Assembly (NCBI GenBank): GCA_965644295.1
Contig: CBFFRP010000090.1
Span: 96,833 to 160,832, forward strand
Reading direction: 5' to 3'
DNA: 64,000 nt
Source of the DNA: Paraphysomonas bandaiensis
Lineage: Eukaryota > Protista > Chrysophyceae
The notes beneath the pieces are model-generated. The model worked only from the letters and a program-made list of their open reading frames with translations, was not told the origin of the DNA and did no database searches. Positions within the stretch are counted from its first letter, which is position 1. Each line of letters opens with the position of its first letter. Below, one piece after another: positions 1-64,000 of the stretch. The translations under genes were made by a program, and so were the position numbers.

Positions 1-98
1 GTGTGTGTGTGTCTCTGAAGCCCGAAGATTCGGATGAAGATATCGAGGAGTATTTGAATAGGTCAGATGGGGATAGTGATGATAACTCATCCTCATAG
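1..98 (+). CDS. probable 3' end of an upstream gene (acidic C-terminus), truncated by window edge
   Basis: Open frame ...LKPEDSDEDIEEYLNRSDGDSDDNSSS-TAG(96-98), followed by AT-rich sequence. Confidence 0.3.
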   Translation, partial: VCVSLKPEDSDEDIEEYLNRSDGDSDDNSSS

Positions 99-559
99 GT
101 GCTCTATTCATTATTTTTACTAGCTGTTATGTCCATATGTGTCCATGTATATTATACTTTAACAATGTATTACACATATTGTTTAAGATAAAAGAACAAC
201 AATATTATAGTGTTTTATCGACTATTCTGATAACCTCTTCAGTGATTGTACTAAGTGAAATGTACTTCTCTATCCTATGTCATCAATGGCAGCATGTTTA
301 GCATCAAGCTAACCTTTCCATCACATAATTACTTGCTTATATAATAAATAGCACCTTATGTAGGAGTTGCATATTGAATATACAATATACTGTTTCAGAC
401 AAACGAGATATAATACGAAAGCTGTCTATGTTAAATAATGTTGATTAGATATAAATGATGTATTTGCACATGAAGGCGAGCTGGATGAAAAGAAAGAGAA
501 TGATGAAAAAGCCAAGATCATTCGTTTACATAAGGACCCCGAAAGCGAAAGAAAGCACT

Positions 560-789
560 CACCAAGCTGTCAACATGATATCGTTGCATAAAACAATTGT
601 ATGGCACTACTAATGTTTGTCACAGGTTGTTTAGCAGAGATAAGATTGTTATGACTAATTTCGCAAGCGAATGACACCTCTAGACACCTTGAAATGTTGA
701 TGTTTCTGCGTGCAAATCGACATCTTTGGGGTAAAATTATAGGTCAGAAAGCTATTCTAAGATCTAGCAATAGATTTGAAGGCAATTAA
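560..789 (+). mobile_element. degenerate hAT-type transposase C-terminal (dimerisation-domain) relic
   Basis: With 2 frameshifts it reads YRCIKQLYGTTNVCHRLFSRDKIVMTN/RKRMTP/RHLEMLMFLRANRHLW, matching the hAT dimerisation motif (T.N..ERLFS.......R..M....LE..LFL..N..LW). A homologous relic lies at 37170-37520. Confidence 0.75.
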
Positions 790-1111
790 TAGGATGCTTG
801 ATAATAATAGCAATTATTATTGTTGGATATCTGTCACCTATTTATTGTTACGCAATCCTGTCAAGTGCACAGAATAACTCTTCGTTTACACATTTACACG
901 ATCAAGGAGTGAGACAATTGTTGTGCTAAGTGCCAACTGTGCTTAATGTAGAATGTAGTATGTAGTCGTTAAATTAATGTAAAATGTTCATTAGTACTGT
1001 TACTTTAATGATTGATAATTGATAACAGTTAATAGTCTTTAATAATAAGATGTTTTTATTCAGAACCGCATTCAAAATCACGTGAGATATCAACATTTGG
1101 TACAGCAGTAC

Positions 1112-2005
1112 TTAACCCAACCAATTTAACAAAAGTCTGTCGTGGGACATTTGCTTTATTTCATCCCTACTACCGTGCAGACAAAGAAATTCGAGCACTC
1201 TGTCTTCGCGGCTTCCTTGAAGTATACCTTGTATATTTATTGAATTCACAGTGCGGCCCCCTTTTTCTGAGCTAGTATTTGAATTATTACTCCGAAGAAG
1301 TTCTGCTCTGCGCCTTCTCTGACGCCTTCGATTGACTGTGAAAGGAGTAGTGGAGAGAGGTCGTTTTCTACATTCATCAGATAAGTCCCCAGTGTCTCGT
1401 TGTACTTCACGTGGAAGTGATCTACCTAACCGCCCAAGCATTCCTCGGTCAATGATGCAGAATGAATATGTGTAAACACTAGGATACGAAGAACTGAATT
1501 TACACCATTCCTCGTAAAGATTTTCCGCGTCTTGTTTACCTCTCCTGCGGAAATGGTCATAAATCTAAGTAGAAGGTTATAAAACACTATACTTGAGTAT
1601 ATATTCTTACATTTGTCAGTGTGCTTCTTATCTGACTCATTTCTTTCCTGATCCACTCCCCGTCTCGATGTGATCTCCCATCCAACGAAGGATTAAGATC
1701 ATAGCAGCTTTGGGCTATGCTCTCCATTTCTGAAACGGGCCTGTAGTACATTGTGTAATACCATTCGTCACTCACATGAAATGATTTGAGGGTGTGCCGT
1801 CCTCGTTATAGTGTACACATTGGTTTTGGAACACTAAACTGTGATCATTAAACATTTTTGCCAATTGCAAATGCATCAAACGGCATCTGCACATATAAAT
1901 TTAGTGGCAATAACTTGCTTACGATATGGTGTGTAACCTGTCATGCTTTGTAGTATTGGCTCCATCATCTTGGTCAGTATCAAAGGCTTCAGGCTTGGTT
2001 GCCAT
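1112..2005 (-). CDS. hypothetical protein, 4 exons (~258 aa)
   Basis: ATG at 2005; GT-AG introns at 1922-1887 (36 nt), 1775-1741 (35 nt) and 1610-1565 (46 nt) join three ORF-track fragments into one frame (MATKPEAFDTD...GEWIRKEMSQIRSTLTNIYDHFRRRGKQDAENLYEEW...LLLNWLG*); Arg-rich NLS-like tract. Confidence 0.7.
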
Positions 2006-2537
2006 TTTAGTTCACAGTTATATATGAGTATGTTATGAGGTGTGTTGCTACATAGCAATATACTCTGTGTGTGTATAGAGAAGCAGCCAAAACAAACTTA
2101 ACTATCATGCATATATTGTCAATTCAACCAATCATATCACTCCTTACTATCCTGCTGCTGGTCATGTGTAGAAAGCGTTTTTGAAACGGTTGTATGTGGG
2201 TGTATACAGAGCAGAGGCAGTAATACAGTACTGTGTAAAGGTGTGAGTATACGTCTTGTGTAGGAGATTGTGCACTATGTACACAGCATAGAGCAGTACA
2301 TACATCATCATATGTAAGACCACTCAAGCTGACTTCGACTTCATTCCTGTGTCCTCTGTACGAAGATGAAGACAGGCTGAGCTACCCATAACTATATATA
2401 GAATCCTATAGCTACCTATCACACTATTATTACAAGCTGACCAGCTGGTGTATACTGTAGAGAACACATGTTTCATGCACTCTTCGTTTATTGTGACTGT
2501 GATTTACTTACCTTATAGTTCGTTTGATTAGCTTAAG

Positions 2538-5500
2538 ATGCCACGAGTGAATCAGAGTAGTAGAAATCCCACTCTTGAGCCCATCATGCGCTCATCCACC
2601 ACACAGCCACAGTATCTCTCTTCTGGTTCAAGAAGGGGTCAAGACTGGGACTCGAGTTGTCCAGCAGGTGGAAAAGTGATGATGGAATACAGTGCCATAA
2701 CAGATCCGTACTGCCCGTACACGCGAACAAAGGCATTTAAAAAGCATATGAAACGACAGCAGAAACTTGAAAAAATTCCTGCGGAAAAGTTATCGAAGTC
2801 ACTTGGTGCCGGGCTGCAGACTTCGATGAACACCTCTAGTCGGCCAACTTCAGCTCCTCAACGCAAAAACGCCCCGAAACACCAAAGCGAGAATTTTCTG
2901 AGTAGCGGTGTAACTATATCTTCAGAAGCTCAAGGTAGTGCTGCCGAAAGTCAAGCTGAATTGGAGGTATTGAAGGCTATTTTGAACCGCGAGGGTTATC
3001 TCTCTCGCCTGAGCAAGGTTGTTAAGAAAGTGGACAAAAAGTTCAAACCAGAGATCGCAGATGTTCTGGACATGATACGCATTGCCACTACAGATGTTGT
3101 GGATGCTATCGAGAATTGGCGAAATATTAAGGTAAATGTGACTGACGCATCTGATATGTCGAGTGATTTTTGTCGCTTACAGAACGATCCAGATTGTGCG
3201 TTTATGTGGAATGGAATTAATTACTTACTCAAGATTCCTACTGACATGGACTATATTGACCGGTGTAAAGTTATCACAGACTGGCTGGGGTTTGGAATTT
3301 CCCGTAACCCATTCTGTGTCCCGTATCCAATGGAGGAAGGAGCAGAATTATTCTCGGGATCCCTGATGGCCACATCAGAGGGTCCGAGCGAACAGATGTC
3401 CGTCTCGACGACTGATGGGTTTGTAATTGGCGGGAGTAAAAGTTTTTCGAGTTCATCTAAGTTGCGGAACAAATTTCCTCGTGCATCTCGTCAGGGAGGT
3501 GAGGAATATGCATCGGCCAGTGTTGGATCTCCCTATAAGAGGGGTAGCGGTGATATATCGGGTTATACACCTAGCACATATGGTGGAGGCGCAGCGCTGG
3601 CAGGCTCGACATCCAAGGGTGCGGTACAGTCCTTTATTCCTAATAAAGAAATGGTTCGAATACGTAACGCTGAGAGGGTGATACTGGTGGAAGAGGACAA
3701 GTTTGGTAGGCTAGACAGAGACCCCGAAGGAAGAATAATTCACAATTCCCAGGTAATTTGCGACGAATATATGTAGTGCAGGATATGAATAGTGATTGTA
3801 CGTATGTTTTTTTATATTTACTGTTTGTTAGGAATTCGCTATGCCCATGTCGGTTTCGCAAAGGGGTGATGAGTTGAGTGGGGCTGGGCTTGATAACGAG
3901 GTTGATTTATCAGACGGCGATGTGGATGCACTAGATAAAGTGACTCAGCGTCCAATCACAGGAAACAAAGAGCGTAGTGTGAGAGCGGTGGACGGTGGAA
4001 TGATTACATCTGGGGTGTCTCAATCTCGGGTGTCACATCTTCCCACACGCTCGCATGAAGTAAATACTAAGAACAGTAACAGGAAGAAAACAGTTGGGGA
4101 TAGGCTAGCTGAGATCACAGCACTGAAAGAGAAGATAGCCATGGAAAAGTCGCTTCTCGAAAAATCACAACAGCAGTTAGATGAATTGAATGGTGTCAAG
4201 GTTGTCAAACCCAAGAAGGGCCGTGTTCAGAGTAAAACAGCCAAGAATATTGATGGGAAAGGAACGTTGGTGGAAAGTGTAGCGAATGAAGATGAAGTCA
4301 AGGAGGATAGAGACGAAGTTGACAACGTGAAAAGTAGTTCTGACTATGGAAAAGAGATATATATAGTAGAAGAAATTGAGCATAAAACTCTGCAAAATGA
4401 AGAAAGCGATGCGCGAAATAGTCCACAGAAAGATGTGCACTTCGATCCATATGATCTTTACGCAACCAAAGCTCAAACTCAAGTCCGAAAGTGGCTGGCC
4501 CAGCGGTTCGTGACCCATTATAGAAAAGCAGCGAATGAAGCGAGTAATGTTATCCAAACGAGAGTTAGAGGCATGTGTGCGAGATTAAGATGCAGGAAGC
4601 TCATGAGACAGAAACGCGCGGCAATTGAAATTCAAAGGCATTTTCGTGGAATGTCGTCAAGAGTAAGTATTTAGTAACCGTCATGTGATAATGTTTAATA
4701 TCTACGATAGCTGGCTAGTGCTGCTGTGGCTCGAAATTATCACGATTGTAAGGCTGCTATTAAAATACAGAAGATATGGCGACGCATTCTGGCCCTTAAT
4801 CGCGTTGAAACAAAAAAAATACTAGATGACTGCTCTGCAGATGCAATGGAATGTGTAAACGCAAGGAATTTATTTCCAATGGATGTGAAAGAGCTATCGA
4901 TTCGGATTCAATTGGCACTAAGCGAGCCTCATAATGTTACTCTTCCGCCTGATGAAGTACTTCACTTACTTCGGATGAGTAGTATTCTACTCGCAGCCGG
5001 AGAAGGAGTTTCAAACCTAACTTCAACTGATCAGGGTGTGTCTACCTCGAGTCCTACACAAGATAGCCGCAATATGTCTTGGCAACAAGCAATGAAGCTT
5101 GTGAACAGATCAAATAAATTTCTTCGACGCATCAGGGCTCTGGCGTACGCACCAATTGCAAAGCCTCCGCGCTTGATTAATCTTCCTGATGATGCAATAG
5201 CACTGTATAAGGCACAGGGCCGCAACCCTAAATGGTGTCTCTCATATTTTGAATCAATTGGAAAAGGCTCGAAGTTTTGCGCACAGTTATTTAAGTGGCT
5301 TGTAAGCATGATTCAAGTGGGCCAGGCTCAAACGAAGTTCTTTGAGTACATTGGCGATAAATTTCCGGATTGGCTCCCGAAATTGTTTGAGGTACAGAAG
5401 CAAGCTCGCAAATGCGAGTTTGATATAGCATTGAACAACCGTTCTATTGCTCTTATTATTCAAACAATTGAGGTAACCCCTGATGATGGGAATCTAAAAC

Positions 5501-8500
5501 TTATTCTTGAAAAAGAAAAGCAAGCCCTTGTCAAAGAAAACGAGGGGCTTGACTGTAAATTACAGAGCTATACTAAAAGAGAGAAAATAATATGTGATGA
5601 TCAAAACGATGTGGAAACATCCACGCTTGATACAATGACCGCAAAGTTGGACATGAAAGAAAATAGTCTAAGAGAGACTGCTCAAGAATATTTGAGTCTA
5701 ATCAAATTAACTGAAGAAGGTGACATGTCAGCAGAAAGTAAGTTACAACCCACAAGGGAGAAACTTACTGCATTGCGCTCAGAGGTACAAGACGCTAGAA
5801 TTCAGCATGGTCTGCTCGTGGCCCAGGTTGATAGCAATCGGAAACGGCGACGAAATAGAAAGCCTATTTCCGCTAATGTACTTGTTAAGGTAAATCTTGC
5901 CGGAGAAGCTAAAGCTTTGCTGACCCTCGCGACGGCCAAGAAGGCTGTTCTTTTATTGGATCGGGGCATTCATTCAGAAGATGGGCTGCATCGAAATCCT
6001 GATGCTGCCGCCATATATGACGACTTGTGCTACCAAGAGAGGCAGCGAAAGACTGAATTTCGATCATTGCTGCGGCAAGCTGACGAGGAGCTCCAGGTTC
6101 TTAATAATTCATTCACGAGTGGAATATTCAAACGCGAAGAAGATGAAAGGAATGAGCGTGCGAAATTTGTTCCCACTGAGGCGGAGCTTGAGGAAGAGCG
6201 TATGGAAGATGAACGTGAAGCGAGGGAGGAGCGTTTTGCAAACCAGAATTTTGTGCCTCATGAAGTGATGTACGATGCTCCTGACAGACTGCGGCCAGTA
6301 ATATTGGCTTTTGGTCGCGATGTGCCTGGTTTCACCAAGGATAAGATCATATCTGATGTGACTGCGCAACTTCCTGGAATGTTTATACAGCTGGACTGCG
6401 ACGGAAACATGGGGCTTGATCGCAATGAAATGCAGGGCGTGTTAGATGCCAAGAAGTCAATTATCATATCGGTTGATCATGGCCTAACACAAACCAGCCG
6501 TGTTGCTTTCATGAAAGCTTACTCTACCGTCGTGCGATGTTTAGTTCCAAAGCCGTACACAATATTTGTGTTAGGGGAAGATGGGAATGCTCGCAAAGCA
6601 AACGGCGATCAACGTTTTGGTGTATCTGTCAAAGACATTCAGCATTTGCACGATGCACCAATAAAGCTATCACTGGAGAAAATGGCGTGGATTTTGCAAG
6701 AGCTCGTGACTGATGATATTCGCCAGCGAATGGAGTTACGGGCTGCAATGATTGTTCCTCCGTCCCCTGCATATATTATATGTTTGGAAGCGCTCTTCAT
6801 TGCACAGTCTGATCATACGAGATTCCAGCAACCAGAAGATAATATTGCAGCTATTTCGTATCGGGCAACACAGGCTTTACTCCAAGATCCGCATCGCCTT
6901 GTTGCCCTTCTGCAGCAAATGGGACGCGGAAAAGCAGATGAGAAGTTGTGTGATATATTGAAAAATTACACCGCACATCGTTCGTGGCCGTATCCGTCGC
7001 ATCCGGAAAGGCAGAGTGACCCACTGTTAAACTTGTTAGCAACTTATGTTGAGGAATGGACCAACAGTGAAGTGATGACACTTGAGCGAGGCGGTATACC
7101 CGATAGTGGTTTATTCAAAAATTCCATGGAAAGAGTGCAAAGTGTCGTCACCATAGCTGATGTAACTGATGCTAATGATGAATTGGCGGCGAAAAAAAGG
7201 TCTGGTTGGAAGACTCCAATGACTCAAATTTTGAAAGGAATTTTGTATGAGATGAGAGTTGCGAAGACTGTGCGGAAGATTGAAAAATATATGTACAGTA
7301 TAAATGTATACCGTGAGGCTGGGCGAATATTCTTTGATGCGTATGATGCAAGCACGTCACAGAGCTATGTAACGTCCGTATCCCTCTTCGAGGTGCCTTC
7401 GCTTCTTGTACCTAATGCTTTAACAAGTGACATGTCTAAAGAATCTGAAAGTGTGTCACCTCCTATGACCCCAAAAGAAATGTATATGCGATTAGTGAAG
7501 TTGCTTCGATTCCAGAAGGCCTCAAAGCTGAGGTCTAGTCGGAAAGAGCTGTTATGCAGGAGGGAAAATAGGTTCATGAGCCATCAAGTAACGAAGTTAT
7601 GCGGTCACTCCGTAATGCTCAAGTGCTTTGAGGCTGCTTTAGGTGAACTATACTTTGAGGCTTATTTACCAGAATATAGCGCTAAGCTGACGCTTCAAGT
7701 CGAAGACACTTTACGGTTAAAAATGTTAGCGAATTGTGACCAGCAGTTGGAGCATCGCATGTTGGAATCTGATTATAGTGTGGATTTGTTACCTTATGTG
7801 TTGGATCGTTTGCGCGTTACGCCCACCAAACCTGTCACCGATTCGCGAAAAGAAAAAGTTACAACTACTTCAGCGTTGTCACAGAAAACATCCAATCAAG
7901 GGTTTAGTTTGGTTCTGAACTGTAAAGCTGGTCCAGGTCGATTCCTTACAAAGAAAATTTTGTCTTTTGCTGGTATCCCATATTTATTGGCCTTACGCTC
8001 CTCTGCAGTCTCACAAACTCTGCGTATTATCGCGTACGAGCCGCGTACACAGGCGACTTCGGAATTGCGGTTGACTTCATTTTCCCGTGTGCTCTTACTT
8101 GGAGCAGTCAATGACGACCATAATATGTGGTTTCCAAAATTGAAAAAAATACTTCGCTTGGACTGGAAGAACAAGCGTGAATTGACAATTGACAAGACTT
8201 TATACCGTACAGTTAGGCGCATATCCAAGCGACGTTTAATCTTGACGTTTTCTCTTGCTGATGAAAATGGTCTTCTGTTCGACTTTCATGACCCTTTCAC
8301 AGGGGATCATTTCAGTGCTAATGTTACGAAGAATCATATTATAGATTTGTTGCATTATGACCAGAACGAATTGTTGGGTGAATCTAACACGGGTAAAATT
8401 GGCGCAGTTGTCAGTGCAGTGAAAGACATACTCCGATACATGCTGGGGGCAAGAAGGAAAGCGAATAAGGCGGGGACGAAAGCTATTGATCCATCTGAGT

Positions 8501-11390
8501 ACGATATACCATTGGAAGATATATTGTCACAGAAAGAGTGCTTGATTCATCTTGCTAATCAAATGCAGCAGCTGGTTGAGCGTTTGGTTCCATCTGATAT
8601 GAGGGGAGGTTATGTATGCCGATTTCCAACTGAAATTGTGTTTGAAAGGAAAGATCAAAGTGTTAACAATACTACGCATATTGTTTCCAATGATGAGTCG
8701 GTTATAACAGATGCCTCTTCAGCTACGTCTCGTATTCCCGCTTCTTGTTCTGGTATTGAGTCTGCAGTTTGTGATAGGGGAGTGGATACCAAGCCAAAAC
8801 TTGATATGGTTTTACGGCACACCCATCGCCTTGTTCAGCTTGAGCGTGGGGGTTCACTTGCGGATCTAATTGCTCGGCGGAGACAGCCAAAAGTGGTACG
8901 CATGGAGGACGAGTTGGACCGTCTTGCAGAATCCATGGCAGAGGCTGCGAAGCAGCGAATGATTGCAGATAAGTTGGCGGCTGAAGAGTTGCATCGTAAG
9001 CTCGTGGTTGATGGGGATGATCTTTCTTCGACAAATGAAGCCATTTCCAAAGAAATATTGCCTGACAAATCTGACATAGCACCTGCCGCTTCAAATGCAG
9101 ATATAGCTCTTGGGCCACCAAAAACATTGCGAGAGGAGAAAATCCGTGAGGAACGAGCTCCATTAAAACAAAGAAGTGAGGGCGAAAAATCCTCGAAACC
9201 AAATGATGACGAATCATCTGTGCCAGTATCAGTCGAATTTGAGGATAGTAAATTAGATGAGAGTATTGTTTCTGGGGACTATTTTGAAAAGGAGACTCTG
9301 GGCACAAGTGTTTCTGCTTCTCCTCGGGACATGTTTGCCTCTGCAGATGATATTTCGGTGAGTCCCAGTTTGATTGACGACCATGTCAAGGTACCATCGA
9401 CCAGACAGCAGAAGTTCTTGGAATCAGTGAAGTGCCGCCCACCACAATCCCTCTCGCCAGAAGAAGTTGAGAAAGTTCTCAAAGAAATAAAAGTTAGAGG
9501 TGAAATATGCGTGTTTGAAAGAGGTGTCAAGACGAATTTCCGTGAAGGTACTTCAAGATGGCATGGACACGTTAGTACTACTGTTTATGAAGCTGCATGC
9601 TGGGATAACATCGAAGGAGTGGGACGGAGTTTCCGATTCGTGGTGTATGAAACTAGAACTGCCTGCTACTATGAGGGTGTCGTGCGATCTACAAAACATC
9701 TTCGTGAAGTACTTGGCCCGACTGCGCAACACTTGCTTCATGCGGAAAAAACGAAAGAAATGGTGCTATTCATCTGTCGAAACAGGTTAGAAGTAGTCAG
9801 AAACACTACAACCTGGGATGGCGTGCCAGTAGAAGACCCCATGGCTCCTGCTTATCGAATTGAGTTCAAGACTGATCGTTTATATACCGATGAAAAGATT
9901 ACCCCTGCCTACGTTGGAGGCGAAGCTGATGCTGAGGCGAATAAAGATAAACTTATTGACAACGGTAACCTCCTGTCGTTTTTATTATTTTTTTTACAGT
10001 TCATTTTGCAGTTGAAGCTCGTGGTAGGAAAATTCTTCGCATTGCGAAACGAATCAGCGGTCTGTTATTACAACTGGTCGTGTTTGAACTTCCGTCCGGT
10101 GATGTGGAAAAAGCGAAGGCGGCCGAGGAAGAAGCCAAAAAGAGAGAGACTGAAGGCAAAGAAGGTAATACGTCAAAGGCGAGTAATCCTCCTCGTGTGG
10201 CCACGAAAAAGCGAGCGAATATGGAGCAATATATATCTCCTCCCATTCGTGTTGTTGGTTACGATCCGCGCACTAAGAAGCGTTCGGTTCTTTTCATCCC
10301 ACCGGAAGCTGTGATGGAAGTTGCTGGCGGTGCCTATTCTCAATATCTAGAGTTTGACCGTAGACGTGAGTTGGGAAAGCTAATATGTGACGCGCTGCAG
10401 CTTAACTTCCCTCGAGGTGGTGGATTTGATATGATTGTTCCTTGGTCTAAGGCTACGAAAGAGTCTATGGGCGCAGTGGCCTCTGATAAGACTTCATGGA
10501 GATCTTCAGCTGAACGTATTCTACGAAGACCTGGTAAAATATTCCGGTCAGCAATTTCGATCACTGGTTACAATATCATCGTATCCGTTTACGCCACCGG
10601 TATTGGTTCAGATGGGGCCGTGGGTGACGACAAGACCGTTGTCGTCAACTTCTATTCCTCGCTGGCATCTGAGGCAACTGAAATTCGATTGCCAGAAAAT
10701 ATACAGGTTGAATATTTAGGACAGCCTGTGATGAATTACCCGTCAGGGGAAGATCGATCCACAGCAATAAGGAATATGTGTAAATACTTTCGCGTGGATA
10801 TATACGATGATCCCGATGTTGATTCCAGGAGAATTCTTGATGTGGAGATGCTCCCACATGGGAATAGTTCGAAGCCTGATTCACGACTTTCAGGAGCTGA
10901 AGATGATATTGGTACACAGGGTTTTTTGCCACCTGAGTCAACAGGAAAGCTTCTCTTCCGCAGAAATACTCAAGTGTATGTTGTAGAGAAGGGCGGTTTG
11001 TCAGATGTAGAGTTTTTGGTATCGCTGTATACTAAGACAGAACAAGAAGGCGCAGAGAGGGGTATTGTGGTAAAAGTATACGATCCGAAGATTTCAGTCA
11101 CATTCTTTCAAGACTACGGACACAATGAAATCATCGCGCTCTGCAATCAAGCAGATGAGCCTGATCTTCTCAGAGATATTGTCACTACCCGCGATTATGT
11201 TTGTGGTGAAGCTGATGATACCTTAGAAGAAGGCTTGGTTACACCAAGTGAAAAGGAAGAGTCTCAGGAGAAGATGAATGAGTTAATTTCTATACTCTGT
11301 GATATAGTTACGAAGGATATAGGGATGACGACGAATTCTCAGGGAGAGAGAAGCTTATGTTCTCGTAGTTCTGTTTTTGAACCAAGTTAA
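2538..11390 (+). CDS. large IQ-motif/coiled-coil protein (~2,870 aa, 5 exons) with two dynein-MTBD-like segments; probably flagellar
   Basis: ORFs 2538, 3841, 4726 and 10080 join in frame through GT-AG introns 3132-3182, 3753-3831, 4663-4710 and 9965-10011; IQ motifs AQTQVRKWLAQR, IQTRVRGMCAR, IQRHFRGMSSR, IQKIWRRILA. Confidence 0.85.
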
Positions 11391-11691
11391 TGCATATTTT
11401 CTGTTTGTTTCGCATGTGTTTGTGGTTAGAATGTTACATAGTGATTTGGTACGTTAGTCACCGTAATAATGTGTGTTTTTACACTTATGGAGCTGTTATG
11501 TTGCAGTGTTTTTCAATGGTTAGTAAACTGAATGTGTCTCTTAGGCCAAAGGTGTAACAAGTTGCCTTTATTTCGTATATATCGTAGTTAAGGCAACATG
11601 TCGTGGCCTGGAATAATGGATGTATCACAATCACATGAAGCGGCGACTGCTATGCTCTATGCTGTAGTCTAGTGTTATAATATGTACCGCC

Positions 11692-12024
11692 CACTCAGGA
11701 CCTTAATACAGAACCCTGTACCTCAGAGCCTGGCGGAACCTTATCCCAAGGGGAGACCCCCGGACAACTCGCGCCAGTGAGTCCTAAGACACACAAGCAG
11801 GGCGAAACTCACAAACAACAAGAACGGAAGTGGTTGCACCATGGTGCTTGCGGCGACGCACAAGCAGCTTCTGTAGCGCTAAATAGTAGGATAATAGAAT
11901 TTGTGCTGATTAGTTATGGGTAGAGGTCTAACTAGTAGATCTAGCATACCACTGGCCACTATATCGGAACGAGTTTTTAACGCCTATTGCTAAATAAAAA
12001 GACTTTCAATATAAAGACTTTCAA
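11692..12024 (+). mobile_element. 5'-truncated LINE-like 3' end with 16-bp target-site duplication
   Basis: TATAATATGTACCGCC occurs at 11676-11691 and 12025-12040; internal sequence is homologous to 12150-12440(-) and 49210-49440(-); tail (AAAGACTTTCAATAT)x2. Confidence 0.85.
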
Positions 12025-12149
12025 TATAATATGTACCGCCGACTATGGGCTTCGGTTAAATAATCAATTTTGTATGTTGGGTAGTCTTGAAGTTAACATA
12101 TAAGAAGGAAGAGTAAAGAGTATAGTCGAAGATGTAGAAGAATATATTT

Positions 12150-13900
12150 TTATATATCAAAGTCTTATCAAGAGCACTAGGCGTCAAGAATCCGCACCAA
12201 AAAAGTAGCTAGATTAAAACTAGTCAACTTCTACAAGTAACTCACTAGTACAAATTTTCATATCCTACAATGTAACGCAAGCACCAAAGTGCGACTACTT
12301 CCGTTTTTATGTTAGGGAGAAGATCTCTATCGACGTAAGTCCTTGGAGTACAGATGGGTTTAGGCAGGGGAGGTCCTTGGGGTAGGGCTTTGCAAGGCTT
12401 TGGGTAGGCACAGGATTCTGTATTAGGGAGTCGAGTGTTCCTATAGCCTGAGATACGTGGGCGAGGGGGTAGAAAGAGGCTCCAGTATGCCTGGAGATTT
12501 CGCGGACTGCGAGTAGAGCTTGGGCGAAGTAATATAGCTGGCAGCGCCCGCGCTGCGGCATTTCCACTTGTGCAGGGTTTGTGGGGTTGGTAGACGTGTG
12601 GGGTCAGCTATGTCTCCTTGTTGCACCTAGTATGCGACGAACCCGCGGTTTCCTACGTTTCTGCCGGGTTATAGCGGAAAGTCTATGTGGCCCCTTGGGT
12701 GTGGTAACGTAACGGCGACTGCGGTCTTGAATCAATTATTTTGCGGCTGTATATAGAGCGGCTGGAGAAGATTGGCAACTGCCTTTTCTAGATTACGAAG
12801 TCCTCGTGAGCTCAAAGCACAGTTGTATTGTGCGCCAAACACATTCTCCAGCTGGGACTCAGTGATAGTCCCCGTCCAGAGTCGCTCAACCTGCGATGCT
12901 GAGATATTCCAGGCTCCACTGGAGAGTCTCTTGAGAATGGCGCCACGCCAAGTTGTTGGCAGGGTCGGGTCTCGTTGTAGGTCCCGGAGTCTCTTCTTGT
13001 GTCTCTGAAAGGCGGATTCTCATATCTGTGAGATGGAGTCGTGAGAGAGTCAAGTCGAAAACCACAGGCAGTGCATGTGGCGTTGTTCAGGTCTAGACCA
13101 TATTTTGTTTTGGACCAATTCTTACCAATGCAGAAGGATTTGTCCCATACCAGGGCTATGTTGAGTATGCGCTGTCGCAGGTGTGAACTGTCCTTAACCT
13201 TTGTTCTGTGAACAATCTGCCAGAGCCAGTTTATGCGGAAGTAAGGCACCACTCTCTTTCCAGAACCAGGTGCGCTATCAAGATTATGATCGTAGAGTTG
13301 GTCGCGAAGCGCAGCATAATTCACAAGCGTCCATTGGTCACGAAGGGTTGAGAACTCAGTGATCATATAGTCTGTGACGTACGTCCGGCGTGTATCAGAA
13401 AGACGTCAGTGCCATACTCGGTTTCATGGCTCGGTTTCACTGAAAGTGTAGTTGTGACGGCTTAGCATGCGGTCAACCTCTAACCAGCTACCCTGCAACC
13501 GCGTCTGCTATGTAAATTCATATGTCCATTCAGCTTCGTCAGTGGTGCGCCTTTCGGGGTGGGAGCGGACCCAGCTAATGTTCCTCTTGGTAAACAGCTT
13601 AGTTGCCACGATGCTCTCAAGGAAGACCCCTTTGGCACGATGCCCTAGCGCACGTCGTCGTGAGGAGAGGGCTTCCACAGCTATCATGAATACGGCCTTA
13701 CAATCAGTATTGGTAGGAATGTGGACGGGTGCTCGTGAGGTGAGTATGAGAGCTATGATAACTGCTAGTAGTTCTTACGCATATGGGTCAATGCCTTGTA
13801 TTTGTAGTTTCCATTGGTTTGGCATGTATAGATTTATAGATAATCTAGTTGTCCGTGGAGATAATAGATTTAATGGAGCAAACTTAGAATGAACTCGTGC
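12150..13900 (-). mobile_element. degenerate non-LTR retrotransposon (LINE) 3' part with RNase H domain and C-terminal Cys/His motif
   Basis: Minus strand ~13810-13490 reads YA*ELLAVIIAL...NTDCKAV...ISWVRSHPERR.../IYIADAVAG (RNase H E, D, WV.SH and AD..A motifs), then TCTACG...H motif at ~13080-13020; stops and frameshifts present; ends in the family tail GATAAGACTTTGATATA. Confidence 0.8.
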
Positions 13901-14644
13901 CACTCTTTTTTAAAAGTAACCTTGTATGATATCAAGCATACAGCTGAAAAATTTACAGCAGCGTAGATGTATACATTACGTATGGATGATTAGATTACAT
14001 GAAGAGTTCAATGATTATCTCATTCTCACAAGGTCAATCAGATGACGGAAACTTAATGAAATTAGCATACGTACATATATAAATTTTCTACATGGAGTGT
14101 TTTGGTCGACCAGAAATGCAGAAGACGACAGTGATGTTTAGCGATAAGCAGATCACAGACTTATACCACTGTCTCGTATAGAATATTCGAGTACTGATTA
14201 GTTAAATTCTTTTCAATGCTTTACGTCTTTGCTCTTTACTTCTAGTTTGCAGTTGCAGCAGTAGATTCTTTGCATATAGACACGTATACGATGCACCTCA
14301 CAGCATAAATGCATACTCGAAACAAGCCCATGCAATGTGTGTTATTACAGACACGTGAAGAGTATCAGATACCCATACCCTGATAGCATTATGCTGCATC
14401 TACTAGTCAAGCATATCAATCTCTCCATATCTGACTAGATACCGCCAGGATCTGCCTGATAATCCGGCAGTTGACACACTGCTCTGTCAGTATACAATAC
14501 GGACTACAGTCGTATAATATTCAAAACTCATGAAGGCTAAATATCCCTCTATTTTCACATTTCTGTGTGTAAATCCCACTTTTCTAAGATCTGTACAGCA
14601 GTATGTTTCACTTCTCAGTTCCTCTCTATGCATATGTACAGTGT

Positions 14645-14710
14645 AGGTATATATATATGTGTATATGTGTGTATATGTATATGTGTATGTGTATGTGTAT
14701 GTATGTATAC
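14645..14710. repeat. TG/TA/TATG microsatellite upstream of the TTLL gene
   Basis: tatatatatatgtgtatatgtgtgtatatgtatatgtgtatgtgtatgtgtatgtatgtata. Confidence 0.85.
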
Positions 14711-14818
14711 GCTACAACAGAATTAATTTGAACGAGAGTTTCTTCATAGTTACGCATGATGTCATCGACGCACCTCATACACCCTCCTGTGTCGACTAAC
14801 TTGAACTGATCTACATAT

Positions 14819-17800
14819 ATGATGTTTACTGACTCTCCTTCATGTGAGGAAGGGGTGATCTCAGTGAAAGAATGGTTCTCTAGCTCTCCATTAGAAGAGT
14901 TTGAGCTGCATGAGGGGGATATGAGTATGGAGGAATACTGGGCTCAAATGACACTCTCTTATGCAGAAAATGAGAATGGAAGTTTAGATGAGGATGATGA
15001 TGAGGAGGATGAGGACAGCAGTGATAATGAAATAGATTTTGGTGATGAGTTTGTTATGCAGCCTCACAATGGCGCCATTCTTAGTTTAGCTACTGGTATA
15101 AGCGACGATGAGGACGAGGAAGAGGAGGAAGAAACGAGCTCACGTGATGACAAGTCTGATTATTGTGATGATAATAGCAGTGGTCATGAGTATGATGATG
15201 ACGGTGGACATGAAGGGTTGTTCGACAAGTATATGACTAGTCCGAGACCTACGGATGCCTCAGTCAACAAATCTACTCGTGATGAGCAAAATTTCTTTGG
15301 TCAAGGGATAGAAAATGAAGATAGCGACGAGGATGGGGTGACTGCCGACCTTTTAGGTGTATTGGGTGATGGTGCACAGTCACAACATGACCAAACGAGT
15401 ACTCCAATGTCGGAGCATAGTCATAAATCATCTCCTCAAAAGTCCCTCTCAATTGCGCAGAATAATGGTAATAATAGTAAATCGAATCCATATGAAGGCC
15501 AAAAACGCCCTGTTGCACAATCGAGAGGAAAGAATGGGGTTACAGAACGCAAGAGTGAACGTAAGGCACTGGTAAAGAGACACAGAGCTGCTCATGACGC
15601 GGAGAAGAAACACAAAGTACGGCGACACGTTTACTCATACAACGTCATCATATGTTTGTGTATAGATGTGGCTTCTTGAGATGGTTGAGAAGAAACGGCA
15701 AGAGGAAGCTGAGTTAATGGACAAAGTGCGGAAGGCAGAACTGAAGCGAAAGAAGTTCAAGGAGGTGCGTCTTGTTTCATCGAGTTGTGTATGTAATTAT
15801 TCGCATACACTATAAGTATATGAACTTGAAGTACAATGTACCTTCATTGACGCTATCCATGTAGGCTCTACTTGAAAGGGCTCGTGCCAAGCAGCAGGCG
15901 CAGCAGGAGGTAGACAATCAGGCACATGAACAGGAAGTTTCTAAACCAACGAAGAAGGTAATGAAAGTAATCAGATTTATTCCCCAGTATTTCATGTATA
16001 AATGTCAAAATCACTTATCGTACTACACTATTTCTGAGTAGTTTTATTTGTGTGCAATGTTGGTTGCGGTGTACGACCTCTGGCGTTGATACTTCACGCG
16101 GTAGTCTCATATATTGTACAGAAAGTTAAAAGACAACCTGCAGTCGATAGCAGCTGCGCAGTGCCAGGCAAAAAGAAAGATGATGGAGGTGTTGAGGATG
16201 GAGATGAGGAGGCCCTTTTGAAGGAGGAGGCGGAAGCTAGAAAGCAGGTGATGCTGCATTCGTACCTCGGAGTTTATATGAGTGATGTCAACTGGTACTC
16301 AGATGGAGGAAGCCATCAGGATACGGAAGAAGTTTAAGCGACAACAGAAGAAGATTCTGCAATCTCTTAAGCAGAAAAAAATAGAGGAAGAGAAGAAGGT
16401 GCGTTTTCCGTCATGTAATGTTGCCAGTATTTGCTTTTGTGTTGCTTTATCATTCGAATCTTAGATAATGGAAGCTATGGAGAACGATGAGCGGGTTAAG
16501 GAACGATTGAGGAAGAGGTGGGGTTGGATAATTAACCTAGCTGTGTGACTTCTACTTATATCACACAAATGACTTGTGACGTTAGAAACTAATATTTATG
16601 CCACAGAAACGAAAAACTGCTTCGAAAACGAGAGGTTAAAGTTGGCACAAAGCCAGGGGGAGAGGGAGAAGAAGGACAAGACTGGGCAGCAGGTGTACAT
16701 GAAGTGTGTTTTAGTAACGACTTGGTATCTTCAAGTATATGCGCATTCTGCAGTGAATAGTAATAGGAGTATATAGTTAGGGATGATAGTGTTTTTGGAT
16801 GCTGAAGCCATAGCGGATGCCATAGTGGATGTTGTTATTATTACCACGTATTGATAGAAATTGTTGATTGTTTCAGGAAGTGGTGTGTCTGCTGTCCGCG
16901 CCTCTCGATCTCAAGGAGACCCAGCTGTCCCTATTACTGCGACGGAGTCTGAGTCATCGCACCCAGAGCGGGTAGGAAAAGTTACCCGTCGTTCTCGCAG
17001 TGTCAGTGCCGCAGATCGCTCTGCTGGTGCTACCGAAAGCAGCTATGGGGAAGAATCAGCTAAGCCGCGCAAACCCCGTAAAATGGCTTCCTCGTCCATG
17101 GCTGATGAAATATGCCGAGAGGGCGCGCAAGAAGATGATGGAAAGGATGAGAATGCCGATGAGGTAGCTGCTAAGGAGCGACGTAAGTTGGAAGCTAAGA
17201 GACGTCAAGAGAAGGTGGCCGCCCAATTGAAAGCCCTATCAGAGCAACGCCAAATGGCTGCCCTTAAGGCAAAAAGGCAAGAGGATAGAGCTAAGAAACG
17301 CGCCGATCTTCTTTCTGCCCGTGTTCAAATGGAGTTTTCCGAACGGAAGCTTATGGCGAAAGAAGATAAGTATGCGAATCCTGGCTGCCTGGGGGAAATG
17401 ATGCTAACTAAACCAGAGGCTACTGATGCCGAGGCTCCGAAAAAGAAAGTCACCCCGGAAATGGCTGAAGCAATGTTTAACCGACTTCAGGCACGCCAGG
17501 CCAAGTCTAAGGAATGTGCAGACGCAAGAGCGAACTCTATGCCACAAGCACGTGATTTTGCAGACTGGAAGAAAAAAAATGCCGTACCCTCCGATGCAAA
17601 GGTGTTCTGTATGACGGGTTGGTACCCCTGTGTAAAGTCAGCTCTCCTTCAACGAGGGTGGTACTTTAACCCTGATCATACCTCTCCTTACTGTGACCTG
17701 AAATGGACATTGCGCTCATCGGATGTAACAGCTGAAACTCTTCAACCGTGGCAGCTAACCAATCACTTCATGAAGAATATCGCACTAACAACAAAGATTG

Positions 17801-20169
17801 GTCTCCTGAAAAGCCTCCAACAGCTGGTGTGGATAGCTGATGCTACGGCGAATGATATAATCCCTCGCGGTTATGATTTGACTAATGCCATTGAAATTCA
17901 GGAGTATATCGATGACTTCCGTATTCAGCAGGCGGAATGTATCTTGAAAAAGCTCTATCACACTGCAACGGGGCTGGATAAGCCTAAATCTTTTAAGAAA
18001 CATGTCCCAATGACGCCACGGACTTCTCCCAGGGAGGCAGAGGGCGGAAATGGGAGTCAAACTCCCCAAAGAAAGGATGAAGATGTGGAAATTATTGCGG
18101 AAGTTCCCGAGCCGATTGTCGATGTAAATAAGTTACTTGTCAATCGAGCGGTGTTTTCGGCTTGTTGTGCAATTCTGGAGCGGTTTTTGAAACCATACTA
18201 TTCTGATTGTATTGACAACGAACCGCAGTACGACGACAACTATGCTGTGAGCGCCTTGGAATGGGAGTTGATTAGCGAATACGACATTTCATCGACCCAC
18301 ATACTTCCTGAGAATGCGCCAGAGCCGATCGATGATTTTATACAGGATAAGAACGATGGCACGGATCCTGGCTCTCCGTTGAACACAGCTAAGCAAAGAC
18401 AAGCCGTAGCACTGGCTAATAGGAACAGTAGACTTCAAAAGAAGCACGAAATGAAGGCAAGACAAGAGGCGTCCAATCATATCAAGGAACTTGTGCCTCT
18501 AGGTGAAGATGGACTCCGCACGGTGCATGAATTACTTAGTAAATGCAATATTATCAATTATAACCAGACGAGCTTGAATGGGAAGGGAGCGAGCGCAATG
18601 AATATGTGGATTGTAAAACCTGCTGCCAAGAGTAGGGGGAGAGGCATTACAACTTTCTGTGATCTGAAAAAGCTTCTGGATTATGTGGAGCTAGGGCGAA
18701 ACGGGAAGTCTTGCCTGACTTCATCGCACTGGATTGTGCAAAAATATATGGAAAATTCGATGATAATTGCTAATAGAAAGTTCGACTTACGCCAGTGGGT
18801 ACTAGTATACGACTGGAACCCACTCACGATATACTTCTTCGATGAGTTTTACGCAAGGTTCAGCGTAGACGAGTACTCTACGAGCGAGGAAACGATGGAT
18901 AATGCTCATGTGCACCTCGTTAATAATTCTATCGGTAAGACTAGCGAAAAATACCACGAGAAGTGCGTAACAGATAATGGGGAGGTACTCGATGGGTTCA
19001 TGCTGTCACATGAGCAGTTTTGCTCCTATCTTGAGTTCAAGTCAGGCGACCCTGGTATAGTATCGAATCTCAAAAGTCGCATGAAAGATATGGCTGTGTG
19101 GAGCTTAATGTGTGGTTCTGATGCTATTGAGCACCGCAAAAATTCCTGGGAGCTCTATGGGTTCGATTTTATGGTGGACGACGAGTTTAATCCTTGGTTA
19201 ATTGAGATAAATTCATCCCCTGCCTGTGACTACAGTACGAAGGTGACGGAGCGGTATGTCCAGAAAGCTCTTGTTGAGTTGCTGTCAGTTGTTTTAGACG
19301 TTAGGGAGTGGGAAAATACACCCAAAAAAGTAAGGGGAGAGAAGCCTGATACTGGTGGGTGGGAGTGTATATATACTGGTCCGTACCTGGAGACCCCTGC
19401 CTCCTCTTTTGGAACCGATATGTCTGTTAAGGGAGAGGCAATGAAGGTCCCTAGAAAGAAAGCACCAATGTACACTACTACTCTGTTCAGTGGAAAACAA
19501 CTGGGGTCTTCTCCTCCTAGAGAAAAGAAGGAAGCCGGATATTCCAAGGCCGTGGAATCGAAGAAATCCATCCCTTCTGAGTGCACTAGTAAGAGAGCCG
19601 CGTCTACGAGCAATACGTTTGTGAAATATGACCCGAATGAGTGTAGTGATTCTGAGGAGGAAAGCGGCAGCCCTGGGCCTGTTAAACTGAAGCCTTCTCC
19701 GGAGCGTGCACGAAACTCTACTGCTAGTAAATCTGGCAAGCGCCCAGAGCATCTTCCTCGCGCCTCTGAGAAATCTCTAAGTGGTAGTAGAAATGCAGAG
19801 AGAGGCGACACCGTACACAGCTCTATTTTGCCTCCCAGTCAAGTTCGTGCTGCTGCTCTTTCTACCATCGGAGGTGAGACAGAAGTCGAGCCTGTACGCT
19901 CTGTAAATAGTACCCGTGGGTCCTTTGTAAGCAGCCGTGGCACTGACAGTGGAACGGTTGCAATGCTAAACGATAGCGACAGTGACGATGAGGGACAGCC
20001 GGTTGGGGCAGCTAAAATAGCTCCAGAGACTGCTACAGTTGCTGCGGTCACTCAGCCGAAGAAAATGTCTATCAAAAGTCGCGCTAAATCGGGTGTGCCG
20101 TCAGATAGCTGTTCAAATAATGCCAGTGGTGCACCGATTCCAATAAAAACTCTGACTCTCGATTTCTAA
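14819..20169 (+). CDS. TTLL3: tubulin glycylase, TTLL3/TTLL8 family (~1,550 aa, 8 exons)
   Basis: TTL motifs MWIVKPAAKSRGRGI, WIVQKYME...RKFDLRQWVLVYDWNPL, ELYGFDFMVDDEFNPWLIEINSSP. The upstream acidic exon (14819-15616) and six small coiled-coil exons splice in frame via GT-AG introns into ORF 16861. Confidence 0.9.
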
Positions 20170-20877
20170 TTGTGCATTGCCATATGTAGGTGTAAATATA
20201 AGTTGTGCATGTCTCATTTATATATAACGATGCTCTATCACGTAATGAACTTAAAATTCTTTATTGTACTGGTATGGGCTGTGTTCTATTACATATGAGC
20301 TAGGGGGCACCGCATATGCAATGTGTTACGCGTTACGGTTACGCAGATAGTAAGTACTTGTGACTAACACTACTTTCATTTCTCTAGGCGTAATACAATT
20401 AAAAGCAGCAAGAAAATAGAAGTAACTGCACACTATAGTTATAGTTTATTTGTCGGTGTAAAGAATGTGAAAATCATTCCCCCCCGCATAACCTATATTT
20501 ATTTCACTCTTGCATTCAACATTTGGTGTCTATGTGTCTATACCGATTTACATCAATCAATAAAGTGTTGTATAGAGCATTGAATCATGAGTATGATGTT
20601 TCATTATACGAAATGCTTTCATCATCATTTATACATTATTACAAACTAGAGCCTTCAAGAATGACTGTAGGTTTTGTGAAGCGCATCGACGTTGGTTCAT
20701 ATATTGCATCACTCTTGAACTTGGGATCCACATTCAAGACTAGCACAATGTTAATATCATTCTAAAGTACCACTCTACAAAATTACTTCAAGACCTTGAT
20801 AACTATTACTGTGGGGCAATTACAGACCAGTAAATATAACTACATATTAATGGGCCAATTGCACAAAATCCCCTATA

Positions 20878-22716
20878 CTACCCTATAGATCTGCTTGATT
20901 CCATGCGCTTTACTGTGCGCAAGTACTTATGCATGTCTTCAAGGTCCACTCTTCCAACATCTTGGTAAAGTGGTCCGGTTCCTTTGAAGTCCAAGCTTTT
21001 CACCCTATTCCATGTATGATAAATTAGACATTAAATATATTTCATCATTAGGCTACACTCACTTTGAGGCTACTCTCGCGTTTAGACTCTTAGCTTCACG
21101 AGCTGCCTTTGAGACACTGGCGATGACATTAAATTCTGTATTGCTCTTCGAGCTAGGAGGTATGAACTTTTTAGGAGGACAAGATGTACAATGTGAAGAG
21201 TTATTCGCAGCAACAACTGAGGTGGCTGCTGCAGTTGCAGCCATTCGTGCGGCGGCCTCAATCAGAGAAGAATCGTACAACCTAGGGGGAGAGGCCGATG
21301 CTGCTTTCTTTCCTCTCCTCCTGCGCCTAACTGGAGTATTGCTTCGTCGTCTACGGGGCGATGAATCGATATACGGGGAGGTATACCTTCTACCAGTTAG
21401 CCGGTTAACCGATCGCGACACTTCCAAAGCCTTACTGGCTCCAATGGACTCGGCGTTGTCGAGTATATATTTAACTTCACGTTCGCGATTCTTCAATTGA
21501 TTTTCCAGTTTTTTCTCAGCAATTCGTGTTGCACGATTATCTGTGTCTTCTCTTGCCTTTATAGCTTCGCAAAGATCGCCATTGACCTGAAAAATTAACA
21601 CCTTAGCGTGTACCCAACATATCGACCGATATTATACACTACAATCTAATCTCATACTAAGTGCACTACAATACCATACCAATCTTTGGATACGGGAACA
21701 CTTACTTGGAGTATAATTTCCATGTATTTTTGAAGCGCCGCTAGACGGATATCTGCTTTCACAATCATTATCTTTTCTTTTTCGTGAAGCTCCATAACTT
21801 CATGCAAGCGCTCTCTTAAAAGTTGCTCTTCAGCTGCTGCATCGGTATTGAGTCGCTTCTCCATACTATCCCCCCTGGTTGTGGAGGCTACCAATTCGCT
21901 TTTGAGAGTACCCACCCTTTCACGTGCCAGGTCAATGTCATGCTCCAAACGTCGATTGTCGTTTGTTAGAATAGATTTCTTAGCAGAAAGGTGTTTAACT
22001 TGGTGTTCCAATGAGGAATGTGTTTCATTGCATTTTGATAACTTTTTACGAAGCTGGGCATGGCTATCCATCAATTCCTCTGTAGATGCTTTGATGGAAA
22101 GGTAGTGATCATTTACTCGCAGCTCCTGCTTATTACGTGCTAGGGCTTGGGACCGTCTGGCCTCAACAAGCTCTTGCCTTAGCTCATCCCTAATTCGGAC
22201 CGCGGATGCTCGCTCAGTTTCAACACTTTTTGCCTTGCTCTGTAACTCCCTAAAGGCAGTAATGACACTATTAGCAGAGTGTTTAGCCTCCAAAATTAAG
22301 ACACTATCCGGGGTCCGCGGAGAGGCGGATGTACGTATAGTAGATGAAGTTGTGTAGTCTGTGCGAGGAGTCGTGAACGGAGTTTCACTCCGTATGGATG
22401 ATCGTGGGGTGTATAGATGAGACAAGGAGCTGTTAGTATCATGTATAGTGGACTGATATTTTCTGTTGCTGGCAGTTGTTTCTTCTGAGAAGCGAATGTG
22501 TCCTTTCGAGCTCTTTGGAGTGCGCTGAATATCAGAGTTGTCGTGATGAGTGGAGCTGTGCTGTGTATGTCCGCATATCGAGCAAATAGATGAGTCTCCT
22601 TCTTGTCTGTATATATCACTCTGTTTATCTGCCGATCTGTTCTGCGACTCTCTTATGATGCGATCCATCTCTATGGATGCATCTTTATATGTCCAGGCTG
22701 TTGTAGGGGTTGACAT
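20878..22716 (-). CDS. coiled-coil protein, CEP57/translokin-like (3 exons)
   Basis: SANSVITAFRELQSKAKSVETERASA resembles the CEP57 centrosome-localisation domain start ([26 protein letters not shown]); KFIPPSSKSNTEFNVIASV resembles CEP57 PFVAGKSTSPSHAVVANV; the last exon ends ...MESSRSIG-TAG at 20878. Confidence 0.55.
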
Positions 22717-23218
22717 GATTGGAGAGGCTACAGACACATCACTTGGACATCATTGCAGGGGCAGATAGATTCACGGGTGATGGGTGTATATATTCCCGCC
22801 TCTATCTGATGTGTGTATGTATGTGTGGGTGTGTATGGGGGTTATTTTGGTAGTTGGGCGGATTTTTTTGGCGATATGAAGATATACACACACACTCCTG
22901 TATGTATACTGCTCTACATGCTGTACATGTACGTATCGTAGTATGTACGTATGTGTGTGGTGCATTGCTGTATGAATTCCTACCATGTGGCATGCGGACG
23001 TCATGTATATAGCGAATACTGCTGTAGTACACTGGTTCGACTGGTGTAGATCGCATGTACTGCTATATCTGTACTCTGCTACTGTGTATATGTATACATG
23101 GAGTGGACTGTGTAAGTACTCTGCTGGCAGTGTGTCTGCAGTGATGTTAAACCATGAGACACACTCTGCTATCACGACAATATATTGATGTCACCTGGAC
23201 TCAATTGACTCAGTAATA

Positions 23219-24790
23219 ATGTCTCACTTATTATCTCTTTCTCTTATAGTGTTTGTGGGGTTGAGTGCAGCGTGTGAGGATAGCAATGCACTGCACGATC
23301 CTCATCGCTGTCGTATGGTCTCAACATCAGAGTTTGTCTATAATTTAGAGGTAGAAAACATGCTCGAGGGCTTTGATGATACGATCATAATGAAATACGA
23401 CTTTGAGATGGACCCTAAAATGAAAAATGAAATCAATGAGTGGAATGGTGGACTGGATGTGTATTTGAAATCCGCTTATGACTACACGAGATGGGATGGT
23501 CCGCTCGGAATGTATGTGAATCTTATGTGTATGCTTATATCGATGTATTCTTAGTATGGTAATGTCAGATATGGTCCTCTAGGGCCGTACGGTCCTCTTG
23601 GCGCTTACGGTGCTGTCCCGAATCGATACAAGGGCAGCGTTCCACCAAACGATGAGGTATATTCTGTTATCTGTATCAGATGTTATCTCAGTGCTTATTA
23701 TAGAGGACTTACTGGAACAATTGGTGCCCAGTACCCTCGAGTGAGAACGATAAGGAGTGTGTGTATGGGTCTTTCGGGCCACTTGGGGAGTCTGGACCCT
23801 TGAATCTTTTTGCGTATTACAATACCATGTATCATCTACAGGAGAATGTTACATGGTATGGAGATTACACTATAAATTTAGATGCCGCAGGAGTGTGGGG
23901 GGTCCAGGGGTGAGAAAATTCTCTGTCACTGTCCTGTACTAATTCAGCTATGCAGCCCTCTTGGAGCTCTGGGATCATTGGGAGTTCTTGGACCAGTAGG
24001 CCCGCTTGGAATATCTCTACAATATGGTATATCTACTACTCTGAATGGCTCCTACACGACAAGTGACATCCCTCCCACACAAGGTGAAAATAGTGTATTT
24101 GAATTGAGGGAAACCAGCCCCGTAAGGTACACTCATAATGCATCAGTATACCGGGTATACGATTTATTCGAGGTATACTCCCGATTGTATGCGTTGGAAA
24201 AGGAGTTAGACACTTCCTTTGCTGTGGATGCATCTCATGCACTAAAAGATGCTCAGCAAAGTTCTAGCAGCGTTAGCGTGTCGGATTTGTACACTTTTCG
24301 ATCAAAACACGATCAATTTATCAGTATCAACATCGTTGCCTTTGGGGATAACTCCAGCGGACATGAGCTGTATGAAACATTCAAAGACCTATACGCCCAA
24401 AAGGACTACACTTCTGCAAGAAAACACAAAAACCACTGGGATGAGTTGCGAATGAGTGTAGGCTTGGTATGTAACGGGAGTACAATTGCAGAAGCATCTT
24501 GTAAAATATCAGCATACAATCCTCAGCACTGTTTGATGCCTTATATAACAACTAGGCTCAAGTCCAATGAGACATGCACCATTTCTACGTCGTTTGAGGC
24601 CCCCATGAACGACGAGTGTTGTGTTGATTGTTGGACTGGGTATTATCTCTATGTGACTGGATCGGGACTGAGTGTTATATCCAGTGATTCACGGAATAAT
24701 AACCCCGATCTATGGGGGCCACGTCTTCAGTCCAATGGTCAATACGGTTTTAATATCAATGGTGCGCATCAGAGTTGGTCTCCTTTTTAG
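23219..24790 (+). CDS. secreted hypothetical protein with GPLG-type Gly-rich repeats (4 exons)
   Basis: Signal peptide MSHLLSLSLIVFVGLSAA; the spliced product contains DGPLGIYGPLGPYGPLGAYG, SFGPLGESGPL and GVWGVQGPLGALGSLGVLGPVGPLG. Confidence 0.75.
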
Positions 24791-25030
24791 GAAGGCATCG
24801 TTGATACGCGAAGCGAGCATATGATCAGCCGGAACTTTGGGCTTAAGTGGTTGAATGGTAACCAATTTTATTTTTTACTTATAAACAGACTGTCGTGATC
24901 ACATATGGATTTTTATTACTCTTCAATAAATGTTTCTTTTTTATAGTACAATGATATTGTGTGCGTTATGTGAAATTATTGTAATGTGGGATAAGTCATG
25001 TTGAATGGGAAATATTATTCAACCTAGTCT

Positions 25031-25110
25031 AATTGGTGTAAATACCTAGTCGATGTAATAAATGGTTCAAATTGGTGTTAATGCCTAGTCGATGTATAAA
25101 TGGTTCAATT
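25031..25110. repeat. ~38-bp tandem duplication (2 copies)
   Basis: aattggtgtaaatacctagtcgatgtaataaatggttc / aattggtgttaatgcctagtcgatgtataaatggttc. Confidence 0.8.
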
Positions 25111-25339
25111 TAGCCCGTTTTAGTGTTACAACGTTCTATGTTTTATATCCATTAAAAACAGTAGTATTGGTTCCCTAGCCCTGGTGTGGTCAATGAAGCT
25201 GTTGACACAACTCCATGAATCATGAATCTGCAGGACACCTCTAGATCTTCATATGCTATGAGTCTATGAGTGACAGAGCTCTATCAGGTCTCCAAGAAAA
25301 CGTGACCGGCCTCATCGACGAATTCATCGATGACAAGGT

Positions 25340-25760
25340 GCTTAAGCCAAGTGACTGGATCCTGAAGTCAGCAGATGTCAGGTGTATCAACTTTCTGCGT
25401 GTTCACTGCATTTGCTTGAGTAATAGAGCGAAAATGGTTGAACCTCGAAGCAGGGCCTTATAACCGTTAATAGTAATGCCATTATAATTGCCGGGAACTG
25501 GACTACCGTTAATGGACCATGCTTTGGTCTTTGGTGCTTATGGTGACGCACAAGCAGTCCCGAGACGGTTGCCCGCCACCAGTAGTATATAGCAAATCTA
25601 GTTATTAGCTAGTCTATAGACATAAACTAGTTTCTGTACGCAACCGTACTCATGTAATAATCAGACTTTCATATATATGGTGACGCACAAGCAGCATTCG
25701 TAGCACTAAAAAGTAGGATATCAGAGTTAAACACTAGCAAGTTTAATTGTTTTGCTACAC
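25340..25760 (+). mobile_element. cluster of three nested or tandem LINE-like 3'-end fragments
   Basis: 25357-25444 matches 37021-37083 plus 37520-37550; 25492-25678 is a variant 3' end with tail AGACTTTCATATA; 25679-25730 is a third truncated copy (GGTGACGCACAAGCAGC...AGTAGGATATCAGA). Confidence 0.75.
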
Positions 25761-25824
25761 TAGTCCTGACTCTTACATGCTTATTTTGATAATAACAAGA
25801 CATTATTAGCAACAGGGGTCAACA

Positions 25825-26032
25825 ACCAGGCTCTGCTGGAGAGTATCTGGAGAATGTCATCACTCCAAGTTGGTAGGGCCGGGTCTCGTAGTAGGTCCCG
25901 GAGTCTTCTTGTGTCTCTGAAAGGCTGATTCTCGTATCTGTGAGATGGAGTCTTGAGGACAATCAAGACACGTATGTTGTTTTGTTCACGTCGAGACCAT
26001 GTTTTGTTTGGGTCCGATTCTTGCCAATGCCT
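25825..26032 (-). mobile_element. LINE ORF C-terminal fragment homologous to 12910-13132
   Basis: Direct DNA match (e.g. gggtctcgtWgtaggtcccggagtc...tgtgtctctgaaaggcKgattctcRtatctgtgagatggagtc); shared peptide TPSHRYEN.PFRDTRR. Confidence 0.85.
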
Positions 26033-26672
26033 GAATGGTGTGTGCGTCGATTACCGCGTAGTGCCTAATTTCCTCGCTGATGCCCCTAATGACATCCTTG
26101 CCCATGCTCAGACTGTGGCGTTCGATGCATGAAATGAAAGAGGATGTGGAATGTGGAACTACACCGTGTTGGAAAATACATAACTGAAAAATACTTTCAC
26201 TCTATGCTGATATTATATGTTAGAGACATATAGGAACATATAGCAACATATCGTAACACATAATAAACTTATGATCAATACAACTTATCAATCACTTAAA
26301 TTCATCCAATACGAATTGAAATATGCTTGCATCCGGCCGCAACTGTCGATTAGCTTTCAGAAACAACAGTTTAGCTGAATTTTTACAATATATTGTTCCC
26401 TATCCCTGACTCAATTCATGTTGATTCAACTACCTATCACTACAAAAAACATGGAGCAGTGACAAAAAAAAGTCAAAATATTCGGCGTAAAAATTCAATG
26501 TAGCTATCATGAGCCGCATCATTCTAACATATAACTAGTCTATCATAGTCATGCCTCATGGCATTGGTAAAAGCAATTCTACATACAAGTCCAGCCACAC
26601 TCAAAGAAGAAGAAAATATTACAAATTAAATTAACACAATAATACCATTATATGTGTTCTGAAAGTGAATTG

Positions 26673-27200
26673 CTACCGACGAGCGAGAATAGGGCACAAG
26701 AAAAATACATTAGCCAACCGTATGGGTTCCGCAAATTCATTCAAAAATAGCGCTACAGCAAATGTTCCAATGCGTGGGTTTTGCTCTATTGAAGCTCTAA
26801 TTGATGTCGATTTGTCACCAGAGTCTGGAAGATATTCAATTGCCTACACAGATATCATCAGGCTGATAAAGTACAATGGTTTATAAAATACCTTGTTCAA
26901 TAACTCCGAGTAACTGAAGCCAATTAATGAGCAGTCAAACATACCGCTATCCAAACCAAAAAACAGTATTCCTAATGTGGTTAAATACGTCCCTGCGTAC
27001 ACGCCAATAGCAATGTATCCATACTTGGACCACATTTCAGAAATATTTTTCTTCATATCGGAGAGTGTGTATGATTTATGTCTGCGCTGTGTGTGTGCTG
27101 TGCAGCTGGCCTGAATTAACGTCCCTCCTATAGAACTGTGACCACTGCCTCGTAAAGCACGTCCCATACGACAGGCGTGTAAACACTGTCGAGTTAACAT
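26673..27200 (-). CDS. DUF1279 / FAM210-like mitochondrial membrane protein (2 exons)
   Basis: Basic transit-peptide-like N-terminus; MWSKYGYIAIGVYAGTY...GLDSG; exon 2 reads ...IGTFAVALFLNEFAEPIRLANVFFLCPILARR*. Confidence 0.75.
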
Positions 27201-27666
27201 TTTCAATAACTAAACTAAGCTATCGATATCGGACTAATGAGTGTCTCATATCGTGGCTGTTTCTACTAGGAAACCTACATATACATACACATATAGCCCC
27301 TATACCATATACACACATACTGCTGTGCATACTGCACATCCTACCTGCCGACATACATACATACATACACAGTAGATCGGAGACATCGTACAGTATATAT
27401 GTACAGTATACAGTATATACGGAAGGACAGAATACACTGTACTATTCTGGAAGCATCTTCACACTGCTGTACATATACACATACATCTATATACGTACAG
27501 TGCTGTACATCTACCACAGATATGAGCCGTGTAGCTGTATATACACACACACTGCCGCTCAGTGGTCTTGAAACGACATATTGATATAGTTTGACGGGAG
27601 TCAGTAATAGTCAACGTACTTTAACTACAGCGTGATTTCTGTTATACTTTGTGAGTGTTTTAAAGA

Positions 27667-28879
27667 ATGTCAGACGAAAGATTCGATGGAATGTTCTTGA
27701 CTATAGCGCAGCAAGCGCAGGGCATAGAGCCATTGCTCGATAACTTATTCTCCTTTCTACGAAGAAAAACAGATTTCTTTGTTGGAGCATCTCCTCAGCA
27801 TGTGGAAGAATTGGTGAATATCGATAACCACCTTTAATTTGAAACTAACCGACAGATTGGACAGGTGATGAAGGTCATCAAGAAACACGCTGCATTGTCA
27901 GCCCAAACCGAAGCTGAGAAGCAAAAGGAGCGCGAAAAAGAAGAGAGAAAACGAAAAGAAAGGCTTGCCAAGAAGAAAAAGGTGAATGACTTAATTAATC
28001 TTCTCCTTATTTTGCAAATTTTGTCATTGTTTTGTTGTGATTGTGAGTAGGAAGAGGAGGAGGAAATTCGTCGTCACCAGGAAGCAATGAAGGCGAAGAA
28101 AGCCAAATCTGACACCACAACCCCTCCCGCTCCCCCTCAGGATGATGTTGTCGAACTTTCTGAAGATGGATCGTTTGATATTGCCTCTGCCCCATCCTCG
28201 AATAAGCCTGCTGAAGCTGTTGGTGCGGCGGAGACAGAAGCTCCTAAAGAAACGAATGATAAGGAGGGAGATGATGACGACGACGATGACTCCCCTCCAC
28301 GTGAGTATATTTACACTTTTATTGACTGAACGTCGATGTGTACCTTGTTATGTTTGACCTATTGTCTGTTTAGCCGAGGGAAATGGTGGCCGCACGGATA
28401 CCTATGTGTGGACTCAGACCCTGCAAGAGTTGAACGTCGTTATCGCTGTTCCTCCAGGAACCAAGACACGCCAGGTCGTTGTAGATATCAAGAACCGCCA
28501 TCTTAAGGTTGGACTTAAAGGAGAAGCGCCGATTATTGATGGCGAACTCCAGAAACGTGTGATAGTTGATGACAGTTTCTGGACACTGGAGGATAACAAA
28601 GAGATAGCTATTAACCTGCAAAAAGACAACAAAATGGAGTGGTGGAGTTGTGTTATTCAAGGTGATCCTGAAATCAACACGAAGAAGGTTCAGCCAGAGA
28701 ATAGTAAGCTGGCCGATTTGGATGGGGAGACCCGACAGACTGTAGAGAAAATGATGTATGACCAGCGTCAGAAAGCAATGGGAAAGCCTACCTCAGAGGA
28801 AGAGAAAAAGCAGGAGATGCTCAAGAAATTTATGGCAGCCCACCCTGAAATGGACTTTTCGAATGCTAAGTTTTCGTAA
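27667..28879 (+). CDS. NUDC: nuclear migration protein NudC (4 exons)
   Basis: [38 protein letters not shown]; CS domain GNGG...YVWTQTLQE; [30 protein letters not shown]; [12 protein letters not shown]. Confidence 0.97.
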
Positions 28880-29868
28880 AGTTGATGTTCGGTTGAATAA
28901 TTGAATGAAGTGAAAATGCGAGTTTGTTTTTAGTTTAGCACATTTTCAGGGGTAGTGCAGTCATTGAAATGTAACTGAGGCCTAGTGAGCTATACTTCTA
29001 ACAAAGATGTAGTATTTCAGTAATTATTGCTATGCTAGTGACCTTACTTTTGAGTTGATAGAATGCTTTGCAGAGTTTAAATCAATTGTATGAGAAAGAC
29101 TGTTTATCTTTAAGCTTCATGCATGTATGTATTTATAGTAGTATGGTAGTATGAGGGCCAAATACCCGATATGGATGGGTTGATACCAAAATCTCTTGAT
29201 TTCTCGCAAGACTGGAGATACTTGAAATATATGATATTAAGCAACACATGATTTAGTTGAACTTACTACACAAAATTTCAATGATACAATACGATACACA
29301 AGAGAACGTTTGAAATACATCCTCATAGTATTTATGATGGAGTGTTTTGCACCCAACAGTTCCTATGTTCTGTGATGTCTGTCTTATGGGCTGTGACATG
29401 AGCAGTGACTGTCTCCCTACCCAGCATAAGATAGATCAGGGGTTGCAACTATCTAGGATATGCACAAGAATGCAATGTTCCATAAGATACACTCACAGTT
29501 CTGTCAATTGTATGGATTCGTCCATTGTCAGTGTGTTGTTCCCATATATTTCTGATAAATATCTGCTCTGTGGGGTTTGCCCGGCCTGCAGTTGGACACG
29601 CTGCTGTGAGCTCTACATATGGCATACCTGCAGCTGTGTCCAGACAGCAATAGGCAATAGGCAATACCAGTATACGGTATACGGTATACGGTATACGTAC
29701 TGCTGTATGAATTTAGATGTATAGACAGCCAATATACAGTACAGCAGCAGCGGTATACAGCAGTGTATCTCCCTCATATACTGCACGACATACGTGCTGT
29801 ATGTTGCTGTATATACCACATACAACAAGACGATTGATTGGGTTGTGAGGTCCATATACATACATATA

Positions 29869-30045
29869 CAGGGGGTGGTTGTGCATATCGATTTCATCGA
29901 TTTGTTCATCGTTTATTTCATTGAAAAATCATCGTTTTTTCATTAAAAAGTCGCTTTTTTTCACTTTTCACTGAAAAAACGATGATTTTTCGATGAAATA
30001 AATGGTGAACAAATCGATGAAATCGATATGCACAACCACCCCCAG
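29869..30045. mobile_element. palindromic MITE, Tc1/mariner-type (TA target duplication)
   Basis: ~80-bp near-perfect inverted repeats (CAGGGGGTGGTTGTGCATATCGATTTCATCGATTTGTTCA... / ...TGAACAAATCGATGAAATCGATATGCACAACCACCCCCAG) with a short spacer; flanked by TA at 29867-68 and 30046-47. Confidence 0.85.
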
Positions 30046-30156
30046 TACACAGTACATCGAGCTGGATGTATGTGTATGTGTGTATGCAACTCAGCCAGCA
30101 GCTCTCTCATTTAAACATAACTCGACAATATATATATATATAGCTAAAGGACCAGC

Positions 30157-33100
30157 ATGAGCAATCTGCCAGCTAGTCTTGCTGAAATTTCATTGCAAAC
30201 CACATCTTTGGAGTGGTCTCAAGATATATATGCGGAGAGATTTCGCGCATCTTATAAATTACTCTCTGGAGGTCAGTATATAGAATTATAACACATGAAC
30301 TCATCGCTCAGTTGTTCTATAGGTGGACGGAGTGTGGTAGGTGCATCAGAGGTATCTAGAAATGATTTTTTTGGGCGTCGATGGCTGCATTGGGAGGCAG
30401 CTGCTGGAGTAGTGTGTTTGCGGGAAATATGGCTGGATCAAGATCTAGTTGACAATGCCTTATGCCTACAGCTAGGAGGTAAATGTTATTCTCATTGCTT
30501 CAGAGAGAGACCAACGTTTGCTATTTTGTAGAATTATATTTAGGCACACCTTTGTCGGTGCACTTTGAATGCCTTCCCAGTGAAGATGCCGCAATCACAA
30601 TTCGTGTTTGTTTTGTGATGTGCGATGGATCGGTACACAATATTCGCTTGCAATCCCATGAGCGAAACCGGTCCGTGCTTGCTGACTTGGTTGATTTCAA
30701 AGCAGGTAGCGATAACTGCTATAGTATATAATTTTTATGTTTATACTGTTGCCCCATAATTTTAATATTATGACTACACTTTTAGGTGGCCTCTTAAGTA
30801 CACGCTCCGAGCCATTTTTGCAGTCGAGTAGTGTTGGCCTCATCAAGTCGCACCAGATCAGTGATAGCATACGCGAAACTCAACGCATATGCTGTGCATC
30901 CCACCTGTCTCACTTCGGAATAATATTCGGCCTCAGCTTGGGGGATGTTGTATACGTACGCATGTCTCCCAGCGGATTGTTCGTAGAGACGGTGCTGCGG
31001 GACCAGAGTCCACTAACAGCCCTGTGGTCGGGATTAATGGGGACCAATAAGAGGCCTGCCGTGGTGGCTGTCTCTGGTGCGTTTATAGGAATATATTTAT
31101 TGAAAGTGTGTTCCTGGAGTCTGTGTAGTTTTGTCCTGATAATATTTGAGCAGCTATATATTGTGAGCATTATATGACATGGGTGTTCTTGCATTACAGG
31201 GTCACATCTTAGAGACATGTCCATACTTGTGTCTGTATGTGCGAACGGCATTCTACGTGTATGGGACTGTCTTGCGAGGTCGTGCTTGCAGCAGCTGCCT
31301 CTTCTGGACCTCGTTGATGAGAATTCGAGACCTAGTGCGCACCAACAAGTAGTTATGGAAGGTATGTTATTTTATTATTCTATTTTATAGTCCGTTTGCA
31401 TTTATGAATCTAATGTTATATCGAGAAGATGATTAGATCACTCTAATTGCTCTAATTGACATTGTTTTAATGCTTAGGTGTATGTGTGGATACACACCCC
31501 ATGGGCAACGCTGGATTAATGATCACTGCCGGTATCACACTAAGAGTTGGACGCGTCCGAACTTGGAATGTAGGTGTTTTAATTGCGCAATCATGATCGC
31601 CGATAGTGAATTATTTCGTTTTTTGCTGATGAGTTGCCTTTGTAGTCACTTGTGTATATCATAATTGTACGATGGCTCTTTTCAAGTGGCGTGCACAATT
31701 AGCACATACGCTATATACATATATGCCCTGCATATGTCGGCCTGTCTGAGCATTATGCTAGGTTGTAGTATTGTCGTGGAGCCCTTCTCGCTCGTCGGAA
31801 GTCCCTCTGCGCGCCTATCTGACGCCTCCTTCATTCGACTCGACCCTCTCTTCTGTAGACATTTCATTAGAGCAGATCACTCTCAATCCGTGCTCGTCGT
31901 GCTCGCATGGGGAAGCGGCTTCTGTAGTATCCTTATGGAATGTGAATGGAGACATTGTCCCAGTTTCCTACAGCTTGGAAGGTATAAGCTGGAGTGCCGA
32001 GGGTCATGCAGCCGCCTGCCACTCCAGCGACGTACCGTATTTCGTCCCGCGGCTAGTCTCCTTTGGGCCTGCAGAAACACACCGCTATATGTCCACCATG
32101 GATGAGATGCTTCTACGAGACGCTCAAAATAGGGTTGGGTGGACACCGGACGGACGGATGTTCAATGGGGAGTTTAAAGCGAGATCAAGTGGCATCAAGG
32201 TATGATAATGTCTACATACCACATCATATTTCAATCCTTTAGTATACGATGATCATGGCATGTAGCACTACATCCGTAGTTTCGCTGTAATATGCTCATA
32301 TCTTTTTGGGGCTGTTTTAATTTTAATTTGTAGCGTACATTTCTGCAACGCATGTTTGCTCCAAACCGATTTTCTTTCGACATTATTATTGGCGTACTCA
32401 GTCACGATGTTCCATACGAGGTACAGAAGAATCAGCAAACACTTCACGACCTCACTGAACGATATGAATCCTCCGCAACGAATATTCTTATTGAAAATGT
32501 GCTAGATGTGTTTGCCGGAATGGAGGAAGATGCATATGATGAGCTTCGTGTGAATGAAATGAGTTCCGAATCGTCAATAGCTGATAGCACCGCCCTCCGC
32601 CTCCAGGCACTTACTAACGTTGCTTTGCGATTACTGTCATTGTGTGAGATCCGTAATCGCGAACTTCGCTCGAGTTCAAGTTCGTGCTCAATTCTTGTCC
32701 GTAATCGAGGCTCTTTTTCTGACCACGTTCTTGTTCCTGCGGGGAGCGATATTCCCTTTGAGTTTGTGGTAATTCGGCCAAGCGGCATAGGTATCGTAGT
32801 TGAGACACCATTTATAGTGGATGCCGGTGAAGATGTCATTCCGAATTACATGAATACACAACACACTTTTGTGCACTTCAAGCGGAAATTAGGCGAAAGA
32901 GAGTTACAAAATACAGATAAGTTGTTGGCCTGGAGAGTACTGGAAGCAGTGAGCGAAAGTGTGGCCTCCAGTCGGGCTTTAGAGTTAGACGCTGCGCTGC
33001 AGAGATTTACAGCTGATGTGGTCACTGTAACCGACAAGAATAGTGGTGAGTGACTTTTGCTGTGTTGACATATCGCGTGATAAAAGTTCGCAGAGTGGAT

Positions 33101-36100
33101 AAAAGAAGCAATTGTGAATTACGTCCAGTCAACAGATAATGATGTATTTGAAATTGTGAAAACACTTTTCTCTCAGTGTGGTGGGCTGACGGAGACCACG
33201 GCACAGGCTCTTGTGGATGACATGCTGAGTGAAGTCCTGATGCCGTCGTGGTCACAGTATGGGGGCACCCAAGGGTACAATTCTTTACGGAACCCATTGC
33301 AAGGACGCATGGGATCTCATCTAGTGCGTGAGGCATGTGCTCTGTCGGTGCGAGATCATTATGAGTACACAAGGGCTGTTGTCTTCGCTCTTGTATCCCT
33401 TTGCCATTTGGATGATTCTGCGTTCCCACGTAGAGTGGTGACTATTATTAGGGACTTACATTTGCCTCAGGTATGTAAAATCCTTTCCATATGTATAATG
33501 GGTATAATCAATTCGTATGCAGGCCATTTCGCATATGCAGTTTTATGCTTTCATTATGTGGACACAATCTGTGCACGTGAGCAGTAACCACCAATTAGAT
33601 CGGACGGTTGATTTTGATGATGTTCAGTATGATTCGAGTCTGATTGCAGACCTTTCGAGCACGACGATGGAAATACGTGCTCACTCCCGCTCAGAGGAGT
33701 CAACAAGTGTATGGGTGACGTTTTGGGAGCGTGTGGGACCTCGAATGTCAATTCCATTGTCCAGTGGCGGAATGTGGGTAGCGCTATTGGAAAGGTGCCA
33801 TTTTGCTCTACGTCCCTCCTCTTTGAGTGACTACACGTCCTTTTTGTATTCACAAGGGCAGTACGCCTGCATCACGCGCGCAATATCCTTAAGTATGCGC
33901 ATCAGAAACAATGTTTCATATGGTATACCTATGGAGGATGATAGCAATAGCAACTTGAAAATAATGCAGGAATACTTCTTAAAGTGCCGCAACGAAACAG
34001 CACTGGCAATTTCTTGCTTGCAGGCACACTTACGGGATATATCCAGCATGATATCGGAGGCAGATTTCGAAACTAAGATAGACCAATCTCTTCAACAGGA
34101 TTTACTTCAGGTTGTAGATGATTTAGTGGCAATTCCTTTGTGGGACGATAAAATTGATACCTTGGGGGCAACTCAAGATGATGGTATACATATGGATGTA
34201 GATACCGCGGACAGCATTCCCCAGCTTAATCACAGTGACGTGGCTGCCTTGATAAAAGAATGGACCGCAAGTCACGTGCAGTCATCTGGCGATTTTGCGG
34301 TCAATTCTAACAGCGAGGGGATATTATGTCTGGGCGAAGCACTCCTGCGTTTATCTAGCGTATCTGGTTTCCGTATGTATCTCAGCTCACTAATCACTTC
34401 GTATCCAAATGAGAATTGTATTGACGTATTGATTTTGAGAAATCCAAGTGCTCTACGAAGATTTCATGTTCTGTATCACCACATTAATACCCAGAGTCTG
34501 TTGGAGCGATGTCGATCTGTATTGCCTTCTCTCGTCGGTGATATACTAGCATTGAAAGGGTGTTACGCGGGCATTGAGAGCGTTCGCCACGCAAAGGAAT
34601 TTAATTTTGATCGAGTTGTTCAGAATGAGCTCGACATACTTGCTATTGCTTTGTGGTCTTCGGTCTTCAAGTTTTCTCTTCATAGTGTACTGCTGGATGA
34701 GTCACTTGATGCAATTGTGGAGTTGATTAGACTATCCGGACCGCTGACTCATACCTCATCTGAGGGTAGTCAGTACCATGACAGAATAAGTCACTGGAGA
34801 GGATGCCTCAGATCCTTGATATCAAAGGCTTGTGCGACGGGTCATTTGGGTTGGCTTTGCTCCCTAACATTCCGTTGCGAAGACTCAAATAATGCCTTCG
34901 TAGATTTGACAAAAGAAATATCCACTGAAATGGAGTTTTTAGTGACCAGCTCTGACTTTATTGACGTGTCTGATCTCCCCGATGAGTCGAATGCCGATGC
35001 CTCTTGGAATACGCTCTATGATTGTTTAGCAACTTTTCTATTGAGTAATCAAGATTACGGGGAGTGTGCGCGTGTTCTATACCAGTATTACAGGAGATTA
35101 GATGCAGAAGGCTCCCCTACATTGCGACGACTTCGCATGCAACAGAGGTACCATTACTTGTTTTCTGTGTACACCTTATTGTTCACCTCTATACTTCATT
35201 GTTCTTTACGATTGAGTTCAGGTGTCTGAGCATTGCCATCAGCGCGCTTAATAACTTGCCTGAAGACCAGAGATTTGTTATATATAAGTGTCCTGTCCAA
35301 ATGCCTGCGTCTACAGGGGGAAGTCTTGGTAAGCGGAATATTCGTGGCGTTAAGTCTTCTTTTCCTCCATCTCCACCGTCTGGGAAGGTTTTGTCCTATA
35401 CAACTCTTGAGGAGCTAGAGCACATGTATCTACAAGCGCATTGTAAAGTATTTCTTCTGTCCTACGAGAAGGAGGGGGTGCACAATCCGTATATAGTGTA
35501 TTCTACTGATGACTCAAATCTAGTACGCATGCTTGCAGATGCTGGAAATTTTGTGGATGCCGTAAACTTGAGTCGCCATAATTTCCCTACCAATACCACT
35601 AGTGCGCGCAACACTTCCCTGGAGTACGTCATCAGCACCCTTGCTAGTCGATGCGTTTCAGAAGATGGAGGGCGTGATCTGGAGGAACAGTTTATAGCAA
35701 TGCACGGATGCCCCCCTATATCGCGAGAGGTTAATGATGAAGAGTCTAATAAGTCCCATATGTGGAATTACCTTATCCGGTGCCTTCACATTGCTGATGG
35801 TCCAGAGTGTAATTGGGAGTTGCATAATGCTGCTGCTAAGGCGTGTCTGCGTATCTCCAGAGATTTCTTCAACGAAGATGAATACAACCATTTCACAAAG
35901 GCCCGAAAGAGCAGAATACGTTCTCTGATCTCCGCAACGGATGTATCTTCCACTCAATACGAGGGCAACCTTCCAGCCTTGTTGCGGACTTTAATCGGGG
36001 AGGGGGAATTGGAAGAGGCTTGTGATCTAGCAGCGGATTATATTAATAAATGCTGTGGTGAACATTCCCAAATGGAATGTATACCGTACGATTCTCTTGA

Positions 36101-36308
36101 CAAATTGCTTCATGCATGCCGCGAAGTATTGAAAGTGGACGATCGACATACGATTGTAGAAGATAATTTAGTCGAAGTTGCGCACGATCCTAATGATCCG
36201 ACGGAGCTGATGTTACTGGAAAATTTAGCTCAAAGATATTCAAAGTTGGAAATAGCCATAGAAAAGTACTTTGAACGACTTTATTTGGCTGAAATGGGTA
36301 ATGAGTAG
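30157..36308 (+). CDS. NUP160: nucleoporin Nup160/Nup120-like (multi-exon)
   Basis: N-terminal RWLHWEA...VVCLREIWLDQDLVDNALCLQL matches the Nup160 N-terminal pattern; beta-propeller segment (VSVCANGILRVWDC); large helical C-terminus (LYDCLATF...DYGECARVLY...CLSIAISALNNL; LLRTLI..GELEEA...CIPYDSLDKLL); successive ORFs joined by GT-AG introns. Confidence 0.75.
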
Positions 36309-36759
36309 TTATAATGCAAAATTTCTATTAAGTTAACAGGACACATTCCTGTGCTGTCGTCGCAGTTGTTTGGTGCGCGATGTGTACACAAGAGTAATTA
36401 TATTCGTTTTCCTATGGGTTTCATAGCTTTAAATGATATAGCATCACCCGCATAGTCTAAACTCTAAACAGTGTTGTTGAATCATATATGAATATCCGGA
36501 TGACAGGTATAAGAAATATGACTAGATTAAGGTGGAATCATTCTTTCAGTAGTTAATAAGTGGTCCTTATCAGTAGACAAACTAAGTTGATAACATTCAT
36601 CAGTCCATCAGTTTAAGGTTGTAGTGCAATGAACTGGAATTAGTGTATATCAGGGCTAGGAAACAATATATTACGATACTGTTGTGATACACTGGGTACA
36701 GGGGCTGGATACTGGATAGTTTATGGCTCATTTCAATTAATTGTTATCATTTATCAAGC

Positions 36760-37702
36760 CCAGCGCCGACCCTGCAGCTGTCGAACTTTCCTACAACAAA
36801 GTCGGACTGGCACTTTTTCGTGGTGTTCTGTGTTCTGTGTTCTGGGGGAGATAAGTACCGGAGAGGTTTCTTCTGAGAAACGATCGTGTCCGCATATATA
36901 GTCAGCATATACTGTTCTTCCCACTCATAGCCAAATGCTTGACGGGAGAATGGGCTTACCTGAAGGGCGTCCGGGGTATTGGGCTGCCTGCATCCGGGCT
37001 GTTCACCTTAGGGACTCAAAAATCCTGAAGTCAGCAAATGTCAGGTTTCACAACATTCTGCTTGCTCACTGCGTTTGTTTGGGAAGGGATGCGTATCAAT
37101 TAAGTGACGCAGGGTGTAGACTTGCCGTCTCAATTTCAATTATTGCTATTAAATGTAATTATTTAATACAAGACTACATTAGCTGCCAATATATAGCTAC
37201 CTCAACTGTCATTTCATTCCAGAGGCGATGGTTCATGCGTAAAAACATCTGTCACTCCAAATGCCAAAGAGTCATACTCTTGCGCAAATCCGTCATAACA
37301 ATCTTAGCTCTACTGAACAACCTTTCAACCTTATTGGTTGTGGCATGTAAGTGCTTCATGCTGTGGTAACGAGTTTGCTGGTTAAGATGTGCTCGCTTCC
37401 ACTGTCTGCTACCAACAATCAATCGTCATTCTGAACTAGACTCTCACTGTCATCATCTTCTTCATCATCATCGAACAAGAATATTTTAATATGATCCTTT
37501 TCCGTCCGAGTCTCAAAGCGTTTGAGTGATAGAGCGAAAGTGATTGCACCTTGGTGCTTGCGGTGACGCACAAGCAGCTTTCGTGTCGTTAAACTCTAAA
37601 TAGTAGGGTATCAGAATTCAGCACAGTTTAGTTGTTTAGTTATATTGCAATACTAAATTAGTCCTATTTGTAAGCGCCTATTGCTAGTAATAAGACATTC
37701 AC
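36760..37702 (+). mobile_element. LINE-like 3' relic interrupted by a hAT fragment
   Basis: 37021-37083 plus 37520-37550 is colinear with 25357-25444; full 49-nt motif at 37535-37583; tail cgcctattgctagtaataagacattca matches 11981-12008; 5' boundary approximate. Confidence 0.7.
37170..37517 (-). mobile_element. degenerate hAT-type transposase C-terminal relic
   Basis: Minus strand reads RYHSMKHLHATTNKVERLFSRAKIVMTDLRKSMTLWHLE*QMFLRMNHRLW, preceded by an acidic tract; homologous to 560-789. Confidence 0.8.
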
Positions 37703-38230
37703 GACGGTGGTATTATTGCTATTTGGTGGTGGTGTCTGAAGTCAACTAGCAGTGCGTAATATACCTACGTTCCTGCCCCCTCGTTTTTAATAAACTGTAT
37801 ACTTTAATATAAGGGTATCCTCTACATACAATGTATAGCAAGCATCGTCGGAGTTCTGCCTTTGCTATACACTGTATCTCTCTGTGATGAAAACATACCA
37901 ACAGGCTTTGGACAAAATCCAATATAATATATCTTCAGACAGTTAAACTTTTTAAGATTTAGGAATGGATGGGATTCAAGAAAGTTATAATATATTCTAT
38001 TTGCCAATGGTCCATTGGGGGGCTTCAAAGGCCTTTGTGAATGCAATGGCACATTAAGGTGTCATTTTACTCTGTGAGGCCCTTCGTTGACAGACACTTT
38101 CTCGAAGTATCATATAGAACACTAAATACTCCTTCATCAATATGACTAAATAATCACAGCTCTTACACTTACACCACTACATGTACGTACGCGTCATCTA
38201 CTTATAAAAGTACCACGCGTTGGTCTATAT

Positions 38231-39316
38231 CTACAGCCCGTCCATGCTAAACATCCACGCATCCAGCCCTGCTTCCGCCACGTTTACATTTGTGCATTTC
38301 ACCACCTGCGGAGCACCATACAGAACCGATCCTTCAGGATCACACATAGATGAATTGAGGGTTAATGGCATTCGCGAGACAGGAAACATTACTCCCCGAG
38401 ATGCTGGTATTCCACCGTGTAGGTGGAGGCCAGGACGGGATAGCTTGATTGCCTCTGCCAAGTCTCGGTTCCCGCTATGAGTTGATCCATAGTCCTTGGA
38501 GTCCATCCGACCGTACGCAGGCTCATTAGAAACCAAAATATCGATATCATGAATCTCAGTGAATTTATGACGACTACGGCGCCCCATTGGCAGAAACGAA
38601 CGCTTGCGAGTACATTTTCGCCATGGACAACCATGGATTCTAAGACCCAATATTGAAACAGTTGTATCGCATAAGACATGAGTAGCGTGGGGAAGTAGTT
38701 TCACCATTTGATTCCAGTCGTCGCAATACTTGCTAGCTTCGTTCTCACCCAGAACAATCACACGATAATGGTAAATGTCCGATACAGATTGCAGCCATTT
38801 GTCAAACTGTAAAAACTCTTCATACTTTCCATTTTTTGTGAAGTTTCCAGAATGAATAAGAATATTACCACGAGGCAGTAGCTCACGACGATATCCTTCC
38901 ACAGACAGAAAGCTATAGGTATCCGCCATGTGCACAATCCTCACAGGAAGATTTCTCATTGAGAAATTATTTATATCCAGCACAATCTTCTTATCACACT
39001 CACTCTCTACTTCTATATGTTTTAAAGATGAACTGCGGAATGCTTTAGCGATATCATGATGCTCAGCATCTGATCGATGAATACGGATGTCGTCTGTTGT
39101 ATGTTCGCCATTCATATGATGACTGTTATCTATATCTTGTCGCACTCTATTAGCTCGTAGAGCATCTCTAACATCATATGCATCACTATAGGACTTAAAC
39201 ACACGTATGAGATCATGATTCACACCGTCTGATCTGCTCACTGATATTGTTGGACCTGCAGATGATTTAGATGTGGCTAATTTAGGGGCAGAATTACGTT
39301 TCGTTATAGTTGACAT
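38231..39316 (-). CDS. MPPED1/2-like calcineurin-type metallophosphoesterase with substituted metal ligands (intronless)
   Basis: Scaffold motifs RIVHMADTY, LPRGNILIHSGNFT, VIVLGENE, ILGLRIHGCPW, DIDILVSNEPAYG.MD, LHLHGGI align to MPPED ISDTH, GDILIHAGDFT, IAGNHE, IYGSPW, DILITHGPP.G, HVFGHIH. Confidence 0.8.
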   Translation of the reverse strand: MSTITKRNSAPKLATSKSSAGPTISVSRSDGVNHDLIRVFKSYSDAYDVRDALRANRVRQDIDNSHHMNGEHTTDDIRIHRSDAEHHDIAKAFRSSSLKHIEVESECDKKIVLDINNFSMRNLPVRIVHMADTYSFLSVEGYRRELLPRGNILIHSGNFTKNGKYEEFLQFDKWLQSVSDIYHYRVIVLGENEASKYCDDWNQMVKLLPHATHVLCDTTVSILGLRIHGCPWRKCTRKRSFLPMGRRSRHKFTEIHDIDILVSNEPAYGRMDSKDYGSTHSGNRDLAEAIKLSRPGLHLHGGIPASRGVMFPVSRMPLTLNSSMCDPEGSVLYGAPQVVKCTNVNVAEAGLDAWMFSMDGL

Positions 39317-39847
39317 GTTCGAGTGATGGAGAGATTAAAGGGGTGTGTGTATGGGGGTCTTACTATGCTTGACTTGATATGTGTGGATTGACTGAGATGG
39401 TATGGCGTGGTGTGGTAGGGTGTGGTATGGTTACAAGGGTATGTCTTTGTAGGTTGAATTTGAGGTTGAGGGATAGCGAAGTTGATTGCAAAGTTCCTCA
39501 TATTTTTTTTTTTATCATCGTACGTATTTTTTACTCCATCTGTTAGGAGGATCCAGCCCACCACACCTCCACCTCCACCTCCACCTCCATCTGCTGTAAA
39601 CACATGCTTCAATTATTGGCCACCATCAGCATTTTTTTGTCTACACATCTTGGACAACAACATCCCGTAGCCCGTTAAAATATGAAGCGGGCTTCTATTC
39701 CGGCCACAGGTGGGTTCTATTTTTTTTTGACGGTTGCACAGGCAGAGAGGAGGATACATGCAAGTGTTACATTAACATCACAGCAACGTCTCATTGCAAC
39801 ATATATCAACTATCTGGAGGTCTGATATATCTAATAGTATTTGAAAC

Positions 39848-41028
39848 ATGGCGAATGACAATATTGCACCCGATTATTACGATATCCTTCAGGTACCCAA
39901 AGTTAGCACCGATGCTGAGATCAAGAAAGCGTAAGTGAATCTCTTATTATCATATATGTAAGTTTACAATTGAACCAGATATCGCAAGTTAGCAATGAAA
40001 TGGCACCCCGATAAAAATCCAGATATTCCTGTTAGTGTGCCATAATTTACATGTTCTTTTCAGTTAATTCTGTGATGGCCTTCAGGAGGAAGCTGCCAAA
40101 AAATTTCAAGAAATAGGAGAAGCATATGATGTCTTGAGTGATCCTGAGAAACGTGCTATCTACGACCAATACGGCTATGAAGCGCTTCGTGATGGAATTC
40201 CCGATCCAGCTGGAGGTAAAGGAATATAAATTTTAGAATGAAGATAACTCTCGCCTTCAGGAAGTCGTCCTGGATACAGTTATAGAGGGAATGCTCAGGA
40301 GATATTCGAGAACTTTTTTGGAACTTCTAACCCATTTGCCACATTTGGCTTTGGTGCTGCGTCCATGCCTTTTGCTTCCAGATTAAACAAGCCTGGTCCT
40401 AAAATATCCCAGCCAGAAATTCGCAAAGTATTCTGTACTCTCACGGAGCTGTATAATGGCTGCACAAAAACATTCAGTGTGAAGCGTAAGCGTTTTAATG
40501 CTGAGAAGGAACTAGTAGACAGCACAAAAATATTAACGATTAATATTAAGGCCGGATGGAAGGCGGGCACAAAGATCACTTTTCCAGCTGAGGGAGACGA
40601 GAGTTTAGAAGCCACGACGCCTGATATTGTATTTGTTATACATGAAAAGCCAGATCCTAAAGTCGGCTATGTACGGGATGGTAACCACCTCATATATACC
40701 TATCAGATAAGCTTGGCCGATGCGCTGTCTGACTGCTCTCTGCAAGTACCTACTCTTGATAATCGCCTCCTCTCGTTTGCTTGTCCAGAAGTTGTGTCAC
40801 CGTACTATGAAAAGAGGATCCAAGGTCAGTATGTGTTTTGTTTTGGACTATATAATTTCTTACGAACCTCTTTGCTCATATTCAGGCGAAGGAATGCCTA
40901 TATCAAAGAGCCCAGGACAAAAAGGCGACTTAATTATACGATTTCACGTGAAATTCCCGAAGTATTTGAATGGCACGAAGAAGTTGAAAATACGTGAATT
41001 ACTGGCTGGGGAGGAATTACAAGAATAA
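39848..41028 (+). CDS. class B J-domain protein, DNAJB13/RSP16-like (5 exons)
   Basis: DYYDILQV...[18 protein letters not shown]; [18 protein letters not shown]; [21 protein letters not shown]; [19 protein letters not shown]; GEGMP...[13 protein letters not shown]; no Zn finger. Confidence 0.85.
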
Positions 41029-41941
41029 ACAGTGACATTACCGATTGGTGTCATATTGTGATCCAGTGTTCAGTGTTGATATAGTTACTAAAGTTGTCAT
41101 TTAGTAGTTGTAATCGTATATTGCGATATTGGGTGAAGCATGTTCTGTAATCCCGCCGCGCGTTGTTCTGACAACGAATTCGAGTTTACTGTCACTAAGT
41201 ACTTTATTTTACGTTAGTCGTGATGTTTCCATCTCTGTAACGAATGAAACTATAAAATATGTTCGAATCTTTAATCAGCTATTTGTCACAGAGAAGTCCG
41301 TCCTGTTGTAGAAAAGAGAAAAGTAGAAATATATAATTGTTTTCACGATATTACAGAGAGTAGTGTGCCTATTCCCTATGCCTATGTACTTCAACCAATT
41401 TGAACAAACACTTATAGACCGCAAAGACTGCGCAACAGGTCATCGATCATGGACCGTCTGGTCATGACGAGAATAAGGACGACAGTGACGACGAGTACTA
41501 GTTGCTGCATTATTGTTATTGGGTTTTCTTCTTTATATATAGTACCCTCTACTGCCGATTGAGCTCATTTCTTCTTCTTAGCGCCCAACATATATCAATA
41601 TATTGCAGCATATTTAATAATTATTATTGGTCTTTAAAATATTATTTCTTTTTGTTGGCAATATACAATATATTGTTGTCGCCCCTTGAGTTGTGCGTTG
41701 TGCTATAGTGCTTGCAAAATTTTTGTAGCAACAAGCATGCTGAACTACTTTGCATTTGTATTAGTTTAACAGAGAGGTGTTATAAATCTTTACCCAAATC
41801 ACAATACATTACGTAAAATGCTACAAAAGTTGGTAGCAAGTTGGAAGTTCTGTAATACTACTGACTTTCTTGCTTCGACTCAGCTATGCAACATATGTTT
41901 CAACGAGCAGAGAAGTAAAATATAATACTGTGTACAGTTTA

Positions 41942-42631
41942 CTACTTCTTTGAAGACAACGTCAAGCTTTCACTCTTGGAGACATCAACCTGATCACCGT
42001 GGAGCTCGTAAACATAGGTCACGAATTTGGATCCTTGGATAGACAGTAATATAAAACTTGGTGTAACGTCCGTAGTAAGAGTGCTGCATAAATAGTACAC
42101 AATAAAAACGATATCGACGTTCATTATAATAACCACCTGTATGCTCCAGTAATGCTGCCAGGGTTAATGAACCATTTGCCTTCATACTCGTTAACCTCAC
42201 TGCGGTGAGTACTACCACTGATCAAAATATCCACATCTAGCTGTCGTTGAATCATAGCAAGGCTGTGTGTATCTCCCCATGGAACAATTTGGTGTCCATG
42301 AATTAATCCAATTTTGAACTGTCCGATCTGTATAACTTTAGAGTCAGGAAAAGTTGTGTCATCATCAAATTCGCCTCTAACTACGTGCACATTCGGCGCA
42401 AGACTAAATATAAGAAACTAGATAAGACATTCAATATGAGATACAAAATTGAGCATGATACCCTTTCAATTCGTCATATTGCTCTTTTGAAACGAGATTT
42501 CCTGTGCATAAAACATGTTGCATTTTATTAGGGACTAACATGCGCTGAAACTTCTCAGGAATACTGGTAGCCCTATGGGGGATATGAAAATCCCCCAATA
42601 CTAACACAAGTTCACCAAAATCGTTTGACAT
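41942..42631 (-). CDS. VPS29: retromer subunit VPS29 (3 exons)
   Basis: [14 protein letters not shown]...[16 protein letters not shown]; [14 protein letters not shown]; LDVDILISG; [11 protein letters not shown]; [20 protein letters not shown]. Confidence 0.97.
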
Positions 42632-43064
42632 TGTATTGTGTGATCGATATGAGTGTTGTTGTTGATGATACTTCCACTGAGTAGGATGATATGCATGGAA
42701 GATCACAGCAGGAGAGGCATGCAACAGACAGACGCTGTATACAATGCGGTATACACGAATATGTATAGAGGACTCTCAGTATGTATATGGGAGTATGTTG
42801 TGGTGTACTACTCGTACAATATCATCGTACATCATCACTGTACATATGTACATATCATAGTATATTGTCTACACATGCCACATACTGCTGTACTCACTGA
42901 CATATGATTCAGTGGTATATTTTCAGTTTTTCAGTTTCCCTCAAAGATCCTCGTCCAACCACCATCCATTTCCATTGTTTGGCACAGTTGTGGACTATAT
43001 ATGCAGATATACATCACTGCATCGCTATATATCATATTGGGTAAACTAAATCACCTGCAATACA

Positions 43065-44693
43065 ATGTCACACAAAGTAAAAGGACAAAAGGTCGATCTG
43101 GCATCATTGTATAGTGGTCCAGGAGTGGAATCGAGCCTTCCATCTGCTCCTGACCCCAATAGAGAGTGAGTTAATTCATATCTTTAGTAGCTGTACTTTA
43201 CTTGCTATATCTGTGTGGTATATAGACCTTATGACCGAAGAAGGGGAAGAGGAGGTGGTAGAGGTGGGGGAGGATTTGACCGTGAGCGTGGCGGTGGGAG
43301 ATTTGAGAGGGGTGGAGAAAGAGGAGGTTTTGGTGGAGGGGGATATGATGAACGTCGCTCTGATGATGATGCTGGACCTTGGCGTAGAGCTGGTCCACCT
43401 GATCGATCGTACAGAGATAGTGGAAGTAGAGGTGGCTATGGAGGAAGGGATAGAGATTTTGGAGACAGAGACGGGTTTGGTGGAGGTTTCCGTGGTGGAA
43501 GAGACAGAGGCTATGGTGACCGCCAGGATTCTTATTCACCTGCTGGCGAACGTCCAAAGCTTAATCTTGCACCACGTACTCTTCCTGTTGACCAGTCATC
43601 TGCACCTGCGGTTAATGATGTGACTGAGCGTATGGGGAATATGGACACGGGTTCAGCCTCTTCTGCTCCTGCTGATAAGTGGGAGACAGTTTTTAAGAAA
43701 CCGTCAAGGTTTGGTGGGGATGCCCCACAAGACTCTCGCTTTGGCGATCGTGGTGGCCGGTCATTTGGTGATCGCCGTGGTGGGGGCTTTGGCGACCGTG
43801 ACCGCTCAAGGGATTACGGAGGCAGAGATTTTGGTAGCCGTTATGACTCTGGTGGACGCAGCGCTTATGCCTCAACAAACAGATACGACACCGAGCCCGA
43901 GCCTATTGATGACCCAAGATTTGCGGGCAAGTTTGGTGGTTCCGCCTCTCGAGGGGCTCCTCAGGAAACACAGTCTGCACGTCCTGCCGTCCCTGATGCC
44001 GCTTTAGCTGCGATCCCCATCGTAGAGAAGTCTAATAAAAAAGATACTAAGGCTGCTGAGGAACGCAAAGCTGCTGCTGAAGCAAAGGCTGCTAAAGCTG
44101 CTGCTAAGGCAGAGGCAGAAAGACTCGAAGCTGAAAGGAAGCTGGCTGAGAAGGAGGCAGAGAAGGCAGCCATCGCTAAGCAGAGATCCATCGCTGCTAC
44201 TCTAGTTAAAGGGGGTAAAAAGGGTGATTCGCTGACAAATGATATTTCGGAACTTTCCGAGAAACCGTCTGGTGCTGCCCTTGTTGCGGAGATTCTCAGT
44301 TCACTCTCCGTTCCCACTGATGTTGCATGGTGTACCCCTGATGAGTATGGGAGTGCTCTTTCATCTCTGCTGCAGGACAACACGAAGGGACAGATGATGG
44401 CCATTTACGAGCTCCAGCAGTACTGTCAGAAGATTAGCTTTCCAAAGATCGATACGAAATCTGGCAAGCGTGCATATTTCGAGGTTATATTTCAATTGTT
44501 TTATCAGTTCGACATCGTTGATAATACTGGATTCCAAGCATGGTTCGATGACGAAATGTTTGACGAGCTCCCAGGACGAACTGATGCTTTAGTTCAGGCA
44601 ACGGAGTTCATGAATTGGCTAAATGAGGAAGAGTTAGAAGAAGAGGATGAGGATGAGGAAATTGAAGGGCTTGAGCCAGCACCTAGAAATTAG
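43065..44693 (+). CDS. eIF4B-like DRYG/RGG-rich protein fused to a C-terminal W2 (eIF4G/eIF5/eIF2B-epsilon) domain
   Basis: Exon 1 MSHKVKGQKVDLASLY...SLPSAP spliced to a D/R/G/Y-rich region with ERPKLNLAPRTLP (eIF4B motif); C-terminal FQLFYQFDIV...FQAWFDD...ATEFMNWLNEEELEEEDEDEE (W2 AA-boxes). Confidence 0.8.
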
Positions 44694-45180
44694 GTGATAT
44701 ACCAAATAGTCCTAGTTTCGTCTAAATACTTTTGTTAGACTCTAGATTAATACCAGTTCTGTTAGTGTCAATTAATTTCATCATATTTGCTCATTTTGGT
44801 AGCTCTCATATACGGTATTGCACTGAACACTTCATTTGAGTATGAGTTATTGATATCTCTCTTTCATTTGGGGCTATTGTATGAGAATTGCTACTTGGTA
44901 ATATATCTGGCATTTTCGTATCTCTAGGTATGATGTGGTGTGTTTTTTCCATGTATATGATGTGGAAATATACATCATTTTATAATAAGCTGCAATTATA
45001 TTATAGATTTTCGCTTTCGTGCATGAATATCCAGTATTTTGTTAATGCTTGTAATTGTTGGAAGGTTGCAATCATACTCTGCTTAATTCTGGCATTTCAA
45101 TTAACCCCGTTAACATTCCTCTATAGTCATGTATATGTATATAGAGTACCATTGCATCATATGAGGAATTGATCTTTGTA

Positions 45181-45440
45181 ATAGTAAAGCAATGTTGTGA
45201 TGATTAGAATGTAAGTGATAACACAGTAAATTGAGAAATATGGATAACTGAATAACAATATGAAACAACTACATAGCTATCATGCACAATGAAATAGATA
45301 GAAATGTAACTGATAATGACGATCATTATGATGACGGTCAAGTATCTTCAACAGATACTCTCTCTAATTCAGTTCATGATATATTTCATTGAACATTATA
45401 ACTCACAGATACTATCTTATATTAAGCTGAATCCTAATAT
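45181..45440 (+). repeat. unclassified ~260-bp AT-rich dispersed repeat (copy 1)
   Basis: Matches the reverse complement of 63730-63975, e.g. acagatactctctctaattcagttcatgRtatatttcattgaacattataactcacagatac...tattaagctgaatcctaata. Confidence 0.85.
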
Positions 45441-45571
45441 CCTAAAATGAAGCGGTATTTTCATAAACTATCGCTCTCACTACACAAAAATGCCTATTAC
45501 ATCATAGGAATGTACAATAGCAATAAACATGTTTAATTCAGAACGTTTTTAATGTAGTCATGAAGTTAATA

Positions 45572-47142
45572 TTAGGCGTGGTGTTCCAAAATTGCTTGGT
45601 ATATACGATCGCTTTCTACACATTTCCCGCAGGATTCCGTTTCGAGAACTTTTTCAATCACCCATAGCTTGTCTTGGCCGAAGACAACGACATCCTTGTA
45701 CTTCAGACATGGCACCCCCCACAGACCTCGAGAAACTAAGAATTCTTTATGTGGACTAGTAATATGTTGCCACCGTATAAACTTTTGCTCTATTGTTTCA
45801 CTGGATATCAAATCACGTGCCTCATTCCATGCCGTAAGCGGTAATCCGGAATCGTATATCATCTTTCGCAGGCCATAATCTGTACCCGCACTCAAACCGT
45901 AGCCCCACTGGTAAACACCATACACCTCAATAAACTCATCGGCACGATCATATTTCTGTGCTATACTGAAGGCATCCATAGCTCTAAGGAATGGGGCTTT
46001 ATCTGGATGCACTAAGCCATTAACAAGTTAGGGAACGCGATATATGTTCATCTATTGATGAATCGATATATCAAAAACTTACATGGATCTACAAGTCTTC
46101 CAAAAGATATCTCCCATAATTTTGCTTCTCGAGCAGCATCTTGGGCGATATACATTTCCTTCTCTCTGGACACTTTCAGGCCCCTTGTAACCATTGGTAG
46201 CACTGGGTTTACAATGACTTCCGTTCCGTATTTCTGACACACTCTAAGAAGACGCTTCAATACTAACTGTGAATACGGTGAACGAAAGCTATAGAACATC
46301 TCTACGGCGGGAAGGTTAGTGGGCAACAATACTGGATCAGAGATCATGTCATAATTACACTTCTCCGTATAATTAAATCCTGCTCGACGGATATCAGCAT
46401 TCGTTGATTCCCATTCTTGATCAAAAAGAAGATCTGTATCATCAGAGTTATGAATGCAGTTACTGAAGTCACATCGAAGACGTCGTTCAAGATGATGTAA
46501 CCGACTAGGTGGATACCACTCCCCCTGGAATTCAACTGCTCCAGGATTATAGTACCCCAACTTTTTCATCAAAGCAAGATTATTCGACAGAGATATCGCG
46601 ATTTCATCACTCCACATATTTTCATCAATATCATTACAACTTAATGTCATGTCTTCATCTGGACTCCATAGTGCTTTAAGGTGTCGATATGTACCTTCCA
46701 GAGGGCTGGAACTGGAAGATTCTCCAAACATCTTTCTGGTCACAGCCTTTAACTCAGTTTTAGTACATTGGGATATGTTGCATCGAGGCTGAAGTAGAGA
46801 GTATTTTACTGCAAATAATCCTGCATTTCGGTTTACCCAGTTATATTTAGTATCTATTGATGTGGACCATCCATTCACAGCGATATCCAACACTTTAACT
46901 GATATGTTAGTGTTATAAACACTCTTTAGTTTAAGTAAACACTGAAGTAATACAAACGAATCAGCATCATCTGCAGCTACAAATACATTGAGAGTAATCG
47001 GCTCTTGTCGTACAAAGGAGCTGATTCTTAATAAGTGACGACGCAGTTGTATGAAGGAGTTACTGAGCAGTAACTGGACCACTCGGGGCTTGATCAGGTC
47101 ACGATATATGGAGCCGTGTGGTTTTAGTCGAGAATGAAGCAT
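45572..47142 (-). CDS. tandem DSBA-like thioredoxin / HCCA-isomerase (GST-kappa family) protein, 2 exons
   Basis: First domain ends LGYYNPGAVEFQGEWY...RLHHLERRL; second domain EMFYSFRSPYSQL, PVLPMVTRGL, YIAQDAAREA, GLWGVPCL...FGQDKLWVIE; intron 46082-46012 restores the frame (DPLHPDK). Confidence 0.85.
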
Positions 47143-47636
47143 CTAGAGAGAATGATTGATCCTTATATATCCTCGTATATACGGCATATGATGGAGTTAA
47201 GGTGAATGATCTGATGTCATGACTGTGTATATACACGAGACAATGTACCACACTCTCCATATACATACATACCACTGTACATACTGCTGTACATACACGC
47301 ACTACACTATGAGTGTAGCTATGTAGGGACTTCAACATACAGAGTCAACCAGTAAGATGCCGAGATTTTATGATTATAGGTGTTTTTAATAGTTTATTTA
47401 ACATCTTATCTAGATATCCAGATATCTAGATATAATTCCTCACTTCACTACAAAAAATGGAATATTTCCTGCTTTAAATCTAAGTAAACACTCTGATAGT
47501 CGTGTATCTGCTGCACTCGCTCCATGACAAAAAAATCATGGATGTAGCTACAATACTTCGTGTGATTGCTGCTACATACACATACATGCGCATATGACAT
47601 CCATCGCATATACTAATAAGGGTCCATCTTATTCCT

Positions 47637-48833
47637 ATGAAGTGTATTGATCTTTGGAAGAGTCGTGAGACAGAGACACCCAGTCAAATACTGTCTAATC
47701 TATCTGAGCAGTGTGTTGAGCTGGGCATCACACAACAGGACGTTTATGGGGACTTCCAGTCATCAGATAGCTGGCTGAGACAGTTTGAAAGAGAAGTTAG
47801 TCATCATATTGGCAAATCAGATGGCTTATTTGTTCCATCTGGAGTTATGGCGCAGCAAATAGCACTACTCGTTCACTATGAATCATCCGTTGAAAAAAAT
47901 AGGACGTTTGTGTGTCATTTTAGTTCGCACTTATTACTTCATGAGAATGATGCGCATAACAAGCTTATTAATATGAATGCCTTACAAATTCTTCCAGATG
48001 CCAATTCCAGAGTACAATCTCCAATGACGTTTGAATCGATCCAGCCTTACATGAATGATCCATATTCTCCCTGTTGTCTGATTGTTGAGTGCCCTCACAG
48101 AGAATTGGGTGGAAAATGTACTTCTTACTCAGATCTTAGGCAAATGTCAGATCAATGTAAGAGGATGGGCGTGGCAATGCACATGGACGGTGCCCGTCTG
48201 TGGGAAGCAGGGGCCGCATACAAACGCCCTCTCTCCGAAATATGTGCTCTCTTTGATTCCGTCTACGTGTCATTCTACAAAGGTTTGGGAGCTTTATCAG
48301 GCGCAATGCTTTGTGGAGACAGTGCATTTATAGCTTCCGCCAGAGTGTGGTTGCGTCGATTTGGTGGCAACCTCTACACACTTATGCCTTATGCAGTATC
48401 GTGCTGGTCCTCGTATCGTGCAAATGTGTCTACGTTTCCTGGACGGCTAGAGCGCCTTGTGCAAGTAATTACAGTTGTAACAAGTGCGTTATCTGCTCAT
48501 AATTTTTCGCACCTTATACGCTTTGACCCGGGGGTACCTGAAGTATCCCTTATTCATGGTTATATCAAGTCAGATATCGAGACAGCTATGGGTGCCCAAG
48601 AAGACGCAGTGTTAGAGCGTGGTATACGGTGCTTTAATAGGCTTAAAACTGGAAAATATGGGGCCCTTGACGAATGTTACTTCGAATTTAATATGGTATG
48701 ATCACGTTTTACTCTTACCGGTTTTATGCTTTTGATGTAGGGTTCACACAATAGTGTTTTATCTGACGAAGATTGGATAACTGGTTGGATTACATTTGCT
48801 CAGAAACTCAGCGCCCGCTTAGCACAAATTTGA
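47637..48833 (+). CDS. ltaE: low-specificity L-threonine aldolase (PLP-dependent, Beta_elim_lyase)
   Basis: GLFVPSGVMAQQIAL, SHLLLHE, ECPHRELGG, MHMDGARLWEA, FDSVYVSFYKGLG (PLP Lys), WLRRFGGNL; a short last exon after a 3' intron ends at TGA 48831-48833. Confidence 0.92.
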
Positions 48834-49209
48834 TTGCTTTTAGATCGTGGCTGCATATCATAGTTAATCTATTGAATATGTATTATATGCTACAATAAGT
48901 ACGCTGTAGACATATTAGTTACATAACATTAACTTGCATTGTACACTTCAATCCTCTGTACGGAGAAAATTAAAGATAGTAAAACATGTATTAACAAGAC
49001 TTTATATTTGTTTTGGAAAGAGAAGCATTAATCGAATAAGCTTCAGTTGTCAACTATGCTACATTGTGCTCCCATGTCGAAACAGTGAGGTTTAAGCTTA
49101 TAACTGAACGTAATATGTAATATGCACTCAATACTTTACTTATAAACTATGATCAATCTCACTTATCAAATTCGCCAAATTCAAGTTACTTCAACTACCC
49201 ATCATTTTC

Positions 49210-49620
49210 TCATATCCTTCTATATAACGCTGCGAAAGCTGCTTGTGCATTGCCGCAAGCACCAAGGTGCGACCACTTCCGTTGTTGTATGTAAGGGAGA
49301 ATATCTCTATGGACGGGAGCCTTTGAGGTGCATGTGGGGCTAGTCAGGGGGGAGGCCCTAGGTCCTAGGGAAATGGCTCTGCAGGACTTTGTGGTTGTAC
49401 AGGATTCTGAAGTTATGAGTCGAGTGTACCTAGCCTGAGAAACATGGACAAGAGGATAGATTGGTGGGGCGCCATCGTGGCCTGTGGCAGAGAAGGAGCT
49501 GGCGGAGGCTGTACCCTGGCGTTTCCAGCGGTTTCCGTCGTGTGTTTCTACGTTCCAATCGTGTGTAGCTACGTTTCTGACGTGTTCTGGGGAGTAATCT
49601 ATGTAGCCCCTCCTTATTTA
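49210..49620 (-). mobile_element. 5'-truncated LINE-like 3' fragment flanked by ~85-100-bp imperfect direct repeats
   Basis: Colinear with 12270-12700; full 49-nt motif at 49233-49281; flanks 49107-49209 and 49624-49706 are similar. Confidence 0.8.
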
Positions 49621-49846
49621 CTAAACGTAATATGCACTCCATGCTTTACGTATAAATTATGATCAAATTTGACAATTTCAAGTTACTTCAACTACCAATT
49701 ATTTTCAACACCTTAGAGACAGAAAATATACCCAAGCCAGTTGGTTTCGTAATCTTATAACTTATACGGATAAACAGTAATTACTTTACGACGAGGTTTT
49801 TCATCTAACTGACGAGATATCTACACCACAATCGGGGGGTGACGAG

Positions 49847-51163
49847 TTAATTCAACCACTTCGACAGGTTGAATAATCCATCACTATATTTGCTAATATA
49901 CTTCTTTCTGCTGTCTAAAAATTTCTTCAACTTGATATACCTATTAAAACTATCACACCCGGAGATACGCGACTCGCATTCACTACTAACACGTCGTAAA
50001 CACTTTATACAGTCAATTTTCGTTATGAAGTCATGTTCACGCTTTCTTGTGATTTGCTCAGCGATAGATATCACATTTCCATTACTATCTTTTTTACCGA
50101 ATTCAATATCTGAACTAGAACTGTGTCCATGCACCCTTGTACCTTCCCGTACAAGCAAGGTCTCATTCACTAACCTGTTTAGAGCCCAATCTGCTGACGA
50201 ATTTGTCTCGTTAGTATTACGCAATGCTAAAAGAGACGACGGAAGGTTCAGTTCGAGATAATTAGAAATTTTATTTTCAGGTAACAGAAGAAGTTTCGTC
50301 GGATCGATTAAATGCAGTTTGTGTTTCTGAGCTTGAGTGTAGAGGGCAAAGTATTGCAAATAGTGCGCAATAATCGAACGACATGGAAGACATGGACTTT
50401 CTTTAGATAAATCTAAAACTGCTTGTCGATCCAGGTGGACGCGTCCATCAGTCATAGATGTCTTGTTGACAAGGTCACGTGTACAACTAACCTTCCATGC
50501 GACTCTCCCTATATCGCGCAACAATTCCATGTTAAATTGCTTATACTGCTGATTTCTCATATCCATCGTATATGCACACAACGCATCGTGGGAACCTTCA
50601 TACATGCCAGAAAAAGGAGATGGAAATGTATGCCAAGGAGCTTTCATACTGACAATAACTTCAAAGCCAGAACTGACCAGTCTTTCTACTTTCATGGGAG
50701 AGAAATTGTCCTTAAAGTATGTGATGTTATGAGTCACAACCCCCTCAATTATACTCTTCCAAGCCCTGTCGGGACATGTTGGCTTCCAAATATTATTCCT
50801 GTAAGGATTTCCCTGACTTCCCATACAATCCTTGACAAAAATTCCATCAACGTAAGGTGGGTCAGCACCATGACATTTACTCCTACAGCGAGGATTGAGA
50901 GCTTCTTGTGCACCTCCACACGACTGTATCACACAATCAGGAGTATTCAACTGAGGCAGCGCGGTCAATATGTTGGATACTAATGTAGAAGCCTGTGCGG
51001 GATTGGATAGTAATGCAAAATACTTTCCTTTCTGTAATCTAGTTGTGGTATTAAGCAAATGTCTGTTCAAGTCAGAGGAGGCCACTGCTGTTGCATGTAA
51101 TGCTAATAGAAGAACCACTGACACAGATGACATGTCTAATCTGTGTCCACATGCACACATCAA
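49847..51163 (-). CDS. secreted or type II membrane hypothetical protein, intronless, Cys-rich
   Basis: 438-aa uninterrupted ORF; hydrophobic N-terminus SVSVVLLLALHATAVA; several N-glycosylation sequons. Confidence 0.7.
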   Translation of the reverse strand: MMCACGHRLDMSSVSVVLLLALHATAVASSDLNRHLLNTTTRLQKGKYFALLSNPAQASTLVSNILTALPQLNTPDCVIQSCGGAQEALNPRCRSKCHGADPPYVDGIFVKDCMGSQGNPYRNNIWKPTCPDRAWKSIIEGVVTHNITYFKDNFSPMKVERLVSSGFEVIVSMKAPWHTFPSPFSGMYEGSHDALCAYTMDMRNQQYKQFNMELLRDIGRVAWKVSCTRDLVNKTSMTDGRVHLDRQAVLDLSKESPCLPCRSIIAHYLQYFALYTQAQKHKLHLIDPTKLLLLPENKISNYLELNLPSSLLALRNTNETNSSADWALNRLVNETLLVREGTRVHGHSSSSDIEFGKKDSNGNVISIAEQITRKREHDFITKIDCIKCLRRVSSECESRISGCDSFNRYIKLKKFLDSRKKYISKYSDGLFNLSKWLN

Positions 51164-51538
51164 ACTATATCATTGTTAAAGATGAGTGATTGATGCATTT
51201 GCAGCTCCATTCAACTGTTTAATGTGTGGGTTTTGATGAGAGTGTTGAAAACTACATATCAAATCTAGATATTTAGTGTTTTATCACAAAAAACACAGTT
51301 TTCTGTTCAAATCATGCTTTTACATGTTTACAAAATCAGCTGTATAGGGATTTTAGCTATACATAGCTATATATATAGTATACTGTGTACATGTACAGGC
51401 CGGCACAGGCAGCAGTGCGAAAGAGAATCTGCCTGTGGATGTGGTATGTGGATATGTGCATGCAGATATACACACATCCATATTCAGACGGTGGTAGAAT
51501 GAACTGGAGTGATATCAACGAGTCTGTTGTACGTATCA

Positions 51539-52979
51539 ATGCATAACAATGCGATCCTGTTCTTATCGTGTGTGTATATGTATGTATATATATGTGGATT
51601 TCGAGCCGTTACGAGTCTAGAGTACGACAATGCGATGCATGTGGTATACACAGTTGATCGATACAGTGCTCCACACTTTCTTCTTTCTGTTGGATCGATT
51701 CGAAACTACTGTTCCAAATGTACAGTGAGGGTACATGCTATCGTAACGGGACCATCAGAGGATGACGTCAGCAGATTGATGAGTGATATATCACAATCGG
51801 CGACATGCTTCAACGAGTCATCTATAAGTATAAACACGACGAAGTATGTTTACAATGCACCAAATACAGTACTAAGTGAATCCAAGCGGCCTCATTGGTT
51901 CAGTGAAACAGAGTTGGTGCGCCTCTTCGTACCAGAAATACTACCAGACTTGGAGAGATTTATATACCTAGATAACGATGTAATCATTACCAAGAATGGT
52001 ATCCTAAATGATCTGTGGAAGGTCAATGTAGGTAATGCTACCTGTGGTATAGTGTGTAACTCCTTAAGTTCCTCCGAGGCTGACAAGCTGATATCGCACG
52101 ATATAAATGTTTATAGTCCTATAATCCAGCAGTTATTCAACTATAGCATCAAGGATGATGGTTCATCTAGAGAGAATACGATATTACGAAGTATGCGAAA
52201 GTATCCTAATAGTGGGGTTTATGTAGTAAATGTAACAGCCTGGAGAGATCGTAAAGTTGGCGTTGCGATTAGGTATCTGCTGACACATTTTAAGTAGCAC
52301 TATTTCTGACGTAGAATTGTCACAGGAGTTTAATAGAAAGAAACATGGAGTCTAATGGGACACATCTTACGCACAGCTCTCAGGGAATAATAGCTGCTGT
52401 GCTTCACAACCAATGGACAGAACTCCCTCAGGTAATCGTACTCTATCTTATTAATTGGTAGTGTTTGTGGTACATATGTACAGCTGCTTATGATCACTTG
52501 GTGTATCATAGGTTTTCAACTTACGACCTTACGGAACACATAGTTTACCCGCTCTGTACAAATATCGAGGACATGGAATTCTACATTTTGCTGGTCATAT
52601 AAAGCCGTTTAACCACTGTGATATATCTGTTCGGAGTCTTGAGCTTCCACCAATGCGGTATGTTGGTCACTATCTTGTTTTAATAACTACAGTAGCTATA
52701 TTACGCAACTTAACTTAAACTTTTGCTGCTACATATATGAATTTATTTGTGTGCTTATACCAAGTAGTCATGCAAACTAATAGTTTCTGTAGAGCCATTC
52801 CACTCGCGTTTTTCGCTCATGCTGCAGCTTATATGAAAAAGATGTGCCCAACGAATACATTGCGTTTTGATTTGCCGTGCTACTATATAACGAACGCTTT
52901 CAGTGAAATATGCGCACGAAATCCTAAAGCCGTTAGAGGCATTCCCGGTAGATGGGGAGGAATGTTTTCGCGGGTATGA
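51539..52979 (+). CDS. glycosyltransferase family 8 protein (multi-exon; 3' end uncertain)
   Basis: RLFVPEILPDLERFIYLDNDVII (DxD), YPNSGVYVVNVTAWR, downstream exons SQGIIAAV..NQWTELP and GILHFAGHIKPF. Confidence 0.88.
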
Positions 52980-53770
52980 AATATAATAGTTATTTTGTCA
53001 TATCACTTAATTCGTTTCTGCATTGTGTAGAAATGTGCTTCATAGATTGTTTTTGTGCTACGGACGAGGCGGTTGGTTCTCTGTAGGAACAGAGCATGTA
53101 GCACGCACAGTGCGTTTGTATTGGCGAGTACGATATTTTTTTTTGTTTCCTATTTGATATATTATCTATTAGAAGCGACTGTTGTTCACGACATATCGAT
53201 TATTTAATGGTGAATATAGGAAATTGCTACGAAATTGCAAGAGAAATATGCACTGCATCATCACTGCATATCTCGAATGGTTTTATTAGGTACCATTCCC
53301 ATTCGCTCTAATGGGGATCTATAGAGTATAGTGGTACAGATTAGAAACTTGACACCCAACATTCAATACTTGGAAGGCTGTGTTGGAAATTGCTCATTCT
53401 TAACTAGATCTCAGAGAGAATTTGTCGTTAGACTAGATAGATTTATTAATATCGTTTACAGACAACACACACTCATTTTGTTTCACGCATAATCTCTTAC
53501 CTCTTACATATGCGAACCTCTCGTTACTACACATATCTTGAAAGATCAAACTATTTAAGTTTTTCAATATCATCACAGCATTGGTACATCACTATATTTC
53601 GCTATATTCTCGTATATTGTATTCAAGTGACATACTGAATATACTAGAATAGGATCCATATTCTAATAGGCCGTACATGAATAAGCTTGCTTATAAACGA
53701 ATGTGTGCATGTGTGCTATAGTCGTGCCAGTGAATCTATTATTAGATAACAGAAAAATGCTGTGAAAATA

Positions 53771-55135
53771 TTAAGTCCACGGATAATAATTAGGATGCAA
53801 AGCAATACCCATAGTAAAATAAAATAAAACGAGAATTATCGCCATTCTACTATAATACAACGAAGTGTGACGAACAAGTCTAGCAATAGCCAAGTACATG
53901 AAGGGACACCCTGAAAGTAACACTCTGGTAGAGACTTGAACATGTGCCAATAGCCCGCATACAAGGACCAATGCAACCATGTGCAATATATACGGTATTG
54001 AGCGCAATGTTACTTCCTTGAATCTGTCAGGACTGGACTGATCTTTATACCAATTTCCTTGTGGTTCACCGGGCTGTAGAGCGGGTGTATTACAGTCTAC
54101 ACTACATTTTTTTCCACCACTTGATAACTGAACACAAGTTTCATATGTAGCAGTAGCAAGTGCAGGAGTGCCCAAAATAATATTGGGTACTTGCCTCAGA
54201 GTATATTGTCGAAGAAATCCGACTCCCCAATGGGTGCGCTGTATGGCGGAATATATTCCAAGGAACGTGCCTATCCAAAGCGGTCCTCTTTGCACATAGG
54301 AACATGCCGATAAAACGGATCCAAGAGGCGAATCACACTGAGTGCTCTCAATATTTTTATTTATGTCCCAAAGTTGGAGACACAATGAGGCATAAGTAAA
54401 GAAACTGAACAATATAAACGGCACACACACAGCAATGCCGACTATAATGCACTGTAAGGTGGGAATAAAAGAACAAGACTTTAATAAACGGTGAATAACT
54501 ACGGCTGCAACAAATATTCCATTTAAAATTCCATTTGAGCGGGTGGATGAAGCAAGTACGAGGAGCATTCCGGCGACAAAATCACTGTCACCTTGCTGCA
54601 ATAGAAACATGCCCCACCATGTCAAACAAGCGTATAAGGACTCCGTATATACAGAGGCAAAAAACACACTGGCTGGATTAATTAGATAGACAACCAAGGC
54701 TGTTTCGATAATGTCTCGTGGAACCTCCACAAACTCAAGTATACGCCGCAAAGCTGGCAAAGCACAGATATAGCATACATTACTAATCAATAATCCGGAC
54801 AATATTCGAGCCTTCTGTGTTTCATATCCACATAAGTATGCTATAGTTCGAATCAGAAGAGGATATAATGGATAGAATGCATAAGATGTTTCGTCCTCAC
54901 CATACCAGTGATCAGAAACCTTAAGATAGTGTGCTGAATCCCATCGTGTGAATGGACGCAACATTAGAATCTCAACGTCACTATTATCAGATTCCAATTC
55001 GTACATTTGAACCCCTTGAGCATTATGATCATATATGATGAGATCTGATACTATAATAGCAGTAATAACACATAGTCGACACAGTATACACTCCTTTACA
55101 TATGAGTAGCTGTGACCCCCCATTCGACACATCAC
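53771..55135 (-). CDS. PIGV: GPI mannosyltransferase 2 (PIG-V/Gpi18), intronless
   Basis: FTRWDSAHYL, YAFYPLYPLL, INPASVFFASVYTESLYA, TRSNGILNG, YSAIQRTHWGVGFLRQYTLRQVPNIILG, HVQVSTRVL, NYYPWT. Confidence 0.95.
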   Translation of the reverse strand: MMCRMGGHSYSYVKECILCRLCVITAIIVSDLIIYDHNAQGVQMYELESDNSDVEILMLRPFTRWDSAHYLKVSDHWYGEDETSYAFYPLYPLLIRTIAYLCGYETQKARILSGLLISNVCYICALPALRRILEFVEVPRDIIETALVVYLINPASVFFASVYTESLYACLTWWGMFLLQQGDSDFVAGMLLVLASSTRSNGILNGIFVAAVVIHRLLKSCSFIPTLQCIIVGIAVCVPFILFSFFTYASLCLQLWDINKNIESTQCDSPLGSVLSACSYVQRGPLWIGTFLGIYSAIQRTHWGVGFLRQYTLRQVPNIILGTPALATATYETCVQLSSGGKKCSVDCNTPALQPGEPQGNWYKDQSSPDRFKEVTLRSIPYILHMVALVLVCGLLAHVQVSTRVLLSGCPFMYLAIARLVRHTSLYYSRMAIILVLFYFTMGIALHPNYYPWT

Positions 55136-55583
55136 AGTATGATCTACATGCTTGAATATAGTGGTTATAAAGTTTAATAGTCACACTCAATGGTGACTTG
55201 AGATTGTAATCGGAAGAAGATTTATGTGTTGGATGTTAGTATGCTGCCTGTGGCGTTAGAATTAATGAGGAGTGTGCGGTGTCTTCTATATGTATATACA
55301 TGTATGCACTGCAGGATACACACAACAATGTCCACCATATACATACAGCAGTATATGAAGTATGAAGGATAAATATATTGACCAATCAAACAAGCGTATC
55401 AGTCTATGTATTGGCCCTAAACCTCTATGTAAGTCTCTTCATCTTATCTTATATACTAGCTACGTCGTATGTATGTATAGTATACCATACCTGTACAATA
55501 GTGTATATGTACAGTGCTGTATGTGTGTGTTAAGGTATGGGATTTGTCGAGTCACCAGATCTCACTATATCACAACAAACAAT

Positions 55584-56838
55584 ATGCTAATCATCCCTTT
55601 TCTTCTCATTGTATCCATATCCGCCCACTCGGAATACATTCCCTATGAAGGTGTTGAAGTCGAAGTGATCTCTCCTCTACCACACACATACATCAATCCC
55701 AGTGAGGTCCCTCCATCATTCGACTGGAGGAATGTTAATAATACGAATTATTGTTCAAAAGTTTTAAACCAAAAGAATCCAAGTGTATGTGGGAGGTACA
55801 TACCCTCCCCCCTATATACCAGTGTCCTCATGTAATATATATATACATATAGCTGTTGGGCACAAGCTGCTACAGGCGCCTTAACTGATAGATATAAGAT
55901 AGCCACACATGGATTGCTTGATATTCAATTGGCTCCTCAGAATCTTCTTAATTTTAATATGAGGTGATTGTATTTATATATATATATGTATGTATGTATG
56001 TCTATATGGTTACATGTATATGTATGTGTCGTGTCACAGTGTTGTGTGACTGTACCTGTAGAATAACGGGCGGGACCTGTGAAGGAGGAGATCACATTAA
56101 AGCTTACGACTTCATATATACTTATGGCATATCGGATGATAATTGCATGCCGTACTCCGGACACAACTGGGAGCACGGTTATCATGTGGCGGATATGACT
56201 GACGTGACCGATGTTCAAGGCCACCAGTGCCACACCTGCTCTTGGGATGGGAACTGCGGATTTATACCCAGGTGAGACAAGTTTTACTGCGAATGAATAA
56301 TCATATCCAACAAGTCATGTATGCTTATGCTGCTTATATGCAGGGGATCCTATAATTTATATGGTGTCGACGAATTCGGTGTTGTTCATGGTGAAGAGAA
56401 TATGAAAGCTGAAATTTTTGCTCGCGGCCCTATCGCTTGCATGATCAACTCTCACCCTGATGCCTTTAAGCATTACCAAGGGGGGATTATTACATGTGAA
56501 GATAACATTGAAGAGTGTGATGGACCTATTACTCATTTGGTTGTTATCACTGGATGGGGTGTGGAGGAAGGAACAGGGATTCCGTACTGGGTGGGCAGGA
56601 ACAGCTATGGAACACAGGTAAATTTCACTATGAGTACCCACCGTGCGTATTGTTTTGTACCTTATTAGTTGAATTGATGTACCTCTGTTTGCAGTGGGGT
56701 GAGGGGTCTGGTGGGGGATGGTTTCGTTTGCTTCGTGGCTCTAATCTGCTCAGATTGGAGAGCAGTGTCTGCGCTTGGGCAGTTCCTGCAAAGAAAGATG
56801 TCGAGAGAGCCCTAAAGCAATATTATGAGTCGCTGTAG
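55584..56838 (+). CDS. CTSZ: cathepsin Z/X-like papain-family cysteine protease (5 exons)
   Basis: Signal peptide and very short propeptide; SPLPHTYI...PPSFDWRNVNNTNY; NQKNPSVCGSCWA (split by an intron); GTCEGG; MKAEIFARGPIAC; THLVVITGWG; YWVGRNSYGTQWGE. Confidence 0.93.
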
Positions 56839-57370
56839 AATGACGTTCTGGGATGTGGTAACGTCGAATACTTTTCCTGCTACCCATGTACTAGGATTAG
56901 TAGACATCATTTTGTCATGATATGTGATTTATTATTTATGGTTTATGGATATAATATTTAAAAGGGTATTTCCTAGGACAGACGCAATGACTTTTTATAT
57001 TTTTCTTTAAAATAGTATTGAAAAGGAAAGTAGACGTGAATGTTGTATTGCACATTAACCTCAAGCTCGAAAGTAGTAAGTAGAAATATCTGATTTAATA
57101 CTTTCAGTGTGTGGCTTAGAGTAAATCACAAACACCGGGTGTAGTATGAAGCCATTCACATAGATCATAGTATATTATATATTATTGGTAGCACTCATTC
57201 CATGTTCGTTATAGTAATTGTCCTCACAAATTGTAATCTGGATAGCACACTACTATTATATTCGTAAACACGTTAGCAGAATTATTATGCACTCTATAAG
57301 TTACTTCAACGAAATATATATAACCAATATCTGCAATATAGAAACTATTCAACAGACACTTCTATTAATA

Positions 57371-59982
57371 CTAATCAAACCAGTCCTCGGCTTCTGCCAG
57401 CGCTGCTACATGCGCCAGCACTCCTTTAACTAAACCTCCATCCCCAGGTTGTACAGCATATTTATTTCGCGGAGATGTTTTACTCGACCCGTCTTGAGAA
57501 TCTTTAGTTGCCCGACCTTTTGACTTCGGCACTGGTGATGACAAGGAATATCCACCCTCTAAAACAGATATCACAGATTTGGATGTGTGTTTCACGCTCG
57601 AAGTTAACCAATGAAAGTCATCTTCATCTAAGAAGTGATACATATCATCATATATCGCATCGAATCCAGCGGAGAAGAAGAGAAGGTCTGGAGAAAACTC
57701 CTGTAGACGGGGTAGCAATCGGGTAGTAACCTTCTCCCTATTGTGTTGTAAATCAAACCCAATATGTAACTACAAGTGCATGGAACTGCCACAACAACAA
57801 TTCTGTCTGAATACCTCATTTCATCTGATGCTTGTTTGATTAAAGTCTTCTTCAATTTATTAGTCAACTTCTGCCTTCCGTGCATATCCCATGGTCCCGG
57901 TCCAATTGGCGTCATGGCAATATTGATGATGTGTTGATCATCATTCTCAATAGGAGTGCAATCACTGTCGGCCCCAGAGCATGGATAAAATCTCTCGTCT
58001 ATGAAAAAAAGCCAAAAGTGTTATCCACTATAAGTGTCTAAAAGCAACAAATCACCCGCATACAAGTTAATAGATGCAAACATAGTTTCTTTCGCATCCT
58101 GCTCGTTCAACCAGGGCTTATATGATCGACGAGTAATAGGAGCCCAAGAGGACGGCAGAGGCAGTGCAATCTCTCTTGGCCTAAGTACATCCAAATGTCA
58201 TCGTGAGTTACTATCGCGGACATATATATCGTATTTCCTTATGGAGTCCAATGCAGACAACTACATTCGCTCACCTGAGATTCCTGACAATTTCCTCCGT
58301 ACCATTTCCTAGCCAGACACGGTCCATATTTAAACAATGGATTTAATATACATAACACATATAAAACGAATAACATCTGCACTATAGTTTCACATATCAA
58401 ATATTTTAAGCACGGCGTAAATATACGTAAGTATGGTGACATCTGTCCACCCAATTATGCATACTTCGTACCATGGTGAACATCAATGTCTACTATGGCG
58501 ATCCTCAGGGGTCTTGAGCCTGGTGGATGCCCTCGAGCAATTTCCACCTCGCCGCTGCAATCCATAGCACTATAGTTATATCTCGCGTATGCCTGGTCAC
58601 AAGATTTAAATCATTGATGCATTTTGCGTAAGTCTGTCATAACGACGATTGTCCATCCCGGAGCAGTATCAGAATACTCACCGCAGCAATCCCAACTGTG
58701 TTGAGGAGACAAAATCCCGAAGAAGTCATGTCCGGCCGCAACCACAAATGGTCAGATGGCACACATCTGCAACCATATAAGCTCTTCAGCACATTCACCA
58801 AAAATCGTTATAATGTAGTAGTAGCAAAACAGAATCACAAACGTTGAAAACTTGTGTACAACACATACCCATTCGGTCCTGCATGATGGCCAGGCGGGCG
58901 GCCAATCACAAACGCAGTTCGTATACGGCCATCCCCCTTCTCGTCCTGATGCATACTAGAGCTTCCACCCTTTCCCGGCCTAGAGTACCGGGCTGGAGTG
59001 CTCAATGTGCCTGTTGGTCGGTCGGCAACAGTGCTCGGAGCTTCATCTCCTGGACTTCCCACGCCTTCATATCCAACATATTCTCGGTACCCAGCTGGAG
59101 TACTATTGGTACTAGGGAGAGTGGAGTAAAAGGGATTCCGTTCTCCGAGAGAAATGGAAGGCGAGAGGACTACATCGACGGCATGAATTGCAGCCCTGAA
59201 AAGAAAATGTATTGCAAAAACTTTAATTCACACAGCACAATGTTTTTAAGCAAAAAACATGCGCTTTATAAAGCATAACGTACCCGCAGAATGACTTGGC
59301 GGCATCGAGGCTATACCGGCTCAGCGGAGTGTCACTGTCCAAGTACCCAGCTGGAGCGTAAAATGATGGAACGGGTGTAGATCGGTTCTTGTCACTCACG
59401 TCCTCGGAAAGTTGAAGAACTTTGTTCTCCAAATGGTTGATGTAGTCGTATTCGTGTACACTAACAACAATTGACAGTAAAAACTTGGAATGGCAATATC
59501 TATTAATATATATCGTACCGGAGTATATCTGCAAGACTAGCTGGACGAATTTTCTTATCTTCTATCCAAACAATGGAATCCTTTACCACATCTCTTCGCA
59601 AGCATCCGTCCTCTCCACACAAGAGAAGAGTACGTTGTGCGTTTTCCTGATGATCTTTCGTATCATGAGCATCAGAACCTGAACTAAGTACATAAATTTT
59701 CGACCGCGATGATAGGGACCGTATCGTTTTGTCTTGTGCGGGGGGGTCAGGAGCAGCAGGCTCATTAGGAATATGAGGTACACGAAACGCTGCAGGTGTG
59801 GGCCGAAAATTGCCGCGTTTGCGATCATGTGTCATCATTGGAGACCCCTCTATAGTAGCACATGCCATATCCCGCTTAAGAAAGACCTGAATACCACCAT
59901 CCAATGCTAGATCAGTCATAGCTGATGACAGCTCATCTGCTGCTTCCTCCTTAACACCATCAGATGATGCAGAAGTTTTCAT
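57371..59982 (-). CDS. Zn-dependent histone deacetylase family protein (class II/Hos3-like), multi-exon
   Basis: HQENAQR, YLDSDTPLS, AFVIGRPPGHHAGPNG, SGFCLLNTVGIAA, IAIVDIDVHHGNGTEEI, FYPCSG, PDLLFFSAGFDA, VISVLEGGY. Confidence 0.92.
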
Positions 59983-60148
59983 ATTGCCGACAAGTAAAAC
60001 AATAAGTTCGAGGGAGGATATATGAGTAACACGCAGATTCCGACGAAATCTTTTAATGCTAAAACCTCACAACCAAATACACACTATTCAAAATACGAAT
60101 ACCGAATACCCACACCGCCACCGAATACAATACATCTAGACATGTACA

Positions 60149-60751
60149 ATGTATGTATGTATGTATGTATGTATGTATGTATGTATGTATGTATGTATGT
60201 ATGTATGTATGTATGTATGTATGTATGTATGTATGTATGTATGTATGTATGTATGTATGTATGTATGTATGTATGTATGTATGTATGTATGTATGTATGT
60301 ATGTATGTATGTATGTATGTATGTATGTATGTATGTATGTATGTATGTATGTATGTATGTATGTATGTATGTATGTATGTATGTATGTATGTATGTATGT
60401 ATGTATGTATGTATGTATGTATGTATGTATGTATGTATGTATGTATGTATGTATGTATGTATGTATGTGTATGTATGTATGTATGTATGTATGTATGTAT
60501 GTATGTATGTATGTATGTATGTATGTATGTATGTATGTATGTATGTATGTATGTATGTGTATGTATGTATGTATGTATGTATGTATGTATGTATGTATGT
60601 ATGTATGTATGTATGTATGTATGTATGTATGTATGTATGTATGTATGTATGTATGTATGTATGTATGTATGTATGTATGTATGTATGTATGTATGTATGT
60701 ATGTATGTATGTATGTATGTATGTATGTATGTATGTATGTATGTATGTATG
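60149..60751. repeat. (TATG)n tetranucleotide microsatellite, ~600 bp
   Basis: About 150 near-perfect ATGT units, with two TGTG interruptions at ~60467 and ~60557. Confidence 0.99.
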
Positions 60752-60849
60752 GATCTTGCTTGTTGCTGTAGATGTATCGTGGCATAAGTGTACTTCTTAT
60801 ATAACATACATACAGTCACGCTCATCTGTCAGTACTCTCCCACCTAATC

Positions 60850-63288
60850 ATGAGACAGTATTCAAGGATTCCTGAGTCTGATGGCACAGACAAAGATGGA
60901 GTGTCTCGTATGGAGCATTCAGAGCTAGAGAGCTTAAAGTGGACATCTCTGGTCATATGCTGCAGCCTCTTCCTGTTAACAATATACGGGAGCTGGATAG
61001 AGATACAATCAGACCACAAGATATCTTCAGATGTGTCGTTTTCTCCAGAGGAGGAGACTCTTCCCCTGTCTCAGTATTTGTTATCTCGAGATGGTCGGCT
61101 TGAGGCCACTCTATCAGTGTCTATATGTTCAATCACAGTATCAAATATACTTATGTTTCAATCCCGCTGTTATAATAACCGCATACCAGGCCCGACACTT
61201 GTCGTCAGTCCTGGAGATACTTTAACTGTTGAATTGCGTAACAATCTAGAAAGAGATCCGCTTGTTATACACAACTCCTCACCAAACACGTTCAGGCATC
61301 CGAATACAACGAGTTTGCATGTTCATGGGCTCCACGTCAGTCCTGAAGGCGATAGTGACAATATTTACCGCGACTGTAATCCTGGTGAATCAATCACGTA
61401 TACATATGAAATTCCTAAAAATCACCCAAGTGGAACATTTTACTACCACCCCCACCATCATGGTTCTGCAACGTTACAAGTCTTAGGTGGCATGGCAGGG
61501 GCTATTTTAGTACGAGACAGGAAGCATAGACACTTAGAAGAAAATACAAAGCCATACGACAAGTTTATGGGCCCTAGCGGTTTCGGGAATCCTCGGTACC
61601 CGGAGTTTCCTGCGATTGAGAAAATAAGAAGATTAAGTCATAACGAAGGAATAAAATCTCTATATTTACCCAGTGCACGAGATCTTATGGTTGTACTACA
61701 GCGGTAAGAATGTTTTTGTATTGATATTAGGCTTCTGTATGTGTGTTGCTCATTTTTTTGTTGCTGTAGATTGAATTTTGTCACTGGTAGCAAGCCGTAT
61801 GATTCCCTTGCTAAGTTGACTGGGGATTCTTTATCCTCTCATGCTACTTTATTGAGACATTCTGAAGCTTCAGGAAGCAGTGATGAGGGTGATAATGATA
61901 TACTCGACACTATAGTCGCAAACGGTGCCATGAATCCCGTTGTCAATATACGAGTAAGTGAAAAACTCCGTCGTTGACTATTGTTTTTTCCGATTCTAGT
62001 TCTCATATAACGGTTGTGAATAGAATGGAGAGTTAACGAGGCTTAGACTTGTACATGCAGGTGAGCGTTTCCTACATATTGGAACGACTTGAAATATGTA
62101 AATCTGTGCAATGCTACAGGACTCGAGGATATGTTGGTACTTCGACCAGAGCGTGTAGATTCTGTCGATAAAACACTAAGCGGCGACTGTGCTTTCGCTG
62201 TGGTAGCACGAGACGGGGTGTATCTCCGTTCTCCGCTGTTATTGTATCCATTTGATGCACAAGATCCACCATTAGTGATGGCACCGGGCAGTCGAGCGGA
62301 TATTGCGGTGCTTTGCACCTATAACCCATTTGTTTCTTCGGATTTAAGGAGTATATATGAGATACGTTCTGGAGTCAAAAATTCTGATGAACGAGTGAAA
62401 GACTTCGTCGGGAGTAGTACAGCAGTATACGATGGTACACTTCTTCGTATAAAACTTGCAGAAGAGGATACGTCTGAAGCCGATGATGACGAATCGAATG
62501 ATGATGAAAATGGTATTGAAGCCTATGTTAATAGCGGCGATGATGATGACAATGACGATGATGACCGCGGCTATAGTGAAGATGAAATCCATGCCATGGG
62601 ATCAAGTGCAGTTGCCATGTACACAGAGCACGACCTCAAGCGGGTACTGTTAAACATCAATACATATGATCTTACGCAGGAGACCTTGTATCACCCAGAT
62701 GATGCTAAAAATAATAGTGTGCCCTCTTATTCTTCAGAGCCATATATTTTCGAATTTGTGCATGGGTGTAAAGATAGTAGTGGATATACATACTACGCCA
62801 TTAACAATGAGATTTTCAATGAATCTCATATTATGATCGAGGTAGGCAGATAATCTATATACAGTAGTATTTGATGAATAATCAGGTTCAACTGGGGGAA
62901 GTACAAGAATGGATAATAGTTAATTCAAGAAAGTTCGACTGCTCTTCGAATGATGCTTCAACTGAAGTCATGAAGTACAAGGTACAGCACGAATCTCACC
63001 CATTTCACATCCACACGAATCATTTTAAAGTTCTGCGTTCATCGGTTGAGCCGCCTCTAGATTTCAGAATAGGTACGGTAAACAGTAAATAGATATATAT
63101 ACGCCACATATATTTATTGTGTGTTGGTAGGAGAATGGCGAGATACTGTTGTGATGCCTGCCCCGGGAAACATAACTATTCAATGGAGAGCCGAAGATTT
63201 CTCAGGAAAAGCTTTAGCTCATTGTCACGTATTTTCACATGCAGATACGGGTATGACGATGAATTTCTTTATAGCCGATAGAAAATAG
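60850..63288 (+). CDS. three-domain multicopper oxidase (CueO/SufI/laccase-like) with N-terminal membrane anchor
   Basis: All four Cu-binding motifs are present: TSLHVHGLH, GTFYYHPHHHG, HPFHIHTNHF, LAHCHVFSHADTGM; also PGPTLVVSPGD, VARDG, APGSRAD, WRDTV; TM segment WTSLVICCSLFLLTIYGSW; stop TAG at 63286-63288. Confidence 0.93.
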
Positions 63289-63729
63289 TGTTCTTGTGTT
63301 AAGTTTAAGGCATCGCGTTAACATCTCATTAGAACTCGCTAGTAGTCATGCATATACTTCCTAAAACTAAGTTAATTTTTACTGTATATCATAAGAGTAA
63401 GTCGAGTATCTAAAAATTATGAAATATAAAAATTGCAATCGATTACTGCTGAAAACGATATCCAATATATAAAGTTGTATTTGTAGATATCCCACTTTTA
63501 CGAATATTTGGATCACCGTATAACGGCCTTGCCGAACAAAAAATGTTCGGAAAATCGGTTTATCTCCACCGTATAATTATGATATCTAGAATATCTCGAT
63601 TTTACGAACACATTATTGTTCGGCATTTTTTTACCGTTTGGCCACTATCGCCATTCAAACCATACAACACCAATGCCCATAAACTGCAAGAACAAAGAAC
63701 TTAGAACAAACAAAGCACTTAGAACAAAC

Positions 63730-63975
63730 TATTAGGATTCAGCTTAATACATGATTGTATCTGTGAGTTATAATGTTCAATGAAATATACCATGAACTGA
63801 ATTAGAGAGAGTATCTGTCGAAGATACGTGATCGTCATCATAACGTCGTCATTATCAGTTACACTTCTAACTATTCCGTTGTGCATGATAGTACGTTCTA
63901 TATTGTTATTCATAATTTTCACTCTATCGTGTTCATTACTTACACTCTAATAATCACAACATTGTTTTACTAATA
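63730..63975 (-). repeat. unclassified ~250-bp AT-rich dispersed repeat (copy 2)
   Basis: Reverse-complement match to 45181-45440. Confidence 0.85.
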
Positions 63976-64000
63976 AGCTTAAATCTTATTTTGGTAGCGG

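What the first reader, a model, noticed from the sequence alone, without database searches (positions are those of the whole stretch)
4840..7065. Two dynein microtubule-binding-domain-like modules in a non-motor IQ protein
Seen in sequence: segment 1 (~4840-5330) reads NLFPMDVKEL...LPPDEVLHLLRMSSILL...SWQQAMKLVNRSNKFLRRI...NPKWCLSYFESIGKGSKFCAQLFKWLVSM. Segment 2 (~6670-7065) reads ELVTDD...PPSPAYIICLEALFIA...SYRATQALLQDPHRLVALL...ILKNYTAHRSWP...LLATYVEEW. Established knowledge: the dynein stalk-head pattern is l...di.El....PP..V..v.eav.iL...W...k.ll....Fl..l...Y..nP.f.......S.a...L..Wv.a. A long coiled coil follows segment 1, and no AAA/Walker motifs are visible. Inference: a calmodulin-regulated, motor-less microtubule tether or cross-linker built from repurposed dynein MTBDs, possibly axonemal.
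Basis: partly seen in the sequence, partly recalled or inferred. Interest (0 to 1): 0.7.

Follow-up and report, generated by a model that had tools for sequence, protein, structure and literature searches.

The report
Motor-less protein with two dynein microtubule-binding domains
A large, expressed gene of a marine flagellate encodes a protein with no motor that carries two real copies of the small "foot" dynein motors use to grip microtubules, preceded by calmodulin-type IQ motifs; this uncharacterised stramenopile family shows that the dynein foot has been reused outside dynein.

Summary

- **Gene:** both segments lie in one spliced, expressed gene at 2538-11390 (+), with four exons and about 2,892 aa.
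- **Segment 2 (about 6652-7092):** this is a sequence-level homologue of the dynein MTBD. Its family profile hits 32 solved dynein heavy chains (E down to 5e-9) and a DNAH7-like dynein of the same genome (E 2.6e-9). hhalign gives 97.7%. In an unbiased search of 48,161 chains the five best matches are all dynein MTBDs (Z 10.3-12.8).
- **Segment 1 (about 4786-5373):** this copy is more diverged. hhalign gives 96%, and all ten best structural matches are dynein MTBDs (Z 10.8-12.9).
- **Controls:** shuffled and reversed profiles score at noise level.
- **No motor:** there is no AAA+ module and no Walker A motif anywhere in the gene.

Three to four IQ motifs end where dynein's CC1 helix would enter MTBD-1. 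MTBD-2 has no stalk and is inserted into a degenerate P-loop nucleotide-kinase-like domain. The family is stramenopile-wide (oomycetes, Ectocarpus, Hondaea, Cantina) and everywhere unannotated.

Microtubule binding, calmodulin control and an axonemal location remain inferences. MTBD-2 is acidic in this protein and may have been repurposed.

The parts
2538..3752 (+). Exon 1 (405 codons). N-terminal region with no recognised domain.
   Evidence: ORF. Exon end fixed by the spliced transcript contigs X1 and X2, joint 3750->3830 (cut +2), GT..AG. No Pfam hit.
3753..3831 (+). Intron 1 (79 nt, GT..AG).
   Evidence: Skipped in transcript contigs X1 and X2 and in the marine metatranscriptome X4. Present in the DNA run X12.
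3832..4662 (+). Exon 2 (277 codons). Short coiled coil, acidic stretch, then the first IQ motifs.
   Evidence: Pfam IQ 21.9 bits, above the 20.3 cut-off.
4465..4662 (+). IQ neck, first part: one degenerate and two clear IQ motifs (IQ cores at nt 4552 and 4630).
   Evidence: Regex and Pfam IQ. Repeated weak IQ hits upstream of MTBD-1 occur in many relatives.
4663..4710 (+). Intron 2 (48 nt, GT..AG).
   Evidence: Skipped in X1 and X2, present in the DNA run X12.
4711..9963 (+). Exon 3 (1,751 codons). Carries the last IQ motif, MTBD-1, the coiled coil, the P-loop-like domain with MTBD-2, the beta/alpha repeats and an acidic low-complexity linker.
4753..4815 (+). Last IQ motif (IQ core at 4765). 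IQxxWRR is invariant in the close subfamily. It ends where the CC1-like stub of MTBD-1 begins.
   Evidence: Invariant columns I14, Q15, W18, R19 in A2. Pfam IQ 13.9 bits, below the cut-off. The dynein superposition starts at model residue 21.
4786..5373 (+). MTBD-1: dynein-type microtubule-binding domain with short CC1-like and CC2-like stubs (helical core about 4858-5340). It has a long disordered H2-H3 loop and net charge +6.
   Evidence: VIA-align: all ten best matches are dynein MTBDs, Z 10.8-12.9, rmsd 2.8-3.8 A, 123-148 residues aligned. hhalign A6 against dynein stalks: 96%, E 4.6e-9. Foldseek top hits are dynein chains. Charge.
5374..6240 (+). Long helical / coiled-coil region after MTBD-1, predicted as folded-back helical hairpins.
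   Evidence: AF2 helices 216-412 with pLDDT mostly 80-95. The structural matches here are F-BAR or three-helix bundles. Helix 2-23 of the core model.
6280..6582 (+). Degenerate P-loop nucleotide-kinase-like domain, N-terminal part (four beta-alpha units). No Walker A motif.
   Evidence: VIA-align wide: Z 7-8.6 to gluconate, APS, adenylate and guanylate kinases and to the CaV-beta GK domain, spanning model residues 35-360. Atlas: AAA_33 clusters, TM 0.52-0.59. No GxxxxGK[ST].
6652..7092 (+). MTBD-2: dynein-type microtubule-binding domain without a stalk, inserted into the P-loop-like domain. Net charge -5.
   Evidence: Unbiased VIA-align: all five best matches are dynein MTBDs, Z 10.3-12.8, rmsd 2.5-2.9 A, 120-131 residues aligned. 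The A7 profile hits 32 solved dynein heavy chains, E 5e-9 to 0.0095, and dynein C200 of the same genome, E 2.6e-9. hhalign 97.7%. 12 of 64 members hit Pfam MT.
7126..7257 (+). P-loop-like domain, C-terminal part (a strand and a helix after the MTBD-2 insertion).
   Evidence: The kinase alignments run through model residues about 320-360. Secondary structure.
7255..8190 (+). Three beta-sheet-plus-helix units (PUR / PepSY-like). Part of the conserved core module.
   Evidence: AF2 core model, pLDDT 87.6. Weak Foldseek hits to PUR-alpha, prob 0.8-0.89. PepSY-like rows in the Atlas search.
9964..10010 (+). Intron 3 (47 nt).
   Evidence: The JGI transcript contig L013 encodes P0008 (997 aa, 100% identical) as one open frame across 9963|10011.
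10011..11390 (+). Exon 4 (459 codons plus stop). C-terminal region conserved in relatives, no recognised domain.
   Evidence: tblastn of P0003, P0007, P0001 and P0008. No Pfam hit.

Best explanation
The finding lies in a four-exon, expressed gene (2538-11390, +) for a non-motor protein of about 2,892 aa. It belongs to an unannotated, stramenopile-wide family. Shown: the protein contains two domains homologous to the six-helix microtubule-binding domain (MTBD) at the tip of the dynein stalk. MTBD-1 follows a neck of 3-4 IQ motifs and is followed by about 300 residues of coiled coil. MTBD-2 has no stalk and is inserted into a degenerate P-loop nucleotide-kinase-like domain that lacks a Walker A motif. 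Repeated beta/alpha domains follow. There is no AAA+ ring, linker or tail. Inferred: the protein is a microtubule-associated tether or cross-linker. The basic MTBD-1 grips the tubulin lattice as dynein's foot does. The IQ neck occupies the place of dynein's CC1 helix and binds calmodulin or a related light chain, so that Ca2+ could shift the helix entering MTBD-1 and change its affinity, by analogy with dynein's CC1/CC2 registry switch. MTBD-2 would provide either a second lattice contact or a repurposed partner-binding surface held on a pseudo-kinase scaffold. The likely site of action is the flagellar apparatus or the cortical microtubules of flagellated stramenopile cells.
For: Gene model and expression:
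- Spliced 8.9-kb transcript contigs and a marine metatranscriptome show the GT..AG joints, while a DNA run does not.
- A JGI transcript contig spans the last junction.

MTBD-2:
- The family HMM hits 32 solved dynein heavy chains, E 5e-9 to 0.0095, always at their MTBD.
- It hits a DNAH7/12-like dynein of the same genome at E 2.6e-9.
- It scores positively on all 11 own-genome dynein stalks tested, and above 17 bits on 9 of them.
- 12 of 64 members hit Pfam MT, best E 2e-6.
- hhalign gives 97.7%, E 1.4e-12.
- The unbiased fold search puts dynein MTBDs in all of its first five places, Z 10.3-12.8.

MTBD-1:
- hhalign gives 96%, E 4.6e-9.
- All ten best VIA-align matches are dynein MTBDs, Z 10.8-12.9, covering nearly the whole domain.
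- MTBD-1 against MTBD-2 gives 92%.

Controls and context:
- Shuffled and reversed profiles score 10-20, with probability at most 1.1%.
- Both MTBDs are conservation peaks: identity 0.59 and 0.63 against 0.50 overall and 0.20 in the linker.
- The IQ motif passes Pfam's cut-off here and scores higher in orthologues.
- No Walker A and no AAA domain.
- P-loop kinase-like fold around MTBD-2.
- MTBD-1 has net charge +6, like or above dynein MTBDs, which range 0 to +4.
- Structural precedent: a globular domain of a non-motor MAP solved on the Toxoplasma intraconoidal microtubule (9ya2_L) matches MTBD-2 at Z 9.0 (PMC12819142).
Against: - No binding was measured or successfully modelled.
- MTBD-2 carries net charge -5 in this protein (family median 0). 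In the hhalign alignment a conserved Met sits where dynein H1 has its invariant Lys. Canonical lattice binding by MTBD-2 is therefore doubtful.
- MTBD-1 is not detected by plain HMMER or Pfam. Its assignment rests on profile-profile and fold evidence.
- Z of about 12-13 can arise between unrelated helical bundles, according to the tool's own note.
- The N-terminal 26 residues of the MTBD-1 model, which hold the last IQ motif, have low confidence, so the geometry of the IQ/CC1 junction is not established.
- The calmodulin-IQ complex prediction gave no verdict.
- An axonemal location has only circumstantial support.
Confidence: 0.6

Rival explanations
1. Only MTBD-1 is a working microtubule foot. 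MTBD-2 is an exapted dynein MTBD that now serves as a protein-protein or regulatory module within the pseudo-kinase domain, in the position of a kinase LID insert. On this reading the protein anchors something to microtubules rather than cross-linking them.
For: MTBD-2 has net charge -5 in this protein, against +6 for MTBD-1 and 0 to +4 for dynein MTBDs. It has no stalk and is embedded in a globular domain. The invariant H1 lysine of dynein aligns with a conserved Met.
Against: MTBD-2 is the copy that keeps the stronger sequence similarity to real dynein MTBDs. It is the best-conserved segment of the protein. Its family median charge is neutral, with a range up to +9. A similar stalk-less globular domain sits directly on a microtubule in 9ya2_L.
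Confidence: 0.3
2. The gene is a decayed or truncated dynein heavy chain: a non-motile dynein relic in which the AAA ring has eroded beyond recognition.
For: It has two dynein-derived domains and a P-loop-fold domain next to one of them. Non-motile dynein heavy-chain subfamilies are known (PMC11785096, seen).
Against: No Pfam dynein tail, linker, AAA or C-terminal domain is found in this protein or in nine full-length relatives. The P-loop domain matches nucleotide kinases and AAA_33, not AAA+ modules. The domain order (IQ, MTBD, coiled coil, kinase-like domain with an inserted MTBD, beta repeats) is not the dynein order. The architecture is conserved and expressed across stramenopiles.
Confidence: 0.04
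3. The resemblance is convergent or a chance match. Both segments would be generic helical bundles unrelated to dynein.
For: Helical bundles can reach Z of about 13 without homology, according to the tool's note. The window's own segments do not hit Pfam MT on their own.
Against: HMMER-level hits of the segment-2 family profile to 32 dynein heavy chains fall precisely at their MTBDs. The hallmark PP / W / LL..F / L..WV positions align in register. Shuffled and reversed controls score at noise level. Dynein MTBDs are the only fold in the top ranks of an unbiased search.
Confidence: 0.03

Closest known systems
Dynein heavy chain microtubule-binding domain (MTBD; central part of Pfam MT, PF12777), especially of single-headed inner-arm dyneins (DNAH1/DNAH7/DNAH12, Chlamydomonas DHC2)
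   Same: Both segments have the same six-helix fold, with in-register conserved PP (start of H2), W (H3), LL..F/L (H4) and L..WV (H6) positions. Segment 2 is detectable by plain HMMER. Both carry an H2-H3 insertion where flap-bearing axonemal dyneins have theirs; the flap comparison is from my own knowledge of the dynein-c and DNAH7 structures.
   Different: These domains are not at the tip of a long CC1/CC2 hairpin that emerges from an AAA+ ring. MTBD-1 has an IQ neck where CC1 would be. MTBD-2 has only helix stubs and is inserted in a kinase-like domain. One polypeptide carries two copies. There is no ATPase to drive an affinity cycle.
Toxoplasma gondii intraconoidal-microtubule MAP, chain 9ya2_L. 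This is probably ICMAP2, inferred from the residue numbering 1208-1457 and the paper's statement that about 10% of the 1,678-aa protein is resolved (PMC12819142).
   Same: It is a non-motor, mostly coiled-coil giant protein of a SAR-clade protist. Its small globular helical domain sits on the outer microtubule surface between protofilaments and helps hold two microtubules together. That domain matches MTBD-2 at Z 9.0, rmsd 3.2 A, over 127 residues.
   Different: No sequence similarity was detectable (it is absent). The paper does not describe the domain as dynein-like. No IQ neck or kinase-like host domain is known for it. Homology with the present family is untested.
IQ-neck proteins (myosin lever arms, IQ-domain MAPs)
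   Same: Three to four IQ motifs lie at a spacing of about 23-26 residues and form one predicted helix. This is the classical calmodulin / light-chain binding neck.
   Different: The neck leads into a dynein-type MTBD rather than out of a motor head. Light-chain binding was not shown here.
P-loop nucleotide-kinase-like pseudoenzymes (MAGUK / CaV-beta guanylate-kinase-like domains; AAA_33 / KTI12 / zeta-toxin class)
   Same: The alpha/beta domain around MTBD-2 has this fold (Z 7-8.6; TM 0.52-0.59) and, like the GK-like scaffolds, lacks the catalytic P-loop motif.
   Different: It hosts a domain insertion of about 150 residues of dynein origin. There is no sequence-level membership in any Pfam kinase family.

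Membership tests
Dynein MTBD (MTBD part of Pfam MT, PF12777) | Six-helix bundle that superposes on solved dynein MTBDs over most of the domain | tested here: met
   MTBD-1: Z 10.8-12.9, rmsd 2.8-3.8 A, 123-148 residues aligned out of 138-163 in the MTBD-only entries; all ten best matches are dynein. MTBD-2: Z 10.3-12.8, rmsd 2.5-2.9 A, 120-131 residues aligned; all five best of 48,161 chains are dynein.
Dynein MTBD (MTBD part of Pfam MT, PF12777) | Significant sequence or profile similarity to dynein MTBDs | tested here: met
   Segment 2: HMMER E 5e-9 to 0.0095 against 32 solved dyneins, E 2.6e-9 in the own genome, hhalign 97.7%. Segment 1: hhalign 96%, E 4.6e-9, but only sub-threshold HMMER hits. 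Controls score at noise level.
Dynein MTBD (MTBD part of Pfam MT, PF12777) | The single sequence passes Pfam's gathering score (24 bits) | tested here: not met
   The window's own segments give no PF12777 hit. 12 of 64 segment-2 relatives hit at E<=1, best 2e-6. The Cantina orthologue scores 20.8 bits, below 24. The Pfam model spans the whole 344-position stalk, and only about 130 positions of it exist here.
Dynein MTBD (MTBD part of Pfam MT, PF12777) | Borne on a long antiparallel CC1/CC2 coiled-coil stalk | tested here: not met
   MTBD-2 has only short helix stubs inside a globular domain. MTBD-1 has a long helix after it, but an IQ neck with a low-confidence junction before it.
Dynein MTBD (MTBD part of Pfam MT, PF12777) | Binds the tubulin lattice | not testable with these tools
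   Only indirect indicators are available: charge +6 for MTBD-1 and -5 for MTBD-2, and the structural precedent 9ya2_L on a microtubule.
Dynein heavy chain (motor) | Ring of six AAA+ modules with Walker A in AAA1, plus linker and tail | tested here: not met
   No Pfam AAA or dynein domain in any exon or in nine full-length relatives. No GxxxxGK[ST] motif. About 20 genuine dynein loci of the same genome are detected easily by the same method.
IQ calmodulin-binding motif proteins (PF00612) | IQ consensus motif above the curated score | tested here: met
   21.9 bits against a 20.3 cut-off in exon 2. A further motif at the start of exon 3 scores 13.9 bits. Orthologues score 25-41 bits. Regex cores lie at nt 4552, 4630 and 4765.
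IQ calmodulin-binding motif proteins (PF00612) | Binds calmodulin or a related light chain | tested here: inconclusive
   The complex prediction of IQ2-IQ3 with the genome's own calmodulin (L017:1255-1701) gave no verdict: score 0.30, mark 0.34.
P-loop nucleotide kinases (AAA_33 / NMP-kinase-like) | P-loop kinase alpha/beta fold | tested here: met
   Z 7-8.6 to many nucleotide and sugar kinases and GK-like domains. TM 0.52-0.59 to AAA_33 clusters.
P-loop nucleotide kinases (AAA_33 / NMP-kinase-like) | Walker A GxxxxGK[ST] after strand 1 | tested here: not met
   The motif is absent. The family consensus at that place is S-R-D-V-P...K, without the glycine-rich loop.

The most novel reading that the evidence does not exclude
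The family may be a natural experiment in which dynein's microtubule foot has been disconnected from ATP hydrolysis and wired to other switches. In MTBD-1 the CC1 helix, whose sliding sets affinity in dynein, would be replaced by an IQ neck, so that Ca2+/calmodulin rather than an AAA+ ring toggles lattice binding. MTBD-2 sits where a nucleotide-kinase LID would be, so a conformational change of the pseudo-kinase could gate a second contact. This would make the protein a Ca2+-switchable microtubule clamp or cross-linker of the stramenopile flagellar or cortical cytoskeleton. Together with the dynein-MTBD-like domain seen on Toxoplasma intraconoidal microtubules, it would point to an unrecognised class of MTBD-based non-motor MAPs in the SAR clade.
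Probability: 0.15. Interest if true: 0.85.

Novelty: new variant of a known kind. Interest (0 to 1): 0.72.

Why it matters
As far as I know, the dynein MTBD is treated as a domain peculiar to dynein heavy chains. Its affinity is thought to be set only through the stalk by the AAA+ ring. Four phrase searches of the open literature found no description of a dynein-type MTBD in a non-dynein protein.

This is a conserved, expressed protein family that carries two such domains with no motor. One is coupled to an IQ neck. The other has no stalk and sits inside a pseudo-kinase. That offers three things:
1. A new class of microtubule-associated protein to annotate in oomycete pathogens, brown algae and marine heterotrophic flagellates, where the members are now labelled 'hypothetical' or mislabelled 'Calmodulin'.
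2. Natural constructs for asking what an MTBD does when it is freed from the stalk registry mechanism.
3. A lead for re-reading the globular microtubule-bound domain of Toxoplasma ICMAP2.

Tried and rejected
- **Single-sequence phmmer of each segment against PDB:** no hits.
- **Shallow 9-sequence profiles:** these gave only weak signals, with hhalign at 67% and 17%, dynein H6 at E 0.14 and nothing for segment 2. Deeper alignments were needed.
- **ESM Atlas feature search of the segment-1 region:** only generic IQ clusters at score 0.76.
- **Foldseek with the whole 686-residue core model:** no clear match, because the domain signal is diluted. The unbiased VIA-align search resolved this.
- **Complex prediction of IQ2-IQ3 with the genome's own calmodulin:** no verdict (score 0.30, mark 0.34). 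This is not evidence either way.
- **Literature searches for a dynein-like MTBD outside dynein:** no papers. The two structure papers I read do not discuss the similarity.
- **Identity of chain 9fqr_Xl (Z 8.4):** could not be established, so it is left aside.
- **Degenerate AAA+ remnant of dynein as the host domain:** considered and rejected, because the fold matches are nucleotide kinases / AAA_33 and not AAA+.
- **C150 copy as an allele:** rejected. It is a paralogue at 71% nucleotide identity.
- **Joined spliced protein:** never assembled or searched. Every search used single exons or parts of them by reference.

Full report
**1. The gene**

The region belongs to a eukaryotic gene on the + strand with short GT..AG introns.
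- Logan transcript contigs of 8.9 kb from two runs of the source organism skip 3753-3831 (79 nt) and 4663-4710 (48 nt). A marine metatranscriptome shows the first joint. A DNA run of the same organism is unspliced.
- A JGI contig (L013) encodes a 997-aa protein that is 100% identical across 9963|10011, which fixes the third intron.
- The coding exons are therefore 2538-3752, 3832-4662, 4711-9963 and 10011-11387. That is 405+277+1751+459 = 2,892 codons, and the mRNA is expressed in culture and at sea.
- I never joined the exons for a search. Every tool call used one exon, or a part of one, by reference.
- Earlier notes of this scan describe the organism as a marine, apparently non-photosynthetic protist.
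- The genome holds about 20 dynein heavy-chain loci, so it belongs to a flagellate.

**2. The observation**

Both quoted peptides are present in the long exon. Pfam finds only IQ motifs, with no MT, AAA or dynein domain. No Walker A motif exists in any exon. Single-sequence searches against PDB are blank.

**3. Relatives**

- A word-index search found ten unnamed relatives at 35-61% identity.
- A full HMMER search with a 1,200-position profile found 428 cluster representatives at E<=1e-3.
- The named members are all stramenopiles: Phytophthora, Nothophytophthora, Lagenidium, Aphanomyces, Saprolegnia, Achlya, Thraustotheca, Ectocarpus, Hondaea and Cantina.
- They are annotated as hypothetical. 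UniRef auto-names some of them 'Calmodulin', presumably because of the IQ motifs.
- The precomputed and scanned Pfam content is IQ only, plus C2 domains in two distant members.
- The same genome has a paralogue on contig C150 (70% aa, 71% nt identity) and a remote one on C327.

**4. Segment 2 is a dynein MTBD homologue at sequence level**

I used a 64-sequence alignment of the segment (A7).
- **Solved structures:** hmmsearch against all solved-structure sequences returns 32 dynein heavy chains at E 5e-9 to 0.0095. Each is aligned at its MTBD. The best are inner-arm types: Chlamydomonas DHC2, DNAH1 and DNAH7.
- **Own genome:** besides the gene and its paralogue, the same profile picks out one further locus at E 2.6e-9. 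That locus is the MTBD of a DNAH7/DNAH12-like dynein.
- **All own-genome dynein stalks:** the profile scores positively on all 11 tested, and above 17 bits on 9 of them, always at the MTBD.
- **Pfam:** 12 of the 64 members hit Pfam MT on their own (best E 2e-6), while no other family is hit by more than two members. The Cantina orthologue scores 20.8 bits there.
- **Profile-profile:** hhalign against an alignment of this genome's own dynein stalks (A1) gives 97.7%, E 1.4e-12, over 130 columns that cover the MTBD.

**5. Segment 1 is a more diverged copy**

- The 56-sequence alignment (A6) gives hhalign 96.0%, E 4.6e-9, over 128 columns on the same dynein columns. The PP, W, F/L..L and SK.C..L..W positions are in register.
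- Against segment 2 it gives 92%, E 6.8e-7.
- Plain HMMER sees only the H5-H6 part at sub-threshold scores, and Pfam MT is not hit.
- Controls: the reversed dynein profile and 20 column-shuffled versions give scores of 10-20 and probabilities of at most 1.1%. The real scores are 67 and 86.

**6. Structures**

*MTBD-1 model.* The AF2 model of ORF residues 1-420 has pLDDT 75.6.
- Its Foldseek list is headed by dynein heavy chains and isolated MTBDs, with probability up to 1.0 but weak E-values.
- All ten best VIA-align matches are dynein MTBDs: Z 10.8-12.9, rmsd 2.8-3.8 A (one NMR model 7.6 A), 123-148 residues aligned, model residues 21-216.

*Core model.* The AF2 model of the conserved core (ORF residues 485-1170, 49-sequence alignment A5) has pLDDT 87.6 and pTM 0.75.
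- Foldseek on the whole model was uninformative.
- The Foldseek-independent search of 48,161 representative chains put dynein MTBDs in ranks 1-5: Z 10.3-12.8, rmsd 2.5-2.9 A, 120-131 residues aligned, model residues 159/165-302/305. This is exactly segment 2.
- Rank 6 (Z 9.0) is chain L of the Toxoplasma intraconoidal microtubule structure, 9ya2.
  - ICMAP2 is a non-motor MAP that binds between protofilaments and links the two microtubules (PMC12819142).
  - The chain assignment is my inference, and the paper does not mention a dynein likeness.

**7. Context of the two domains**

*MTBD-1.* It is preceded by an IQ neck.
- One degenerate and two clear IQ motifs lie at the end of exon 2. A fourth lies at the start of exon 3, and its IQxxWRR core is invariant in the close subfamily.
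- Repeated weak IQ matches upstream of MTBD-1 are seen in many relatives.
- The last IQ ends where the part that superposes on dynein's CC1 begins, at model residue 21. That junction has low model confidence.
- MTBD-1 is followed by about 300 residues of helices predicted as folded-back bundles.

*MTBD-2.* It has only helix stubs and interrupts an alpha/beta domain.
- Model residues 35-135 and about 320-360 together match nucleotide and sugar kinases and GK-like scaffolds at Z 7-8.6, and AAA_33 clusters at TM 0.52-0.59.
- That domain lacks the Walker A motif.
- Three beta-sheet-plus-helix units follow. Their PUR / PepSY-like matches are weak.

**8. Conservation and charge**

- The two MTBDs are among the best-conserved parts: identity 0.59 and 0.63 to seven homologues, against 0.50 overall and 0.20 in the acidic linker.
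- Net charge is +6 for MTBD-1 (family median +2.5). This genome's dynein MTBDs range from 0 to +4.
- Net charge is -5 for MTBD-2 (family median 0, range -12 to +9).
- In the hhalign alignment a conserved Met of MTBD-2 sits at the column of dynein's invariant H1 lysine.
- These points make canonical lattice binding plausible for MTBD-1 and uncertain for MTBD-2.

**9. Interpretation**

Shown: this is a conserved, expressed, motor-less stramenopile protein family with an IQ neck and two dynein-derived MTBDs, one of them inserted in a pseudo-kinase fold.

Inferred:
- The protein is a microtubule-associated tether or cross-linker.
- The IQ neck binds calmodulin or a related light chain. Because it stands where CC1 stands in dynein, it could modulate MTBD-1 affinity.
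- By profile scores, the source of the domains was an axonemal inner-arm-type dynein MTBD. This is not a phylogenetic proof.
- An axonemal or flagellar-root location is suggested only by the fact that every named member comes from an organism with flagellated cells. That sample is not exhaustive.

The calmodulin-IQ complex prediction returned no verdict and counts for nothing either way.

**10. Novelty**

Phrase searches of 8.4 million open papers and preprints found no description of a dynein-type MTBD outside dynein heavy chains. The library is incomplete, so this is absence of evidence only. I rate the finding as a new variant of a known kind: a known domain in a new, conserved, non-motor architecture.

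Noticed in passing
window 16861-20169 (+): The next large ORF downstream on the same strand encodes a tubulin-tyrosine-ligase-like (TTL family) enzyme (Pfam TTL, E 8.9e-58). It is a tubulin-modifying enzyme about 5.5 kb from a putative microtubule binder. The adjacency may be a coincidence.
   Followed up: no
G000:C150:326529-328853 (locus L014) and G000:C327:23292-23954 (locus L015): The genome has a second full copy of the gene (71% nt, 70% aa identity, same MTBD-1 and MTBD-2 order). This is a paralogue, not an allele. There is also a remote paralogue that matches the MTBD-1 profile at E 1.3e-34.
   Followed up: partly
PDB 9ya2 chain L, matched by model residues 163-303 (window about 6664-7086): The globular microtubule-bound domain of a Toxoplasma intraconoidal-microtubule MAP (probably ICMAP2) resembles the dynein-type MTBD-2 model at Z 9.0, rmsd 3.2 A, over 127 residues. 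The paper that reports the structure does not mention a dynein likeness.
   Followed up: partly
window 7255-8190, and probably again near 9500-9963 and in exon 4: There are repeated units of about 100-150 residues, each a four- or five-stranded sheet plus a helix, with weak PUR-alpha / PepSY-like matches. They form the conserved rear half of the family's core module, and their function is unknown.
   Followed up: partly
G000:C125:182047-182496 (L017:1255-1704), with equal-scoring copies on C256 and C338: Three intronless genes each encode a canonical 149-aa calmodulin, with identical EF-hand scores.
   Followed up: partly
proteins P0138 (3,786 aa) and P0144 (3,666 aa): Distant family members keep the IQ/MTBD-1 part but carry C2 domains (up to three; Pfam C2, E 3.3e-49). 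This hints at a membrane- or Ca2+-linked branch of the family.
   Followed up: no
UniRef entries of the oomycete and Hondaea orthologues (e.g. the cluster of P0054): Several orthologues of about 2,000 aa are auto-named 'Calmodulin' in UniRef although they contain only IQ motifs and no EF-hands. This looks like an annotation error that could spread.
   Followed up: partly
window 8930-9430 (ORF residues about 1401-1570): An acidic, serine-rich, low-complexity linker is the least conserved part of the protein (identity 0.20 to homologues).
   Followed up: no

Follow-up and report, generated by a model that had tools for sequence, protein, structure and literature searches.

R2 elements carry a restriction-like endonuclease and have a fixed rDNA target, and their 3' UTR is a multi-helix RNA that is specifically bound by the R2 protein to start target-primed reverse transcription. 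The trypanosomatid ingi/RIME, L1Tc/NARTc and SIDER groups include non-autonomous, non-tRNA retroposons that rely on a LINE, with which they have conserved blocks of sequence in common, in these cases a 5' signature (Pr77), and they have poly(A) tails. LINEs of the stringent type need a 3' stem-loop for mobility, which is bound by the region of ORF2 between the endonuclease (EN) and the reverse transcriptase (RT) (PMC4176376, PMC1636434). SINE superfamilies (CORE, V, Deu, MESC and Snail/Nin-DC) are defined by a central conserved domain and exchange their modules in a jigsaw-like fashion (PMC4758252).

We analysed a 64-kb stretch of the genome of Paraphysomonas bandaiensis (62.5 Mb, 669 contigs), C90:96833-160832, referred to here as the window, which carries a 49-nt motif that had been proposed to form a three-way junction at the 3' end of a retroelement family. 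The 61-nt core to which this motif belongs is genuine and abundant, an RNA module of the sense strand whose closing helix has been selected. Like the tails of eel UnaL2/UnaSINE1 and zebrafish ZfL2-1/ZfL2-2, it is a structured LINE 3'-UTR RNA common to non-autonomous partners (PMC1636434, PMC4176376), and it further resembles the UnaL2 and ZfL2 tails in lacking poly(A) dependence, in having a defined 3' end with an occasional short terminal duplication, and in maintaining a stem alongside a specific loop sequence. However, UnaL2 and ZfL2 present single hairpins in the last ~60 nt, whereas here a three-way junction is predicted 150-190 nt from the end, and where known LINE/SINE pairs share the terminal part of the element, here an internal core is accompanied by a separate terminal block across a variable spacer. 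The element itself is a giant single-ORF SET-APE-RT LINE of a stramenopile, unlike the L2-clade elements. A multi-helix 3'-UTR RNA is a feature shared with R2, although in our case protein binding is something we infer and the core has no sequence or Rfam similarity to R2. As in the SINE central-domain superfamilies, the core is common to families with different heads and tails and modules are shuffled, but the domain is also found in the 3' UTR of an autonomous LINE and the heads are not tRNA-derived; because autonomous LINEs carry it in their own 3' UTR, the shared domain has an obvious source and role. In contrast to the trypanosomatid pairs, the shared blocks lie in the 3' UTR and poly(A) is absent.

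The 49-nt motif was confirmed at all three places given for complete copies, 11825-11873(+), 37535-37583(+) and 49233-49281(-), against a chance expectation of 0.00 from shuffles. A degenerate 32-nt pattern matched the same three copies and one variant (25526-25557), with 0.00 matches expected from shuffles, and R1, a covariance model derived from 32 copies, scored the three complete copies at 87.1, 80.4 and 77.7 bits. The partial copies of the original prediction also proved genuine, comprising 12253-12309(-) with an R1 score of 15.9 bits, the 5' half of a core at 25424-25445(+) and a 3' half at 25679-25730(+). The first complete copy, copy A, has the following features:

11677-11691, no strand: 5' copy of the target-site duplication, ATAATATGTACCGCC, identical to the 15-mer at 12026-12040
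11692-12025, plus strand: 5'-truncated LINE copy A, 334 bp, comprising the last 29 codons of the ORF, the core-bearing 3' UTR and the terminal block; has the common 3' end in the LINE-tail alignment
11778-11780, plus strand: TGA stop of the truncated LINE ORF, 38 nt 5' of core column 1 and homologous to the stop of the 1,468-aa RT ORF at locus L032
11819-11879, plus strand: 61-nt core of copy A, R1 87.1 bits; RNAalifold gives the same junction
11824-11831 with 11867-11874, plus strand: core helix P1
11833-11834 with 11864-11865, plus strand: core helix P1b
11836-11839 with 11844-11847, plus strand: core helix P2, loop CAUG
11849-11852 with 11857-11860, plus strand: core helix P3, loop GCGA
11880-11899, plus strand: conserved single-stranded extension UAAAUAGUAGGAUA..., common to families F1-F4 along with the core (73-nt shared stretch, all-against-all BLAST)
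11979-12013, plus strand: 3'-terminal block, AACGCCTATTGCTAA...AGACTTTCAATAT, also in F4 and F5 tails
12014-12027, plus strand: second, tandem copy of the element's final 14 nt (AAGACTTTCAATAT), read from the sequence of copy A
12026-12040, no strand: 3' copy of the target-site duplication, a perfect 15-mer match to 11677-11691

The borders of copy A are mirrored by read depth, which rises from 0 exactly at 11689-12024 in four sequencing runs. The remaining features of the window, named by the sequence classes F1 to F5 described below, are:

12253-12309, minus strand: decayed core with its 5' half kept and a deletion after it, at the 3' end of another LINE fragment, the second; R1 15.9 bits, flank matches 49254-49460
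12613-13801, minus strand: 5'-truncated ORF fragment of an F4-type LINE lineage, ~50% aa identity to the F1b ORF (tblastn against aa 2498-2915 of the L066 ORF)
25359-25445, plus strand: F3-type head, then the 5' half of a core (GCGAAAATGGTTGAACC); matches 37022-37081 and 37522-37551
25492-25562, plus strand: rearranged single-copy variant, with a unique 5' part containing the hairpin GGACCA/TGGTCT, then the P2 3' strand, P3 and an F5-type P1 3' strand (TCCCG); partial recurrence in the genome
25679-25752, plus strand: 5'-truncated copy that starts inside P3, with an F2/F3-type tail, identified by sequence match
37529-37589, plus strand: core of an F3-type non-autonomous copy, P1 CGAAAGU/GCUUUCG, P3 loop GUGA; R1 80.4 bits
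37673-37704, plus strand: 3'-terminal block of the 37529 copy, 83 nt 3' of the core, identified by block match
49227-49287, minus strand: core of an F4-type LINE tail, in which P3 is GCG/UGC, includes a G.U pair and has the loop GCAA; R1 77.7 bits
49288-49460, minus strand: F4-type sequence upstream of the 49227 core, with the LINE ORF end and 3' UTR start; 74% identity to 12276-12473, assigned by head cluster

Another short F4-type LINE ORF fragment, 79% identical to 12909-13131, is found at 25826-26030(-). The window copies are insertions between ordinary genes, to which the long ORFs in their neighbourhood belong (tubulin-tyrosine ligase, Nup160, PIG-V and a W2-domain protein). The sequence at 25492-25562 had been put forward as an extended variant of the motif in which P2 is lengthened by a new helix. 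It is present as described, but the P2-extending helix is a unique rearrangement: within 25470-25600 only positions 63-131, the 3' half, recur elsewhere in the genome, the variant P3 (TATGGTGACG) is unique among the 100 TCCCG-class copies listed, and the broken 5' half of another core lies just upstream. The variant is thus one rearranged chimeric copy and no propagated structural variant, and provides no evidence of selection since it is single-copy with a unique P3.

Across the genome, the inner 25 nt of the motif match 2,558 sites when up to two mismatches are allowed, or about one per 24 kb, compared with 0 for the reversed pattern, and the best 150 candidates of a covariance-model search, which were scored, are all near the consensus. 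The core is carried by an autonomous LINE. Locus L032 has a 1,468-aa ORF with an RVT_1 domain and a TGA stop ~48 nt 5' of the core, and two full-length single ORFs of 3,016 and 2,788 aa (L066:321-9371(-) and L067:319-8685(-)) contain SET, Exo_endo_phos (APE) and RVT_1 domains, with the SET domain of the giant ORF directly upstream of the APE endonuclease and RT. Neither OTU nor RNase H domains were reported for the giant ORF by Pfam at E<=0.01. The motif is accordingly part of a LINE family's 3' UTR, the ORFs with the SET, APE and RVT_1 domains ending 10-48 nt upstream of the core across lineages. Its proposed position at the 3' end of the retroelement holds in so far as it lies in the 3' UTR, but it is internal, ~40 nt past the stop and 150-190 nt from the element's 3' terminus. 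There are 1,316 candidate places for the giant ORF, 38 of which were scored, and the LINE was recently active, since among the matches listed nine are 100% identical and stop-free.

Copies of the core carry the marks of retroposition. In an alignment of 30 genomic loci, the commonest class, F1, shows a single fixed 3' end and ragged 5' ends that lie 20 nt to more than 1 kb upstream, and some 5'-truncated copies start exactly at P1. Comparison of the 3' flank with the upstream region identified a direct repeat of at least 10 nt at 12 of 43 copies and at none in the reversed control; target-site duplications measure 10-20 bp, and the copies examined have no poly(A) tail. The common element end is ...AGACWTTCAATAT or ...TTCAATAT, i.e. 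AGACWTTCA(A/C)TA(T/C). Of 68 distinct copies, 52 end in a second shared block, AACGCCTATTGCTAA-ATAAnAAGACWTTCAATAT, which lies 36-104 nt 3' of the core across a variable spacer. The stretch common to all classes amounts to only ~73 nt, namely the 61-nt core plus UAAAUAGUAGGA. The sequence that follows P1, UAGCGYUAAA (11875-11884; UAGCGUUAAA), is complementary over 10 nt, with one bulge, to UUUAACGCCUA, with which the terminal block begins (11976-11987), making a candidate long-range helix that would close the variable spacer; this pairing was rejected as unsupported, as common variants disrupt it and carry no compensating change. At L011:1551-1788, a second 5'-truncated tail directly follows the 3' end of a first one in tandem, with 96.7% identity. 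This arrangement, together with the 14-nt terminal duplication of copy A, hints that the template slipped or that priming was repeated at the 3' end.

Classes were defined by upstream sequence, four kinds of which join the same core, and the different heads of all families meet it at one shared 5' edge. Class F1 consists of LINE tails in two sublineages, a and b, that are 72% identical in protein, F4 is the end of a LINE lineage ~50% identical in protein (e.g. window 12613-13801(-)), and F5 the end of a LINE lineage, found on a Tara Oceans contig, that is 39% identical over the last 517 aa. Class F2 is non-coding, ~510 bp long, with a defined 5' end and internal 25-40-nt repeats, and F3 is made up of the F2 head plus an 85-nt insert. 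In the F2 elements at L010, L023 and L005 the fixed start, CCCTCAACAAAGTC..., lies ~320 nt upstream of the core, and the heads hold two to three internal repeats of the 25-40-nt unit GGGCCCACCTCAAGGGYATCCGGG. The head clusters and the defined 5' end of F2 bear out the earlier suggestion that the motif is common to LINE sublineages and to non-autonomous elements with unrelated heads. No similarity was detected between the F2/F3 heads and the LINE, including its own 5' region. SINE partners had also been suggested: non-autonomous carriers do exist, but their heads are not of the tRNA type, ARAGORN predicting no tRNA genes in 11 loci and Rfam (E<=1) giving no hits on eight loci with family heads. 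A crude double-pseudoknot descriptor of an HDV-like fold gave 84 hits in the F2/F3 copies analysed compared with 24 in shuffles, all of them copy-specific, with no fold common to these copies. Many copies are decayed, deleted or truncated. Three independent copies, L004:935-973(+), L009:1711-1749(-) and L024:2605-2642(-), lack exactly P2 and P3 with P1 intact, the deletion joining two GCAC direct repeats (GCAC-cuugGUGCUUGCGGCGAC-GCAC).

RNAalifold returned the same three-way junction from the 32-copy alignment and from a MAFFT alignment of 13 lineage representatives. P1 pairs columns 6/8-13 with 49-54/56 (8 bp) and has a 2-bp extension (15-16 with 46-47), P2 is predicted as GCAC-CUUG-GUGC and P3 as UGCG-GNRA-CGCA. 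Covariation was assessed on 60 distinct copies aligned to the covariance model, on the 13 lineage representatives and in four pattern censuses. In the 60 copies, 91.9% of cells are paired compared with 89.0% after shuffling and covariation is 0.187 compared with 0.138, with slid partners at 0.071 or less; the corresponding values for the 13 representatives are 94.4% and 86.9%, 0.348 and 0.215, and 0.143 or less. None of 500 shuffles reached the observed value in any of these four comparisons. The signal resides almost wholly in P1, in which both sides change at five to six pairs: 9-53 is GC, GU or AU, 10-52 is AU or GC, 11-51 is AU, GU or GC, 12-50 is GC, GU or AU, and 13-49 is UG, UA or CG. 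The haplotype GGAGG/CCUCC is found in ~26 copies, with four further copies showing a G.U intermediate and one an A.C, CGAGAAU/RUUCUCG is found in at least 19 copies, with an intermediate family (F2b) that keeps an A.C mismatch, and GGGA/UCCC, the F5 form, in 226-313 copies. These compensated haplotypes are amplified sublineages, not single decayed copies, and three P1 variants of the original prediction (CGGAAGT/GCTTCTG, CGAAAGT/GCTTTCG and CGGAAGT/GCTTTCG) are likewise true lineage haplotypes. Shared descent of the copies inflates the tally of compensated cells relative to independent events, which at the lineage level number roughly five to six in P1 and one in P3.

The one compensated pair of P3 is 34-39: the main class has G-C here, both F5 sublineages have A-U, and the window copy at 49227 has G.U. 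The P3 loop is always a GNRA (GCGA, GUGA or GCAA) throughout the copies, as had been noted. The P2 stem is invariant, with a loop of CUUG, CAUG or CAAGU, and covariation therefore speaks neither for nor against this helix. The covariation claimed for the motif as a whole thus stands for P1 and for one pair of P3, with P2 uninformative. Conservation of P2 and of most of P3 could reflect a sequence-specific contact rather than a helix, and an alternative long hairpin (UGCUU-GCG...CGC-AC-AAGCA) may compete with P2. The conserved G.U pairs at 8-54, 13-49 and 16-46 would become A.C in the complement, which assigns the fold to the sense RNA. When sequences are folded singly, their energies do not improve on those of shuffles (z -1.5 to +0.9). 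Rfam gave no hit at gathering thresholds in the whole window and, at E<=10 in 11500-12500, only chance miRNA, snoRNA and lncRNA hits away from the motif, which agrees with the view that the motif matches no known family.

Between LINE lineages the motif is more conserved than its flanks, as predicted: F1a and two F4 copies have 100% identity in the core, compared with 32-66% for upstream 50-75-nt blocks, 42-66% for the flanks and ~50% for the proteins. Within the F1 lineages, the last 350 nt, including ~110 nt of the ORF, are 0.8-0.9 identical compared with ~0.45 further upstream, and there the core belongs to a larger conserved tail rather than being uniquely conserved. The nucleotide identity of 0.8-0.9 that F1 lineages show at the end of the ORF (from -180 to -70 when counted from the core, as in window 11692-11780) suggests that a constraint on the RNA overlaps the coding end or that 3' modules have been exchanged. 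The identity between distant lineages could reflect tail exchange by template switching and not long purifying selection.

Outside this genome, the Tara Oceans contig encodes a LINE C-terminus ending in LPKGRPPD followed by a stop and, 10 nt on, an F5-type core. A 1,377-nt contig of JGI 3300018983 (L076) has an exact F1b-type core at 1231-1291, 42 nt after a 328-aa gene of which only the last ~36 residues resemble the LINE C-terminus; the contig may represent a host transcript whose 3' UTR contains a truncated LINE tail. The core-bearing Tara and JGI contigs may come from the same organism. Two exact-pattern scans of metagenomes for the core gave no matches, and four contigs with related SET-APE-RT ORFs end before the 3' UTR. 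SET, APE and RT genes 49% identical to the LINE are also present on a 7,310-nt contig (GCA_002726235.1, PBSN01000010.1; L069) of a metagenome-assembled genome labelled 'Nitrospiraceae bacterium', probably as eukaryotic contamination of the bacterial bin. Contigs cover the element in four runs, of which two are DNA, one is presumed to be RNA and one is a poly(A) marine metatranscriptome; depth peaks 10-40-fold on the core, and loose contig ends join F1b, F4 and F5 heads to it. This agrees with the copy numbers and puts the repeat in RNA libraries, contigs being blind to transcription, strand, expression level, RNA ends and cleavage.

The core is probably a stringent-type LINE 3'-UTR recognition module for target-primed reverse transcription (TPRT) that has been borrowed by non-autonomous partners, with binding and priming as steps that we infer. 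Under this model the sense transcript would fold the core into a Y-shaped three-way junction, which would be bound by the element's own protein, while the terminal block (...AGACWUUCAAUAU) would anneal by microhomology to the nicked target, core binding and annealing jointly starting TPRT. Any RNA that gained the core and the terminal block would then be copied in trans, and the model proposes that non-coding families with unrelated heads carry the core because RNAs tagged in this way are copied. A bolder version, which we advance tentatively and with less confidence than the recognition role itself, is that the 61-nt core might be a portable, self-contained 'retrotransposition tag' of undescribed fold (a three-way junction with GNRA and CUUG tetraloops), specifically bound by the long APE-RT linker (about aa 1495-1950 of the 3,016-aa ORF) of a new clade of giant SET-LINEs, conserved while the proteins diverged to 39% identity and repeatedly captured by unrelated RNAs.

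Another role at the RNA level, in stability, nuclear export, control of translation or termination of the giant ORF, or RNP packaging, could have led the partners to keep the core likewise, and this we consider unlikely though worth weighing. Such a role would fit the location of the core 10-48 nt past the stop in every LINE lineage and the co-conservation of the last 110 nt of the ORF with it, and the terminal block alone could serve as the priming signal. However, a translation-linked function would be useless to the non-coding partners, in which the core is almost unchanged, and 5'-truncated copies that start exactly at P1 were still inserted. Similarly improbable is a core that has no specific recognition role and acts as an RT pause site or template-switch hot spot, its identity between lineages reflecting recent tail exchange; chimeras would share everything 3' of the core because the RT switches template there. 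All families' heads do join at the same 5' edge of the core, modules have been shuffled (F3 combines the F2 head with an insert, and spacers differ) and one window copy (25492-25562) is chimeric, but exchange alone leaves unexplained both the amplified double and triple compensatory changes in P1 and a variable or deleted spacer between two kept blocks.

The original prediction had left room for an uncharacterised catalytic RNA, a reading that gained no support. A new self-cleaving or processing three-way-junction ribozyme would have the appropriate topology and conserved junction strands, and the lack of a match to known families makes room for a new class. Nonetheless, hammerhead, twister, twister-sister, pistol, hatchet, hairpin and HDV-like ribozymes gave no Rfam hits at E<=10 in 11500-12500, and heads and tails on both sides of the core have been reverse-transcribed together in thousands of copies, so that efficient cleavage at the core would destroy the template; we regard this possibility as very improbable. 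Equally hard to sustain is the idea that the repeats spread a regulatory or small-RNA element selected by the host, for although copies lie between ordinary genes and the core is the deepest-covered part of RNA-library contigs, its depth simply follows copy number, the DNA runs having a peak there too, and many copies are decayed, deleted or truncated as neutral insertions would be.

To our knowledge, how LINE RTs choose their template has been worked out in detail for just a few elements, all from animals and all with simple hairpins. The principle that a LINE and its partners share a structured 3' module is already established, and the present finding extends known biology with a new structural example from a protist LINE, comprising ~2,560 copies, a three-way-junction candidate and natural compensatory variants of P1. 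The several LINE lineages and parasitic families constitute a ready natural mutational series. If the core does act as a portable tag, it would provide an orthogonal RT-RNA recognition pair from a protist. For the P. bandaiensis genome, the core explains a major dispersed repeat, and model R1 supplies a 61-nt marker for annotating LINE tails and their non-autonomous partners.
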